The notes under the pieces were generated by a model. The model worked only from the letters and a program-made list of their open reading frames with translations. It was not told where the DNA came from and made no database searches. This document shows positions 1-64,000 of a stretch of 64,000 bases of DNA, one piece after another (positions within the stretch are counted from its first letter, which is position 1; each line of letters opens with the position of its first letter). This DNA comes from an uncultured Bdellovibrionales bacterium (GTDB taxonomy: Bacteria; Patescibacteriota; Minisyncoccia; Moranbacterales; DUUL01), in NCBI GenBank assembly GCA_964421125.1, contig CAYQVD010000002.1, forward strand, positions 13,579-77,578, given 5' to 3'. Made by a program: the position numbers and the translations under genes.

Positions 1-1
1 A

Positions 2-1051
2 ATTTCTGGACACGCAGAGAAATTTGCAGAGGAACTTTTCCATGTTACCTCAGAACACAAACAGAACTTAGTGATGAAACCAGTTCAATGTCCACATCAA
101 ACCCAGATTTTTGCATCAAGACCACGTTCTTATCGAGATCTTCCAATTCGATACATGGAATCTGAAAAACAATATCGAGCAGAAAAACCAGGCGAAATTA
201 GTGGGCTAAGCCGTGTCATCGCTATTACTGTTGAAGATGGTCACTCTTTTTGTCGAATAGACCAAGTGAAACAAGAGCTAAAAAACATGGTCCAGATCAT
301 TAAAGATTTCTATGAACCACTTGGACTTTGGGGAAATCATTGGGTATCCCTTTCTGTTCGAGACTATGAACATCCTGAAAAATATATTGGGGAACCAAAA
401 GACTGGGATAAATGTGAAAAAATACTTGAAGAAATTTCCAATGAAATGGGCCTCGAAGCAAAAAGATGTGAAGGAGAAGCAGCTCTCTATGGACCGAAGC
501 TAGATTTCATGTTCAAAGATGCCCTTGGAAAAGAAATTCAAATCCCAACTGTTCAACTTGATTTTGCAACTCCAAAAAAATTCGAGCTTGTTTATACTAA
601 TGAAAAAGGAGAGAAAGTTAACCCCGTCATGGTTCATCGAGCAATTCTTGGTTCTTATGAAAGAATGCTCGTTCTTCTGATTGAACATTTCGCCGGTGCT
701 TTCCCTGTTTGGCTATCCCCTGTTCAAGTTTCGATTCTGCCAGTATCTGAAAAATTTAATGACTACGCTCAAAAAGTGTCCGAAAAACTCCAAGAAGCTG
801 ACGTAAGAGTTGAAATTGTTAATTCCGATGACTCTCTTGGAAAAAAGATCGCAGAAACTACCAAGCAAAAAGTTCCATATATTCTTGTAGTTGGTGAAAA
901 AGAAACTGAAAATGAAACAGTTGCAGTTCGTGAACGAGATAGCAAAGAGAGTCCCGCTAACGCTAAAGCTAGAGCTGGTAAGCAAAATGAAATGAAGACT
1001 GATGAATTCCTAGAAAGAATTCTGAAAGAAATTGAGACAAAAAAGTTATAA
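2..1051 (+). CDS. thrS: Threonyl-tRNA synthetase, C-terminal part; the 5' end lies outside the window because the reading frame stays open back to position 2.
   Basis: Class II aaRS core followed by an anticodon-binding domain (RAILGSYERMLVLLIEHFAGAFPVWLSPVQV...PYILVVGEKE). An upstream HAEKF... motif is ThrRS-like. No stop codon upstream. Confidence 0.85.
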   Translation: MSGHAEKFAEELFHVTSEHKQNLVMKPVQCPHQTQIFASRPRSYRDLPIRYMESEKQYRAEKPGEISGLSRVIAITVEDGHSFCRIDQVKQELKNMVQIIKDFYEPLGLWGNHWVSLSVRDYEHPEKYIGEPKDWDKCEKILEEISNEMGLEAKRCEGEAALYGPKLDFMFKDALGKEIQIPTVQLDFATPKKFELVYTNEKGEKVNPVMVHRAILGSYERMLVLLIEHFAGAFPVWLSPVQVSILPVSEKFNDYAQKVSEKLQEADVRVEIVNSDDSLGKKIAETTKQKVPYILVVGEKETENETVAVRERDSKESPANAKARAGKQNEMKTDEFLERILKEIETKKL

Positions 1052-1105
1052 ATAGAAAAGGTATACGTTTGTATACCTTCTTCTAAATAACGATGTATTT
1101 AAAAT

Positions 1106-1498
1106 TTATCTTACCACTTTTAAATTAATTTCCATTTTTATACCAAGGTCTTCAAGGATTTTAATTGCCTTAAACATCTCAGGCAAATTTTCCCCTGTGA
1201 CGATTCCAGATGGCTCTTTTACAATTAATTCAACATTAAATTTACCAAGCTTTGCGAAATAATCATCTTCATATACTTCAATATACTTGTTTTTGAATTT
1301 GATTGCTGGAAATATTTTTAATAAACCTTCCCCGTTCTCAACTCCTAAAACTTTTCTAAGAGGTCCCTCCCAGTTTTCACGTAAAATTGTTTTCCCACTC
1401 CTTACTTCACAAAGATAAGAATTTACACCTTTTATACGGTCCAACTTACCCATAATTTCAGCAACTTCACGTGCAATATCTTTTAATTTCTTTTTCAT
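1106..1498 (-). CDS. Hypothetical 130-aa protein.
   Basis: Clean ORF divergent from the miaB-like gene. No recognisable motif. Confidence 0.5.
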   Translation of the reverse strand: MKKKLKDIAREVAEIMGKLDRIKGVNSYLCEVRSGKTILRENWEGPLRKVLGVENGEGLLKIFPAIKFKNKYIEVYEDDYFAKLGKFNVELIVKEPSGIVTGENLPEMFKAIKILEDLGIKMEINLKVVR

Positions 1499-1569
1499 TT
1501 AAGCCTCCTCTTATCTTAATTTACGATAAATTTTATAATATTATGTACTATAACTATTAAAAAACTTCT

Positions 1570-2754
1570 TTGAAGTATTACATCAAAACCTTCGGTTGTC
1601 AAATGAATGAAAGTGACTCAGAAAGAATCGCTAGTTTTTTTGATTCTCAGGGCTTTCAGGAAACTCAAGAAATTAAAAAAGCTGATTTGGTCATATTTAA
1701 TACTTGCGGAGTTCGACAAACTGCAGAAGACCGGGTCTATGGACAAGTCCATAACATCCGAAAAGCTTCCCCAAATGTGAAAATTATCATTACTGGTTGC
1801 ATCGCACACAGAAAAGATGTACAAAGAAGATTAAAAGATAAAGTAGATTTATTTATTTCTATTAAAGATATCAAAAAAATACCCGTTGAATTGTCGTTCT
1901 TACAAGATCCAGCTTCATTAACTTTCGGCGAGCAAAAATATAATACTCAGAAAAATTCAGATTGCAATGATTACCTAAATATAACTCCCAAATATGCAAA
2001 TAAAGAATCGGCTTTCATTCCAATCATGACTGGTTGTAACAATTTCTGCTCCTATTGCGTCGTTCCCTATGCTCGTGGAAGAGAATATTCAAGACCAGTC
2101 GAAGAAATTTTCAAAGAAATTAAAAATCTTTATAAAAAAGGATACAAAGAAATCACCCTGTTAGGACAAAATATAAACAGCTATTGTTATGAAAATAGTA
2201 ATTCGAAATTAACAACTAGGAAAAATTCAAAAACCCCTAATTACAAATTACACATTACAAATTATAACAAAAAAGTAACCTTCCCTACTCTATTAAACTC
2301 CATTGCAAAATCTTTTCCCAACATAAAATTCCATTTCCTCACCTCTCATCCAAAAGATTTTTCAGAAAAATTAATGAACGTGGTTGCAAAAAATAATAAT
2401 ATTTCAAAAGAAATTCATCTTCCCATTCAATCTGGCAGTGACAAAATCCTCAAAGCCATGAATCGTCCCTATACCCAAAAACATTATTTAAAACTTATAA
2501 AAAAAGCTCAAGAAATAATTCCGAGAGTTACCTTCACCACAGACGTAATAATCGGATTCCCCGGAGAAACTGAAGAAGATTTTCAAGAAACCGTAAAAGT
2601 TTTTGAAAAAGTTAATTATACTAAAGCTTATCTTAATAAATATTCCCCTCGCCCAGAAACTGTTGCTGAAAAACTTGGTGATCCAATTGAGTGGAATGAG
2701 AAAAAAAGACGAGCAAAATTCTTGAGACAATTTGTTAAAAATAAAAAAGAATAA
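1570..2754 (+). CDS. MiaB/RimO-family radical-SAM tRNA methylthiotransferase with a TTG start.
   Basis: N-terminal MTTase domain (TFGCQMNESDSE, NTCGVR). Radical-SAM CNNFCSYCVVP motif. A low-complexity N/K/T-rich insertion is present. Confidence 0.8.
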   Translation: MKYYIKTFGCQMNESDSERIASFFDSQGFQETQEIKKADLVIFNTCGVRQTAEDRVYGQVHNIRKASPNVKIIITGCIAHRKDVQRRLKDKVDLFISIKDIKKIPVELSFLQDPASLTFGEQKYNTQKNSDCNDYLNITPKYANKESAFIPIMTGCNNFCSYCVVPYARGREYSRPVEEIFKEIKNLYKKGYKEITLLGQNINSYCYENSNSKLTTRKNSKTPNYKLHITNYNKKVTFPTLLNSIAKSFPNIKFHFLTSHPKDFSEKLMNVVAKNNNISKEIHLPIQSGSDKILKAMNRPYTQKHYLKLIKKAQEIIPRVTFTTDVIIGFPGETEEDFQETVKVFEKVNYTKAYLNKYSPRPETVAEKLGDPIEWNEKKRRAKFLRQFVKNKKE

Positions 2755-2772
2755 ACTATTTTTTGTATTCTA

Positions 2773-2810
2773 AAAGCCCAAATCATTTTACGGTTTGGGC
2801 TTTTATTTTT
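2773..2810 (+). terminator. Rho-independent terminator after the miaB-like gene.
   Basis: aagcccaaa-(loop)-tttgggctt stem followed by the run ttttattttt. Confidence 0.6.
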
Positions 2811-2991
2811 CATTTTCATTAAATATAACACTAGATGACTCCGACATTACAAAAATCAAAGTATTCTCTATTATGCCAACTTTATTATTTAGCAATTTTC
2901 CATCAGGAGATAGATATTTATCAAGATCTTCTTCAATGGAGTTCCATCTCATCCTTATCTCTTTTTTTTCTTCCTCGGAATACTCTTTCAT
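2803..2991 (-). CDS. Small hypothetical acidic protein of 62 aa.
   Basis: ORF in an otherwise empty spacer. No homology signal. Confidence 0.25.
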   Translation of the reverse strand: MKEYSEEEKKEIRMRWNSIEEDLDKYLSPDGKLLNNKVGIIENTLIFVMSESSSVIFNENEK

Positions 2992-3090
2992 AAATACTCC
3001 CCTTTTTATTTTAAAAGATTACAGTTAATTGACAAAAAACATCCCTGAAGAACAAGGATATCAAAAAAATACCACCAAGTCAATAAATAA

Positions 3091-3795
3091 CTACTTTTCT
3101 ATGCTTCTATTTTCCACAATAATCGCAAATTCACCTTTAACTTTGTCTGAATTTTCTTCGAAATAATCAAGAATTTCACTTACATTTCCCCTTTTCACCT
3201 GCTCAAACATCTTTGTCAATTCTCGTCCAACGACCAAATTTGGCTCAATTCCCTGTTTTTGACTTAATTCCTGCAAAAGATTAAGATTTTTCATCAAACG
3301 ATGCGGAGATTCAAAAAAAACCACTGGAATTTCACTCTCTAGAAGTTTTCCGAAAAACTTGTTACGCCCCTTTTTCTGGGGGGTAAAACCCCAAAATTGG
3401 AACTTTGACATGTTTAATCCCGAAACTGAGATCAAGGATGTCAGAGAAGATGGTCCAGGGATGGAGATAACGTCAATTTCGTCTCCCAAAAGTTCCCAAA
3501 CTCTTGAAATAAGCTCATTTCCAGGGTCTGAAAGGCCTGGAGTGCCTGCATCTGATACAAGTGCCAAGTCATCCCCATTCTTAAGCCTTTCCAGTATCTT
3601 CTCAAACTTTTGAAAGTTACTTTTTCGATGAAATGAATCAGTTGGTTTGTCGATTTCGAAGTGATTTAAGAGATTTCGAGTCACCCTCGTGTCTTCACAC
3701 AAAATCAAATCAACACTTTTCAGCACTTCAACTGCCCGAAAAGTCATATCCCCCAAATTCCCAATTGGTGTCGCTACTATGTATAATTTAGACAT
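3091..3795 (-). CDS. rsmI: 16S rRNA (cytidine1402-2'-O)-methyltransferase RsmI.
   Basis: MSKLYIVATPIGNLGDMTFRAVEVL...LCEDTRVTRNLL, which is the tetrapyrrole-methylase fold signature of RsmI. Confidence 0.9.
   Translation of the reverse strand: MSKLYIVATPIGNLGDMTFRAVEVLKSVDLILCEDTRVTRNLLNHFEIDKPTDSFHRKSNFQKFEKILERLKNGDDLALVSDAGTPGLSDPGNELISRVWELLGDEIDVISIPGPSSLTSLISVSGLNMSKFQFWGFTPQKKGRNKFFGKLLESEIPVVFFESPHRLMKNLNLLQELSQKQGIEPNLVVGRELTKMFEQVKRGNVSEILDYFEENSDKVKGEFAIIVENRSIEK
3734..3792. repeat. Direct repeat copy A: the first 59 bp of rsmI coding sequence.
   Basis: Identical 59-mer at 4910..4968. About 66 bp match with one mismatch. Confidence 0.9.
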
Positions 3796-3816
3796 TTATT
3801 TTTATCAAAAATTATT

Positions 3817-3841
3817 TACAAAAGACTTCCAAGAAAGAAGT
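3817..3841 (-). terminator. Hairpin aaagacttc/gaagtcttt downstream of the cassette's last gene and just upstream of the rsmI start.
   Basis: 9-bp inverted repeat with a 7-nt loop, followed on the minus strand by a T-rich tract. Confidence 0.4.
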
Positions 3842-3877
3842 CTTTAAAAAAACTAATGAAAACTGTGAGAATTTACT

Positions 3878-4069
3878 CTAATTTTTACACTCACTCAAGT
3901 CAACTTTTTCGCCAAATTTTTTTTCGTATCTTCTTATTAGACCCAACTGATCTTCATTAGCCTTTTTGACAGCTTTTCTTAATATTTTTACTTTGTCAGC
4001 CGAAGACATCTCGAAATAATTCCGAGAGACTTTTTTTTCTTTTTTAAATATTTTCTTAAAATCTAACAT
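3878..4069 (-). CDS. Small 63-aa protein translationally coupled to the zeta-toxin-like gene. It is a candidate partner or antitoxin.
   Basis: Its start overlaps the upstream gene's stop by 7 nt. Basic/acidic helical composition. Confidence 0.45.
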   Translation of the reverse strand: MLDFKKIFKKEKKVSRNYFEMSSADKVKILRKAVKKANEDQLGLIRRYEKKFGEKVDLSECKN

Positions 4070-4803
4070 ATTTTTGAAATTAATGATTGCTTAGTGTATT
4101 TCATTTTTAAATGGTTGTCAACACTATCTATGTTTAGATTAATTTTTACTTCAAACCTATTTACATCCTTATCATTATTATACAACCTTTCAATTAAAGT
4201 TAATTCAATCTGAGATCCAAACTCCTTCTTTATTTGATTTACATTGTCTTTTGCTTTAAATAAGGATTCAACAAAAAAATCTTCTGGAATCGATCTACCC
4301 TCTTCATCCGATCTCTTAATGGTAAAATTCCATGCCACAATTGGATCAATATACAGATAAAATATTCCGACACTACGATCTTTGTCTAAAGATCTTTTTA
4401 CATTGTCCCGTGACTTTTTATAATTTGAAAATGTATTATCAAGAATAATGTTTTGTTTTTTATTTAATGAAAAATCAAATATCTTTTCAACTCCCACATT
4501 TGAAGCTGACTTAAAAATATCAGTATTGGTACCGTCATAGCCAATATCACCAAAAAAACTCCGTATCTCATCATCATCAATCCGAACAATTCCTCCGTCA
4601 CACTTAAAGCTAACCAACTTCTCGATAAGCCCACTTTCAATCAACCCCTTAGATGTTTCTGTTTTTCCTGCCCCAGGAGAACCTGCCATGAAAATCGAAA
4701 AAGGCTTTTCCGTTGATGGATATTTATCCAGAGAAGCAAATTGCTCAAGCAATCTTTTTTTATTTTCTTTTAAATATTTTTTTGCCTCCTCTGATTTCTT
4801 CAT
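4063..4803 (-). CDS. Zeta-toxin family P-loop kinase (UDP-GlcNAc kinase-like toxin domain).
   Basis: Walker A MAGSPGAGKTETSKG and the downstream RIDDDEIRSFF motif, resembling the GQPGAGKT and IDxDxxR motifs of zeta/PezT toxins. Length of 246 aa matches the domain. Confidence 0.7.
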   Translation of the reverse strand: MKKSEEAKKYLKENKKRLLEQFASLDKYPSTEKPFSIFMAGSPGAGKTETSKGLIESGLIEKLVSFKCDGGIVRIDDDEIRSFFGDIGYDGTNTDIFKSASNVGVEKIFDFSLNKKQNIILDNTFSNYKKSRDNVKRSLDKDRSVGIFYLYIDPIVAWNFTIKRSDEEGRSIPEDFFVESLFKAKDNVNQIKKEFGSQIELTLIERLYNNDKDVNRFEVKINLNIDSVDNHLKMKYTKQSLISKIC

Positions 4804-4815
4804 GTTTCTTTATAT

Positions 4816-4843
4816 ATTATAACAGAAAATCTAAATTCGACAA
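4816..4843 (-). promoter_or_regulatory. Sigma-70-like promoter for the zeta cassette.
   Basis: On the minus strand: TTGTCG, a 16-nt spacer, TATAAT, then 14 nt to the ATG. Confidence 0.4.
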
Positions 4844-4902
4844 ATTCTATTCATTCTTGCTGAAACAGGATTGTAACTCAGTTCATTGTTTTCTTCAAAC
4901 AT

Positions 4903-4971
4903 TTCAACCGCCCGAAAAGTCATATCCCCCAAATTCCCAATTGGTGTCGCTACTATGTATAATTTAGATAT
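4903..4971 (-). pseudogene. Duplicated, diverged 5' fragment of rsmI. The start codon has become ATA.
   Basis: Translates ISKLYIVATPIGNLGDMTFRAVE, then diverges from RsmI. Confidence 0.8.
4910..4968. repeat. Direct repeat copy B of the rsmI 5' end.
   Basis: Identical to 3734..3792, 1176 bp away. Confidence 0.9.
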
Positions 4972-4985
4972 ATATTAAAATTAAT

Positions 4986-5561
4986 TTACTTTAATTTTGT
5001 TTCAGCAAAATTTTTTATTTCCAACCAACTATCCAAAGCGTCTGGTATGGAAAATTCAATGTGTTGCCCAATCATGGAAGTGTCTACGGTTCTCTGCTTC
5101 CATGACACCGAAATAATATCTTTCTTCAAAAGGTCAGATGGCCACTCACGCAAAATACCCCCTTCTTTATGTGAGCAAATATTTCAAATAATTCTCATAA
5201 ATTGAAACCATTGTTGCGCCTTATAAACTGGAAACTGATTCGTTTCATCACAATATTTCAAAATAATTTCATGTGATTCACGAAGAATAGATCTCATGAG
5301 ACTGGATTCAAATTCGGACAACATTAATTCTCTTCCATTTCTTGTTTTGTTTAACATGATATGGGAAATATCTCTTAAAGGCACTTCCAATAAAGTTTGA
5401 TCTGATCTTTTAAATTTAGCATTTTGTGTTGAAATTTCCATCCATTTCTGTTCAGGTATTATTCTAGTTGCTAAATTTCCAAATAAAAAATTATTTCGAA
5501 TATTTAATAAACTACCTAATAATTCAGCTTTTGTCATGCTTCTAAAATAAAAATATTTCAA
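4986..5561 (-). pseudogene. Hypothetical protein gene interrupted by an in-frame TGA at 5184..5186. Likely start at 5537 (MTKAELL).
   Basis: An N-terminal 117-aa ORF ends with TGA. A further 65 codons follow in the same frame (GGILREWPSDLLKKDIISVSWKQRTVDTSMIGQHIEFSIPDALDSWLEIKNFAETKLK) before a TAA. Confidence 0.45.
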
Positions 5562-5745
5562 CTACTTACCAAAGCAATCTTACAATCCGATCTAAGCTTT
5601 TAAAATACCAACTAAAAAACTATCCTATAGTTTCCCCTTCTTGCTAGAGCGAACTTGTAGTCCTGTTCATTAATTAGGCCTTAAAACAAATCTTTAAAAT
5701 TTCTAATTGAAAATTCACTGGAAATTAAAAAATTAAAAATGAAAA

Positions 5746-8058
5746 TTAATCTCTGATCTCCCCTTCCTCCCCAACCTGATCAAGCTGAACAGAAAGAAGT
5801 TGTGAGATTCCACCATCGTTCATGGAAACTCCATAGAGAACAGTAGCTTCTTTCATGGTTTGACGATTATGAGTGACAAGCACAAACTGGGTCTTATTTG
5901 AAAGTTGTCTTAAAATTTTTCCAAATCTTTTGGAATTTGCTTCGTCAAGTGATGCTTCAACTTCATCAAGAATTGCAAATGGTGGTGGATTATGAGAAAT
6001 AATTGCGAAAAGAAGTGCAATTGAAGTCAAAGCTCTTTCCCCACCAGAAAGCATCCCAAGATTAGAAATTTTCTTTCCTGGAGGACAAGCCTTAATCTCA
6101 ATTCCAATCTGAACATCATCCTCATCAATTTCCTCAACATCCAAATCAATTTCATTACCATGTTCATCTACTTCAACGTCTTTTCCGCTAGTTCTTTTTC
6201 TTATTTCAACCTTAACCAATTCTGCTTTTCCACCATCAAAAATAATTTTAAAATATTCTGCAAACTTTTTGTTAATATTCTCAAAAGTCTCTTCAAAGCT
6301 TCCCTTAATGTTATGATCCATCTCTTTAATGATCTTCCGAAGACTTTTAATTGCTTCTTCCAAATCTCCTGATTCTTTTGAAAGAAAATCATACCGCTCT
6401 TGTGTCTCTTGATATTCCTGCAAAATTGTTTCATCAATTGCTCCAACCTGTTCAAGTTGAAATTTGAGTCGCTCAATGGCATGTTCCCATTTGTTCACAT
6501 CAACATCGATGGTCTTTTTCTCAAGTTTTTCTGGACCAATCTTCATCTCTTTTTCAATTCGAATCTGCAAATCCTCTTCTCGAACCTCCAATTTCGCAAG
6601 CTCCAATTTATAATCGTTAAATTGATCCTTCACTTTTTCAGTCTCGAATTGTTTTCTTCGAAGTTGATCTTCCAACTTAATCATTTCTCGACGTTCATCT
6701 TGATCACTCTTAACAAGCTCATTAATTTTTTCACGAATCTTTTCTCTCTTGCCTTCAATTTCATTTCTTTCTTTTTCCAGTTTTTCAACTCCTGATTGCA
6801 TTACTGAAAGCCTTTTTTGTCCCTCTTCTTGAATTGCTCTCAATTTGTCCACTTGTTTTTTCTTTTCAATCTTTCCCTTAATCACTCCTTGATGAAGCTC
6901 TGAAAGATCAATTGATATTTTCTCTGCGTAATCTTTAAGCTCTTTCAAGTCTCCAATTTTTTTCAAGGCTGAGATTTTTTCAACCAATTGACCTTGTCTT
7001 TTTTGAAGATCTTCAAGTCTTGTCCTGATGAATCCTGCATCAACTGGAATTATTTCAATTACTTTAATTTCTTTCTGTCGCTCTTTTTCAAGCTCCATCT
7101 TTCCTTGTTCGATAATCAGTTTTCTTTCCAAATCATTTGAAAAATGATTCACTTTTCGTTCTTCTTCTTCAAGTTTTTGAATTTCCTCTTGATGATCAGC
7201 TTTATTCCCAGACTCTTTACTCAATTTGTCTTTAATTTCATCAATTTCTCGTTGATTTATCATAATCTGCTTAGAAAAATCATCCCTAATTCCAGAAGAC
7301 TGATTTTTTTCAGTTTGAATCTTATTCCAAAGAAAACCAAAAAATTCATTCTGTTTTCGTTTCAAATTTGCTCGATATTCATCGCCTTTTTCTGCCTTTT
7401 GGCTTTGACGACGAAGCGTGTTGAGATGTGGTTCAATTTCAATTAAAAGTCCCTTCACTCTTTCAATATTAACCTTGGTTAATCTCAGCTTCCTCTCACT
7501 TCGATCTTTTTTAATTTGATGCTCTTTCACTCCAGCGACTTCTTCAATCATCACCCGTCGCTCCACAGGAGTTGCATTCAAAACATGATCAGCCATTCCT
7601 TGATTGATGATACAATAACTTCGTTGGCCAATTCCAGCTTTTGCAAGCATATCAACAATATCTAAAAGTCGAACCTTACTTCCATTGATAAGATATTCAC
7701 TTTCTCCACTTCGATAAATCTTTCTTGAAATCACTAAGTCATCATAATCAATTGGAATTTTTTTGGAAGAGTTGTCCAAATACATTGAAACTTGAGCACT
7801 TCCTAATTGAGATTTCTTTCCTGATCCAGCAAAAATGATATCTTCAGACTTCTTTCCTCGTAAAGTTTTCATTGATTGCTCTCCCATAGACCATTTCAAA
7901 GCATCTGCAATATTTGATTTTCCAGATCCATTTGGTCCAACAATCGCCGTGATTCCAAGGGTTTTCCCATTACTCAAAACACCAGCTTTGGAAAAATCCA
8001 GAACTGTTTTCTTTGCAAATGATTTAAAACCGCTCATTTCAAGTTTTTTTAGAAACAT
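5746..8058 (-). CDS. smc: SMC-family chromosome segregation ATPase, unusually short at 770 aa.
   Basis: N-terminal Walker A GPNGSGKSN, a long coiled coil, then C-terminal LSGGERALTSIALLFAI and the D-loop AILDEVEASLD. Confidence 0.8.
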   Translation of the reverse strand: MFLKKLEMSGFKSFAKKTVLDFSKAGVLSNGKTLGITAIVGPNGSGKSNIADALKWSMGEQSMKTLRGKKSEDIIFAGSGKKSQLGSAQVSMYLDNSSKKIPIDYDDLVISRKIYRSGESEYLINGSKVRLLDIVDMLAKAGIGQRSYCIINQGMADHVLNATPVERRVMIEEVAGVKEHQIKKDRSERKLRLTKVNIERVKGLLIEIEPHLNTLRRQSQKAEKGDEYRANLKRKQNEFFGFLWNKIQTEKNQSSGIRDDFSKQIMINQREIDEIKDKLSKESGNKADHQEEIQKLEEEERKVNHFSNDLERKLIIEQGKMELEKERQKEIKVIEIIPVDAGFIRTRLEDLQKRQGQLVEKISALKKIGDLKELKDYAEKISIDLSELHQGVIKGKIEKKKQVDKLRAIQEEGQKRLSVMQSGVEKLEKERNEIEGKREKIREKINELVKSDQDERREMIKLEDQLRRKQFETEKVKDQFNDYKLELAKLEVREEDLQIRIEKEMKIGPEKLEKKTIDVDVNKWEHAIERLKFQLEQVGAIDETILQEYQETQERYDFLSKESGDLEEAIKSLRKIIKEMDHNIKGSFEETFENINKKFAEYFKIIFDGGKAELVKVEIRKRTSGKDVEVDEHGNEIDLDVEEIDEDDVQIGIEIKACPPGKKISNLGMLSGGERALTSIALLFAIISHNPPPFAILDEVEASLDEANSKRFGKILRQLSNKTQFVLVTHNRQTMKEATVLYGVSMNDGGISQLLSVQLDQVGEEGEIRD

Positions 8059-8102
8059 CTTCTTTTATTATTTTGAGATTTGATTTTTAAATTTTGATTT
8101 TC

Positions 8103-8825
8103 TTACTCCCACCCTCTTGCTTTCAAACCAGCTATAGCTGCATTTCTTTGTGCTTCCTGTTTTGATTCACCCTCTCCTTCAGCAACCTTTTCCTTTCCAA
8201 GAAAAACTGCCACAGAAAATTTCTTATCATGATCTGGTCCCCATTCTTTTACAACTTCATAATGAGGAGTAACCTGATCAATCTCCTGAGCCTTTTCCTG
8301 AAAATAGCTTTTTGGGTCTCGATAACTTTTTGTTTCCAAAACGTTTGAAAGTTTTGAAATTATATATTTATTAATAAATTTATCTGCCTCTCTATATCCC
8401 AAATCAAGATGAATCGCACCAATAATCGCCTCCATTGCATTGGCAAGGATATATTGTCTTGCTTTTCCAGTATCTTTACTTTCTCCTCGTGACATAAGTA
8501 AAAATTCTTCAATTTCAATTTCCTGCCCAATTTTAGCAAGCATTTCACCATTGACAAGGGCTGCTCGCCAATTTGTAAGATCACCTTCTGGATTTTTATA
8601 ATTCGCAAACAAATATTCCGTCACTGAAAGCTCCAAAACTGCATCTCCTAGAAATTCCAACCTTTCGTTGTGTGGAAATTCGTAGTCCCGATTTTCATTA
8701 AGATAAGATCTGTGAGTTAACGCTTCCTGAAGGATTTGATAATCCTCAAATTTAAGGCCAAGTTTTTTAGCCAATCCCTTTGCTTGTTCTTGCATAACTG
8801 TTTTAACAGCCAAGATGGAAATCAT
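8103..8825 (-). CDS. rnc: Ribonuclease III.
   Basis: ERLEFLGDAVLEL signature followed by a C-terminal dsRBD. Confidence 0.9.
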   Translation of the reverse strand: MISILAVKTVMQEQAKGLAKKLGLKFEDYQILQEALTHRSYLNENRDYEFPHNERLEFLGDAVLELSVTEYLFANYKNPEGDLTNWRAALVNGEMLAKIGQEIEIEEFLLMSRGESKDTGKARQYILANAMEAIIGAIHLDLGYREADKFINKYIISKLSNVLETKSYRDPKSYFQEKAQEIDQVTPHYEVVKEWGPDHDKKFSVAVFLGKEKVAEGEGESKQEAQRNAAIAGLKARGWE

Positions 8826-9044
8826 GAAGATTATTCATAACTTTCAACCGAGCGTTTTATTTAGTTAATAGTTAATAATTTTTAGTTAGTAGCTAAATTG
8901 TCATTCCTGTGAGGGCAGGAATCCCTTAGTCTTCATACTAATATAATATTACAAAGCCTAACAATAGAATTCTATCATAAAATCTTCAAAAATCAAACAT
9001 TATTATTTTACCCCCTTATTGCAAAAAGAGACACAGAAAATTTA

Positions 9045-9084
9045 TTATGAAAAAGAAAATCACCAGTAAACACTAGTGATTTTC
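9045..9084 (-). terminator. Intrinsic terminator of nrdD.
   Basis: 13-bp stem (gaaaatcaccagt/actagtgattttc) with a T-run on the minus strand. Confidence 0.55.
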
Positions 9085-9102
9085 ATTCAATATGCATTAA
9101 GC

Positions 9103-11343
9103 CTATTTTTTCTTATTTCCTGTCACAAATTCTTTTCTTTGATTATACTCAGCAACCTTTCCATTATTCCATTGTTTGATTGGTCTAATATAACCAACAA
9201 CTCTTGAATAAACTTCACAATTTTGTTCAATAACACATTTTGGACAGACTTTATGTTCTCCTTCAAGATATCCATGAACCGGACACACACTAAAAGTCGG
9301 AGAAATCGTAAAATATGGAAGTTTGTAACTAGTCGCAATTCTTTTCACTAAAGATTTTGTAGTTTCAATGTCATTTATTCTTTCCCCAAGAAACATATGA
9401 AGAACTGTTCCGCCAGTGTACTTTGTCTGAAGACTATCCTGAAGATCAAGTGCCTCAAACATGTCATCGGTGTAACCAACTGGCAATTGACTTGAATTAG
9501 TATAATAAGGTGCTTCTCCTTCTTCTACGGCTCCGTTATTTGCAAAAATCATCTTTGGGAATCGCTTCTTGTCTTTTAGGGCAAGTCGATATGCAGTTCC
9601 TTCTGCCGGAGTTGCTTCTAGATTATAAAGATGATCTGTTTCCTCCTGAAATTCAAGCATCTTATCTCTCATATGAACCAAAACTTCCTCTGCAAATTTC
9701 AAGCCTTTTTTTGTTGTTATATCATCATTAGAAAAATTCATAATCGCCTCATTCAACCCAACAATTCCGATAGTTGAAAAATGATTTGACCAATATGAAC
9801 CTCTTCTTTTATAGACATCTTTAAGATAAAATTTAGAATATGGATAAAGACCTGATTCAGTAAGACTTTCAACCGTTTTTCTTTTGACCTCAAGACTTTC
9901 CTTTGCCAATTCCATTAAAACATCAAGTCTCTTATAAAAATCTTTCTTATCTTCTGCAAGATGTCCAATTCGAGGAAGATTAATTGTTACTACTCCAATT
10001 GATCCAGTAAGTGGAGCTGCTCCAAAAAGCCCTCCCATTCTCTTATGAAGCTCTCGATTATCAAGTCTCAACCTACAACACATCGATCTTGCATCATCTG
10101 GATCCATATCAGAATTAATAAAATTTGCAAAATATGGAACACCGTATTTTGATGTCATCTCCCAAAGTGAATTAAGATTTTTGTTATCCCAATCAAAATC
10201 TTTGGTAATATTATAAGTTGGAATCGGAAAAGTAAAAATTCGACCATCTGCATCCCCTTCGCTCATTACCTCTGCAAAGGCTCGATTAAGCATATCCATC
10301 TCCTCTTGAAACTCTTTGTACGTTTCTTTTTGTGGTTCGCCTCCAATAATAACCGCTTGATCTCGATAAATCTTGGGACATTCCAAATCCATAGTCAAAT
10401 TTGTAAAAGGAGTCTGAAATCCTACACGAGTTGGAACATTGAGATTAAAAATAAACTCTTGCATTGCTTGTTTCACAGCTTCATAGTCAAGTTTGTCATA
10501 TTTAACAAATGGTGCAAGTAATGTATCAAAATTTGAAAATGCCTGCGCTCCAGCTGCCTCCCCTTGAGTAGTGTAGAAAAAATTTACAAGCTGTCCTAAT
10601 GCTGGTCGAAGATGTTTTGGTGGTTTACAAGAAATCTTCCCAACAACACCAGTAAATCCTTGCGTTAACAAGTCTTGCAAATCCCAACCACAACAATATG
10701 CAGCAACTTTATCAAGATCATGAATATGAAAATCTCCTTCTTCATGAGCTCTTTTGACTGATTTTGCATAAACTCTCTCCATCCAATACTTGCTACTTAC
10801 AATAGATGAAATATAGTTATTTAATCCCTGGAGAGAATATGCCATATTTGAATTCTCCTTAACTTGCCAATCAATCTCCTTAAGATATTGATCAACAAGA
10901 TCTACTGCTTCTTCAAGTGAAGCTTCTGTATCTCTAATTTTTCGCCTTTTTTCTCGATAAAGAATATATGCTTTAGCAGTATCATCAAAATCAAGAATCA
11001 TTAAAACTTTTTCAACAAGGTCTTGAAGCTCCTCAATATGAGGAATATATCCAGGTCGAGAATTCTTATTAAGCATTTGAACAACCTTTCTGGTGACTTC
11101 TTTTGCCTTGGTCATACTCCCTTCTCCAGTTTCTTTAAAAGCTTTATAAATAGCTTCAACAACTTTATCTTGCTGAAAACGAACAATTGAACCATTTCGC
11201 TTTACTATCTTTTTAATTTTATTAACCGCTCTCTTTGATTTTTGACTAGTTTTTCTAACTTTCTTCACAATAGCTTTCTTAATCTTTGCTGTAGTTTTTG
11301 CTTTCTGCACTGTCTTTTTCTTCTTATCTTTTTGTTTTTTCAT
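9103..11343 (-). CDS. nrdD: Anaerobic ribonucleoside-triphosphate reductase (class III) with a lysine-rich N-terminal tail.
   Basis: ATP-cone, C-terminal Zn ribbon CPVHGY...CPKC and glycyl-radical motif SRVVGYIRP. First roughly 50 aa are K-rich. Confidence 0.9.
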   Translation of the reverse strand: MKKQKDKKKKTVQKAKTTAKIKKAIVKKVRKTSQKSKRAVNKIKKIVKRNGSIVRFQQDKVVEAIYKAFKETGEGSMTKAKEVTRKVVQMLNKNSRPGYIPHIEELQDLVEKVLMILDFDDTAKAYILYREKRRKIRDTEASLEEAVDLVDQYLKEIDWQVKENSNMAYSLQGLNNYISSIVSSKYWMERVYAKSVKRAHEEGDFHIHDLDKVAAYCCGWDLQDLLTQGFTGVVGKISCKPPKHLRPALGQLVNFFYTTQGEAAGAQAFSNFDTLLAPFVKYDKLDYEAVKQAMQEFIFNLNVPTRVGFQTPFTNLTMDLECPKIYRDQAVIIGGEPQKETYKEFQEEMDMLNRAFAEVMSEGDADGRIFTFPIPTYNITKDFDWDNKNLNSLWEMTSKYGVPYFANFINSDMDPDDARSMCCRLRLDNRELHKRMGGLFGAAPLTGSIGVVTINLPRIGHLAEDKKDFYKRLDVLMELAKESLEVKRKTVESLTESGLYPYSKFYLKDVYKRRGSYWSNHFSTIGIVGLNEAIMNFSNDDITTKKGLKFAEEVLVHMRDKMLEFQEETDHLYNLEATPAEGTAYRLALKDKKRFPKMIFANNGAVEEGEAPYYTNSSQLPVGYTDDMFEALDLQDSLQTKYTGGTVLHMFLGERINDIETTKSLVKRIATSYKLPYFTISPTFSVCPVHGYLEGEHKVCPKCVIEQNCEVYSRVVGYIRPIKQWNNGKVAEYNQRKEFVTGNKKK

Positions 11344-11396
11344 TTTTCTTACTCCCCCGAGTTTAACTGATTAAAAAATATATATATAAACTTATA

Positions 11397-11541
11397 AATT
11401 TCAAATTAAAAATCATAAATTCAAAATAAGCACCAATATCTAAATTCAAAATAATAAAAAATTACGAAATAAGAATGTTTAAAATTTTGAATTTGTAATT
11501 TTGCATTTATTTGTTATTTGCAATTTTGAATTTGTAATTTA
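11397..11541. promoter_or_regulatory. nrdR-nrdD intergenic repeat array, a candidate NrdR operator region, plus the nrdD promoter.
   Basis: AAATTCAAAAT at about 11421 and 11447. Its reverse complement ATTTTGAATTTGTAATTT at 11481 and 11521. A minus-strand TTGAAA-16-TATATT. A G-rich Shine-Dalgarno-like sequence before the nrdD ATG. Confidence 0.4.
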
Positions 11542-11547
11542 CGCTCA

Positions 11548-11988
11548 CTAGAGCTGTTCCAGTTCCTTAATAAATCTCTTTCCTGAACCAAAAGACTTAA
11601 ACACTGAAGCAAATCTCAAATATGCAACTTCATCTTTTTCTTTCAGCTTACACAAAACGATATTTCCAATTTCTTTTGTTGTTAATTCAGATTTCCCACA
11701 AACATTTATTTGAGACTCAACATCTGAAACTAACTGCTCTAATTCATCCTCATCTAATCGCTTATTTGTTGCTCGCTTTAAACTTTCTTCTAACTTCTCT
11801 TTCTTATACTCCTCTTTCTCACTATTTCTTTTAACTACTAGTAAATTTAAAATTTCAATTTGTTCATAAGTAGAAAATCTCTCTTTACATGCCTCACATT
11901 CTCTTCGACGACGAATAGTCCTCCCTCCGTCTGTTTCTCGGGAGTCAATAACTTTTGTGTCATCATGATTACAATGCGGACATTTCAT
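11548..11988 (-). CDS. nrdR: Transcriptional repressor NrdR.
   Basis: N-terminal Zn ribbon CPHC...CEAC plus an ATP-cone. Confidence 0.9.
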   Translation of the reverse strand: MKCPHCNHDDTKVIDSRETDGGRTIRRRRECEACKERFSTYEQIEILNLLVVKRNSEKEEYKKEKLEESLKRATNKRLDEDELEQLVSDVESQINVCGKSELTTKEIGNIVLCKLKEKDEVAYLRFASVFKSFGSGKRFIKELEQL

Positions 11989-12060
11989 AATTATTGCTAA
12001 TAACGTATATTTTTGTTTAAATTTACTACATGTTGTGGTCTAACTTGACCTTACTACACT

Positions 12061-12089
12061 ATTATAATTTACCCTCAAAATCTTGTCAA
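12061..12089 (-). promoter_or_regulatory. Consensus sigma-70 promoter for nrdR.
   Basis: Minus strand TTGACA, 17 nt, TATAAT. It is preceded by CTACTAACTA repeats. Confidence 0.5.
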
Positions 12090-12294
12090 GTCTCTTACTA
12101 ATTTTTAGTTTACAGTTAGTAGTTAGTAGTGCAAATAAAAGTTTTTTGTAAAAAAAGAACCCATAATGTTATTCTTTTATCTAAAACATACAACTTGCAT
12201 TCTGATCCCAATTACAAATGACTAGTCCTTGTTGAATAAACAAAATAAATAAGCTAAGATAAAGTAGTAATAAACATGACCTCATAATAATATT

Positions 12295-13095
12295 ATGTTA
12301 AATTTTGCTGCCATTGTCCCTCATCCCCCATCAATCATCCCTGGCGTGCCAAAAGCCAATCTTTCTCCTGTTAAAAAAACTATTAAGGCACTACATGAAC
12401 TCGGAGATGAATTGAAAAAATTCCAACCAGAAACCATTATAATAGTCTCTCCTCATGGACCAATGCGCTATGACAAGTTTACTATAAACCTCAAAGATAA
12501 TTACAAGGGAAGTTTTGCAAGATTTGGAATTCAAGACGAAGAAACACGATTCTTTCGAAATGATAAAATTCTTTCCAGTAAGCTTTTCCGAAAAATTAAA
12601 TCTGTCAACCTTCCAATTGATCCTATTATGGAAGAAGATATTGATTATGGTTCACTAATTCCACTTCACTATCTGACAAAATCAATGGTTAAAAAACCAA
12701 AGATAATCATGCTAACGTTCACCTCTCAAGATTGGAAAACTCATTTTGACTTTGGTTGTCACATTAAAAATATTTTAAATGAAACTGAATATAACGTCGC
12801 TTTTATTGCCAGTGCTGATCTTTCTCATCGAATCACCGACAATTCCCCTGCTGGATTTTCTCCTTATGGAATAAAATTTGATCAAACCCTTATAAAACTC
12901 CTTAAAAAAAATGATCTTGAAAAACTACTTGATATCAACCCAGAATTCTCCGAAGAAGCACAGGAATGCGGATTAAGATCAATTATGATGGCCTTAGGCG
13001 TTGTAAATAGTTCAGAAGCTGATTTTGTTCAGCTTTCTTATGAACACCCTTTTGGAGTCGGATACTTAACTGGGAGATGGAAATTGAAAAAATAA
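12295..13095 (+). CDS. LigB/MEMO-type class III extradiol dioxygenase-like protein.
   Basis: AIVPHPPSIIP ... IIIVSPHGP motifs. Confidence 0.5.
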   Translation: MLNFAAIVPHPPSIIPGVPKANLSPVKKTIKALHELGDELKKFQPETIIIVSPHGPMRYDKFTINLKDNYKGSFARFGIQDEETRFFRNDKILSSKLFRKIKSVNLPIDPIMEEDIDYGSLIPLHYLTKSMVKKPKIIMLTFTSQDWKTHFDFGCHIKNILNETEYNVAFIASADLSHRITDNSPAGFSPYGIKFDQTLIKLLKKNDLEKLLDINPEFSEEAQECGLRSIMMALGVVNSSEADFVQLSYEHPFGVGYLTGRWKLKK

Positions 13096-13096
13096 T

Positions 13097-15073
13097 ATGA
13101 ATTACTACGAAATAATCCCACTCACTCGAATTTCACTTAATCACAGTCCTTCTTTTACCTATTCAAGCAAAGAAGTTTTTAAATTTGGCGATTTAGTAGA
13201 AATTGATTTTGCTGGAAAAAAACTTAAAGGAGTTGTTGACTCAAAGACCAAAAGACCCTTCTACAAAACAAAACTAATTCTCAAGCTTTTACAAGAAGAG
13301 GCAATTAATAAAAAACAATTAAAAATAGCAGAAAAAATATCAAAATACTACTTAACGGGACTGGGAATTGTTCTAAAATTTTTCATCGTCAAATCAACAA
13401 AAAAATTAACGCCGCCTTCAGCTCCTGAGAGTGATATTGGGGATAATAAAAAAGAAAAAGTAATATTAACTCCGTCTCAAAAAAAAATAACTAATGAAAT
13501 CAAGCTATCCAAGAAAATTAGAAAGTTTCTTGTAGCTGGCCCTGCTTCATCAGGAAAAACTGAAATTGCCATGAATTGTATTGGATCAGCCTTAAAACAA
13601 AAAAAACAATGCCTCGTCATCATCCCAGAAATTTTTCTATCCTACCAAGAAATAGATCGCTACTTCAAGCGTTTTAAGAATCATAAAGTTGCACTCTTTC
13701 ACTCTGGATTAACTGCCACACAAAAAAACTTTATTAAAAAAGGAGTTCAAGACGGAACACTAAATTTGATTATTTCAACAAAGATTGGTTGCTTATTACC
13801 TTTTAAAAATCTTGGTTTTATTGTCGTTGATGAAGAACAAGACATTTCTCACAAACAATGGGATCAAAGTCCACGCTATCATGTTCGACAAGTTTCATCT
13901 TGGCTTCAGAAGATTCATAATACTAACCTCATTTATCTTTCTGCTACTCCTTCAATGGAAATTCTAGAAGAAGCTCAGGGGAAATCGATGAAACATTTAA
14001 AACTACCAATGCTTAGTCTCAAAAAAATTGAAGTAAATCAACCAAGCTTTGAATTCGTGAATCTTAAACAATACTTTTATAAGAAAAAAGCTAACGTTAT
14101 CATTTCCAATGAATTAAAAATAGGATTAAAAAATTCCTTAGACACAAAAAAAACCGCCTTTATTCTTGTACAAAGAAGAGGGAGAGGAAAAGCTCTTATG
14201 TGCCTTGACTGTAAAACTAAGGTCTCGTGTCCAAAATGTAATCTGCCATTAGTTCAGGTTGGAGAAAAATATCAGTGCCTTCATTGTGATTTCAAAATCT
14301 CAAGTCTTTCTCAATGTCCAAAATGTCGAAGCTTTAGAATCGTCAATTTAGGCTTTGGAACCGAAAGTGCTTACGAAAAAATTAAAACCATTTTTCCAAA
14401 AGCTCGCATCGAAATCATCGATCAGACAGCCTTAACCAAAAAAAATACACGAAGAAAACTCTACGAGAAATTAAAAAATCAAAAAATAGATATTCTCATT
14501 GGAACCCAATCAATTATTAAGGGTTTTGACTTACCAAACGTTTCCCTGACTGCTATTTTAAATACCGAAAGCTGGAGCGGAAAAACTGACTTCAAGTTTG
14601 ATGAAAGATGGCTTGGAAGTCTTTTCCAAATTGCTGGAAGAGTTAATCGCCCAGGAAGTCTTCAGAAAGGAAAATTCCTAGTTCAAACCTTCAATCCCGA
14701 AAATTACCTCTTTGATTATCTTAAAAAATGGAAATGGGAAGACTTCGCAAAAAATGAATTGAAATCTAGAAAAGCAATTAAATACCCCCCATTCTATCGA
14801 TTCATCAAGTTAATATACCGGGATTCTGACAAGATTAAGGTTGATAAAAACATTAAAAAGGTTTACAATCAACTTCAAAAGGTAAGCGCGAAAGAAATCA
14901 TATCAATTCTGCCTCCTTTTTATGGAAACATTGAAAAAGCTAGAGGATCTTATCAAAAATTTATCCTCGTAAAAACTAAGCCAGTTAAAAAATACTCCCC
15001 AATTCTTCAAAAGATTTTCAATAAACTAGGAGAAAATTGGTATTTCGATGTCGATCCAGAAAATGTTTTTTAA
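13097..15073 (+). CDS. priA: Primosomal protein N' (PriA helicase).
   Basis: Walker A AGPASSGKTE, VVDEEQD, and a Cys-rich Zn region CLDCKTKVSCPKCN...CLHCDF...CPKC. Confidence 0.85.
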   Translation: MNYYEIIPLTRISLNHSPSFTYSSKEVFKFGDLVEIDFAGKKLKGVVDSKTKRPFYKTKLILKLLQEEAINKKQLKIAEKISKYYLTGLGIVLKFFIVKSTKKLTPPSAPESDIGDNKKEKVILTPSQKKITNEIKLSKKIRKFLVAGPASSGKTEIAMNCIGSALKQKKQCLVIIPEIFLSYQEIDRYFKRFKNHKVALFHSGLTATQKNFIKKGVQDGTLNLIISTKIGCLLPFKNLGFIVVDEEQDISHKQWDQSPRYHVRQVSSWLQKIHNTNLIYLSATPSMEILEEAQGKSMKHLKLPMLSLKKIEVNQPSFEFVNLKQYFYKKKANVIISNELKIGLKNSLDTKKTAFILVQRRGRGKALMCLDCKTKVSCPKCNLPLVQVGEKYQCLHCDFKISSLSQCPKCRSFRIVNLGFGTESAYEKIKTIFPKARIEIIDQTALTKKNTRRKLYEKLKNQKIDILIGTQSIIKGFDLPNVSLTAILNTESWSGKTDFKFDERWLGSLFQIAGRVNRPGSLQKGKFLVQTFNPENYLFDYLKKWKWEDFAKNELKSRKAIKYPPFYRFIKLIYRDSDKIKVDKNIKKVYNQLQKVSAKEIISILPPFYGNIEKARGSYQKFILVKTKPVKKYSPILQKIFNKLGENWYFDVDPENVF

Positions 15074-15241
15074 ATATATTCTCAATTATCAATAATCATT
15101 AAAAACTATTAGTCTTGTAATTCCGCAAAATCTTAAAATATATTAGCTGTATTCCAAAATACATGTCAGCTTGATAATGTTTTATAAAAATATATTATTT
15201 ACATTTCAAAGCCTGAAATAATCAATTAAATTTTAAAAGCA

Positions 15242-15688
15242 ATGAAAATTATTATATATCCAAATCCTATATTACGAAATAAATCTGAAGAAATTAAAGA
15301 TCCAACTGCTCCAGAAATCAAACAGTTGATTCTCGACATGACAAAAACTCTTCGAGCAAATCAAGGAGTTGGACTAGCTGCTCCTCAGGTTGGCAAAAAT
15401 ATCAGACTCTGTCTCATTGAAATTGATGATGAACTTTTTGTGTTAATCAATCCAAAAATCAAAAGTGAATCGGATGAACGAATCATTGCCGAAGAAGGGT
15501 GTTTGTCTTTCCCTGGAAAATTCATGCTTATTGAACGAAATAAAAGAGTGAAAGTAAAAGCAATTGATGCTAGCGGAAAATCTCAGATAATTAGAGCTCG
15601 AGGACTTTTTGCTAGAGCCTTGCAACACGAAATTGATCACCTCAACGGAGAATTAATTATAGATAAGACCACAACTCAGGAAAAATAA
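15242..15688 (+). CDS. def: Peptide deformylase.
   Basis: GVGLAAPQVG, EGCLSFPG and QHEIDHLNG motifs. Confidence 0.9.
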   Translation: MKIIIYPNPILRNKSEEIKDPTAPEIKQLILDMTKTLRANQGVGLAAPQVGKNIRLCLIEIDDELFVLINPKIKSESDERIIAEEGCLSFPGKFMLIERNKRVKVKAIDASGKSQIIRARGLFARALQHEIDHLNGELIIDKTTTQEK

Positions 15689-15708
15689 AGAAATAATAAG
15701 AAAACAAA

Positions 15709-16680
15709 ATGAAAATAAAAGATCTCAAAATCATATTCATGGGAACCTCCTATTTTGCCTCCAAAATAATAGAAGATTCAATTAAAAAAGAAATTCCCAT
15801 TGCCCTAGTTGTCACTCAACCCGACCGACCAGTAGGAAGAAAAAAAGAAATAACTCTACCAGAAGCCAAAAAAACAGCAGAAAAGAATAATCTTTCAGTT
15901 AAGCAATTTGCAAAAATAGATACCCTAGCAATAAATTTTTTTCAAGCAGAAAACCCAGATCTAATTATTGTTGCTTCTTATGGATTAATCCTTCCGCAAG
16001 AACTCATTGATCTCCCAAGATTTGGCTGTGTTAATGTTCACACCTCAATGCTTCCTGCTCTCAGAGGACCATCTCCAATTCAAGCTGCCCTTCTTGATGG
16101 ACTAGAAAAAACTGGGGTTTCAATCATGAAAATGGATTCAAAAATTGATCATGGACCAATTCTTAAGCAAGAAGAAGTAAAGATATATAAGAAATATGAC
16201 TACAAAATGCTAGAGGAAAAACTAGCAGAAGTTTCAAATAAAATTCTGCTTCCTACCATCCAAGATATGCTCGATAAAAAAATAAAACCTAAAGAACAAA
16301 ATCATCATAAAGCCACTTTCACAAAAATAATTAACAAGAAAGATGGACGAATTATTTGGTCAAGAAGTGCTAATCAAATTGAAGGACTTCACAAAGCATT
16401 TTGTGTTTGGCCAAAAATATTTTGCTATTGGGAAAAAGAAAATCAGCTCGGCAATCATCAGAAAATAATCTTTTGGGAGATAAAATCAGTTAAAGAAACA
16501 TCCAAATCTATAAACAAAAGGTATGGTGAAGTTTTTAATAACGAAAAGGGTAAAACTCTTATTAAAACCGGAGATGGATTAATTGAGATAAAAAAAATTC
16601 AATTGCCCGGGAAAAAAGCAATGGATATCGATGAGTTTTGCAATGGTCAACATCAATTTATCGGAGCTATTCTTAATTAA
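15709..16680 (+). CDS. fmt: Methionyl-tRNA formyltransferase.
   Basis: Formyltransferase core VNVHTSMLPALRGPSPIQAALLDG. Confidence 0.85.
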   Translation: MKIKDLKIIFMGTSYFASKIIEDSIKKEIPIALVVTQPDRPVGRKKEITLPEAKKTAEKNNLSVKQFAKIDTLAINFFQAENPDLIIVASYGLILPQELIDLPRFGCVNVHTSMLPALRGPSPIQAALLDGLEKTGVSIMKMDSKIDHGPILKQEEVKIYKKYDYKMLEEKLAEVSNKILLPTIQDMLDKKIKPKEQNHHKATFTKIINKKDGRIIWSRSANQIEGLHKAFCVWPKIFCYWEKENQLGNHQKIIFWEIKSVKETSKSINKRYGEVFNNEKGKTLIKTGDGLIEIKKIQLPGKKAMDIDEFCNGQHQFIGAILN

Positions 16681-16693
16681 AACAAAATAGTAA

Positions 16694-17563
16694 ATGCAAA
16701 AAAAACAAAGATATTACGAAAAAGAAAAAGCCAATGAAAGTTTATCCCTAAAACCAATCGCCATTGGAGCTCTTTTAATTATAATGGTAATAGGAATTTA
16801 TTTTTCTAAAAACTTTTTATTCACAAAAAACGAAGAAGATGCTGTTAATGAAATCGTCCAAGAAAAATCTGAAAAAATAACCGTTCCAATGATTTTGTCT
16901 GAAGATCTTCAAAAACTAGTATATAAAGATACTCATCAGATAATTGACATCCGTAGTACCGAAGAATTCAAATACAGTCATATTGAAAATTCAAAAAATA
17001 TTCCAATAACAAAACTAAAAGAACAAGCAAGCAAGCTAGACAAAAACATCCCAGTAATAATCATTGATCAAATAGAAACCACACAAGGAAAAGAAGCAAC
17101 TCAATACTTAGAAGAACTTGGATTTTCTTCTAGATATTTAATTGGTGGAATTACTAATTTCTCTAAAGAAGGTTTTTCTATTATTTCTTTCGGCGATCCA
17201 AATTTAACTACAGACATAGTTAAAGTCAATCCAATTTCATCAGAAGAAGCTAATCAAAAAGCAATAAACGAGTCTAGATTAATCAAATTTCTAGATGTTC
17301 GATCAAGAAAAAATTATGAAAAGAATCACATACAAGGATCCACTAATATCCCGCTAGAAGAACTTGAACAAAAGAAAAACGATATCCCTGTGGGTAAAAT
17401 AATTATAGTAGATGAAGAGCCAATCAGAAGTTTTCAATCTGCAGTCAGACTTCACGACATGAATTTTATTGGAGTTTATTACCTAGAATCAAGTCTAAGT
17501 AAATTCAAAAAATATATTGAAGAAAGTACTGAAAATACAAAAAAAATCAAAGAAAGTGAATAA
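16694..17563 (+). CDS. Membrane-anchored tandem rhodanese-like domain protein lacking catalytic Cys.
   Basis: N-terminal TM segment. Two rhodanese-like modules (IIDIRSTEEF..., FLDVRSRKNYE...) with no Cys in the active-site loop. Confidence 0.55.
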   Translation: MQKKQRYYEKEKANESLSLKPIAIGALLIIMVIGIYFSKNFLFTKNEEDAVNEIVQEKSEKITVPMILSEDLQKLVYKDTHQIIDIRSTEEFKYSHIENSKNIPITKLKEQASKLDKNIPVIIIDQIETTQGKEATQYLEELGFSSRYLIGGITNFSKEGFSIISFGDPNLTTDIVKVNPISSEEANQKAINESRLIKFLDVRSRKNYEKNHIQGSTNIPLEELEQKKNDIPVGKIIIVDEEPIRSFQSAVRLHDMNFIGVYYLESSLSKFKKYIEESTENTKKIKESE

Positions 17564-17578
17564 AAAAACTTAAAAATC

Positions 17579-18001
17579 TTATTTTAAATAATCATACAAA
17601 AACCAACCTGAAATAAAAACAAACACCAAATAAATCAAAGATTCCAAAAGACTAGCCTTATACAAAACAAAAATCAATGACACCCCAATTAAAATTAACA
17701 TTCCTACTAAAATAATCCTAAATAACCATAAGTTAATATTTAAATTTTGGTTCCCCCTCCTAATAACCAACGTTAAAATAAGCCAAGTTACTATAACTGT
17801 TAATAAGAGAAAATTAAGATTGAAAACTACCGTTACAAATCCTGACAGAGTCGTTTCCAGGAAAAATAAAAATAAATATTCAATTACCAAAATCAAAAAC
17901 AACCAACCAATGAAATTACTTTTTTGATTTAAGTAATCACTTATTTTCAATAATACTTTTTTCATAATTTTAAAATAGATACTCTCCATATTTACTCGCA
18001 A
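17579..18001 (-). CDS. Small multi-TM membrane protein. An internal start near 17965 is likely.
   Basis: Three hydrophobic helices. Confidence 0.45.
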   Translation of the reverse strand: MRVNMESIYFKIMKKVLLKISDYLNQKSNFIGWLFLILVIEYLFLFFLETTLSGFVTVVFNLNFLLLTVIVTWLILTLVIRRGNQNLNINLWLFRIILVGMLILIGVSLIFVLYKASLLESLIYLVFVFISGWFLYDYLK

Positions 18002-18914
18002 GATCTTTTTTTACATTAGACATTAATATAAAGAAAGATTTTTTCATATCTTTCAATTTAACTGACACTTTTAACTGTGTATGTGCATCAATAATTGACG
18101 CTCCCAGTTCTCTTTGGTTAAATTTAAATATATACGGCTGATTCGGACTAATAGAGCCTGAAACATCAAAATTACAATTTATTTCATTATCTCTTATTAC
18201 ATCTACCACACAAAAATCTAACTCAAAAAGCTCTTTTGCAGGAACTATATAATAACGCTCCCAAACATCCTTAATAATCTCTTCATTTTTTATTTTTACA
18301 AGAGATTCCTCCCAAACTAAATAAAAACCAGTTTCCGTCTTTAAAATAACCCCATCTGGATGAGCACTGCTAAAAACGATTTTCTCCCCTTCTCCTGCTA
18401 ATAAAGAAAAGGCCTCTGTTCCTTTTGGGATAACAACGTTCCAATTAAAACCAAGCTTCTCAAAAATTTCACCAGAAAGAATCGGACGATATTCACCACG
18501 ACTGACAAAAAAGGCAGATTCTCCGTTTGAAAAAATTGTCCCATTCGGAATATCTGACTGATCATTAAAATAAAGATACTTTTCAAAATCTTCAATACTA
18601 TTTATTTCTCCTTTTTTAGGATAAGCCATTGCTTCATAATTTTCGCAAATAGAAATCTTGACTGGTTGTTTTAATCCTGAGACAATGTTTTTATTTATTT
18701 TCACATTCAGATCCACTTCACTAAAAGGATAATTTTTATAATAAGGGTTTAAAAGAAACGTATTATCTCCAAGCTCCTTATTTTTAATCATAATCCCATG
18801 ATTATTCGCTTCATTAAGATAATAATTAAAAACAGGAAAAGCATTCTTCCATAAAACAAAAACTGGTAAAACCAAGGCTATTAATATCAATATTATTATT
18901 TCGCTTATCCTCAT
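17970..18914 (-). CDS. Hypothetical signal-anchored or secreted protein.
   Basis: N-terminal hydrophobic anchor MRISEIIILILIALVLPVFVLW. Confidence 0.5.
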   Translation of the reverse strand: MRISEIIILILIALVLPVFVLWKNAFPVFNYYLNEANNHGIMIKNKELGDNTFLLNPYYKNYPFSEVDLNVKINKNIVSGLKQPVKISICENYEAMAYPKKGEINSIEDFEKYLYFNDQSDIPNGTIFSNGESAFFVSRGEYRPILSGEIFEKLGFNWNVVIPKGTEAFSLLAGEGEKIVFSSAHPDGVILKTETGFYLVWEESLVKIKNEEIIKDVWERYYIVPAKELFELDFCVVDVIRDNEINCNFDVSGSISPNQPYIFKFNQRELGASIIDAHTQLKVSVKLKDMKKSFFILMSNVKKDLASKYGEYLF

Positions 18915-18923
18915 TATTTAAAA

Positions 18924-19628
18924 TTATCTCCTTAAAATAAACAACACGCCAGTACCACCCATTACAATAATTACAACAGGCAACCAATACGATGCTCCAA
19001 TGGCAACAGATGCATTGAAAATTGTATGGATTAAGACTGAAAAAAATAACCCTAATAAAATTAATAATATCTTATCAAGATTCCTCTGACAATACCCCCC
19101 CCTAGCAATAAAGAATCCTAAAATTCCAGAAAATACCATGTGTGCAATACTCGAAAAAATCGTTCTCGCAATAATCAAGTTAAAAACCTCCCCAATACTA
19201 GAAGAATCTATTTGAGTAGCAAAATATATTCCATTTTCTGCAACGGCAAAAGATAACCCAATAATCATTCCGATAATCATTCCGTCTTTCGCCTTCTTAA
19301 CCACTACTTTTTTTATGCCCCACCATATAACAATTCCTTTCAAAGACTCTTCAATTAAAGCTGCGATTACCACATAAAAAAGCAATGAATTTTCCAAAAG
19401 ATGGTTGGTTTCTAAAATATTCGAACTAAATAAATACTTATCCTCAAGTAAGATAAACTCCAATATTCCAGCTATTCCAACCACAGCAATCCCTCCAATA
19501 GCTAAACTAAAAATATTATTATTTTTCCATTCCAAAAAATTAGTACTGTAATTAATAATCGCAAGCCAAAATAAAGCTATTAAAAAGCTTATCGCGACAG
19601 CTGAAATTACAATAGTAAAAGAAATCAT
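18924..19628 (-). CDS. PrsW-family intramembrane protease-like protein.
   Basis: EESLKG, FAVAENGIYF and HMVFSGILG motifs (EExxK / FxxxE / HxxxxxxG) in a polytopic membrane protein. Confidence 0.6.
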   Translation of the reverse strand: MISFTIVISAVAISFLIALFWLAIINYSTNFLEWKNNNIFSLAIGGIAVVGIAGILEFILLEDKYLFSSNILETNHLLENSLLFYVVIAALIEESLKGIVIWWGIKKVVVKKAKDGMIIGMIIGLSFAVAENGIYFATQIDSSSIGEVFNLIIARTIFSSIAHMVFSGILGFFIARGGYCQRNLDKILLILLGLFFSVLIHTIFNASVAIGASYWLPVVIIVMGGTGVLFILRR

Positions 19629-19631
19629 TTT

Positions 19632-20666
19632 TTATTCTTCTTCTTTTATTTTTTTCTTAACTTCTTTGTGAATTGTTTTATAAATTTTTGGATTTTCTTT
19701 TAAGAATTTTTTTGCAGCTTCTCTTCCTTGACCAAGTTTATCTTCATTATACTGATACCAAGATCCTGCTTTTTTAATAACCCCAACTCTTGCACCTAAA
19801 TCAAGCAAATCACCTTCCATTGATATTCCCTGATTATACATAATATCAAACTCAGCTACTTGAAAAGGAGGTGCTACTTTATTTTTAACAACTTTAACCT
19901 TAGTTCGATTTCCAATAATATTATCACCTTGTTTTATTTGAGCAGATCTTCTAATTTCAAGTCTAACAGAAGAATAAAACTTTAAAGCGTTTCCTCCAGT
20001 AGTTGTTTCTGGATTTCCAAAAACCACACCAATTTTCATTCTAATCTGGTTAATGAAAATAACCATTACATTAGTTTTTGCAATAATTGCCGTTAATTTT
20101 CGTAATGCTTGTGACATCAAACGTGCTTGAAGTCCCATATGACTTGCTCCCATCTCTCCCTCAATTTCAGCTCGTGGTGTCAAAGCTGCCACCGAATCAA
20201 TCACAATCACATCTACAGCATTAGATCTAACTAATGCTTCAACAATTTCTAACGCTTGTTCTCCTGCATCTGGCTGAGATATCAAAAGATCATCAATATT
20301 TACACCAATCTTTTTAGCATAAACTGGATCTAATGCGTGTTCAGCATCAATAAAGGCGGCAGTCCCTCCAGCTTTTTGCGCATTAGCCACTACATGCAAA
20401 GTTAAAGTGGTTTTACCTGATGATTCTGGTCCATAAACTTCAACTACTCTTCCTCTTGGAAGCCCTCCTATTCCCAAGGCTAAGTCCAAAGATGGAGCAC
20501 CGGTTGAAATAGCTGCAATATCAACTTTTTTAACCTCTCCTAGTCTCATTATAGCTCCATCCCCAAATTTTTCCTGTATTTCACTAATAACTACATCTGT
20601 TTCCTTTGGAATAACTTTGTCTTCTACTTCCTCTTCTTTTTCATCACTCTTTTTTTCTTTTGACAT
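19632..20666 (-). CDS. recA: Recombinase RecA.
   Basis: [10 protein letters not shown] Walker A and the conserved RecA core. Confidence 0.95.
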
Positions 20667-20688
20667 TTTTTTAAAATTATTTAAATAT

Positions 20689-21675
20689 TTAAATCTGTGT
20701 ATTTTTACTAAATATCACATCTCGAAGCACTCCCGACTCATCGCCAAGCTCTCCAATGTCTTGCTCGTTAAATTTAATAAAGGTTTTATTAGCTCTTCCG
20801 GAAGTAACTGATATCCTATCTTTTGCTTCAAAAATTTGAATTGATCCAGGAAGCATTGTTCCACTTTGAACGTCTGTATCATCAATTTTGACAGAAACCC
20901 AAACAGGAAATTCTTCCACTTTAATCTCAATTTTAACTTTTTCATCCTGTTCTCCCATGATTTTATCCCGATGATCTTCGTCTCCTTCAGCAATTTGAAT
21001 ATCATAATGAGCAGAAACATTAAAAACTTTTTCTATTTCTTTATCAAAACGATTAATTGATTTAATTACAATATTGTTCATTCCATTTTGTAATCCCAAA
21101 TTCTCCTGAAATTCCCCTTTCTCATTCACAAAAACTGGCTGACCATTAATAAAAACTTTATTATCCTTATCAGTTATTCCAATTACGTTTAAAGTCCCTT
21201 TATCAATTAACAAATCTCCAGTTGGTTGCATAACAATTAAACGAGGATCCTGAGAGAAGTTACCAATTTCTTTATAAAAATAAAAAAAACCTCCAAAAAT
21301 AATTAAAACGATAAAAACTGTTGTAAAAAAACGAGGAGTGACTGTAATATTAGGAAAATTAAATTTCTTTTTTAGCCTAGAATTAACTCGAAATTTTTTC
21401 ATATTATCTTTTATTCCACACTCTTTTTTATATTGTTGAAGAACTTCTTTATTATCTACGCCTAAATATCTAGCATAACTCTTTAGAAATCCCTGGACAT
21501 AGACATCTGGTGGAAGATCATCAAAACTTCCTTCTTCAATTTTTTCTAAATAAACTTGTTTAATTTTAGTAGCTTTTGCAATTTCAGCAAGAGAAATTCT
21601 CATATCCTCTCGGATACGTTTCAATTTTTCTCCTAATGTATATGAATTTATTTTTTTCTTAGAAAAGCCTACCAT
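20689..21675 (-). CDS. RodZ-like HTH-XRE membrane protein.
   Basis: N-terminal XRE HTH, a TM helix, and a C-terminal beta-rich domain. Confidence 0.6.
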
Positions 21676-21860
21676 TCTTTATTTTAAAATTACATTTATT
21701 TTTATTCAAAACTGATCTTTTATTTAAAATCAGCCTACCCTACATACAGAATACACTAAAAAAAACCCATTGTAAAATCTTATTCAAATCCTCATTCTCT
21801 TATCTAATGAAAGAAGTTTTCCTATATAATATTCAATCGTTGATAATTAAAAAATATTTT

Positions 21861-21895
21861 AAAAACAGCCCTGAAAAATCAAGGCTGTTTTTGGA
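21861..21895 (-). terminator. Intrinsic terminator after tuf.
   Basis: aaacagcc...ggctgttt stem with a T-run on the minus strand. Confidence 0.55.
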
Positions 21896-21910
21896 ATATA
21901 TTGAAAAGAT

Positions 21911-23104
21911 TTATTTAATAATCTTTGTCACAACTCCTGCACCAACAGTTTTTCCACCTTCTCGAATCGCAAATCGCATTCCATCTTCCATGGCAACTGG
22001 GGCAACCAATTTAACAATTAAGTTAACTGTATCACCAGGCATAACCATTTCAGTTCCTTCTGGCAAAGCAACATCTCCTGTTACATCAGTAGTTCGAATA
22101 TAAAATTGTGGTTTGTAACCTTTGAAGAAAGGAGTATGTCGTCCACCCTCTTCTTTAGTTAAAATATAAACTTCTGTCTCAAATTCAGTGTGAGGAGTAA
22201 TACTTCCTGGTTTAGCCAAAACTTGACCTCGCTCAACGTCTTCCTTTTTAACTCCTCGAATAAGAATTCCAGCATTATCCCCAGCTTGTCCCTTGTCAAG
22301 AGATTTATTAAACATCTCAACACCAGTAACAACTGTTTTTACTGTATCCTTTAAACCAACAATTTCAACTTCTTCATTAATATTAACTTCGCCTCTTTCG
22401 ATTCGTCCTGTAACAACAGTTCCTCGTCCTTCAATTGAGAAAATGTCTTCAATAGGCATAAGAAGGGGTTTGTCAATTTCACGAACTGGATCAGGAATTT
22501 TTTCATCCAAAGCTTTTGCAAGTTCCAAAATTGGAGCTGCTGAATCATCACCAGCATCTTTTGCTTCAAGAGCTTTTAAGGCTGAACCTCGAATAATCGT
22601 AGCATTCTCTCCATCAAATTCATACTTTGTTAGAAGTTCTCGAACTTCTTCTTCAACTAAATCAATCAAATCAGTATCATCAACCATATCAACCTTATTC
22701 AAAAAAACAACAATTTGAGGAACACCAACCTGTCTTGCAAGAAGAATATGCTCTCTTGTTTGTGGCATTGGTCCATCAGTTGCAGAAACAACAAGCACAG
22801 CACCGTCCATTTGAGCAGCACCAGTAATCATGTTCTTAATGTAATCAGCATGACCAGGACAATCAACATGAGCATAATGACGGTTATCTGTTTCATATTC
22901 AACGTGTGCAGTTGCAATTGTAATTCCTCGTTCTTTTTCCTCTGGAGCCTTATCAATTTCATCAATTTTCTTCGCTGTTACTTTTTGACCTGCTAACCCT
23001 AAAACATGCAAAATTGCAGCTGTTAGAGTAGTTTTCCCATGGTCAACGTGTCCGATTGTTCCAACGTTAACATGAGGCTTACTTCTGTCAAATACTTCTG
23101 TCAT
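21911..23104 (-). CDS. tuf: Elongation factor Tu.
   Basis: [21 protein letters not shown] and NKVD motifs. Confidence 0.97.
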
Positions 23105-23267
23105 AGTTCTTTTTTTATTGGGTTAATGGATTAGCCACCATTAAAACAATTAATTAACTTTTTATAAATTATATATTATTAAAAAAATAATAACTTACTT
23201 ACAACATTGAAAACAAAAAATCAGAATCGTTAGAATAGGATTTTTGCCGTCCCCTTTTTAAAGAAGC

Positions 23268-23618
23268 TTAAATTTTTTCATAATTTAATTCTTCTTCTTT
23301 TTGCTTATATAGAAAATCACTTTCTATTACGCTTGTCAATTCATTTTCTTGCTTTCTTTTTTTCAATTCTTCAATATCTGAGTTTATTTTATCTAAGAGT
23401 TCCTCATCTGTCAAATTCTTCTTTTCGATATCTCCGTTTTCAATAAAATCAAATTGACCCAAATCTTCATCCTTCTCAGGATAATCACCCTCACATCCTT
23501 TTTCAAGAAGATAGTCATTAATTTTCATCACAATAAAACTATCTTTAAGATTACCATCACTCAAAATTAATTTCCCACCTGATGCATTAATTAATTGTTT
23601 TATTTCACTTAAATTCAT
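23268..23618 (-). CDS. Small acidic hypothetical protein between fusA and tuf.
   Basis: The ORF extends to 23696 but would overlap fusA. The internal Met MNLSEIKQLINASGG at 23618 gives a non-overlapping 116-aa product. Confidence 0.5.
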   Translation of the reverse strand: MNLSEIKQLINASGGKLILSDGNLKDSFIVMKINDYLLEKGCEGDYPEKDEDLGQFDFIENGDIEKKNLTDEELLDKINSDIEELKKRKQENELTSVIESDFLYKQKEEELNYEKI

Positions 23619-23631
23619 AAATTTAAAATTA

Positions 23632-25722
23632 CTACTGAATCTCTCCACTCTTAATCTTTTCCGCAACATTCGCTGGCACCTCTGAGTAACGTTCAAACTC
23701 CATTGAATAATTTGCCCGTCCTTGAGTCATTGATCTCAATTGAGTTGCATATCCAAACAAAGATGCAAGAGGAACTTTAGCATTAATAACTTTAACAGCC
23801 GCAGAACCTTCTCCTCTATCAGTCATGTCTTCTATTTTACCTCTTTTAGCATTCAGATCTCCAACAACATCACCCATGAAATTTTCTGGAGTAGTTACTT
23901 CGACTTTCATTACTGGCTCTAGAATAATTGGAGTAGCCTTTTTAACTGCTGCCTGAAAAGCCATTGACCCAGCAATCTTAAAAGCTGCTTCAGAAGAGTC
24001 AACATCATGATAAGATCCATCATAAACAGTCGCTTTAACATCAACCATTGGATAACCAGCAATAACTCCTTTGTCGGTTGCCTCTTTAATCCCCTTTCCA
24101 ATAGATGGAATAAACTCACTTGGAATAGATCCACCCTTAATTTCATCAACAAATTCAAATCCATTTCCTTCTCCAAGTGGCTCAATTCTAACCCAACAAT
24201 GTCCATATTGACCACGTCCACCAGATTGTTTAATATATTTTCCTTCAGCCTCAGCTTGAGACTTAATCGTTTCTCGATAAGCAACTTGTGGCTTACCAAC
24301 ATTAGCTTCAACACTGAATTCTCTTTTCATCCGATCAACAATAATATCCAAATGCAATTCTCCCATTCCCGAAATTAGAGTTTGATTTGTATCTTCATCA
24401 GTTCGAACTTGAAAAGTGGGATCCTCTTCAGCAAGCTTTCTTAAAGCAATTGCCATTTTTTCTTGATCAGCCTTTGTTTTTGGTTCAACTGCAATATCAA
24501 TAACTGGGTCTGGAAAATCAATATTCTCTAAAATAACTGGAGCATCTTCATCACAAAGTGTATCACCAGTTTTCGTACTTTTCATTCCAACTAAAGCTCC
24601 AATTCCGCCAGCATAAATCTCATCAATTTCTTCTCTGTGATTTGAATGCATCATAAGAATTCTTCCGATCCGCTCTTTTTTCCCATTTGTAGAATTCAAA
24701 ACATAAGATCCAGCTTTCAATATCCCAGAATAAATTCGGAAAAAAGTTAATTGACCTACATATGGATCTGTTGCAACTTTAAATGCCAAAGCTGCAAATG
24801 GAGCTTCATCGCTTGCTTCACGAACAATTTCTTTCTCTGAATCATTAATATCAACCCCTTTGATTGCTTCAACCTCAACCGGTGAAGGTAAATAATCAAC
24901 AACAGCATCTAAAACTGGTTGAACACCTTTATTTTTAAGAGCGGTTCCTGTTAAAACTGGAATCAACTTCCCGCTAAGAACTCCTATTCTAATTCCTTCT
25001 TTAATTTCATCTTCAGTAAAATCTTCTCCTCCAAGGTATTTCTCAGTTAGTTCATTACTCATTTCAGCAACCTTTTCAATCAACTTATTTCGCCATTCTT
25101 GTGCAATATCTTTCATATCCTCTGGAATATTTTTTTCCACAACAGTTTCCCCAGCTTGCCCTTCATAATTAAGAGCTTTCATTTTCACTAAATCAATAGC
25201 CCCCTGATGATCACTACTTTGACCAATCGGATATTGAATCGCTACAGCATTTGGTGTTAATCGATTCCAAATTGAAGAAAGCGCATCTTCAAAACTCGCT
25301 CCTTCTTTATCAATTTTATTAATAAAACAAATACGAGGCACTTTATACTTATCAGCTTGTCGCCAAACAGTTTCTGATTGTGGCTCAACTCCTTCTTTTC
25401 CATCGAAAATAACAACCCCTCCATCAAGAACACGAAGAGATCTTTCAACTTCCACGGTAAAATCAACATGACCTGGAGTATCAATAATATTAATTTGATG
25501 CTCTTTCCATTGACAAGTTGTTGCAGCAGAAGTAATAGTAATCCCCCTCTCTTGCTCTTGTTCCATCCAATCCATAATCGCTTCTCCTTCATGAACTTCT
25601 CCAATTTTATGAGAAATTCCAGTATAAAAAAGAATTCTCTCGGAAATAGTTGTTTTCCCAGCATCAATATGAGCAATAATACCGATATTTCGATATTTTT
25701 TAATAGGAGTTTGTCGCGCCAT
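23632..25722 (-). CDS. fusA: Elongation factor G.
   Basis: [17 protein letters not shown] and the EF-G domains. Confidence 0.97.
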
Positions 25723-25745
25723 AACCTTTAATTATATTATATATT

Positions 25746-26213
25746 TTAAGCAAAATGAGCAAAAGCTTTATTAGCTTCAGCCATTCTATGCGTATCTTCT
25801 CTCTTTTTCATTGCAACACCCTTCTTTTGAGATGCTTCAATAAGTTCTTCTGCAAGACAATCTGCCGTTCCCTTTCCTTTTCTTGATTTTGCAGCCGCCT
25901 TAATCCAACGCATTGCAAGAGTAACTCTTCGGTCACCCATCACAGGAATAGGGACTTGATAATTTGCTCCTCCGATTCTCTTTCCTTTAAGCTCCATAAG
26001 AGGAGAAACATTTTTAAGAGCTTGCTCAAAAACATTTAAGCCACCTCTTTTTGTTCTCTCATGAATTATTTCAAAAGTTTCGCTAATGACTTTCTGAGCC
26101 TTAGATCTCTTTCCTCTTTCCATAACATAACCAACAAATCTCCCTACTAAAATAGAGTTAAATTGCGGATCTGGTCTCCAGTTTTTTTTATATACTCGTT
26201 TTTTTCTTGGCAT
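25746..26213 (-). CDS. rpsG: 30S ribosomal protein S7.
   Basis: Canonical S7 sequence. Confidence 0.95.
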   Translation of the reverse strand: MPRKKRVYKKNWRPDPQFNSILVGRFVGYVMERGKRSKAQKVISETFEIIHERTKRGGLNVFEQALKNVSPLMELKGKRIGGANYQVPIPVMGDRRVTLAMRWIKAAAKSRKGKGTADCLAEELIEASQKKGVAMKKREDTHRMAEANKAFAHFA

Positions 26214-26234
26214 ACTTTTCTAAATTATTCTAAA

Positions 26235-26654
26235 TTATTTTTCTTCTTTAGGTCTCTTCACTCCATATTTTGATCGTCCTTGTTTTCTATCAGAAACTCC
26301 AGCAGTATCAAGTACTCCTCTAACAACATGATAACGGACACCTGGAAGATCAGGAACTCTTCCTCCTCGAAGCATTACAATTGAATGTTCTTGAAGATTA
26401 TGTCCAATTCCAGGAATATATGCAGTAACCTCCATTCCATTAGTTAACTTTACCCTAGCAATTTTTCGCAACGCAGAGTTCGGTTTCTTTGGAGTAGTTG
26501 TTGCAACTTTAACGCAAACACCCCTCTTGAAAGGTGACGGGTAGTTAACCGGTTTATTTTTAATAGTATTAAAACCATAAGTCATAGCTGGAGACTTTGG
26601 TTTCTTCTTTGTTGATTTTCTTGATCTCTTAATTAACTGATTTATTGTAGGCAC
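26235..26654 (-). CDS. rpsL: 30S ribosomal protein S12.
   Basis: [13 protein letters not shown]... Confidence 0.95.
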
Positions 26655-26831
26655 AGTTTTTTCTATTAAAATTATTACTACTAAAAAAACAAACTAAAAG
26701 CTTGCCTTAAAACTCAAGGCTTTAAATTTCAGACTACTATTTTAAGCTTAAAGAGTTTGTTTTAAAAGTCTCTTTCGTTATGAAACTTGAAAGTTGCAAT
26801 AGAATACGGACTTTAAAAACGAACTCTTGTT

Positions 26832-26861
26832 AATATACAAAAACTAACACAGGATGTCAAC
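26832..26861 (-). promoter_or_regulatory. Candidate str-operon promoter.
   Basis: Minus strand TTGACA, 18 nt, TATATT. A leader of about 170 nt contains a hairpin (gcctt.../aaggc). Confidence 0.4.
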
Positions 26862-26889
26862 CTTTCTCATTTAATCTTCTCTGCAAATA

Positions 26890-28137
26890 TTATTTTCCCA
26901 TTTTTTTCCGAATAAAGGCCGGGATATCTAAATCATCATCTTCGGTGCTTTCCTCAAGTGGGCTCTTATCTTCTTCTAACTTTTTTATATTTTTATTTTC
27001 AGAAATCTTCTCTTCAATAATCATAGAAGGAGATTCATTAGATTTTTCTATTGAGACCTCCTTTTTACTAAATTCATTAATAACTTCTCTGTTTGAGTTT
27101 TCACTTGATACATCTCCAACAGAAACTCCTACTGATCGATTTTGCACTCTATCAAAAGTTGTCCCACCAGTCTGAAAAAGTTCTTCATCAAAACCAGTTG
27201 CAACGACTGTGATTTTAACATCACCCTTCTTAACAGATTCTTCCGTAGAAGCTCCAAAAATAATCCTTGCATTAGGATCAACTGTTTCAGTAATAATATT
27301 AGCAGCCTCATTAACCTCAAGCATTGTTAAGTCATCTCCTCCTGTAATATTAAATAAGACTCCTTTGGCTCCATCAATTGAAATATCCAGAAGTGGAGAA
27401 TTAATAGCTTGTTTGGCAGCATGAGAAGCTCGGCTTTCGCCAGAAGCAACACCAATCCCCATTAAAGCTGAACCGCTTTCTTGCATAACCGATCGAACAT
27501 CAGCAAAATCAACATTAACAATTCCAGGTTTAGTAATTAAATCTGAAATACCTTGAACTCCTTGTCGAAGAACATCATCCACAATTTTAAAGGCATTAAC
27601 GAGAGATGTGTTTCGATCAATGACTTGTAAAAGTTTATCATTTTGAATAGAAATCATAGTATCAACTCGATCCTTCAAGTTTTCAAGTGATTCTTCAGCA
27701 ACAACACTTCGCTGTCTTCCTTCAAAAGAAAATGGTCGAGTAACAACCCCAACAGTCAAAGCTCCTGCTTCCTTTGCTGCTTCAGCAACAATTGGACCAG
27801 CCCCTGAACCAGTACCTCCTCCAGCTCCATAAACCACAAAAACCATATCACAGCTCTTGAGTGATTCTTGAATTTCATCTCGATTCTCCTCAGCAGCTTG
27901 TCGCCCAAGCTCTGGATTCATCCCAGCACCAAGACCTTTAGTAAGATTTTTTCCTATATGAATTTTTTCACTTGCTTTACAGTGATGAAGATCTTGAGCA
28001 TCGGTATTAATCGCAACAAAATCAACGCCCGTTAACTTACATTCAATCATCCTAGTAATCGCATTAGAACCAGAACCACCAATTCCAACAACTTTTATTC
28101 TTGCAAAAGTTTCTACATCAGGTTTTATTTCCGCCAT
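26890..28137 (-). CDS. ftsZ: Cell division GTPase FtsZ.
   Basis: GGGTGSGAGP tubulin signature. Confidence 0.95.
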   Translation of the reverse strand: MAEIKPDVETFARIKVVGIGGSGSNAITRMIECKLTGVDFVAINTDAQDLHHCKASEKIHIGKNLTKGLGAGMNPELGRQAAEENRDEIQESLKSCDMVFVVYGAGGGTGSGAGPIVAEAAKEAGALTVGVVTRPFSFEGRQRSVVAEESLENLKDRVDTMISIQNDKLLQVIDRNTSLVNAFKIVDDVLRQGVQGISDLITKPGIVNVDFADVRSVMQESGSALMGIGVASGESRASHAAKQAINSPLLDISIDGAKGVLFNITGGDDLTMLEVNEAANIITETVDPNARIIFGASTEESVKKGDVKITVVATGFDEELFQTGGTTFDRVQNRSVGVSVGDVSSENSNREVINEFSKKEVSIEKSNESPSMIIEEKISENKNIKKLEEDKSPLEESTEDDDLDIPAFIRKKMGK

Positions 28138-28178
28138 TGTTTTTTATTAATAAAATTACAATTATTTATTCATCTATT

Positions 28179-28217
28179 TTGACTATTAAAGATATCAAAT
28201 TGATATTTAAAAGTCAA
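28179..28217. promoter_or_regulatory. Imperfect 39-bp palindrome in the ftsA-ftsZ spacer, overlapping a TTGACT -35-like element.
   Basis: ttgactattaaag-ATATCAAaTTGATAT-ttaaaagtcaa. Confidence 0.3.
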
Positions 28218-28248
28218 GCAAAATAAAGACTATTTGAATAAAAGATTG

Positions 28249-29520
28249 TTAGAAAAACTTTCCAAACCATTTTTTTATATCATCAATAGTTTCCTTAACT
28301 GGAAAATTATTTAATACATTTTTACCTATACCACCTTTTTTGCTATCACTCTCTCCGATAAAACCAGCCATGTCATCATGTTCAAGTCCCCAGAGAATCA
28401 TTCCAATTGAAACAGAAAAAGACGGATCATCCACTTTATCAATAAGTCCAGATAATTCAATAGGAAAGCCAACTTGAGCAGGTAATTTTAAGGTTTCTTT
28501 GGCAACGTCAACTGCTCCTTGCAATTTCGCTCCTCCTCCAGTCAAAACCACACCAGCTGGCAACAGAGCAGATCTATTTATTTTCTTTAGTTCTTTTTCT
28601 ACCATCATTAAAGTCTCTTCAAATCGAGCCTCAATAATTTCAGCAACATGTTGCCTTGAGACGCTTCCTTCCTCACTAGGATCAATTTCAGAAAGATTAA
28701 CTTGTTCCTGCTTTCCAATTTCAGAAGGCAAAGATGATCCATATTCAACCTTCACTTTCTCTGCAACATCAATAGAAGTTCTTAACCCGATGGCCACATC
28801 ATTAGTAATATGACCAGCTCCAACTGGAATTACTGTTAGATGAATTAATTCTCGCTCCTCATAAACAGCTAGTGAAGTTGTTCCACCACCAATATCAATT
28901 AACGCGACACCAAGCTCTTCTTGTCTTTTGTTTAAAACAGCTCGAGCTGCAGCAAGAGGAGCAACAATAAAACCACTAATTTCTAAATCAGCATTGTATA
29001 TACATTTAGATAAATTCTTAAGATGTGGAGCAAACCCAGTGACTAAGATTCCATGCATTTCCAAGCGAACTCCATTCATACCAACTGGATCCTTAATACC
29101 CTCTTGATTATCAAGAATAAATTTCTGAGGAACAACATGAAGAATTTCCTGATTATGAGACAAACTAACTGCTTGGCTAGCTTCGACCACCCTCTCAACA
29201 TCATCCTCCGTCACTTCTCCATCTGCTCTCCCGACAGCAATTACTCCTTTTGTTTCAGTTGACTCAAGATGACTTCCTCCAACTGATACGTACACATCAT
29301 GAACAGAAACTCCTGCTAATTTTTCAGCCTTTTCGATAGAGTCCTTAATTGATTGAGTAACCTCTTCTAAATCAACAATAACACCTTTTCTCATTCCATT
29401 TGCAACCGAAACACCCATTCCAATAATTCGAGGTTTTCCCTCTGGAACTACTTGAGCAATAACAGTTCTAATGTTTGTTGAACCAATATCAAGCGCGACT
29501 ATATAATCCTGCTTAGCCAT
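28249..29520 (-). CDS. ftsA: Cell division protein FtsA.
   Basis: Actin-like ATPase with the DIGSTNIRTV signature. Confidence 0.9.
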   Translation of the reverse strand: MAKQDYIVALDIGSTNIRTVIAQVVPEGKPRIIGMGVSVANGMRKGVIVDLEEVTQSIKDSIEKAEKLAGVSVHDVYVSVGGSHLESTETKGVIAVGRADGEVTEDDVERVVEASQAVSLSHNQEILHVVPQKFILDNQEGIKDPVGMNGVRLEMHGILVTGFAPHLKNLSKCIYNADLEISGFIVAPLAAARAVLNKRQEELGVALIDIGGGTTSLAVYEERELIHLTVIPVGAGHITNDVAIGLRTSIDVAEKVKVEYGSSLPSEIGKQEQVNLSEIDPSEEGSVSRQHVAEIIEARFEETLMMVEKELKKINRSALLPAGVVLTGGGAKLQGAVDVAKETLKLPAQVGFPIELSGLIDKVDDPSFSVSIGMILWGLEHDDMAGFIGESDSKKGGIGKNVLNNFPVKETIDDIKKWFGKFF

Positions 29521-29587
29521 TTTTGTTTTATAAAATATGATTTATTATCTAATTTTTAAATTGTCTAAAAAATTTTAATGAAAAACT

Positions 29588-29615
29588 ACCGCAAACAGCA
29601 CATAATAACTGCGGT
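29588..29615 (-). terminator. Hairpin terminator after the Trx-CcdA gene.
   Basis: accgca...tgcggt stem with a T-run. Confidence 0.45.
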
Positions 29616-29718
29616 CATTTTTCAAAGACAGAGCCACTGCGTATCCTAAATTATAAATTTATATAATTGAATAGGCTTTTATTATATTATACAACTTATT
29701 TGTTTTTTTTACAAATAT

Positions 29719-30984
29719 TTATAACCAATTCTGCCAAAGCGCAATGGACAATAAGATTAATAAGATTCCAGCAACAAGTCGCATGTACTTCCTAGAAGAT
29801 TTTCTCCAATTTTCTAGCTCATCAGTTTTCTTTTCAAAGAAAACTACAAGAATAACTATAATAAGAAGAGGTAGAATAAAGAAAAGATTATAAAGAACAA
29901 TGTGCCAAAAATATGAGGTGTCACTGTCAGCAAGAACTGAAATATAAGCAAGAGGCAAACCTGAAGTACAAGGCAACTCAACAATACCTGCTAAGATAGC
30001 TAATAATATGGCGCTTGGAACAGTTCCCTTTTTAACAAGCTTCTCGAGAGTCGGTTTTACAATTTCTGGAATCTCAAGGGAAATAAATTTTCCATAAAAG
30101 AAAAAATCTTTTATCATAATAATTCCTATTATTAAAGCCACAATAGAAATAATAATTCTAGCCAGACTAGCAATGCCAAGAAAATCAACTATTTGAATAA
30201 TCCCATACATAAATAAAAAATAAATAAGAAAGGTTGTAACTATAAACGCAATTCCAGCCTTTAAAGCTCTTTTTCGAGAACCAATCACAAGTAAATATGA
30301 AAGGACAAAAAATAACACCGAGAACATACAAGGATTTATCCCATCAGCTAAACCAAGAATTACCCCTAGAATACAAGGGGAAGAAAGATCATCTGTACAA
30401 ATTTCTCTTCCAAAAACTGTCACTACGTCATTCTTACTGTGTTTATGTTCCTGATTACTCTCATCTTTTTTAGCACCTAAGCCCAAAAATTCATCAACCA
30501 ATTCCCCACTAATTAAAACCTGAGAAACTGAAGATAAATCAAGCATATTACTAATTTTCGAATCACAAGCATTCAAAGAACATTTCTTAATAAGATTCTC
30601 GATCTTTTTTCCAATGTTTCCCTCATTATCAAAACCAACAACAACCTCCTCGCCAATAATACTCACAGGAACTCCCCCACTTAAATCATATTCATCAACA
30701 ATTTGAGTAAATATATTTCTCCCATTAAGGTCATTTACATCAAAATATTGAATTTCTAAATTAGAATATTTTTTCTCTAACTTTGGCAAAAACTCTTTTT
30801 CCTCCTTACAATGAGGACAAATTGAAGAACCAAAAAAGAAAAGACGAACTTGATAAGCTTGGTTATTATCATTTATGCTCTTATTATTATCTATTGCCAA
30901 CGCACTACTTACATAAAAAAGGCTCGCAAAAAAAATCAGCGTTACCACACTCATTAAGAATAATATCTTAAATTTATTTTTCAT
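29719..30984 (-). CDS. Thioredoxin-fold domain fused to a CcdA/DsbD-type transmembrane thiol-disulfide transporter.
   Basis: Signal peptide, CPHC thioredoxin motif, then a polytopic domain with GINPCMF and LPCTSGLP. Confidence 0.75.
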   Translation of the reverse strand: MKNKFKILFLMSVVTLIFFASLFYVSSALAIDNNKSINDNNQAYQVRLFFFGSSICPHCKEEKEFLPKLEKKYSNLEIQYFDVNDLNGRNIFTQIVDEYDLSGGVPVSIIGEEVVVGFDNEGNIGKKIENLIKKCSLNACDSKISNMLDLSSVSQVLISGELVDEFLGLGAKKDESNQEHKHSKNDVVTVFGREICTDDLSSPCILGVILGLADGINPCMFSVLFFVLSYLLVIGSRKRALKAGIAFIVTTFLIYFLFMYGIIQIVDFLGIASLARIIISIVALIIGIIMIKDFFFYGKFISLEIPEIVKPTLEKLVKKGTVPSAILLAILAGIVELPCTSGLPLAYISVLADSDTSYFWHIVLYNLFFILPLLIIVILVVFFEKKTDELENWRKSSRKYMRLVAGILLILLSIALWQNWL

Positions 30985-31008
30985 TTATTTTTCAATTAAG
31001 TATCTTTT

Positions 31009-32133
31009 TTAATATAAATCAGTTGAAGAAACTCTTTTACGACGTCTTAATTTCCAAACACTTTGTGTGATTCCAACGGCTATTAATGAAATAATTAAAA
31101 AGCTCCCACCATAACTAACAAAAGGCAAAGACAATCCAGCTACTGGCATAATCCCCAAGTTCATTCCAATATTCACTACCATATGAAAAAAGAACATCAT
31201 TAAAATTCCACCAGCTAAAAGTTGCCCAAAATCATCCCTTGATTGATCAGAAGCTTTCTTAATACGATAAAATAAAACCCCTAAAACAGCCAGCAGAAGA
31301 GAGACTCCGATAAAACCACTTTCTTCGGCAATTGTAGCATAAATAAAATCGGTATGTCGCTCTGGAAGAAAATTCAATTGACTTTGTGATCCATGACCCA
31401 ATCCCTTTCCAGTAACTCCACCCGAACCAACCGCCACCATTGACTGAATAATATTATAACCACTTCCTAGTGGATCATTTTGAGGATTCAATAAAATTTC
31501 AACTCGATCTTTTTGATAATCTTTTAAAAAAAATCCCCAACCAATCAAGAAAAGAATTATTCCAGAAGCAATAAGCATTAAAAAAAACTTCTTATCAATA
31601 CCAGATAAAAACAACATTCCTCCCCAAATAACAATCATCACAACTGCAGAACCGAGATCAGGCTGAAGCATTACTAAAAAAACCGGAATAGCAAGATAAA
31701 CAAGTGAAACTAAAAATTCCTTTTTACCAATCCCCATTGACATCTTCTTGGCAAAAAATTTTGCTAAGAAAATAATCATAAAAATCTTCATAATTTCAAT
31801 AGGCTGAAAATTAAATGGTCCCAAACTAAACCACCCTGAAGTTCCACGAATAGTATCTCCCCAAAGAAGCACTGCCACTAAAAGAAAGTTTCCAATTACA
31901 TACAAAATTCCAGCATGACTTTTCCAAATTCGATAATCCAAAAAACTAAAAATTACAAAAAGTATTAACCCAATAATTAAGAAAATAATCTGTTTTTCAA
32001 AATGATTCAACCCACCACCGCTTTGAGCAATAGAAAGAGAATATATAGCCACCAATCCGGAGACCAAAAGAAAAAGCGTCGCCGAAACCGACACCCAATC
32101 AAAGTTATTATATTTTGATATTTTAGAAAACAT
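31009..32133 (-). CDS. ftsW: SEDS-family peptidoglycan glycosyltransferase FtsW/RodA.
   Basis: Ten-TM SEDS core with C-terminal LSLPFVSYGGSFL. Confidence 0.85.
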   Translation of the reverse strand: MFSKISKYNNFDWVSVSATLFLLVSGLVAIYSLSIAQSGGGLNHFEKQIIFLIIGLILFVIFSFLDYRIWKSHAGILYVIGNFLLVAVLLWGDTIRGTSGWFSLGPFNFQPIEIMKIFMIIFLAKFFAKKMSMGIGKKEFLVSLVYLAIPVFLVMLQPDLGSAVVMIVIWGGMLFLSGIDKKFFLMLIASGIILFLIGWGFFLKDYQKDRVEILLNPQNDPLGSGYNIIQSMVAVGSGGVTGKGLGHGSQSQLNFLPERHTDFIYATIAEESGFIGVSLLLAVLGVLFYRIKKASDQSRDDFGQLLAGGILMMFFFHMVVNIGMNLGIMPVAGLSLPFVSYGGSFLIISLIAVGITQSVWKLRRRKRVSSTDLY

Positions 32134-32189
32134 ATATTTATTATAGCTATTGAAATATTTTTGTCTAAATAGCCTGATTCTAATATTTC

Positions 32190-33602
32190 TTATTCTACAC
32201 TCAACCCCGTTGGATAAGATGGTGGGGTAATGTCAAAAGATTCATATTCAAATGCGCCTATATCAATCATTGATCTCGCATTTCCGCTATAATCAGTTGA
32301 TGGATAATAGCCACTTCCAGCTGTACCATAACCACCGTCAATTGCATCTGTTGACAACACCGTTAGAGCCGCTCCTGCCGTAAGATTATTAATGTCCAAA
32401 AAGTTCGGATCGTATAATGACCCATCCAAATCTTTAAAGTTTCCAGAGTCCGTCCCTGGCGTACTGCCTTCGAGTATCGAGGCTACATCATAAAAAATAT
32501 TATTTCTTATACTAAAATTACTAGCATTCTCAACTAAATCCGCCCCCGTGTTCATGTCATAAAAAATATTATTATGAATGTATATATAATCACTGGAATT
32601 TGCGGACATACGATTTTCTCCAACTCCATCTGATATAATTGTGTTGTTTATAAACCAGATTATAACGTCATAAGGGTAAGCTGTGTACCTGTGAAGGACA
32701 TTCAAAGTGTCTCCGGAAGGGCAATTTTCACAAAGATCAATCACATTATTTCTGATAACGTATAAATTATTTGATCCCGATCCGGTAGACAAACCCCTAA
32801 TCCATATTACTTTCGGACTTGCTGATCGGCTATCACACCCATGAATATAATTATTTTCCCAATAGGACACATAATTACTGCCCGAATTTACATTCTTTAG
32901 TGTAGTTCCAGTTATCCCAATCACTTCATTACCTTGAAAATTTCCGTATGATCCGTATTTCCACTCTATAGTCATGGTATAATAATAACTATTCCAGGCA
33001 ACCCCATACATCGTAATCAGACAATCAACAATGTTAAAAACACTATTTCCCTTTGCCATCATTAACGATTCAGTTACAGAAGAACCGTCATAACCTTTTC
33101 CGCTAACATCGCACCCAGTTATATCTATTGCAGTTGAATTGTCCAAAAAAACAGCCATTGTGTTTAATGCACCACGCATTTCTATATTGCTTACAGAAAT
33201 ATTGGTCGAATCTATAAATTGCAAAACACACCAGTTCGGATCAAGCGTTGATGGTGTAGTATCCACCTGTTCAGTATTGTCTATAAGTGGTTTTGACCCA
33301 GTACCGTAAGAATCAATCGTGATATTGCTTTTTCCATCAAAGTGAAGAGAGGCGTAAGATTCGTTTGCTGTACTTGTCCATGTATCACCTTTATTTAGAT
33401 AGACCGTATCACCACTACTGATAGATGTACGGATTTTATCAAGTGATGCCCATGCCGTTGCATCTGAGGTGCCAGCACTCCCATCATTGCCCCCAGTTTT
33501 AATATAATAGGTGGCCGCCTCCGAACTTCCCACTAACCCAAAAAAACTAAAAAATATTATTAGGGTGAGGATAACTTTAAGTTTTGAGTATTTGTTTTGC
33601 AT
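32190..33602 (-). CDS. Secreted right-handed parallel beta-helix (pectate-lyase-like) repeat protein.
   Basis: Signal peptide followed by repetitive N/G/T/S-rich beta-helix rungs. Local GC is higher than in neighbouring genes. Confidence 0.6.
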   Translation of the reverse strand: MQNKYSKLKVILTLIIFFSFFGLVGSSEAATYYIKTGGNDGSAGTSDATAWASLDKIRTSISSGDTVYLNKGDTWTSTANESYASLHFDGKSNITIDSYGTGSKPLIDNTEQVDTTPSTLDPNWCVLQFIDSTNISVSNIEMRGALNTMAVFLDNSTAIDITGCDVSGKGYDGSSVTESLMMAKGNSVFNIVDCLITMYGVAWNSYYYTMTIEWKYGSYGNFQGNEVIGITGTTLKNVNSGSNYVSYWENNYIHGCDSRSASPKVIWIRGLSTGSGSNNLYVIRNNVIDLCENCPSGDTLNVLHRYTAYPYDVIIWFINNTIISDGVGENRMSANSSDYIYIHNNIFYDMNTGADLVENASNFSIRNNIFYDVASILEGSTPGTDSGNFKDLDGSLYDPNFLDINNLTAGAALTVLSTDAIDGGYGTAGSGYYPSTDYSGNARSMIDIGAFEYESFDITPPSYPTGLSVE

Positions 33603-33771
33603 ATTTTAAATATAATTTTTAATTTCCAATTTTGTAATTTTATAAATAAATCTCAAATCTTAATGTTTAAAAATTCAGATATTAGAAATTATTTAAAAAA
33701 TTATAAAATTATAAAATTTATTCCCTATTCCACACCCAGCCCCGTTAAATATATTATTTTCATCTTTGACC

Positions 33772-34821
33772 CTACAATCCATGAACCACTTTATTACGAT
33801 TATGTTCTTCTAATGTAACAGAATAAACCATTTCTCCTGTTCCTGGATCAGTTAAAAAGAAATAGTAATTATTTTCATCTGGATAAATAGCTGCTCTAAT
33901 TGCATCTAGTCCCGGATTTGCGATTGGCCCTGGTGGTAATCCCGCATTTTTATAAGTATTATATGGTGAAACAAGCTCAGTATCTTCAATTGAATATTGC
34001 TTTTTATCAATTCCAGTTACATAGGCAAGTGTAGCGCAACTCTGAAGAGGATATTCATCATTCATTCTTTTCCAAAAAATTCCAGAAACAATTCGACGTG
34101 CTTCTGCAGTTTTTGCCTCCTTTTCAATGACTGAGGCCATAGTGATAATTTCATGCAGACTCTTTCCCTGACTTTCAATTTCCTTCATCAAATCGCTATC
34201 AATTTGTTTATTGAAATTGTTAAGAAATTTCATAACAAGAATTTCTGCCGTGTCTTCACTATCAATAAAATATGTATCAGGGAAAAGATATCCTTCAATG
34301 TCCACTCCTTCCGGAATTGTTTTCAAGAAATCATATCTTTGCAAGACTTTTCCGCAAGCACACTCCTCAACTTCTTGAAGACATTGGCAACTAGCAATTT
34401 TCTCAAATTGAGACCCAATCTCAGGATCAATTTTTTTTAACCTTTCTGCAATTTTTTTATTTGTAAATCCTTCCGGAACAGTAAGTTTTTTAATTTCTGG
34501 ATTATTCTCTCCTTCAATTAAAATTAAAGTAATTTCAGGTATTGTTAAATTCGAAGTAAGTTCAAAATTTCCAGCCTGAATTTTACTGCCCGAGTCATTC
34601 TTCCAAATATAAAAATAGAAAAAATACTTGTTTAAAATAAGCCCATCATCTTCCAAGTTAGCACCAATCTCCTTAGCACTTTGTCCTTCTTTAATTTCAA
34701 ATTCCACAGGAATATTTGAATCACTAGCAGTTGAGTTCAAAACTGAATTTTCAAAAAATTTAAATCCCACAAAAACCAGGGCAAATAAAATCACCAAGGC
34801 AAATAAAATTTTATTTATCAT
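33772..34821 (-). CDS. mltG: Endolytic murein transglycosylase MltG (YceG family).
   Basis: N-terminal TM and the YceG domain, including the IPEG-like motif. Confidence 0.8.
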   Translation of the reverse strand: MINKILFALVILFALVFVGFKFFENSVLNSTASDSNIPVEFEIKEGQSAKEIGANLEDDGLILNKYFFYFYIWKNDSGSKIQAGNFELTSNLTIPEITLILIEGENNPEIKKLTVPEGFTNKKIAERLKKIDPEIGSQFEKIASCQCLQEVEECACGKVLQRYDFLKTIPEGVDIEGYLFPDTYFIDSEDTAEILVMKFLNNFNKQIDSDLMKEIESQGKSLHEIITMASVIEKEAKTAEARRIVSGIFWKRMNDEYPLQSCATLAYVTGIDKKQYSIEDTELVSPYNTYKNAGLPPGPIANPGLDAIRAAIYPDENNYYFFLTDPGTGEMVYSVTLEEHNRNKVVHGL

Positions 34822-35257
34822 AAAAAAATAATTAATTAAAAAATATTATCACACTTAAAAATATCTGATTGCAATGCAATCCCCTTTTAAGAATAATCTT
34901 CATTCTCTCTGGGAATAAAATTTTCTACAAAAATTTTGTCTGAAAACCCAAATTTTGTCCTAGAGTCTATTTCTAATCTCCATATTCTGCTGCAAATTCC
35001 TAATTTCAGCTACAAAAAACTCATCACTCGTTGAAATAACATTCGTTATTCCTTCCTCATTCTTCACTTTTTTCGCTTGAACTTTGAAATTTTCGTAACG
35101 AAAGAGAAATTAGGAATAGACTCTTGATCGTCCAAGGTGGTATTGAATGTGGGTAAGATTTTCAGTTATAAAATTTAGGGTTTGAGTTTATTTTTTAGAA
35201 AATTTTGTTTCCAAAGAGAAGCTCTTTTCAAATCCACCGCCAACCCAAACACAATTG

Positions 35258-35330
35258 AGATGTGGATAATGTATTTTTGAGAACATGACATTCTAATGGA
35301 ATTTTTCGAAAAAATATATTATCCACATCT
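35258..35330. repeat. Palindromic intergenic element, copy 1.
   Basis: agatgtggataatgtattttt...catgacattctaatgg...aaaaaatatattatccacatct. The arms contain TTATCCACA and TGTGGATAA. Confidence 0.85.
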
Positions 35331-35371
35331 TAGTTACTAACAATTCATAAAAGTAAAAACAAATAATCAGG

Positions 35372-36706
35372 CTAATCAGTTCTTTCAGAAACAATCACCT
35401 TTTCTCCTGCCTTCAATCCGCTCTTAATTTCTATCATTCCACTATCCCCTTCTAGTCCAACTTGAATCTGTCGCTTCTCAATATTTCCAAGCTCATCAAT
35501 AATTTTCACGGATGTTTTCGATTCATCATAATTAACAGCACTCTGTGGAATTGTCAAAACGCTTTCTCTATTATCTATAAGAATATCTACGTCTGCGCTC
35601 ATTCCTTCTTTCAAACGAGAATCAATTTTATTAAGCTTTAATTTAGCTTTATAATAAACAACATCCTGAATAATTGTAGCAGCTGGATTGATCTCAATGA
35701 CTTGTGCTTCAATTGTTTCATCAAAAGATAACGCGTCAAAAGATAGTTCTGCTATTTGATCAATTTGAACCTTTGAAATATCAGATTCTGAAATCATAGC
35801 TTCCAAAATGAAATCCTTGGAAATCATTTTTCCAAAACTTGTTACACCGACCGAAGAAGATCCTAAAACCTCCCCTTCTTCATAATTAATTTCAGCAATC
35901 ATTCCATTGACTGGAGCTTTCAAGGAAGATTTTTCTAAATTAGCAACTGCGATATCATAATCAGCTCGAGCAGCTTCAACAACTGCATCCCGACTTCTTT
36001 CTGCATATTGAGACTTGGCTGTTTTTAATGATTTCTTAGCAGAACTCAGTAAATTCTCAGCAGAAACTTTTGCTAAATCTTTTGCCTTATTAACAGTTTC
36101 GATTGCTTGATCTGCACTATTTTTACTTGTTTCAGCCGATCTCATTGTCAACTTAGCACTTTGCACTGCAACACTGCCCTCACCTGAAGCAGTAACATTC
36201 AAATCATAATACTCAACTGCTTCATTATAATAATCACTAGCATCTTCATAGGCCTGTTGTGCTGCTAAAACTTTTTGATCCTCTAGGTCATCCACCTCAC
36301 TTAGATAATCCTCAGCATTATCAACTGCCTGTTCTAATTCTCGAATTGTATCATCACTAGAGCCAGCATCAGCAACAGCTTTATTAAGAGCAATTTCGGC
36401 TTTCTCGAGCTGTTTAGTTAAAACATCGCTCGAAAGATTTGCTAAGACTTCTCCGTCTCCAATTTCATCTCCAATTTCAACTTTCACTACTCCCACTCGA
36501 CCAGAGTTTTCAAAATTTAAAACAACCTCACTTTCCGACTTCAAATCACCCGTTGCCGAAACAGTTTGAGAAATATTTTCGACCTGAACTTCTTCAATAA
36601 GATATTTTTCATTAACATCTTCATCTGTTTGAAATCTCCAAACAATAAAACTAGCTATAATAATAGCAATAACTAAACCAGTAATTATTTTTTTCTTTTT
36701 TGACAT
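35372..36706 (-). CDS. HlyD/membrane-fusion-protein family periplasmic adaptor.
   Basis: N-terminal TM, a long coiled coil, and a C-terminal beta-barrel/lipoyl-like domain. The ORF's N-terminal extension to 36784 is rejected. Confidence 0.7.
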   Translation of the reverse strand: MSKKKKIITGLVIAIIIASFIVWRFQTDEDVNEKYLIEEVQVENISQTVSATGDLKSESEVVLNFENSGRVGVVKVEIGDEIGDGEVLANLSSDVLTKQLEKAEIALNKAVADAGSSDDTIRELEQAVDNAEDYLSEVDDLEDQKVLAAQQAYEDASDYYNEAVEYYDLNVTASGEGSVAVQSAKLTMRSAETSKNSADQAIETVNKAKDLAKVSAENLLSSAKKSLKTAKSQYAERSRDAVVEAARADYDIAVANLEKSSLKAPVNGMIAEINYEEGEVLGSSSVGVTSFGKMISKDFILEAMISESDISKVQIDQIAELSFDALSFDETIEAQVIEINPAATIIQDVVYYKAKLKLNKIDSRLKEGMSADVDILIDNRESVLTIPQSAVNYDESKTSVKIIDELGNIEKRQIQVGLEGDSGMIEIKSGLKAGEKVIVSERTD

Positions 36707-36752
36707 TTTTTTTATTTTTAACACAACAAAAACTTTTTTATTATCAGTTAAG

Positions 36753-36821
36753 CTGTAGATAATGTATTTTCGAGAGCATGACATTCTGATGGAATTTTTC
36801 GAGAAAATATGTTATCTATAG
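36753..36821. repeat. Palindromic intergenic element, copy 2.
   Basis: ctgtagataatgtattttcgagagcatgacattctgatggaatttttcgagaaaatatgttatctatag. Confidence 0.85.
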
Positions 36822-36829
36822 TTTAATCC

Positions 36830-37711
36830 CTATTTCATATTTCTATTATATAACGTTAATGTATTTTTTAAAAGCATTGCAACTGTCACCGGACCAACCC
36901 CGCCAGGCACTGGTGTTATGAATCTTACTTTTTCTTCCGCTTCTTTAAAATTAACATCTCCTAAAATATCATCTCCCTCTTTTGTAATCCCTATATCAAT
37001 CACTACTGCATTTTCTTTAATCGTATCTCCACCAATGAACTCTGGGCGACCGACCGCCGAAATTAGAAGATCGGCCTTGATTGTTTTATTTTTCAACTCA
37101 GAATCATCTGCTTGGATCAAATCAATTTTTCCACCCCGACACTCAAGAACTTTAGCTAAACTTTTTCCGAAAATATCAGAATTTGAAACTACACAAACTT
37201 TTTTATCTTTCAAATCAAAATCAATATCCTCCAATATTTCAATCACAACCTGCAACACTGGCGGAATCACATCTTCATGGCTACACGTTTCCAACAGCTT
37301 TTTCAAGTTTTCTGGATGAAATCGATCAACATCTTTTTCTGGATCAATAGCTTTAATAATCCTGTCCGTATCAAGACCTTCCGGTAACGGCAACTGAACC
37401 AAAATCGCATCCACATCATCATCTTGATTTAAATATTCTATTGTTTTTATAATGTCCTCTTCCGACGCTTCTTGCGAACTTCGATAAACATTAATATTCA
37501 TCCCCACCTTCCTAGCTTCTTTTTCTTTCAATTTAACATAGAGTTTTGAATCCTCTCTTTCGCCAATCAAAACAATCGCAAGTCCTGGCATTCGTTTTCC
37601 TGCTTCTTGCAATTTAACAATTTCCCTTCTCGCTTCGCTACTAATCCTTTCAGCAATTTTCTTGCCATCAATAATCTTCGCTAATTTTTTTTTCATTTTT
37701 TTCATTAACAA
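36830..37711 (-). CDS. folD: Bifunctional methylene-THF dehydrogenase/cyclohydrolase.
   Basis: Signatures IIDGKKIA...GLAIVLIG... and PVPGGVGPVTVAMLL. Confidence 0.9.
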   Translation of the reverse strand: MLMKKMKKKLAKIIDGKKIAERISSEARREIVKLQEAGKRMPGLAIVLIGEREDSKLYVKLKEKEARKVGMNINVYRSSQEASEEDIIKTIEYLNQDDDVDAILVQLPLPEGLDTDRIIKAIDPEKDVDRFHPENLKKLLETCSHEDVIPPVLQVVIEILEDIDFDLKDKKVCVVSNSDIFGKSLAKVLECRGGKIDLIQADDSELKNKTIKADLLISAVGRPEFIGGDTIKENAVVIDIGITKEGDDILGDVNFKEAEEKVRFITPVPGGVGPVTVAMLLKNTLTLYNRNMK

Positions 37712-37762
37712 CTATAAATATCTCTCAATAAAACCTACTAACTTTTTATATAAAAACCTTCT

Positions 37763-38095
37763 TTATTTTTCTTCAGAAACATTCCCAGACTCAATTAATT
37801 CTTGTATTAATTCTTTTTTTATTTTACCTGCTTCAATTTTTAAATCTTTTTTTAATTCATCAGAAACAGAACCTAGAAATTTTTTATACTTTTCAGCAGA
37901 TTTTAAATAATTGACCTCCTTTTCACTAAATTCATCTAAAACTTCTATGAAACTATTTATTCTTGAATCACTCAACTGATCAAGACTACTAATCACATAT
38001 TCTTGAAAACTTGGCGGGAGACCAGATAAAGATAATTTAAATATTAATTCAGCAATTTTGTTTTTTCGATCTTTCATTAAAATACACTTAATCAA
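37763..38095 (-). CDS. Hypothetical 110-aa acidic protein, third gene of the unknown operon.
   Basis: Its start abuts the upstream stop. Confidence 0.5.
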   Translation of the reverse strand: MIKCILMKDRKNKIAELIFKLSLSGLPPSFQEYVISSLDQLSDSRINSFIEVLDEFSEKEVNYLKSAEKYKKFLGSVSDELKKDLKIEAGKIKKELIQELIESGNVSEEK

Positions 38096-39439
38096 TTAAT
38101 TTCCCTTATAACCCAAGAAATCTGCGAGGTAATTCGCACCTTTCACCACTGAATCACTTTTTTCAACTAACTTTTCTTTCATTATTCCTTCTGTAGAGTC
38201 CAAGGCTCCAGTGGCTTTTTCTTTAACATAGTCCATTGCCCCTTCCTTAAGACGCTCTTTGCCAAGATCCCAAAGACTGTCCCATTCTTCTTGTATCCAT
38301 TGCATAACTGGAGCCATTTTCCCTTCTATATAATCTTCCCCTTCATGTATTTTCTCCGCTATAGGACCCCAAGTTCCCATTTTATCCATTCCAATCTTTG
38401 CCAAAGGCAAAGCTCCAAGCATAGTACAAACAACTGCCTTCATATATTTCCCATAGCCACCAAAGGCATCAACCAATTCCTTTTCTACTTCTTTGATTTT
38501 CTTATTATAAGAATCATTTTCCAATTTACCTTCCATGACTATTTTTAATTTTTGAGAGATAGCTTTAGTTATTTCTTCCTTTCCATTTTCTGAATTTGCC
38601 ATTTTCAACCATTTTCCTTCAACTTCTCCAGCAAAATCACCAAGTTTATTTTTGTAATAATTTTCTATACTTGAAATCATTTCTTCGGCAGTTTGATGAG
38701 ATAAATCTTCTATGAAAACATTATTTTCATCAAAAAGCTCTTTCTTCCCAGCTAAAATATTTTTTAAATTATTGAAATCTAAATTGTCCTTATATTCCAA
38801 CTCGAAGAGAGCAATATCTTCTGAAAGTTCTTTTAACTTTTGTTCATTTTCTTTTGGATTTTCTCTTAAGGCACTCAACTCAGATCTAAGATTGCAATAT
38901 TCCTCCATTTTCTCTTTTATATTTTCATCATTCAGGGAATTAATAAAAGACCTTTGAATCAGGTCATCAGATGTTTGTAAATTCTTGTAATCTTCATTTG
39001 AATCACGAACTGCAATATTTTTCCTAAGAGCATCAACCCAGGTTGGTGCTCCCAATAAAAAAACATTGCTAGAAATCTTTGAAAAGTTCTTACCTAAAAA
39101 AGTTGCAATCTTCGTTCCCTTTTCCACTGCTCCATTAATAATCCCTCCAAGATGAGCCGGCAGAATAAAACCAGTAACAAACTTTGAAGCAGCTGGAATA
39201 AGTTTATTGGCTACATCAGATTTAAAATCTAGATACTTTTCAAAAGCCTCCCATGACTTATCTCCCCCTTCCAATAACATCAAAAAACTATCTTCCTTAA
39301 ATTTGCCATAAATTTCTGACATTTTTTGTTTATCAAAAATATCAGAAATCTTTTCCAGCATTCCCTCTTCTTCTTTTTTTTCGTAAGCAAAATTTTTATT
39401 ATCCAAGGCTATCTCACCTCCAGAAATCTTGTTTCTCAT
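38096..39439 (-). CDS. Hypothetical 447-aa protein with no recognisable catalytic motif.
   Basis: Long clean ORF, K/E-rich. Sits 8 nt after the upstream gene. Confidence 0.55.
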   Translation of the reverse strand: MRNKISGGEIALDNKNFAYEKKEEEGMLEKISDIFDKQKMSEIYGKFKEDSFLMLLEGGDKSWEAFEKYLDFKSDVANKLIPAASKFVTGFILPAHLGGIINGAVEKGTKIATFLGKNFSKISSNVFLLGAPTWVDALRKNIAVRDSNEDYKNLQTSDDLIQRSFINSLNDENIKEKMEEYCNLRSELSALRENPKENEQKLKELSEDIALFELEYKDNLDFNNLKNILAGKKELFDENNVFIEDLSHQTAEEMISSIENYYKNKLGDFAGEVEGKWLKMANSENGKEEITKAISQKLKIVMEGKLENDSYNKKIKEVEKELVDAFGGYGKYMKAVVCTMLGALPLAKIGMDKMGTWGPIAEKIHEGEDYIEGKMAPVMQWIQEEWDSLWDLGKERLKEGAMDYVKEKATGALDSTEGIMKEKLVEKSDSVVKGANYLADFLGYKGN

Positions 39440-39447
39440 AGCACAAC

Positions 39448-39873
39448 TTAATTAATTTGTCCCTTCTTTTTTGCGTCCTTCAATTCTCTTTCTAAAGAAT
39501 CTTTTTTGATTTTATCCCAATCTATATTCTCCATAATCCTTTTCTCCACAGCATCAAAATCAATTTCAGGCCCCTTTTTTCTACTATCCAAAGCTGAAGA
39601 AGTTAATCCGATCCAATAATTATTAGGAATTCTATTTTTTATATCATCTGATGAAGCACTTCCTCCTTTCTCTTTAAAAACATCTTCTTCAACCTTCATA
39701 TACTCATCATAAGCGCTTTGAATTTTATCCTTTTCTTCTTGTGAATTAGCTACTTCTAAAACAGCCTCTAGAATTACTTCCTGAGTTTCAATAAAAGCCT
39801 TTCTTGCTTCATTAGATCCATCAAGATTCTCTTGATAGTTTAACATATTTTTTACAAATTTGTCTTCTGACAT
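39448..39873 (-). CDS. Hypothetical 141-aa acidic protein, first gene of the unknown operon.
   Basis: Clean ORF. Confidence 0.5.
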   Translation of the reverse strand: MSEDKFVKNMLNYQENLDGSNEARKAFIETQEVILEAVLEVANSQEEKDKIQSAYDEYMKVEEDVFKEKGGSASSDDIKNRIPNNYWIGLTSSALDSRKKGPEIDFDAVEKRIMENIDWDKIKKDSLERELKDAKKKGQIN

Positions 39874-39981
39874 TTTTTTATATTAATAATTTAATCCTCA
39901 ATCTTATATCTTTTCCCACTAATAATTACTTCTCCACCACGATGCATGTTTTCTAACTTATTTACATTATCATCCTTATTT

Positions 39982-40608
39982 TTAATTTCTTTCCAAACTA
40001 AATTCAATTAATCTTTTTTTGACCACTTCGTCGTCTATTTCAAATCCAGATAGATATTCGACTTCTTCGTCATAATTTACGTCTTCAAAATAAATTAAAG
40101 CCTCACGAAATATCCTTTCATTGAATTCACCTTCAAATATTTTTTTCGCTCGCTCAACAATTTTTTTTATAGAATGATATTTATTTATTATAAAATACAA
40201 ATCGACATAATCTTTCCATTTTGCCCTACGCCTAAGTGCAAAAGCTTTCATCGCACCTAAAGTCAAAAGATCTGGCATTCTTAGAAAATCTTCTAAATTT
40301 TTAGAAAAATCTAAAGCATATGGATAATTAAAAAAAGTGAATTGAACATTATCAATAAAAAAAGTATACTGATCATCTTCATCTTTATACACTTTACCGA
40401 TTTTTCAGCCTTCTTTTTTTATCACTCGTCTAATTTTAGTGCTTTCAAATTCTTTCAATGAAAATAAATCAAAATCAATTGAACGTCGATGTCCAATTTG
40501 CAAGGCAATGGCTGTTCCACCCACCAATCCAAAATTCTTAATAAATTTCTTTACTAACAATAATAATTCTATTTGCTTCTTGGTCAAAATTTCTTTATGC
40601 ATGGGCAT
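39982..40608 (-). pseudogene. AbiEii/DUF1814-type nucleotidyltransferase split by a frameshift in an A7/T7 tract at about 40414-40420.
   Basis: N-terminal piece (40405..40608) carries GGTAIALQIGHRRSIDFDLF. The C-terminal piece (39982..40392) continues the DUF1814 fold. The two frames differ by 1 nt at a homopolymer. Confidence 0.6.
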
Positions 40609-40858
40609 TGAAATATAGTGTAAAATAATGTTTCGTTCTTTTATGATAATTTTGTCTTCCCATTTTTGATGGCTGAGATTTTTCACGAAAAATCCTGGCC
40701 ACTTCTTTAATGCCCAAAATTTTAATGAGTGTTTGCACATCATCCCAATCGCCATAATTCAAAGTGGCCTCCACAATTGATTCTGGTCCGAGTTTGTCAT
40801 AATCCTTTACCCACCAAATCAAATGCTTTCTTTTTTTTATAAAATCATGAATATCCAC
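40595..40858 (-). CDS. Small 87-aa protein directly upstream of the AbiEii-like gene. It is a candidate cognate antitoxin or partner.
   Basis: Position and 12-nt spacing from the nucleotidyltransferase start. Confidence 0.45.
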   Translation of the reverse strand: MDIHDFIKKRKHLIWWVKDYDKLGPESIVEATLNYGDWDDVQTLIKILGIKEVARIFREKSQPSKMGRQNYHKRTKHYFTLYFNAHA

Positions 40859-40921
40859 ACAGCTATTTTAGCATAATTAAAGCCCTAAATCAAAAAATTA
40901 ATCCTGAAATTATGACCGATT

Positions 40922-42169
40922 CTAAACACTCGGAATTGGAAATTCTGTGCAAAGTTTTTTTATTGCTTCTTTAACAGATTTCAACTCCTCTTCATTCTCA
41001 CGATTCATAATCGCCTTGTCAATTAACTCTGTAACTTTTTTTATTTCTTCCTCTTTCATGCCACGAGAAGTTGCAGCTGCTGTTCCGAAACGAACCCCAG
41101 AAGGATTCATTGGTGGATTTGGATCATTGGGAATTGTTGATCGACTCACAGAGATTCCAACTTTTTCAAGAACTTGTTCAGCTTCTTTTCCGCTCACTCC
41201 TTTGCTAGTCATGTCAGCCACAAAAAGATGATTGTCAGTTCCTCCAGAAATCACTCGATAACCTCTATCGATAAAATCTTCTGCCATTGTTTGTGCATTT
41301 AAAATAACTTGTTTTGCATAAACTTTAAAATCATCTTTCAAAACTTCGCCAAAAGCCACGGCCTTGGCAGCTGTAATGTGATCATGCGGTCCACCCTGCA
41401 TTCCAGGAAAAACTGCTCGATCAACTTGTTTAGCAAATTTCTCTTTACACATAATCATCGCTCCTCTTGGTCCTCGAAGAGTTTTGTGAGTGGTCGTTGA
41501 AACAACATCAAAAATCGGCACTGGATTCGCCATCTCTCCTGTCGCAATTAAACCAGCAGTATGAGCAATGTCAGCAAAAGTGAACGCTCCAATCTCATCA
41601 GCAATTTCTTGAAATTTTTCCCATTCAATTTCTCTTGAATAAGCACTATACCCAGCCACAATCATTTTTGGTTTTTCTTTCAGTGCAATTTCTCGAACTT
41701 TTGCCATATCAATTTTTCCAGTCTCTGAATCAACTTCGTATTGAACAAAATTATAAAGCATTCCAGAAAAATTCACTGGATGACCATGAGAAAGATGCCC
41801 ACCATGATCAAGTTTCAATCCCATCACTTTGTCTCCTGGCTTCAAAAATGCAAAATAAACCGCCGCATTGGCCGGAGAACCAGAAAGTGGCTGAACATTG
41901 ACATGCTCGGCATTAAAAAGCTTTTTTGCTCGATCAATTGCAATATTTTCTACTATATCAATCACTTGATTTCCTCCATAATATCGATGTCCTGGATACC
42001 CCTCACTGTATTTGTTTGTCAAAACTGTTCCCATTGCCTCCAAAACTGCCTTCGAAACATAATTCTCCGAAGCAATTAATTCCAGCTCATTAATTTGACG
42101 CTCCTCTTCCAGTTCCACCGCGTCCATTATCTCCTTATCCTCCTGCTCTAAATTTTGATAACTTGGCAT
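40922..42169 (-). CDS. glyA: Serine hydroxymethyltransferase.
   Basis: SHMT core including YSEGYPGHRYYGG, with PLP-binding lysine context. Confidence 0.9.
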   Translation of the reverse strand: MPSYQNLEQEDKEIMDAVELEEERQINELELIASENYVSKAVLEAMGTVLTNKYSEGYPGHRYYGGNQVIDIVENIAIDRAKKLFNAEHVNVQPLSGSPANAAVYFAFLKPGDKVMGLKLDHGGHLSHGHPVNFSGMLYNFVQYEVDSETGKIDMAKVREIALKEKPKMIVAGYSAYSREIEWEKFQEIADEIGAFTFADIAHTAGLIATGEMANPVPIFDVVSTTTHKTLRGPRGAMIMCKEKFAKQVDRAVFPGMQGGPHDHITAAKAVAFGEVLKDDFKVYAKQVILNAQTMAEDFIDRGYRVISGGTDNHLFVADMTSKGVSGKEAEQVLEKVGISVSRSTIPNDPNPPMNPSGVRFGTAAATSRGMKEEEIKKVTELIDKAIMNRENEEELKSVKEAIKKLCTEFPIPSV

Positions 42170-42193
42170 AATATTAAAATTAATTTTAAAAAA

Positions 42194-42556
42194 TTACTTT
42201 GCATCTATTATTCTGTCTAATATTTCCTCTGCAATAGCCTTAAAAAACTCTGGCTTCCTCGTCCAATTAGATTCTTCTGATTTTTCTATCCATCTAATTA
42301 AGTCTTCAAGAGAATATTCTGCTACTACTTCCTTATTCTTTCCAAGACCTGAAAAAGAAATATTTTCTGTAAGTATAGTCTTTTGTATCTTCCCTATTTT
42401 ATCATAACCTCCACTATCATGAAGCCTTTTTTCGATATCATCCCTACTGGCACTCTCTTTTATATTATCACTTCCAAATTCTTCCCTTTGAGAGTTTTTT
42501 TCACCACTATTGAGATTAAGCTTTCCACCACTTTTAAAATCAAAAATTTCTGCCAT
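42194..42556 (-). CDS. Hypothetical 120-aa protein upstream of glyA.
   Basis: Clean ORF. Confidence 0.45.
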   Translation of the reverse strand: MAEIFDFKSGGKLNLNSGEKNSQREEFGSDNIKESASRDDIEKRLHDSGGYDKIGKIQKTILTENISFSGLGKNKEVVAEYSLEDLIRWIEKSEESNWTRKPEFFKAIAEEILDRIIDAK

Positions 42557-42606
42557 TTATTTTCAGTTATTTAAGTTATTTTCTTAAAAACTATATTCAA
42601 TCAATT

Positions 42607-42678
42607 TAGATGTAGATAATGTATTTTCGAGGATCTCGCCATTCTGATGGCGTTGCGAGAAAAAATGTTATCTACATC
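42607..42678. repeat. Palindromic intergenic element, copy 3. Its internal loop is replaced by a compensatory cgccat/atggcg hairpin.
   Basis: agatgtagataatgtattttcgag...cgccattctgatggcg...gagaaaaaatgttatctacatct. Confidence 0.85.
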
Positions 42679-42716
42679 TAAATTTAAAACTACTACAACT
42701 CTCTTAAAGAATAAAC

Positions 42717-43160
42717 CTAATCCCGAAACTGCGTTGTCTTATCAATTCCGAAAAAATAATACCACCAATAATAATAGTTAGGACGATTAACGGTGATTTC
42801 AGTTTCATTATCAACCTGAACTGGTTCAACTGCAATATCTTTTTCTTTTATCAAAACCAATTTTTCACCTTCTTTAACTAAATTTAATTTATCCTTCGTT
42901 TCTTTTTCCTTGAATTCATCTGTTTGAAAATAATCAATCAATCCTTGAAGATTTTTGTTGTCCTGATTTAATTTATCAATTTCTGCTTGAAGTTCTGCAA
43001 CTTCACGATTAACTTGCTTTTGCTTATAAGCCTCTTCTGAGTATTTAAAACCAATAAAAAATAACAAAGCAACACCAAAAAGTATCGCGATTCGAAATCC
43101 CAAATTCTTTAATAAAACACTACCTTTACGATCACGATTTTTTCGAGAACTCTTATTCAA
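42717..43160 (-). CDS. FtsB/DivIC-like septum formation initiator.
   Basis: Single TM, a coiled coil (VAELQAEIDKLNQDNKNLQ), and a C-terminal aromatic tail. Confidence 0.55.
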   Translation of the reverse strand: MNKSSRKNRDRKGSVLLKNLGFRIAILFGVALLFFIGFKYSEEAYKQKQVNREVAELQAEIDKLNQDNKNLQGLIDYFQTDEFKEKETKDKLNLVKEGEKLVLIKEKDIAVEPVQVDNETEITVNRPNYYYWWYYFFGIDKTTQFRD

Positions 43161-43463
43161 CTTTTAATGTTTTTATAAATTATTTTTGAAAATAAACTTG
43201 TTTTAGAATCTCTCTACATTGACTGAAAAAGTGGAACTAAAGTGAAACCAACCATTCCAAGAATTCCAAGAAGGGAAATAATAATCCAAATTATTCTCAT
43301 TTTTTTTCTTGTTCTATTTACCATAATATAAAAATATTAACACACTTATTAAAAAGAATCTAGAATATTGAATTTTATTTTTAAACTCTCGCCCTTATTA
43401 TTTCACTATTTTTAATTCCCATTCTAAATTCAAAATTCTTAATTCAAGATTCCAATTAAGTTA

Positions 43464-43492
43464 TTGACTATCCCTGATTATCCTGTTAAAAT
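43464..43492 (+). promoter_or_regulatory. Sigma-70-like promoter for rpmH-rnpA-yidC-jag.
   Basis: TTGACT, 17 nt, TAAAAT, lying 40 nt upstream of rpmH. Confidence 0.5.
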
Positions 43493-43531
43493 CCGTATTA
43501 GTCAAATTTATTAAGTGATAATGTTATTCAT

Positions 43532-43669
43532 ATGCCAAAAAGAACATACCAACCAAAGAAAAAGAGGCGAATGCGACGACACGGATTCCTGAAAAGATCC
43601 AGTACTAATGATGGTCAAAAGGTCCTACAAAGAAGAAGACGAAAAGGACGAAAAAAGTTAACAGTTTAA
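43532..43669 (+). CDS. rpmH: 50S ribosomal protein L34. This ORF is missing from the ORF track because it is under 60 aa.
   Basis: Translates to [22 protein letters not shown]... Confidence 0.9.
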
Positions 43670-43701
43670 ACTAAGCCTCTAAAGCTTGGTAATTTTTCTT
43701 T

Positions 43702-44061
43702 ATGTTATCAGAAAAATATAGACTAAAGAGCAAGAAAGAAATTGATCAATTATTCAAGAACGGCAAAGCTGTAAGAAACAGTTTTTTGTTTTTGAAGTAT
43801 AAAGAAAATAATATTGAAAATTCCCACTTTGCCTTTTCTATTGGATTAAAATACTCCAAAAAAGCCGTTGAAAGGAATAAGATGAAAAGAATCCTAAGAG
43901 AAGCAATTCGGCCATTTATTCAGGATATTAAACCTGGATTTGATGGAACATTTTTTCTTTCAAGTGGATTAAATCCTGACAAAAAAAAGATTACTTTAAA
44001 GGAAGCTCAAATCGCAATTGAAGGAGCTCTTGAAAAAGCAAATTTAATAATAACAAAATAA
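43702..44061 (+). CDS. rnpA: RNase P protein component.
   Basis: Basic 119-aa protein in the conserved position after rpmH. Confidence 0.85.
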   Translation: MLSEKYRLKSKKEIDQLFKNGKAVRNSFLFLKYKENNIENSHFAFSIGLKYSKKAVERNKMKRILREAIRPFIQDIKPGFDGTFFLSSGLNPDKKKITLKEAQIAIEGALEKANLIITK

Positions 44062-44070
44062 AAAAACTAA

Positions 44071-44838
44071 ATGTTTGAATTGATCAGCAACATGTTTACT
44101 ACAGCTCTTTATCAACCATTATTCAATGCACTTATAATGATTTACAATATTATTCCTGACATGGGAGTAAGTATTATTATCATAACCGTAATAATTAGAA
44201 TCATTCTTCTTCCTCTTTCTAAAAAAGCGATAGAATCTCAGAAGAAAATGCAAGAAATTCAGCCTGAATTAAAAGAGATTCAAGAAAAATACAAAGACAA
44301 CAAACAAAAAAAGAGTGAAGAGATGATGAAGTTCTACAAAGAAAAGAAAGTAAATCCAGCCGCTGGTTGTCTTCCTCTTATTGTTCAATTAGTTATTCTT
44401 ATTGCGCTATATCGAGTTTTTCTTAACGCTAGTGTAGAATTCGATAGTCACTTGCTATATAGTTTCGTTACCGATCCAGAATCAATTAACAAAATTGCCT
44501 TTGGATTCATTGACATCACTGTAAGAAGTATTCCACTTGCAATTATCGCAGCTGGATTACAATTCTGGCAGACTAAGATGATGATGGCTAAACAAAAAAA
44601 GATTCAGAAGCCAAAAAAAGATTCAGGAAGTCCAGATTTTGGATCAATTATGCAACAACAAATGCTTTTTATTGCTCCAATCATGACTTTTGTTATTGGA
44701 CTTACCTTCCCTGCGGCTCTTCCAATTTACTGGATAGTAACAACTATATTCATGATCGGACAACAATATCACATTATGCATAAAGAAAATAAAGAAAAAG
44801 ACAGTTCCGAAAAACCAAAATTAGATCCTGTAAAATAA
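44071..44838 (+). CDS. yidC: YidC/Oxa1 membrane protein insertase, short form.
   Basis: Five-TM core and conserved gene order. Confidence 0.85.
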   Translation: MFELISNMFTTALYQPLFNALIMIYNIIPDMGVSIIIITVIIRIILLPLSKKAIESQKKMQEIQPELKEIQEKYKDNKQKKSEEMMKFYKEKKVNPAAGCLPLIVQLVILIALYRVFLNASVEFDSHLLYSFVTDPESINKIAFGFIDITVRSIPLAIIAAGLQFWQTKMMMAKQKKIQKPKKDSGSPDFGSIMQQQMLFIAPIMTFVIGLTFPAALPIYWIVTTIFMIGQQYHIMHKENKEKDSSEKPKLDPVK

Positions 44839-44865
44839 CTTATAAAAAGTTTTAATATTACTATT

Positions 44866-45333
44866 ATGGAAAATGAAGAAAAAAAGAAATCTCTTGAAAG
44901 CATCACAAAAGAACTATTAGAAAAAATGGACATTCAAGGAACTGTCTATATTGCCGAAAATGCAGTTTCAGAAGATGGTGCAATTTCAATCGAAATACAA
45001 ACTAGTGATTCAAGCTATCTAATCGGTAGAGGAGGAATAAATCTTTCAGCCCTGCAACACATTATTCGAATTCTTGCTCGAAAAAAAATCGGCGAACAAA
45101 TGCAATTCACTGTTGATGTTAATGGATACCGAGATGATCAAAAACAAATCCTCATTGATAAAACTCAAGAAGTAATTAAAGAAATACGAAATAGAAAAAA
45201 ACCAATAGAACTGTCTCCGATGAATTCTTACGAAAGAAGAATTGTTCATATGGAAATTTCAAAAAATTCAGACGTTGAATCCGATAGCATTGGAGAAGAT
45301 GAGGAACGAAGAGTAGTAGTTAAACTAGCTTAA
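44866..45333 (+). CDS. jag: Jag/KhpB-like KH plus R3H RNA-binding protein.
   Basis: R3H motif (YERRIVHMEIS) and conserved position after yidC. Confidence 0.8.
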   Translation: MENEEKKKSLESITKELLEKMDIQGTVYIAENAVSEDGAISIEIQTSDSSYLIGRGGINLSALQHIIRILARKKIGEQMQFTVDVNGYRDDQKQILIDKTQEVIKEIRNRKKPIELSPMNSYERRIVHMEISKNSDVESDSIGEDEERRVVVKLA

Positions 45334-45374
45334 TTCTTTTCTCGTTCACAAAACATTTCAAAAAAACAAATACA

Positions 45375-45494
45375 GGAATCACACGTTTGAGTGCAGTTCG
45401 AGGCAAAAACGAGCATTTAAGCAAAGCTGTATCATTTATACAGCGAGCGAGAAGCGCAGTTTTTAACAAAGAAATGTGCCAAACGTGTAATTCC
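45375..45494 (+). other. GC-enriched structured element, possibly a ncRNA or leader, upstream of the flippase gene.
   Basis: 15-bp closing stem ggaatcacacgtttg/caaacgtgtaattcc with one mismatch. It encloses about 90 nt containing the sub-hairpin gctgtat-cattt-atacagc. Confidence 0.35.
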
Positions 45495-45523
45495 TAAAAT
45501 ATAAATTTTAAATAAACTACATA

Positions 45524-46945
45524 ATGTCAGTTCCAAGAAAAATTGCTTATAATGTAATTTTTTCATCATCGGCAAAGATTTTGAGCACTATTGTCGCGTT
45601 GATTGGAATTGGTCTTATTACAAGATATCTTGGACAAGAAGGTTTTGGTCGTTATGCGACCGCTCTTGCCTTTCTATCTCTTTTCGGTGCACTAGGAGAT
45701 TGGGGAATCTATCAAGTTGCTACTCTCCGAATTTCCCGTGATAAAGCTGATGAAAGAAAAGTACTTTCTAACGCCATGGGACTTCGAATTACAGTTTCTC
45801 TAGCTGTTATTATCATTGCTCCATTAATAATCTATATTCTTCCTTACGGAAAAGAACTAAAAATCGCTCTGATTTTTATTGCATTTTCTTACGCATTTTC
45901 TTCTTTCTATCAAGTAATTGTTGGACTTTTTCAAAAAAAGCTCCGAATGGACCTCGTGACTGGTTCAGAATTAATAGGAAAAATTATCCAAGTATCATTA
46001 ATCGTTATTGGAGTAATGAACGATTGGGGATTCTATTTTATTATCATCACACTGTTGATTAACATGATTATTAATTTTACCTTTGTCTTCCTGATATCAC
46101 GGAAATTCATCAAATTCAAACCAGCTTTTGACTTCACTTACTGGAAAAACTTCTTGAAACAATCTATTCCAATCGGACTTGCCGCTCTAGTAACTTTTAT
46201 CTATTTTAAAGCCGACACAATCCTTCTTTCATTAATGAAACCAGCAGAAGATGTTGGAACTTATGGAGCTGCTTATAAGGTCATTGAAAACATCAGTTTC
46301 TTCCCTGCTATGATTGTCGGTCTAACCCTTCCATTACTTTCTTATAATATCTTTAAAAATCGAGAAAAATTTAAAAATATTGTTAATAAAAATTTCAAAG
46401 TTTTTCTAATCTTAGTTATTCCACTAATTATCGGGACATTCTTTCTCGCCGATGGAATTATTGCTATTATTGCTGGACCAGAATTCGCAGAATCTGCCAT
46501 TGTCCTTAAAATAATAATTTTCGCATCTGCTTTTATTTTCTTTGGACACCTCTTCACAAACATTCTTCTTTCTGCCAATCTCCAAAAAAAACTTTTTATT
46601 GTTTTGTTTTTTTGCGCAATTTTTAATATTACATTAAATTTAATTCTGATCCCTAAGTTCTCCTATCTCGCCACTGCTAGCATTTCCGTTGCAACAGAAT
46701 TTCTAGTTATTATGCTAACAGGATTCTTAATCTATCGAAATCTCAAATTTATTCCAAGCTCCAACAAAATTATTCAAATCATTATCTCAGGAGTTTTAAT
46801 GACACTTTTTTTATGGTTCACTCAAGACATTAACTTCTTCCTTCGTCTTCTTGTCAGCCCTATGATTTATTTTGGAAGTTTAATCATTTTAAATGTCATC
46901 TCTAAAAATGAAATTCTTTCATTTGTCAAAAAAGACGCGTCCTAA
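45524..46945 (+). CDS. Wzx-like oligosaccharide/polysaccharide flippase (MOP superfamily).
   Basis: About 14 TM helices and characteristic length. Confidence 0.7.
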   Translation: MSVPRKIAYNVIFSSSAKILSTIVALIGIGLITRYLGQEGFGRYATALAFLSLFGALGDWGIYQVATLRISRDKADERKVLSNAMGLRITVSLAVIIIAPLIIYILPYGKELKIALIFIAFSYAFSSFYQVIVGLFQKKLRMDLVTGSELIGKIIQVSLIVIGVMNDWGFYFIIITLLINMIINFTFVFLISRKFIKFKPAFDFTYWKNFLKQSIPIGLAALVTFIYFKADTILLSLMKPAEDVGTYGAAYKVIENISFFPAMIVGLTLPLLSYNIFKNREKFKNIVNKNFKVFLILVIPLIIGTFFLADGIIAIIAGPEFAESAIVLKIIIFASAFIFFGHLFTNILLSANLQKKLFIVLFFCAIFNITLNLILIPKFSYLATASISVATEFLVIMLTGFLIYRNLKFIPSSNKIIQIIISGVLMTLFLWFTQDINFFLRLLVSPMIYFGSLIILNVISKNEILSFVKKDAS

Positions 46946-47007
46946 ATTAAAAATTAAAACAAAAAAGCAATTTTTAAAAATCCTGCTAAATTAAGATATT
47001 TCGTCTC

Positions 47008-47919
47008 ATGAAAAAATTCTCTATTGCAATTATTATAGTTGGTTTCAATAACGAAAAGACTATTCGGGAGTGTCTCTATTCCCTATTTAAAAATTTTTTA
47101 GGTAAAACCCCCATAAAAGGCAGGATAATTTTCATTGATAATAATTCTTCTGATAAAACCATAAAAGCTGTATTAAAATTAAAAGAATTTTACCCTCATC
47201 TTGATATCATTAAAAATAAAACAAATTTTGGATTTGCAAAAGCTGTGAATCAAGGAATTAAAATTGCTCAGAAAAAATATAATCCTAATTTTTTTATGCT
47301 TCTGAATCCAGATGCAAAGATTGAAACAGAAGGACTAATCAATAAAGCCGTTGAAAGAATTAAAAATTTCTCAAAACCAATTATCGTTTCTCCAAAAATA
47401 ACAAAGGCTTATACTGAAGACCCAATCGATTCATTGAAAAATAAAAAGGAAGTTTGGTTTGAAGGAGGAAGAATAGATTGGCTTAAACAAAAAGTTATTC
47501 ACGAGCCTTCCAATATCTCTGATATTAGAAGCGGAAAATGTTTTCAATCAGATTTCATCTCCGGCTGTGCTATGATTTTCAATAAAAAAACAATAGAAAA
47601 AATTGGACTATTTGATGAAAAATTTTTCCTCTTTTATGAAGACGCCGATTTTTGCCTCCGAACAAAAAAAGTTGGAGGAAAATTAGTGGTTTTTCCTGAC
47701 CTAAAAATATGTCATATCGAATCGGCCTCTTTCTCAAAAAAAGACATCAAGACATACCACCTTGTTAAAAGTGGATTGCTTTTCTTTCATAAACATTCCT
47801 CTAAAAAACTTCTTCTTTTTTTCTGGATAAAATTCTATGCAAGACTCTTTTATCATAAATTTTTTTCCAAGAAAAAAATTGTCTTCAAGGCAATGAAAAA
47901 CTTCAAAGAGGAAATTTAA
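47008..47919 (+). CDS. Family 2 glycosyltransferase.
   Basis: N-terminal GT-A fold with a DxD-like FYEDADF motif. Confidence 0.75.
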   Translation: MKKFSIAIIIVGFNNEKTIRECLYSLFKNFLGKTPIKGRIIFIDNNSSDKTIKAVLKLKEFYPHLDIIKNKTNFGFAKAVNQGIKIAQKKYNPNFFMLLNPDAKIETEGLINKAVERIKNFSKPIIVSPKITKAYTEDPIDSLKNKKEVWFEGGRIDWLKQKVIHEPSNISDIRSGKCFQSDFISGCAMIFNKKTIEKIGLFDEKFFLFYEDADFCLRTKKVGGKLVVFPDLKICHIESASFSKKDIKTYHLVKSGLLFFHKHSSKKLLLFFWIKFYARLFYHKFFSKKKIVFKAMKNFKEEI

Positions 47920-47966
47920 AAAAGTGTGCTATAATAAATCCACCTTCATAACAAGACTAGCTGAAT

Positions 47967-48034
47967 TGTAGATAATGTATTTTCGAGAGCATGACATTCT
48001 AATGAAATTTTTCGAGAAAATATGTTATCTACAT
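47967..48034. repeat. Palindromic intergenic element, copy 4.
   Basis: tgtagataatgtattttcgagagcatgacattctaatgaaatttttcgagaaaatatgttatctacat. Confidence 0.85.
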
Positions 48035-48095
48035 TTCAATCGCTAATCTCATTCGATATTTTAAATAATAGTTTACTAATCTAAATATAAAAAAC

Positions 48096-49337
48096 ATGAA
48101 GAATAAAAAAATAATGTATTGGGGTATTTTTTTTATTATAATTATCGTTTTAATTATGTTCTTTTTTATTTTTAAAAAAAATAAATCCAAACCAGTTATT
48201 ACTCAGCAAACACAAGAAATCACTAAAGAAACAGACTTAATCCCCTATAATTTACCAGAAAATGCTTCAAAAATTACCGGACTTTCATGTGAAAATAATG
48301 ATAAACGTCCTTTTGCTATTATGTATTCAGGAGATCGAAGTGCCAGAAAATATTTCTCTAGTCTTTCATTAGCAGATTTCGTTCTTGAAATGCCACATCG
48401 ACCGATGCATGGACAGCCAAGACTTATGGGAGTTTTTCAATGTAATACTCCCGAGATTGTTGGTCCAATGCGTTCTGGAAGAACTGATCATATTTCTGTT
48501 GCTGGCTCTCTTGATGCTATTTATGTTCCATGGGGAGGATCAAGTGTTGGAAAAGCATTATTAACAAAAGGAGTTATTGACCATATTGATTGCAATGGTG
48601 AAGTAGCCCCAGCTGGAGGATCAGCTTGTTTTAGAAGATCAGGCCCAATGAGCACACTTGAAAGTGCTTCATCAAGCATTCCTAAATTAATTAAAAGAGC
48701 TGAGGAAGTTGGATACCGAAAAGAAACTCAAGTAATTGGATTTAATCACCAAGGAGACCTACCTCTGGAAGAACGACCGGAATATGCAAGAGTGCGAGTT
48801 AAATTTGAAAAACCCTCTGACGTTGAATATCTTTATGATAAAGAAACAAATTCATATCTAAGATTCTTTGACGACGCATCCGACATCGACTATGCAACCA
48901 AGAAACAATATGCTCCAAAAAATCTAATTACTATCATCACAAAAAAAGATGCATGGTTGACAGACACTGACTACGTTGCGCAAGGATTAAAAGATCCATG
49001 GGACGGAACAGATACAGCACATCGAGAAAGAGAAGATGGACAATATCCAAACATGCAACTTGGAGATCCTTGGTTTGATACAAAATACGAAGGAGAAGCA
49101 GAATTCTTTTTCAATGGTCAACACATCAAAGGAATTTGGAAAAGAGAAAAAGGGATTGATGAGCCGTTTCAATTTTTCGATGAAGAAGGCAAAGATATTC
49201 ACTTCGCTCCAGGTCAAGTCTGGATGCATGTCCTTGGTCATTCCAGAACAGTTAGCTATGAAGATGAGACTGAATACCAAGAACGTCTTGAAGATGAAAC
49301 CAAAAAAACATCCTTCACGGATTCACAGGAATTATAG
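48096..49337 (+). CDS. Membrane-anchored hypothetical protein. DUF3048/YerB-like is a tentative assignment.
   Basis: N-terminal TM, then a large soluble domain. Confidence 0.45.
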   Translation: MKNKKIMYWGIFFIIIIVLIMFFFIFKKNKSKPVITQQTQEITKETDLIPYNLPENASKITGLSCENNDKRPFAIMYSGDRSARKYFSSLSLADFVLEMPHRPMHGQPRLMGVFQCNTPEIVGPMRSGRTDHISVAGSLDAIYVPWGGSSVGKALLTKGVIDHIDCNGEVAPAGGSACFRRSGPMSTLESASSSIPKLIKRAEEVGYRKETQVIGFNHQGDLPLEERPEYARVRVKFEKPSDVEYLYDKETNSYLRFFDDASDIDYATKKQYAPKNLITIITKKDAWLTDTDYVAQGLKDPWDGTDTAHREREDGQYPNMQLGDPWFDTKYEGEAEFFFNGQHIKGIWKREKGIDEPFQFFDEEGKDIHFAPGQVWMHVLGHSRTVSYEDETEYQERLEDETKKTSFTDSQEL

Positions 49338-49363
49338 AACTACAAAGACTGCAATATTTAAAA

Positions 49364-49392
49364 AGCATTCTCAATACAGAGAATGCTTTTTT
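49364..49392. terminator. Bidirectional intrinsic terminator between convergent genes.
   Basis: aagcattctc-aataca-gagaatgctt stem flanked by an A-run and a T-run. Confidence 0.6.
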
Positions 49393-49527
49393 GTCATTAA
49401 TATTGATTTTTAGTTTATCATTATTATCTCGAAATATTTTTTAAAGACCTTTTATAGTAGGGAGAATCTGTGCTTTTATTAGATTTATATCACCATCAAG
49501 AAAATCTTCAAATTGATTAGAAAATTA

Positions 49528-50571
49528 TTATATAATCCCAAATAATAAGCAAACTCCCATTCCCAACATAATAATACCGGCTATCAAGTGCAAAATTTTT
49601 AGATTATTACTTCTTTTTTCTTCTGCTTTTTTTATATTCATTCCAAAATATGCACCTAGTGTAATTCCTACCATAGGTAAAACAAAAATTAAATTATATA
49701 AAACTAATAACCAAATTGCTTTAAAATAACTTGTTTTATGTCCTAACATACCAATAATTATAATATAAGGACCACTAGTACAAGGCAATAAAAACAAACT
49801 CACTACAAATCCAGTTAAAAACGCTCCAATAGGATTAGTAATTGAATGAATTAATCCTTTTAATTTTGGACGCCAACTCATTGGTACCTCCATGAGAAAT
49901 CCTTTATTATACCAAAAAAAATCTTTAAGATTAAAGATTCCCAATAGAATAGCAATGATCCCAATAATTTTCATAAAAATTTGAGATGTTTTGACGCCGG
50001 CAATAATTGAATAAAAACCTAATCCCATTAAAAAATAGGAAATAAAAATAGACAAAGTAAAGGCTAATCCAGAAAAAAGTGCTCTTTTTCTTTGTCCAGA
50101 AGCTAATACTGTAGTCATTAAAATAAATAATACTGCAAAAGCACATGGATTAATAGCGTCCACTAAAGATGCACCAATTAAAACAGGTATCGTTAAATCT
50201 CGCGAAAAACTTTCTTTAGTTTCTTTTGTTGTTTCAGTTTTTTTATCTTTATTTTCTAGATAACCAACAATTTGTTTATCGCCAATGAAACATTCATTTC
50301 CAGCATATAAAAAAGGTACTCCTCTATCCATAAGTCCAATACCCTCTTGTTCACAAAGCAAATTAAACTCCTCCGCATTTTTTGAATTTTGATAAATTTC
50401 TTTTTGTATAATTTTTCCTTCTAAATTATTTTCTTTAATAAATTTTTCTACTTGCCCACAATGTGGACAACCCTGTCCATAATATAAAATAGGCTCTTTC
50501 CCCTCATTAGCAAAGGTAATTTGAAAAAAAGTAAAAAAAACAAAAAACAAAATAATAATTTTTTTAGTCAT
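49528..50571 (-). CDS. Second thioredoxin-fold plus CcdA/DsbD-like fusion protein.
   Basis: Signal peptide, CPHC motif, and a membrane domain with INPCAF and LPCTSGPY. Confidence 0.75.
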   Translation of the reverse strand: MTKKIIILFFVFFTFFQITFANEGKEPILYYGQGCPHCGQVEKFIKENNLEGKIIQKEIYQNSKNAEEFNLLCEQEGIGLMDRGVPFLYAGNECFIGDKQIVGYLENKDKKTETTKETKESFSRDLTIPVLIGASLVDAINPCAFAVLFILMTTVLASGQRKRALFSGLAFTLSIFISYFLMGLGFYSIIAGVKTSQIFMKIIGIIAILLGIFNLKDFFWYNKGFLMEVPMSWRPKLKGLIHSITNPIGAFLTGFVVSLFLLPCTSGPYIIIIGMLGHKTSYFKAIWLLVLYNLIFVLPMVGITLGAYFGMNIKKAEEKRSNNLKILHLIAGIIMLGMGVCLLFGII

Positions 50572-50895
50572 AATAAATATTTTCTAAATTAATAAATCTA
50601 CTTACTTAATTTATATTACCATATATTCTAATCTTTTATTTTATTATATGGAATTGCTTTTTAAAATTATTTTTATACTGTTTTGTGTAATATTTTTTTA
50701 GTCATATTGTATTATATTTTTTATAATTTAAATCTTATCTAAAACCGAGCGAAGTAAGGTCTTAGAAAACGTTCGCGTGTCATCTGAAGTTTTTATCCCC
50801 TTTTAGCAAGATAAATTTAAATCATCAAACACACGTTCTTTATTAAACTCCGCCCAAACTCTCATCAAAACAAAAGGATGAAAATTTGGACAGAA

Positions 50896-50935
50896 GAAAA
50901 TTGACAATCCTTTAAAATATTAACTGTCAATTTTC
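50896..50935. promoter_or_regulatory. Perfect 11-bp inverted repeat GAAAATTGACA-N18-TGTCAATTTTC. It looks like an operator for a dimeric regulator.
   Basis: Seen directly in the sequence, about 325 bp upstream of the Trx-CcdA-2 start. Confidence 0.35.
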
Positions 50936-51008
50936 TGTAGCCAAATATAAACTATTTTTTATGCGAACTTTTTATTTTTGAATAACAATACTTTATATGT
51001 TATGCGAA

Positions 51009-51908
51009 CTACTCACTCTTCCCAAATTTCTCAAAAGCTCTCAGGACTTCAAGTGGAAGTGCAAAAACAACTGTATTGGATTGATCGGAAGAAAGATCAT
51101 TAAGCGTGTGTAACGTTCGAAGGTGAAGTGACCCTACTTGTTGAGAAAGAACTCCGGCTGCCTTAGAAATATTCCCAGAAGCCACAACTTCTCCTTCGGA
51201 TTTAATGATTACCGCTCTTTTTTCTCTTTCTGCTTCAGCTTGCTTTCCAATCACTCTTTTCATTTCTTCTGGCAAAGTAACATCTTTTAGTTCAACTGAA
51301 TTGACACTAACTCCCCAAGCGTCAGTTGCTTTGTCTACAATAAGTCTAATTTTTTCAGCAATTGTGTTTCGATTTGAAAGAAGTTCATCTAAGTCAACCT
51401 CTCCAGCTACATTTCGCATAGTTGTTTGAGCCAGTTGTGAAACTGCATAAAAGAAATCTTCTACTTCAATAATTGCCTTCTCGGCATCAACAATCTTATA
51501 ATAAATAACAGCATTGACTGTCACAGAAATATTGTCTTTAGTAATTGCCTCTTGATCCGGCACGTCCACTGCCTTTATTCGCATATCAACTTTTTGGTAT
51601 GATTGGAAGACTGGAATGACAATTTTCCATCCTGGCTCCATAATTCCAGCAAATTTTCCCATTGTGAACTTCACTCCTTTTTCATATTGGTTGATTTGCT
51701 TGATAGAAATCAGCAAAACAACAATCGCGATGACAATGATTGTTAAAAATCCCATGTTTTTATTATTAATAATTAAATCTAAATTTAAAAATCCACCAAA
51801 CGAATCAAAAATAAATCCCAGAAAAATCAGCCAAAAAATCCATTTGCCTTTGCCAAGTTGATCTCCTAATTTTTTAAAATCTATTTCTTGATTATTATTC
51901 TTCCTCAT
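51009..51908 (-). CDS. SPFH/band-7 (stomatin-like) membrane protein.
   Basis: N-terminal TM and an SPFH core. Confidence 0.8.
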   Translation of the reverse strand: MRKNNNQEIDFKKLGDQLGKGKWIFWLIFLGFIFDSFGGFLNLDLIINNKNMGFLTIIVIAIVVLLISIKQINQYEKGVKFTMGKFAGIMEPGWKIVIPVFQSYQKVDMRIKAVDVPDQEAITKDNISVTVNAVIYYKIVDAEKAIIEVEDFFYAVSQLAQTTMRNVAGEVDLDELLSNRNTIAEKIRLIVDKATDAWGVSVNSVELKDVTLPEEMKRVIGKQAEAEREKRAVIIKSEGEVVASGNISKAAGVLSQQVGSLHLRTLHTLNDLSSDQSNTVVFALPLEVLRAFEKFGKSE

Positions 51909-51943
51909 ATCTATATTTTAACCTAAAACTATAATAAAGCAAA

Positions 51944-51986
51944 ACATCTCACCTTCTTACCGGCAGGCAGGCTAAAATGAGATGCT
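51944..51986 (-). terminator. Hairpin terminator after atpC.
   Basis: gcatctca...tgagatg stem and a T-rich tail on the minus strand. Confidence 0.45.
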
Positions 51987-52012
51987 TTTTATAAAAAATT
52001 CCGAATTAAAAT

Positions 52013-52474
52013 CTATTTTTCTAAGTTAATCTTCTGACCACCTTTTTGATGCCTTCTAACTGCTCGAATTCTTGCAAGCTGCACCTCAATTCCAGAAAAA
52101 ACTTCAGCATATTGTTTTTCGTCTTTCACTTCTCCTTGCATTTTCTTCATCTCTTTTTCTGCCCACTCCTTTGCTTTTTCAGCTCTCTCAAGATCAATCT
52201 CTTCTGATCTTTCAGCCGTATCAGCAAGAACAATAACTTTATTCAACAATACTTCCAGAAATCCTCCAGAAACTGCTATTGTTTTCTTCTTTCCATCATT
52301 ATCGACAATTTCAAGCACACCAGGAATCAAAGTTGAAACCAAAGGCATATGCTTTGGTAGAATAGTTATTTCACCTTCTTTAGTTGGAACAGTAACTTGA
52401 ATAATATAATCCTTCAGAACAATTTTTTCTGGAGTCACAAGCTCAAACTTTATTACCTTATTATCATCAAACAT
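52013..52474 (-). CDS. atpC: F1 ATP synthase epsilon subunit.
   Basis: Position and fold-consistent sequence. Confidence 0.8.
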   Translation of the reverse strand: MFDDNKVIKFELVTPEKIVLKDYIIQVTVPTKEGEITILPKHMPLVSTLIPGVLEIVDNDGKKKTIAVSGGFLEVLLNKVIVLADTAERSEEIDLERAEKAKEWAEKEMKKMQGEVKDEKQYAEVFSGIEVQLARIRAVRRHQKGGQKINLEK

Positions 52475-52489
52475 GATTGAAAATTAAGA

Positions 52490-53929
<1,440 letters not shown>

Positions 53930-54001
53930 TTAGTTGTTAGTTATTAGTTTATAATCATCAGTTAATCTATATTTAAATATATATTAAAATATATACATCA
54001 A

Positions 54002-54985
54002 TTACATATTTTCAAGAGCATCTGCTCCAGCACTAATTTCTGCAATTTCAGATGTGATATTCGCCTGTCGCGCTTTATTATATGAAAGCGTCAATTCATC
54101 CACTAAAGTTCCCGCTGCTTCATTAGCTTGATGCATTGCCGTCATTCTCGCGCTGTGCTCAGAGGCGTTTGATTCCAACATTGCTTGAAAAAGCTGAATT
54201 TCAATCAGTCTTGGAACCATATCTTCAAGAACTTCTTCTGCATTTGGTTCATACGTAAACACATAAACATTCTTCTTATCTTCATCTTTCAAATATTTAT
54301 CTTCCTTTTTTTGAATATACTCCTTACTAACTCCAATTTTTTCATCTCCACCAACAATACCAAGATGATCATCCTCCGCTTGAATATCAACCGGTAAAAG
54401 TTGCTTCACTCGAGCGATTTGTTTAGCTACGCTAATATAATCAGTATAAGCAACCATAATTTTGTCATATTTTCCTTCCAGGAATCCATTAATTACAAGA
54501 CTTGCGATTGGTTGAACCTCTCGGACCTCAAAGCAAGCATCTTTTTTCAAAAAATCAGCTGCAATCTTATGTCCATAACGAGAATAGATTGAAACACCTT
54601 TTTTCCCAACAGTAATGATTTCATGTTCAATCTTCTCCCCATCTTCATTCTTTTCGTGAAGATTAATTGACTCATTCACTTTATTAATAATTGCAGAATT
54701 AAAACCTCCACAAAGACCTTTACTTGAACTAATCAAGATAATTCCAACTTTTTTCACTCCAGATTTTTTATCCAACAAGGGATGCTTATTATTTCCTTGG
54801 GTATTAATTGCATTTGCAATATTCAAAACAGTTGTCCAACTCAAGTTAGCATATGTTCTGGTTTTCAAAACCGCTTCGGTTGCTTTTCGCATTTTTGAAG
54901 CAGCTACCATTTCCATCGCTTTCGTGATTTTAATGGTATTGTTAACCGATTTTATTCTTCGTTGTATCTCTTTAGTATTATCCAT
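54002..54985 (-). CDS. atpG: F1 ATP synthase gamma subunit.
   Basis: Conserved N- and C-terminal helices. Confidence 0.9.
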   Translation of the reverse strand: MDNTKEIQRRIKSVNNTIKITKAMEMVAASKMRKATEAVLKTRTYANLSWTTVLNIANAINTQGNNKHPLLDKKSGVKKVGIILISSSKGLCGGFNSAIINKVNESINLHEKNEDGEKIEHEIITVGKKGVSIYSRYGHKIAADFLKKDACFEVREVQPIASLVINGFLEGKYDKIMVAYTDYISVAKQIARVKQLLPVDIQAEDDHLGIVGGDEKIGVSKEYIQKKEDKYLKDEDKKNVYVFTYEPNAEEVLEDMVPRLIEIQLFQAMLESNASEHSARMTAMHQANEAAGTLVDELTLSYNKARQANITSEIAEISAGADALENM

Positions 54986-55037
54986 TCCTTAAAAATATCT
55001 TATATAAATACTATTTATTCTACCTATCCTAATCTGC

Positions 55038-56591
55038 TTAAGCAGAGACAGATTCTTTTTTCTCTTCCTTGATTAAATAATCCAGAGTTGCTTTATAGTC
55101 ATTAATAATTGTTTTCAATTCACCTTCTCCTTCTTCAGAAAAATCACCTGTATCATTAACTTCGGCGACATATTTCTTTGATCGACTCTCAATTTGCTCA
55201 AGAACTCCTTGCTCAAATTCTGTTATCTTCTCAACCGGCACATTATCTAAAAATCCATTAATAGCAGCATAAAAAATCGCAGCTTGAAGCTCAACTGCCA
55301 AAGGAGCATACTGACCTTGCTTAAACACTTCGGTAATTCGTTTTCCTCTTTCAAGTTTTAATTGAGTTTCTTTATCAAGATCAGATCCAAACTGAGCAAA
55401 AGCTGCTAATTCTCGGTATTGAGCAGCTTCTAGTCTCATCTTTCCAGCTACTTTTTTCATCGCCTTAATTTGAGCAGCACTTCCTACTCGAGAAACTGAA
55501 AGACCCGCATTCACTGCTGGCCGATTTCCCTGATAAAAAAGATCTGGTTCCAAATAAATCTGTCCATCAGTAATTGAAATTACATTAGTCGGGATATATG
55601 CAGAAACGTCACCAGCTTGAGTTTCAATGATTGGTAAAGCAGTAATTGATCCTCCGCCAAAATCCTTATTCAACTTACAAGATCTTTCAAGTAATCTTGA
55701 ATGAAGATAAAAAACATCCCCAGGATAAGCTTCTCGTCCCGGTGGACGTCGAAGCAACAAAGAAATCTCTCGATAAGCAACTGCGTGCTTACTAAGATCA
55801 TCATAAACAATCAAAGAATCTTCCCCTTTTTCTAGAAAATATTCTGCCATAGCAGTTCCGGTATAAGGAGCAATGTATGTCATTGAAGCAGGATCACTTG
55901 CTCCAGCCAAAATAATTGTTGTATATTCCATTGCACCAGCCTCTTGAAGTTTTGCTACAATATTGGCAATCTTTGACTCTTTTTGACCAATCGCAACATA
56001 GACACATTTGACACTCTTCCCTTTCTGATTAATTATTGTGTCAATTGCAAGCGCAGTTTTTCCAATTTGTCGATCTCCAATAATCAATTCTCGTTGTCCT
56101 TTCCCAATTGGAATCATTGAATCAACCGCTTTGATTCCAGTTTGAATTGGTTCAGAAACTGATTCTCGAGTAATAACTCCAGGAGCAATTTTTTCAATTG
56201 GATTAAACTTTCCAGATTTAATTTCCTCTTTTCCATCAACTGGTTGTCCCAGTGGATTCAAGACTCTTCCAACAACCTCTTCTCCAACTGGAACTTCCAG
56301 AATTCTTTCCAAGCAAATCACTTCATCCCCTTCTTTAATAGTCTCACAGCTTCCAAGAATAATGACTCCAACACTGTCTTCTTCAAGATTTAAAGCAACT
56401 CCAAAAACAGAACCTTTTGAAGTTTTAAATTCAAGCATTTCCGACATCATAGCAGTAGAAAGACCAGACACTCGAGCAATTCCATCACCTACTTGAATAA
56501 CTTTTCCAAAAGTCTGCTTCTTTATTTCTATCTTATGATCAGAAATTTTCTGTTTAAGTTCTTCAACAATAAAATCTTTTGTCGTAGACAT
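55038..56591 (-). CDS. atpA: F1 ATP synthase alpha subunit.
   Basis: GDRQIGKT Walker A. Confidence 0.97.
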
Positions 56592-56623
56592 AATATTAGT
56601 AATTAGTTAGTAGTTAATAGTTT

Positions 56624-57025
56624 TTAATTATTTAGTGCTTGTTTTAAGCTAGCAATTCTATTCTTTAGGCTTGAATCAAAAATCTCATCTCCCAGCCTGA
56701 CAACAAATCCGCCCTTCAATTGCTTATCAACAATTACTTTAATATCGATCTCTTTACCGCCAGCTCTTTCTATTGCAAATTTTTTAATACTAATTAAATC
56801 ATCCGCATTCAATTCTCTTGCAGTAATAATCTCGGCTTCCAAGATATTATTTTCTTTATTCCAAATATTACTAAAATAGCTCAAAATCTTCTCGAGTTGA
56901 GAAACTTGATTGTTTTCCACTAAAACTTTTGAAAAATTATCTAAAATCTTTGACGCTTCTTCCTTTGAAACATTTCTCACCGATTCAAATAATGTTTGGG
57001 CATATTGCTTTGGTGTTGCTTTCAT
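56624..57025 (-). CDS. atpH: ATP synthase delta subunit (short, OSCP-like).
   Basis: Position between atpF and atpA. Confidence 0.75.
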   Translation of the reverse strand: MKATPKQYAQTLFESVRNVSKEEASKILDNFSKVLVENNQVSQLEKILSYFSNIWNKENNILEAEIITARELNADDLISIKKFAIERAGGKEIDIKVIVDKQLKGGFVVRLGDEIFDSSLKNRIASLKQALNN

Positions 57026-57034
57026 ATAAAAAAT

Positions 57035-57532
57035 TTATTCTAGTGATTTAGTCACCTTCTCAATTAACTCCTTATCATTTTTGTCATCAATCTTTTCATC
57101 CAAAACTTTCTCAAGTGCCAATATAACAATTCCGGATACTTCCGTCTTGATTTCCTTTAAAGTTTCCGTTTTTTCTGCTTTAATCTTTTCTTTTTCTATT
57201 TGAATAATTTGACCAACTTCTTCTTTAGCTTTTTCAATAATACTCTCTTTCTTTTCATTTCCCTCTTCTCGAGATTTTTCAACAATCTTTAAAGCTTCTT
57301 TTTTTGCCTCATTAATAATTTCTTCTTCTTTTCTTGATGCAATTTCTAATTTTACACCTGCTTCTTCAGCATCTTTTACACCTTTTTCAATTCCCTCTTT
57401 TCGTTCTTTGAGAAATTTAAAAATTGGCTTATAAGCTACATAATAAAGGGCTACTAATAAAATCGCAAAATTTATTAATTGTGCAAAAAGAATCTTTAAA
57501 TCTAATCCTAAAGCTTCAAATAACTTACTCAT
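57035..57532 (-). CDS. atpF: ATP synthase Fo subunit b.
   Basis: Single TM plus a long charged helix. Confidence 0.8.
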   Translation of the reverse strand: MSKLFEALGLDLKILFAQLINFAILLVALYYVAYKPIFKFLKERKEGIEKGVKDAEEAGVKLEIASRKEEEIINEAKKEALKIVEKSREEGNEKKESIIEKAKEEVGQIIQIEKEKIKAEKTETLKEIKTEVSGIVILALEKVLDEKIDDKNDKELIEKVTKSLE

Positions 57533-57559
57533 AAATCATTATTTTAAAAATCAAAAAGA

Positions 57560-57587
57560 TTTCGTCATTACGTGCGTAATGACGAAA
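57560..57587 (-). terminator. Perfect 12-bp stem-loop between atpE and atpF; candidate intra-operon attenuator or processing site.
   Basis: tttcgtcattac-gtgc-gtaatgacgaaa flanked by an A-run and a T-run. Confidence 0.45.
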
Positions 57588-57600
57588 CAATTTTTAGTTT

Positions 57601-57849
<249 letters not shown>

Positions 57850-57901
57850 TTATAATTATTTATAAATTTAATTACGTAATTAATTACTTACATAATTATT
57901 T

Positions 57902-58729
57902 TTAAACATCACATGACTGTACTGAAATATTCTCCTCTGATTTTCCTCCTTCTTCTGAGGCCATTGTAATATAAATCAAAGTTAATACAGCAAACACAAA
58001 TGCCTGAACTATTGCAGACAAAAGTCCCAAAAGCATAAACGGCAACGGCACTAAAAATGGAGCCAAAAACAACATCACAGCAGTCAAAACTTCTCCAGCA
58101 AAAATATTTCCAAATAAACGAAATGATAAAGAAATTACTTTAGCAATTTCACTAACCAAATCCATTATTCCCATAAAAACATCGAATAATCCTTGGGCCA
58201 ATCCACCAAAATCAACCTTTCCCTTGGTTAATCCCTTAAAAAAATCAATCAACCCCTTGAAATTCAAAAATTTTCCAACATATCCAAATGGTCCAACCGT
58301 ATAAATCGCAATAATCTGAGTAACGATAACTGAAACCATTGTCATTGCAAAAACCATTCCATAATCAGCAATCACCGCTCTAAAAACTGGGACCATGTCA
58401 TCTCCCCTAGCGACTGTTATTGCAGATTGCCCTGGAATATATACTAGTAAATTTGCAATAATGATAAAAAGAAACAACGTAAAAACAAGAGGGAAAACTT
58501 TTTCTGTTTTCTCATCACTTCCGGTTACAGTTCGAATAAAATCATATCCTCCCTCGAAAATCATCTCTACAAAATTTTGAACTGGTCCAGGAATCTTTTT
58601 CATCTTTTTTCCTACTACGCCCAAAAAAACAATTAGCGTTATAATCAAAATTAATCCCCAAAGAAATGAATTTGTCACTGGAAATGACCATAATTCAAAT
58701 AAAATATCTGGTGCTAATGAAATATTCAT
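57902..58729 (-). CDS. atpB: ATP synthase Fo subunit a.
   Basis: Polytopic protein with conserved Arg in the penultimate helix (SFRLFGNIFAGE). Confidence 0.9.
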   Translation of the reverse strand: MNISLAPDILFELWSFPVTNSFLWGLILIITLIVFLGVVGKKMKKIPGPVQNFVEMIFEGGYDFIRTVTGSDEKTEKVFPLVFTLFLFIIIANLLVYIPGQSAITVARGDDMVPVFRAVIADYGMVFAMTMVSVIVTQIIAIYTVGPFGYVGKFLNFKGLIDFFKGLTKGKVDFGGLAQGLFDVFMGIMDLVSEIAKVISLSFRLFGNIFAGEVLTAVMLFLAPFLVPLPFMLLGLLSAIVQAFVFAVLTLIYITMASEEGGKSEENISVQSCDV

Positions 58730-58731
58730 AA

Positions 58732-59031
58732 TTATTTTTCAATTTCTTGTTTTTCTCCACTCTTCTTTGCTTTCTTCTTATTGTAATATTCGTCAAACTT
58801 CACAGTTAATCTCTTGGTTTTCTTATAAATCAAGATATTAGTCGAAATAAATGCTAGTAAAATTCCTAAAAGCAAAAACAGAGGATTTTTCCCTGTCCAT
58901 TTATCTAAAAAATATCCAAGAATCCCAAAGACTAATAGTGGTCCTAAAATAGAAGAACTGGTATACGTAGCCACTCCTAATATTAAACCTGAAACACTTT
59001 TTGATTTCTCAAATAATTCTTCTTCTTTCAT
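58732..59031 (-). CDS. AtpI/AtpZ-like small two-TM protein at the head of the atp operon.
   Basis: Position and topology. Confidence 0.55.
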   Translation of the reverse strand: MKEEELFEKSKSVSGLILGVATYTSSSILGPLLVFGILGYFLDKWTGKNPLFLLLGILLAFISTNILIYKKTKRLTVKFDEYYNKKKAKKSGEKQEIEK

Positions 59032-59145
59032 GATTAATATTTACTTAATTTGAAACAACAAAAAAATGCATCACGAGCATTAATGTAATGCTACTACAGA
59101 TGCCTTATTCAGAGTCTTTTTGAAAAGTCTCTCATTTATATATTA

Positions 59146-59174
59146 AATATATATACGAATTTTGTAAAAGTCAA
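59146..59174 (-). promoter_or_regulatory. Candidate atp operon promoter.
   Basis: Minus strand TTGACT, 17 nt, TATATT. Confidence 0.35.
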
Positions 59175-59200
59175 GTGAAACATTTTTAGAAAAATTTCCT

Positions 59201-61108
59201 CTACTTCTTCATCACTTCTAAAAATGCTTTTTGTGGAATTTCAGCTTTTCCGGATTGAGTCATTCGCTTCTTTCCTTTCTTTTGTTTTTCGAGAAGTTTT
59301 CTCTTTCTTGTTATATCACCTCCATAAAGATGTCCTGTAACATCCTTTCGATAAGCCTTAATATTTTCTCGAGCAATCATTTTTCCACCAATCGCTGCTT
59401 GTATTTTAATTAAAAAGTTTTGTCGAGGAATAACCTCTTTCAATTTTCCAACAACTCTTCTTCCCTCGCTAACAGCATTTTCTCGTGGAACAATTTGAGA
59501 GAAAGCATCCACTTTGTCTTCTGCAACATAAATATCCATTCGCACTAAATCATAAGCTTGATATCCAGAAACTTCGTAATTCATTGAAGCAAAACCACTC
59601 GTAGCTGATTTCAAAAAATCATGAAAATTAATAATCACTTCTGAAAGTGGTGCATCGAAATGCAAAACAATTCTTTCCTTATCTAAATATTCCGTAGAAA
59701 GATAGATTGCCCTGGTTGTGTCATTAACAAGTCTCATAATCGCTCCTAAATATTCAGCAGGAGAAATAATATCAAGTTTCACCATCGGCTCAAGAATCTC
59801 TTTAATCATATTACTATCTGGCACCTCCGAAGCAGAATAAATATTCTTCTCACTTCCATCTGTTTTCACAATCTTGTAAACAACACTAGGAGAAGTAATC
59901 ACTGGATTGAAATCAAATTCTCGTTTCAATCGCTCTTGAACAATTTCTAAATGAAGCAAACCTAAAAATCCAATTCGAAAACCTCTGCCTAAAGATTGAG
60001 AACTTTCTCCTTCAAAAGCCAATGCGGCATCATTCAATTTTAATTTGTCTAGCGCATCTCGCATTTGATTATAATCCTCCCCTTCAACTGGATAAAAGCT
60101 TGCGTAAACCATTGGTCTCACAACTTTATATCCCGGCAAAGGCTCTATCTTATTTTGCTTTTTCGTATTACTGATATTTGATCTTAAATCGTCTTTTTTA
60201 AATTCAGCTTTTTGAATTGATTTGGAAACTGGAAATTGGAAATTGGAAATTTGCGCCAGAGTTATTGTGTCCCCCACTCGACATTCTTCAACACTCTTCA
60301 ACCCTGTTGCAATGTATCCAACTTCTCCAGCTTTTAGGTCTGACGTAGAATCAAGCTGAGGTCGAAACTTCCCTACTTCAATTGAATCCGCCTTGGAATT
60401 GGTAGCAATAAATTTAATTTCATCTCCCTTCGTAATTCCTCCATCAACAATTCTAACAAAAGCCAAAACTCCTTTATATGAATCATATTTAGAATCAAAA
60501 ATAAGCGCTCTCAAAGGCGCCTCCGAATTTCCACTTGGCGCTGGAACTTTTTCCACAATTCTTTCTAAAATCAAATCCATTCCTTCTCCAGTTTTTCCAC
60601 TAGCTAAAAGCACTTCATTTTCATCACATCCTAAAATTGAAACGATTTCTGCTTTTGTTTTCTCAACTTCTGCGTTAGACAAATCAATCTTGTTTAAAAC
60701 TGGAATAATTTCCAAGTCTTGTTCAATCGCTTGATAAAGATTCGCAAGTGTTTGAGCTTGAACTCCCTTCGTTGCATCCACTAATAAAACTGCTCCTTCA
60801 ACCGCAGCCAATGATCTAGAAACCTCATAACCAAAATCAACATGACCAGGTGTGTCAATTAGATTTAACATATATTCCTTATATTGCATCGTAGCTGGTT
60901 GCAATTTAATTGTAATTCCCCTTTCTCTTTCCAAATCCATCTGATCCAAAAACTGTTCTTTCATTTCTCTCTTCTCAATTGTTCCAGTCATTTCTAAAAA
61001 CCGATCAGCGAGAGTTGATTTCCCATGATCAATATGAGCAATTATACAAAAATTTCTAATATTTTCTTGATTCATCAATTTGTCATTCCCATAAAAATGG
61101 AAATCCAT
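59201..61108 (-). CDS. lepA: Elongation factor 4 (LepA). The start is probably at 61072 (MNQENIRNF...).
   Basis: AHIDHGKST and DTPGHVDF motifs plus the LepA-specific C-terminal domain. Contains a ggaaatt x3 micro-repeat at about 60228-60250. Confidence 0.95.
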   Translation of the reverse strand: MDFHFYGNDKLMNQENIRNFCIIAHIDHGKSTLADRFLEMTGTIEKREMKEQFLDQMDLERERGITIKLQPATMQYKEYMLNLIDTPGHVDFGYEVSRSLAAVEGAVLLVDATKGVQAQTLANLYQAIEQDLEIIPVLNKIDLSNAEVEKTKAEIVSILGCDENEVLLASGKTGEGMDLILERIVEKVPAPSGNSEAPLRALIFDSKYDSYKGVLAFVRIVDGGITKGDEIKFIATNSKADSIEVGKFRPQLDSTSDLKAGEVGYIATGLKSVEECRVGDTITLAQISNFQFPVSKSIQKAEFKKDDLRSNISNTKKQNKIEPLPGYKVVRPMVYASFYPVEGEDYNQMRDALDKLKLNDAALAFEGESSQSLGRGFRIGFLGLLHLEIVQERLKREFDFNPVITSPSVVYKIVKTDGSEKNIYSASEVPDSNMIKEILEPMVKLDIISPAEYLGAIMRLVNDTTRAIYLSTEYLDKERIVLHFDAPLSEVIINFHDFLKSATSGFASMNYEVSGYQAYDLVRMDIYVAEDKVDAFSQIVPRENAVSEGRRVVGKLKEVIPRQNFLIKIQAAIGGKMIARENIKAYRKDVTGHLYGGDITRKRKLLEKQKKGKKRMTQSGKAEIPQKAFLEVMKK

Positions 61109-61115
61109 TTATTTA

Positions 61116-61931
61116 TTAAAGTGGACTTTTAATATTCTTTAGTTTCGGATTTGTTACTTTAGTATAAATTTGTGTTGTTCTAATATTAGCATGACCAAGT
61201 AATTCTTGAACATATCTCACATCAGTTCCATTTTCAAGTAAATGCGTCGCAAAACTGTGTCGAAGTGAATGAAACGTCGCAGATTTTTTTATCCTTGATC
61301 TAATAAGTGCTACATGAAAAACTTTCTGCAATGAAGTAGTTGTTAATTTCCCTCCACGATTACTTTCGAATAAAAAATCGCCCCCATTCTTTCCTAAAAT
61401 CAAAGATTGAATTTCTTCCTTTATTTTTTCAGGAAAAACCGTAATTCGATCTTTTTTCCCTTTGGCATTTTTAATATGAATTATCAATTCTGCTAAGTCA
61501 ACATCTTTCACTTTTAAACTAACAACTTCACTCACCCTAAGACCAGCAGCATATCCCAATGAAACCATTAATTTATGCTTCAAATTTTTGATTTCGTTTA
61601 TAATTTTTTCAATCTCCCCTCTTGATAAAACAACTGGCAATTTTTGACTTCTCTTGGCACATTTAAAGTCAATCTTTTCTTTCAGTTTCAGAACTTCATA
61701 ATATAAAAATTTAACAGAATTCAATGCTAGATTAATTGTTTGAGAAGAATTTCCTTGTTTTTGTCTTTCTAATAAAAAATTTTCAATGGCCTTATTTCTA
61801 TCTTTGATATTTTCTTGCTTAGAAAAATTCAAATATTCTTTTATGTAGAATAAGTAAGCCTTTATTGTCTTTTGACTATAATTTCTTAATTTAAGTAAAT
61901 TTTCTGTTTTTTCTAGAATTGAAGATTGCAT
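61116..61931 (-). CDS. Tyrosine-type site-specific recombinase/integrase (XerC/XerD-like, short).
   Basis: C-terminal catalytic motif HSLRHSFATHLLENG...LLGH...TQIYT. Confidence 0.8.
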   Translation of the reverse strand: MQSSILEKTENLLKLRNYSQKTIKAYLFYIKEYLNFSKQENIKDRNKAIENFLLERQKQGNSSQTINLALNSVKFLYYEVLKLKEKIDFKCAKRSQKLPVVLSRGEIEKIINEIKNLKHKLMVSLGYAAGLRVSEVVSLKVKDVDLAELIIHIKNAKGKKDRITVFPEKIKEEIQSLILGKNGGDFLFESNRGGKLTTTSLQKVFHVALIRSRIKKSATFHSLRHSFATHLLENGTDVRYVQELLGHANIRTTQIYTKVTNPKLKNIKSPL

Positions 61932-61978
61932 ATTTATTTAAAAATAGTATAATCTAATTATATTTAAAATATAACATA

Positions 61979-61992
61979 AGTTCGCATAACAT
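61979..61992 (-). promoter_or_regulatory. Candidate recombinase target (att/dif-like arm) 45 bp upstream of the recombinase start.
   Basis: AGTTCGCATAACAT. Its reverse complement occurs at 50997..51010, and a 10/10 core occurs at 50960..50969. The arm resembles the E. coli dif XerC arm GGTGCGCATAA. Confidence 0.35.
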
Positions 61993-62081
61993 ACAAATTA
62001 TTGCTATTAAAAAATTAAAAGTTTAGATAAAAACCAGTTGTACGAAATTATTTTATTTTTGTTCTTAAAAATCTAAATATT

Positions 62082-62396
62082 AAAAAATCAGGAATGGGCT
62101 ACTATTTAAAACATTTAACGAGGAGGACAATATGGCTAAAATTAAAATAGGCAATTTGGTAATTCCAAAGGGGTATCGAGAAAATTGGCAAATAGGCAAA
62201 GTCATCGGCATGAAGCGCTTGGATTTAAACATCGGACCGATTCTGGTCATCATGGATTTTATTACAAGAAAATGGGTTGAAGAGTTGCCGATGCATGTCG
62301 ATAAGTTAGTCCGCGCGACATAACGCACATTCCAAACTATCGAGTTTTAATTAGGCGTATTCGTTAATCAACGTTTACGCCCATTCCTGATTTTTT
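62082..62396 (+). other. Small-ORF module bounded by perfect 18-bp inverted repeats, at 62082..62099 and 62379..62396.
   Basis: AAAAAATCAGGAATGGGC and GCCCATTCCTGATTTTTT flank the 62132..62323 ORF. Confidence 0.6.
62132..62323 (+). CDS. Hypothetical 63-aa protein with a strong Shine-Dalgarno (GAGGAGG) and a short hydrophobic core.
   Basis: AACGAGGAGGACAAT then ATG. GC is higher than in the surrounding DNA. Confidence 0.5.
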   Translation: MAKIKIGNLVIPKGYRENWQIGKVIGMKRLDLNIGPILVIMDFITRKWVEELPMHVDKLVRAT

Positions 62397-62634
62397 AATG
62401 ACAATAATGAAACAAAAATAAAATAACATCGCACAACACCGCGATAAGCGGCTACAGAAAATTTCCTTAATTACATATAATAATGAGTGAATTTTTCTTC
62501 CGACCCAAATTTCGATTCCCAATTAAATTAATAAGGAAGAATCAAAACTTCGCTTCATCGGGAAACGTTAAATGAAATAAAATTCAGACCTCTAACTCAA
62601 AAGTATTATAAATAACAATTTCTTTTTAAATGAT

Positions 62635-63327
62635 ATGCGTACAGGATTTGATATAAATTTGATTCAAGGGGATGGATACCTAGTTATTCCATTGTCTATG
62701 GTTAGATTAGGTAATAGTCAATCTCCAGAAGATACATATAAAATCTTTCATTATTTCTCTAAAAAATTAGCAACATATACGAATGATGTAATCTTGCTTT
62801 ATACAAGTGGTTTATATTTTAATGATGAAAATATAACTTATGAAAAGCGAGTTAAAATTAACGAACAAATGATAAATCATTCTTTGGCTCTTCGTAAATT
62901 AATTCAAAAGAAGAAAGAATTTATGCCGGGTGCTTTTCATTTTCTTCCAATAGATTACATCATTCTAAATTGTAAAGATTTTAGAGTATTTTTTAACAAG
63001 CTCAAAAGATTAGTTAAAACTGATGAGAAATTCAAAGAATGTGTGAAAAAAGATATGGGCAAAAGAGAATATAATGAAGCAAATGAAAATTTTATTCTTG
63101 AAGAAGTTGCAGTTGCCCATATCATAAAAGAGAGACTTGTTGAATTTCCAAGAACGCTTGTTAAAAATGATATCTGGAGATTGATTGCATATCCAGGAAC
63201 ATACATGGAAAGTGATAAGTATCAATGGAATAACAAGATTTTACCACAAAATGATATTATCAATCCTTTCCGCGGTACGCAATACGATTTTGAAAAAAAG
63301 AAATTGTTTGTCTATTCTGATATGTAG
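62635..63327 (+). CDS. Hypothetical 230-aa protein.
   Basis: Clean ORF with no motif. Confidence 0.45.
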   Translation: MRTGFDINLIQGDGYLVIPLSMVRLGNSQSPEDTYKIFHYFSKKLATYTNDVILLYTSGLYFNDENITYEKRVKINEQMINHSLALRKLIQKKKEFMPGAFHFLPIDYIILNCKDFRVFFNKLKRLVKTDEKFKECVKKDMGKREYNEANENFILEEVAVAHIIKERLVEFPRTLVKNDIWRLIAYPGTYMESDKYQWNNKILPQNDIINPFRGTQYDFEKKKLFVYSDM

Positions 63328-63685
63328 GGTCGGTCTGAATTTTACTTGCTTCACTTCGTTTCGCACCACGCTGCGCTCTCCTCCTTTCAGTCGTCGGGTC
63401 ATTTAACAGGGGATAAAAGGAAAATTGCTCGGCTCGCAATTTTCCCAAATTTTCTCCGCTACGCTACGAAAACTTCTTTTATCCCCGATGTTAGGCGATA
63501 TATTTTTGAAAAATTTGTTTTTAAAATGTTCTTGGTGGGCTTTTAAGAAATAGGGAATTAAATTTTTTTAATTTTTAAAGAGAGGGGTAAAGAGTGATTT
63601 CTTCGCTATCACTTCAAAAACGATTTATTTAAAATAACAAAACTTACATAATGATTACAATTTTAATTTATAAATAGCAATTAAT
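63328..63685. other. ORF-free GC-enriched structured segment.
   Basis: Nested inverted repeats: aggggataaaag...cttttatcccc enclosing gaaaattgc-tcggctc-gcaattttc. Confidence 0.3.
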
Positions 63686-64000
63686 ATGGATTACAAAATC
63701 ATCAAAAAATATTTAGACAAGCAAAAGATCAAAGTAATCTTATTATTAATTATGGTATTCTTTATTGCCGGTTGCAGTCAAAAAAGCGAACTGGGCAATA
63801 ATCCTTCCGATTCAGCCAAAGAGACAATTAATGAAGAAAATAAAGAAGAAACAGTGGCTTCTATTCCAGATAATCTTATTTCTTGCGATCCAGCCTACTT
63901 CAAACGCGGCACTGATGGCATAGCGCCTGACTGTGACACGTTTGAGGAAGGTAAGGTTTGTTCCTATCACACCAAAGAAAAAAATGGTGAGACTAAAATT
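63686..64000 (+). CDS. Putative lipoprotein; the 3' end lies outside the window.
   Basis: MDYKIIKKYLDKQKIKVILLLIMVFFIAGCSQ lipobox. Reading frame is open to the window end. Confidence 0.55.
   Translation, partial: MDYKIIKKYLDKQKIKVILLLIMVFFIAGCSQKSELGNNPSDSAKETINEENKEETVASIPDNLISCDPAYFKRGTDGIAPDCDTFEEGKVCSYHTKEKNGETKI

Follow-up and report, generated by a model that had tools for sequence, protein, structure and literature searches.

A 63-codon gene framed by a long interrupted inverted repeat: probably the first cassette in an integron-like array next to a XerA-type recombinase gene in Patescibacteria

We analysed a 64-kb window (the whole stretch of DNA presented, 64,000 nucleotides) in which a 63-aa ORF lies between the arms of an inverted repeat. 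The ORF is probably the payload of the first cassette, at ~62038–62567, of an integron-like array, and the framing repeat would be a long hairpin that integration has split, leaving one part on each side of the gene. The array is an integron variant and not a canonical integron, because the tyrosine recombinase encoded next to it lacks the IntI-specific domain. Coordinates of the features are collected in Table 1; homologous loci elsewhere are referred to by numbers beginning with L.

Table 1. Features of the recombinase gene, the adjacent site and the cassette array, in window positions
Feature	Position	Strand	Basis or remark
Tyrosine recombinase, XerA/IntI type, 271 aa, transcribed away from array	61116..61931	-	Pfam PF00589 + PF13495
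Promoter-like TTGCAT-16 nt-TATAAT facing array, candidate cassette promoter (inferred)	61926..61953	+	read from sequence
attI-like / dif-like site GTTCGCATAAC ATACAAATTATTGCTATTAAAAAAT, then second AGTTTAGATAAA box	61980..62036	+	conserved beside recombinase gene
Core-type box R′ (GTTGTACGAAAT), proposed crossover G|TT between 62037 and 62038	62037..62048	+	cassette 1 start 62038
Outer left arm (R′ box + A/T-rich stretch)	62037..62063	+	27 nt, 89% complementary to 62411-62437
Inner left arm, perfect 21 nt	62079..62099	+	repeat search + covariation in 10 cassettes
Shine-Dalgarno GAGGAGG	62120..62126	+	read from sequence; AAGGAGG in most homologous cassettes
63-aa protein gene, cassette payload, small all-beta domain (predicted)	62132..62323	+	homologues, dN/dS, GC3
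3′-UTR hairpin GGCGTA...TACGCC abutting right arm	62354..62381	+	read from sequence
Inner right arm, perfect 21 nt	62379..62399	+	repeat search + covariation
Outer right arm (A/T-rich stretch + inverse-core box R″ ACATCGCACAAC at 62426-62437)	62411..62437	+	repeat search
attC-like module 1	62426..62578	+	nhmmer match 62410-62585, E = 3.5e-35; cassette 1 end proposed 62567
Module 1, first half			R″, L″ 62439-62451, hairpin H2 ~62456-62498, core CCCAAATTT 62504-62512
Module 1, second half			hairpin H3, CAAAACTTCG, L′ 62551-62562, next R′ GTTAAATGAAAT 62567-62578
Cassette 2	62568..63490	+	230-aa ORF 62635-63327, own repeat 62575-62590 / 63332-63347
Module 2, after cassette 2 ORF	~63352-63502	+	next R′ GTTAGGCGATAT from 63490

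The original prediction was of perfect 18-bp inverted repeats around a small gene, and these are present at 62082–62099 and 62379–62396, with no further copy of the 18-mer in the 64-kb window; with three mismatches allowed, the arm sequence was still confined to this locus. Perfect complementarity extends to 21 bp (left arm ATTAAAAAATCAGGAATGGGC), and the inner pair is flanked by an outer, imperfect pair that carries the boxes R′ and R″. Together the two pairs make up an interrupted repeat of ~60 nt, with 63 nt on the left (62037–62099) and 59 nt on the right (62379–62437). A perfect 21-mer inverted repeat inside 300 nt cannot be chance, and a stronger argument is that compensatory changes maintain the repeat in independent homologous loci. 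Across 10 cassettes 96% of the inner-arm cells pair, with double changes at five pairs and in 12 cells, a result matched by none of 500 shuffles. The inner arms differ from cassette to cassette and are conserved beyond synonymous sites (window and L012 have a pS of 0.61 and identical arms). Pairing of the 5′ and 3′ flanks within a single strand, whether RNA or DNA, is supported by this covariation. The left arm stops 24–37 nt ahead of the ATG, 5′ of the Shine-Dalgarno sequence, and the right arm lies 3′ of a GC hairpin with a conserved CCCAA loop, whose equivalent in homologues (GCGGGAG..CTCCCGC, CCCAA in the loop) covaries. Two candidate signals in these flanks were rejected: a sigma-70 promoter in the left flank (the TTGAAA-14 nt-TAGAAT of relatives has too short a spacer and is absent from the window copy), and the right arm as a canonical intrinsic terminator, which was undetected in the window and is not general among cassettes.

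The gene and its ribosome-binding site are as originally described, and the claim that such a site is exceptional here also holds: 53 of 58 long ORFs have no Shine-Dalgarno-like 4-mer within 20 nt upstream, and a full AGGAGG precedes only two, the 63-aa ORF and 1106–1498(−). The raised local GC is real and modest (0.375–0.405 versus a window mean of 0.33); the true anomaly is GC3, which at 0.484 against 0.236 ± 0.040 for the other ORFs is the highest in the window, ~6 SD above the mean. A dN/dS of 0.05–0.28 relative to homologues, with synonymous sites saturated, and the presence of homologues in at least eight genomic contexts mark the ORF as a real protein gene. This GC3 and a strong Shine-Dalgarno sequence where 53 of 58 ORFs have none likewise mark it as horizontally acquired and foreign in composition. 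The family is rare. Nine homologues are 68–100% identical to the protein, 26 cluster representatives were found among 1.8 billion proteins, three loci in JGI metagenomes hold relatives, and the GTDB genomes searched gave two marginal partial matches of doubtful relevance. The protein had no match in Pfam, NCBIfam, PADLOC or PHROGs; its relatives give a faint SH3-like hint.

A small ORF with a strong Shine-Dalgarno sequence and long-range 5′–3′ complementarity recalls type I toxin-antitoxin systems of the hok/sok type, in which a toxic peptide is encoded by an mRNA inactivated by folding back and controlled by an antisense RNA. Such a likeness had been proposed for this locus, and its structural half, the pairing of the mRNA ends, agrees with the covariation; the toxin half fares badly, and we regard it as very improbable. 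The short hydrophobic core that had been noted is not conserved (homologues read LSIGPILHIRDII, with HIRDII in homologues), maximal 19-residue hydropathy is 0.84–1.07, at most 1.07, with no segment of transmembrane grade, and the composition is net basic (9–11 K+R, 6 D+E) with a GRAVY of 0.12–0.16. AlphaFold2, run on the nine-sequence alignment, gave an all-beta model of low confidence (pLDDT 52), and in relatives the domain is frequently duplicated in tandem, tandem or fused forms both being seen. The protein looks like a soluble small beta-barrel-like domain rather than a membrane peptide. The empty PADLOC search also speaks against a toxin. No antisense RNA gene is evident: the antisense small-RNA promoter suggested earlier did not stand out, a consensus scan of 62079–62399 finding none that was strong (CPR promoters are poorly known). 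Finally, identical framing is found around ordinary enzyme genes (NUDIX, GNAT) and ORFs of 129–230 aa.

The ORF and its repeat occur as a unit in at least eight unrelated neighbourhoods, namely L005 (between glycosyltransferase genes), L006, L009, L010, L014, L015–17, L018 and L019, and homology of the 63-aa cassette to the copies in other contexts begins at the R′ box (62037). The repeat is retained at nearly all homologous loci (L009 has a decayed copy and the short contig L011 none), and homologues in a housekeeping context without the repeat were not found. That repeat and passenger gene travel together bears out one part of the original prediction; the part that likened the element to a MITE does not stand, since the arms are cassette-specific, the window holds a single copy of the repeat, a target-site duplication is lacking (CCA|GTTG on one side and CAAC|ACC on the other form no direct repeat), and the unit belongs to an ordered array beside a tyrosine recombinase gene. 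MITEs and IS-derived elements, by contrast, occur in many copies with common terminal inverted repeats and target-site duplications. All seven contigs of the window's own species, from several samples, have the cassette at the same place; no presence/absence polymorphism was found among them, and nothing in them points directly to the cassette being excised or inserted today.

Inverted repeats ~300 bp apart that adjoin a tyrosine recombinase gene could also be an inverton, the recombinase flipping the 279-bp segment between them as at fimS, and the recombinase does show weak similarity to FimB/E-type invertases in NCBIfam. We give this reading hardly any credence. A fimS-type inverton is present in both orientations in a population, whereas the repeat-bounded segment has a single orientation in all seven same-species contigs and in the closest relative (L012/L013). 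The polarity of the ORF is moreover fixed, in every context, relative to the asymmetric R′/R″ boxes and the asymmetric bubble, and in L005 and L006 the repeat-framed unit lies far from any recombinase gene.

Downstream of the framed gene, separate ORFs on the same strand alternate with modules of ~150–200 nt, each made up of an inverse-core box, a covarying L″/L′ stem and a core-type GTT box. R″ opens every module and the consensus GTTRTNYGAAAT closes every module; the polarity of modules and boxes is uniform along the arrays. Boxes retain only GTT or AAC (as in GTTGTAC, GTTATCG and GTTAAAT; GCACAAC and CGATAAC). Module 1 shares 76% identity with one that separates other genes in L016. The arrays of L015 and L016 carry ORFs of 57, 67, 95 and 63 aa together with NUDIX, shikimate-kinase-like and GNAT genes, on one strand and with conserved modules between them, and in several Patescibacteria most cassette ORFs, including NUDIX, GNAT and 129–230-aa ORFs, have a bracketing repeat of their own. 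In L020 and L022 modules adjoin a recombinase homologue; in L021 the distance between the two is 7 kb. They are also seen away from the recombinase, between housekeeping-type genes (window 50768–50944; L021 516–731).

Covariation divides the boxes and stems in an informative way. In 12 modules the L″/L′ stem is 86% paired, with double changes at 8 of 11 pairs (0 of 500 shuffles) and a recurrent extrahelical (bulged) G. Across the module, R″ of cassette N and R′ of cassette N+1 show no covariation; R′ instead shows the closer match to the R″ of its own cassette (3.7 of 5 variable positions, versus 2.4 for the R″ on the far side of the module; p = 0.002). Matching across the ORF and not across the module fits a cassette that opens with the TT of one R′ and closes with the initial base of the following R′. 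A unit with these limits was found once: L020 and L021 share, at array positions that differ, an ORF-less cassette of 188 nt together with its entire module (93% identity), similarity beginning at N|TTATCC and ending at CCCCA|TT, so that N|TT bounds both sides in this one cassette pair. Two other homology breakpoints fall mid-module at CCAAATTT and not at R′ (L015 versus L016; window versus L012), and in L015 a GNAT ORF sits inside a module hairpin, from which ORF-in-hairpin placement appears more general than the R′/R″ logic.

The recombinase scores 225 bits (cutoff 220) with NCBIfam NF040815, ‘site-specific tyrosine recombinase/integron integrase’, and 216 bits, in two stretches and below the cutoff of 265, with the integron integrase model TIGR02249. 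Its best PDB match is VchIntIA (2a3v), and the alignment to XerA (4a8e) runs over the full length; HxLRH, LGH and IYT, the catalytic motifs, can be recognised in the alignment. With phmmer, query residues 4–205 match IntI 4–210 of 2a3v and residues 196–271 match IntI 242–317, so that IntI residues ~211–241 (~30–35 residues, the IntI-specific domain) have no counterpart. According to Messier & Roy 2001, as related in PMC9668308, an IntI-specific additional domain around patch III defines the IntI clade. More than 6500 homologues of the recombinase are 68–81% identical across Patescibacteria, and because it is so conserved and widespread it may be just the housekeeping Xer, with the adjacent conserved site being dif.

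That site is conserved beside the recombinase gene in four species, occurs also in L012, and has a second, inverted copy in the window. The interval between recombinase and array contains, in the four species, three direct AGTTnnnnnnAA (AGTT) boxes and an outward promoter-like element (TTGCAY-16/17-TATAAT/TATATT is likewise placed in L020, L021 and L022). The recombinase gene diverges from the array, which starts at 62038(+); L020, L022 and L021, the last with a short array, have the same layout. Positions 61980–62014 are dif-like (CGCATAA, spacer, TTAT) when set against the E. coli dif sequence.

These observations lend something to a different reading, in which the modules are MITE- or REP-like elements with R″...R′ ends that have spread between ordinary genes, the framing of ORFs is incidental, the recombinase is the chromosomal Xer and the site is dif. 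The modules are repeated, structured and ~150–200 nt long, some lie between housekeeping-type genes as noted above, the recombinase is near-universal in Patescibacteria, and positions 61980–62014 are dif-like. We nonetheless consider it improbable. Left unexplained by it are the cassette-specific inner arms and the A/T stretches outside the module, as is the match of R′ to the R″ beyond the ORF and not to its same-module partner. The unit shared by L020 and L021 begins at the TT of R′, takes in the ORF-less insert and the complete module, and reaches the R′ that follows, and in L005 the 63-aa ORF retains its arms with no module present.

The integron-like cassette, by comparison, would be ordered as follows: the remainder of R′ (TT...), an A/T-rich stretch, the cassette-specific inner arm, the ORF (with its own Shine-Dalgarno sequence in many), the complementary inner arm, an A/T-rich stretch, R″, and an attC-like module (the L″/L′ stem plus two variable hairpins) whose last position is the first base of the R′ that follows. 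The 21-bp repeat would then be the inner part of the cassette's single long interrupted stem. In a free circular cassette the two halves would flank the module and lengthen the R″/R′ plus L″/L′ stem to a single-strand hairpin of ~60 bp that would serve as the site of recombination. With strands exchanged at N|TT of R′, the circle would open inside the stem and place one half 5′ and the other 3′ of the ORF, and it is this splitting that would make the gene look framed. Under this scheme the adjacent recombinase would perform the exchange, folded single-stranded DNA would be its substrate, circular cassettes would be the intermediates, and the array would be transcribed from the promoter-like site. 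The expected junction of circular cassette 1 is GGGAAACG|TTGTACGAAAT, and the expected empty site, attI joined to cassette 2, is ...AAAACCAG|TTAAATGAAAT. When joined, the cassette ends fold as one long rod (bottom strand −52, top strand −48 kcal/mol; z ~ −9 to −10), and the conserved R′/R″ asymmetry pairs better on the antisense strand. For the window module itself, MFE folding prefers a local L″ hairpin.

The inner arms could also act in the transcript, the flanks of the ORF pairing as RNA so that the arms serve expression and the R and L boxes alone serve recombination. Cleavage of the duplex by RNase III, or protection of the ends by it, would yield a stable monocistronic mRNA, and together with the GC hairpin and the U-run of the right arm it could also terminate transcription. 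We think this unlikely, if a good deal less so than the toxin or inverton; it is compatible with the cassette model and competes with it only over the role of the 21-bp arms. A fold had been suggested as a check on the original prediction, and the stem is indeed predicted by MFE in the sense RNA (−108 kcal/mol, z = −5.7), but the antisense strand folds equally well, so that MFE folding does not discriminate the strands. One-sided changes in the inner arms give 7 G:T (G:U) on the sense strand versus 2 A:C, a bias that is not significant (one-sided p ~0.09) and that an RNA-level constraint would explain no worse than a DNA-level one. The arms stand at UTR positions, the right one after the covarying GC hairpin, and the conserved promoter-like element is directed into the array. 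In L005 the right arm with a U-run abuts the stop of a convergent gene and resembles a bidirectional terminator, but the right arms of other cassettes have no U-run, and the better pairing of the R′/R″ asymmetry on the antisense strand also argues against an RNA role. Rfam gave nothing relevant, either for the whole window at gathering thresholds or for 61900–63800 at E ≤ 5, and the window contains no tRNA or tmRNA genes. Known processing stems (the RNase III-cut 16S/23S rRNA stalks, the RNase III sites between phage T7 genes and Neisseria Correia elements) share the long near-perfect complementarity between the 5′ and 3′ flanks of each unit of a probably polycistronic transcript; the units enclosed here differ in being protein genes within a recombination-type array.

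The closest likeness of the cassette array is to integrons, especially sedentary chromosomal ones. As there, the recombinase gene is transcribed away from a same-strand array of mostly small unannotated ORFs (NUDIX and GNAT included), separated by structured imperfect palindromes that begin ...AAC and end GTT..., with a covarying inner L″/L′ stem and an extrahelical base. The shared unit, bounded by the TT of one core box and the first base of its successor, the ORF-less cassettes, the conserved direct-repeat site with an outward promoter-like element between recombinase and array, and VchIntIA as the nearest solved relative of the recombinase are further resemblances. Unlike integrons, the recombinase here is a near-universal XerA-type protein of Patescibacteria without the IntI-specific domain. 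Integrons have the core GTTRRRY and inverse core RYYYAAC, where these arrays have GTTRTNYGAAAT and ACATCSNNYAAC; the modules here are long (150–200 nt) and branched, with a conserved central CCAAATTT. Complementarity between the cassette start and the stretch before the inverse core reaches ~60 nt, with a perfect cassette-specific stem of 15–26 bp bracketing the ORF, some exchanges are mid-module, and many cassettes have their own Shine-Dalgarno sequence.

A second comparison is with Xer/dif systems and with elements that make use of these (IMEX, for example CTX-phi; pdif; XerA, XerS and XerH with dif beside xer). These share a dif-like palindromic site (..CGCATAA-spacer-TTAT..) beside an Xer-family gene at which accessory genes accumulate. 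Blackwell and Hall in 2017 reportedly described pdif modules of Acinetobacter plasmids in which inverted recombinase sites bracket each gene. Those sites are identical 28-bp XerC/XerD duplexes in alternating orientation, whereas here we see one orientation, cassette-specific arms and folded elements of 150–200 nt.

The genomes of CPR/Patescibacteria are tiny and contain few recognised mobile elements, and little is understood of how accessory genes are acquired there. We tentatively suggest, while leaning somewhat against it, that these bacteria possess an integron-like gene-capture platform served by a single conserved Xer/XerA-type recombinase without the IntI-specific domain, with a dif-/attI-like site by xer and very long ORF-bracketing hairpin sites. 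In the literature on integrons or attC in CPR/Patescibacteria we found no description of such arrays. If true, the platform would be a route for gene flux in reduced genomes and a living candidate for an evolutionary link from Xer/dif chromosome resolution to integrons. Were it a working capture system, gene capture of the integron type would reach into a very large radiation of bacteria, and the system would bear on the origin of integron integrases and attC from Xer/dif-like systems. The perfect cassette-specific stems might be ssDNA hairpin extensions or RNase III/stability elements. Standard integron tools may miss these cassettes because they require the IntI domain; a searchable signature is the GTTRTNYGAAAT box, bracketing stem, ORF, complementary stem, ACATC..AAC box and folded module.

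In the second cassette of the window, the 230-aa ORF has no similarity to the first-cassette ORFs of L020 and L022 (227/228 aa), and a hairpin ahead of the core of module 2 was detected at 63419–63445.

The 18-mer AAAAAATCAGGAATGGGC at 62082-62099 has its exact complement at 62379-62396, as first reported, and a search of the window for further copies, tolerating up to three mismatches, returned none. The perfect complementarity is longer than had been noted (21 bp), and outside these inner arms an unmatched 'bubble' of 15 and 11 nt is followed by a second, outer pair, so that an interrupted inverted repeat of ~60 nt encloses the ORF. In an alignment of ten cassettes, the 21 inner arm pairs are 96% paired, and five of them have two-sided changes (12 cells), for example TCAGGAATGGGC, TCAGAATTGGGC and TTAGAATTGGGC, each matched by the opposite arm. 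No shuffle among 500 equalled this covariation, and pairing falls to 38-55% in slid registers. The arms are identical between the window and comparison locus L012 although pS of the ORF is 0.61; they are thus better conserved than synonymous sites.

The ORF and its ribosome-binding site are as the original prediction described, and a strong Shine-Dalgarno site is indeed unusual here: an SD-like 4-mer is missing upstream of 53 of the 58 long ORFs, and this Patescibacteria genome thus mostly dispenses with such sites. The full AGGAGG occurs at two of the 58 only, the 63-aa ORF and 1106-1498(-); it is also present in several cassette genes of related arrays (63-, 67- and 95-aa ORFs, GNAT). GC of the ORF is 0.40, and its GC3 (0.484) is the window maximum, against 0.236 +/- 0.040 in other ORFs. 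In the databases, nine proteins 63-64 aa long share 68-100% identity with the product, and when 1.84 billion cluster representatives were searched with a profile, only 26 relatives came up, several of them carrying tandem or fused copies of the domain. Among homologues, pairwise dN/dS is 0.05-0.28, with synonymous sites saturated or nearly so. Judged from these comparisons, the 63-aa ORF is a real gene. Its unit moves, and neighbourhoods vary, with the homologue lying between two glycosyltransferase genes (L005), adjoining unrelated small ORFs (L006), within small-ORF arrays (L015-L017) or in further contexts. Most homologous loci share one architecture: left arm, short leader with AAGGAGG, ORF, GC hairpin (CCCAA loop) and right arm; the GC hairpin also covaries. 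In L018 and L019 an extra ORF lies between left arm plus leader and the 63-aa gene, encoding mutually unrelated proteins (a 71-aa 2-TM protein and a 70-aa zinc-ribbon protein), and the repeat encloses two genes; in these cassettes the 5' gene thus varies while its 3' partner, the 63-aa gene, stays constant. The product appears in a structure model (pLDDT 52) to be a small beta-rich domain, and it matched no defence system. A type I toxin, as had been proposed, is not supported, since the peptide has no TM-grade segment (its hydrophobic 'core' reads HIRDII in homologues) and the same framing surrounds enzyme genes.

We aligned each ORF's left flank to the reverse complement of its right flank and found long bracketing repeats around most cassette ORFs (table). 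The outer part of the repeat is without exception a core-type box (R') on the left and an inverse-core box (R'') on the right, with a conserved asymmetry (GAAAT versus the complement of ACATC), while the inner part differs cassette by cassette. In the inner part it is therefore complementarity that counts, not a common recognition sequence, which speaks against transposase-type terminal repeats. The miniature inverted-repeat element originally suggested is likewise not supported, being a single copy with cassette-specific arms and no target duplication. In L015 the loop of hairpin H2, in the module 3' of the 63-aa ORF, holds a gene for a 175-aa GNAT acetyltransferase that has its own SD; a perfect 26-bp stem closes around this gene, with GGCTCCG(C/A)CC direct repeats on either side, so enclosure of an ORF in a stem is a broader habit of the system.

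Positions and extents of the features (L numbers are comparison loci with 63-aa ORF homologues, modules or recombinase homologues)
Feature	Locus	Position	Remarks
63-aa ORF	window	62132-62323	GAGGAGG at 62120-62126
Inner arms	window	62079-62099 / 62379-62399	21 bp
Outer arms	window	62037-62063 / 62411-62437	27 nt, 89%
Tyrosine recombinase, 271 aa	window	61116-61931	divergent, directly upstream of 63-aa ORF; PF00589 + PF13495
Repeat, 230-aa ORF	window	62575-62590 / 63332-63347	
Repeat, 1106-1498(-)	window	1100-1113 / 1522-1535	14 nt, 93%
Repeat, NUDIX			58 nt, with perfect AATTCAATTAGGGCAAATTT
Repeat, 57-aa ORF			35 nt
Repeat, 67-aa ORF			23 nt
Repeat, 95-aa ORF			22 nt
Repeat, 129-aa ORF	L020		~45-60 nt
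Repeat, 214-aa ORF	L020		52 nt
Repeat, 228-aa ORF	L022		54 nt
Module matches	window	62410-62585; 50768-50944(-)	profile search
Module matches	L012, L015, L016		profile search
Module matches	L020 (two), L022		profile search; beside recombinase homologues
Module match	L021 (one)		profile search; 7 kb from recombinase gene
Second module	window	~63352-63502	3' of 230-aa ORF
Inverted second site	window	50768-51012 (-)	directly 3' of Band_7 gene
ORF-less unit	L020; L021	6100-6290 (-); 7700-7890 (-)	
Mid-module breakpoint	L015 / L016	~1649 / ~1192	
Mid-module breakpoint	window / L012	~62512 / ~814	
GNAT gene	L015	2706-3292	
Extra ORFs	L018; L019	131-346; 298-510	
CCCAA(C)-loop hairpins	L015; L005; L006	2610-2630, 858-880; 6207-6231; 2721-2746	just 5' of right arms
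29-nt repeat	L005	5739-5767; 8619-8647	
PF16715 gene	L022	7045-7731 (-)	

The modules are conserved elements of ~150-200 nt that lie 3' of the 63-aa ORF and also separate the small ORFs of L015 and L016; a profile built from nine of them was used for the search. Each reads, in order, R'' (ACATC(C/G)nnYAAC), a short stem half L'', variable hairpin H2, conserved CCAAATTTTTG, a second variable hairpin H3, CAAAAACTTCG, stem half L' and R' (GTTRTNYGAAAT). In a set of 12 modules, pairing in the L''/L' stem reaches 86%, with compensatory changes in 8 of 11 pairs (e.g. GGCACATGC/GCATGTGCC, GCGTGTATCTG/CAGATACACGC, CCGAATATGAG/CTCATATTCGG), a level that 0 of 500 shuffles equalled, and a recurrent extra G is seen in the stem (CGGAT[G]ATGCC). 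R'' and R' of one module do not covary (62% paired; shuffles do equally well). Of 5 variable positions, the R' and R'' boxes of the same ORF match at 3.7, against 2.4 for boxes at the two ends of a module (p = 0.002). Taking a cassette to start with the TT of one R' and to stop at the first base of the following R' places the L''/L' and R'/R'' partners all inside one unit, and this is the partition that integrons obey. Simple MITE-like repeats would leave unexplained this covariation partition, the shared R'-to-R' unit and the arms outside the modules, and that reading of the modules is not supported.

Homology breakpoints bear on the same limits. L020 and L021, from two species, share at 93% identity an ORF-less 188-nt unit (an insert plus a whole module) that occupies differing array positions; its similarity begins at N|TTATCCAAAAT and ends at ...CCCCA|TT. 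The insert is GC-rich and hairpin-forming (TCCGCTCCGCTCCATTTTGGATAATGGGGCGCGGA...), its own module is short, and the unit could encode a small RNA. Homology of the 63-aa cassette to copies elsewhere begins at its R' box (62037-62045), which in the window lies directly 3' of a conserved site beside the recombinase gene, the position where the latest cassette to be inserted would be expected. In L020, whose recombinase is the closest relative examined (81% identical), the first cassette is a different one. Two independent breakpoints fall at the module's central CCAAATTT, not at a core-type box, suggesting either a second exchange point or homologous recombination within this best-conserved sequence. 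Neither these breakpoints, nor the GNAT gene in its hairpin loop, nor the identical layout of all seven contigs from the species of the window fits the cassette reading cleanly. An invertible switch is not supported, as a single orientation is found in all contigs and polarity is fixed in every context.

For the recombinase the top NCBIfam match, above cutoff, is to 'site-specific tyrosine recombinase/integron integrase' (XerA type); the model for integron integrases comes close to that score, yet stays below its cutoff, with the match in two pieces. The best solved relative is VchIntIA, the Vibrio integron integrase, but nothing in this protein corresponds to the ~30-35 residues of the IntI-specific domain, while the alignment with archaeal XerA is end to end. 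Close homologues number more than 6500 (68-81% identical) and carry names from Moranii-, Wolfe- and Spechtbacteria and 'Patescibacteria group'; the host is accordingly a CPR bacterium and the enzyme a conserved, probably housekeeping-grade Xer, and since this Xer is ubiquitous the adjoining site could be dif. The recombinase-array interval is conserved in four species and L012, reading GTTYGYATAAYATACAAWTT..TATTAAAAAAT, a second AGTTTAGATAAA box and the first R' box, and 5' of the site a promoter-like TTGCAY-16/17-TATAAT/TATATT is directed into the array.

Were cassette 1 (~62038-62567) circularised, the right arm, A/T stretch, R'' and module would meet R', A/T stretch and left arm, and the joined ends would form a single long rod made up of the perfect 21-bp stem, the bubble, 27 bp of stem that include the R boxes, the L stem and H2/H3. 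As single-stranded DNA the joined ends are predicted to fold in this way at -52 kcal/mol (bottom) and -48 kcal/mol (top), both with z of about -9 to -10, and R-box pairing is more complete on the bottom strand. If strands were exchanged between N|TT of R' and the attI-like site or another module, the rod would be opened within its stem, leaving the ORF 'framed'. Beyond the sequence relationships described above, which are shown, we infer that the neighbouring recombinase catalyses this exchange on folded single-stranded DNA, that cassettes form circles and that transcription of the array starts from the conserved promoter-like element. The antisense strand folds just as well and other cassettes have no U-run, which argues against the inner arms acting in RNA (by RNase III processing, end protection or long-range termination); UTR-like placement, the 3' hairpin and one-sided changes on the sense strand (seven G:U versus two A:C) point the other way, and an RNA-level role may sit alongside the cassette model.

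By analogy, the system would work in the same manner as integrons, although its recombinase lacks the defining IntI domain and its boxes match the core consensus in GTT/AAC only; recombinase and dif-like site also resemble those of Xer/dif-exploiting elements. What sets the system apart is its long ORF-bracketing stems together with a Xer-type enzyme. Full-text literature searches turned up no report of attC-type arrays in CPR/Patescibacteria. Possession of the IntI-specific domain was a requirement in the archaeal integron study (PMC9668308), and such a filter would pass over this recombinase.

The inverted second copy of the recombinase-adjacent site (GTTCGCATAACATATAAAGTATTGTTATTCAAAAAT...) is followed by a 5'-truncated module and a DsbD_TM gene. 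Between the two outward-facing sites lie ~11 kb with Band_7, the ATP synthase operon, lepA and the recombinase gene, an arrangement that could represent another array start or, possibly, an inversion substrate. The bracketed 1106-1498(-) (130 aa, no family match) has no module nearby and may be a solitary cassette-like unit. GC-rich hairpins with a CCCAA(C) loop belong to different cassettes (63- and 67-aa ORFs), their common loop sequence hinting at a shared RNA- or protein-recognition element. The intergenic 29-nt hairpin-forming repeat CATTCCCGTGAAAACGGGAATCTAGAAAA of L005 (96.5% identical) is REP-like and unrelated to the modules. In L022 the first cassette beside the recombinase homologue encodes a cyclodipeptide-synthase-family protein, an unusual accessory function in a CPR genome.
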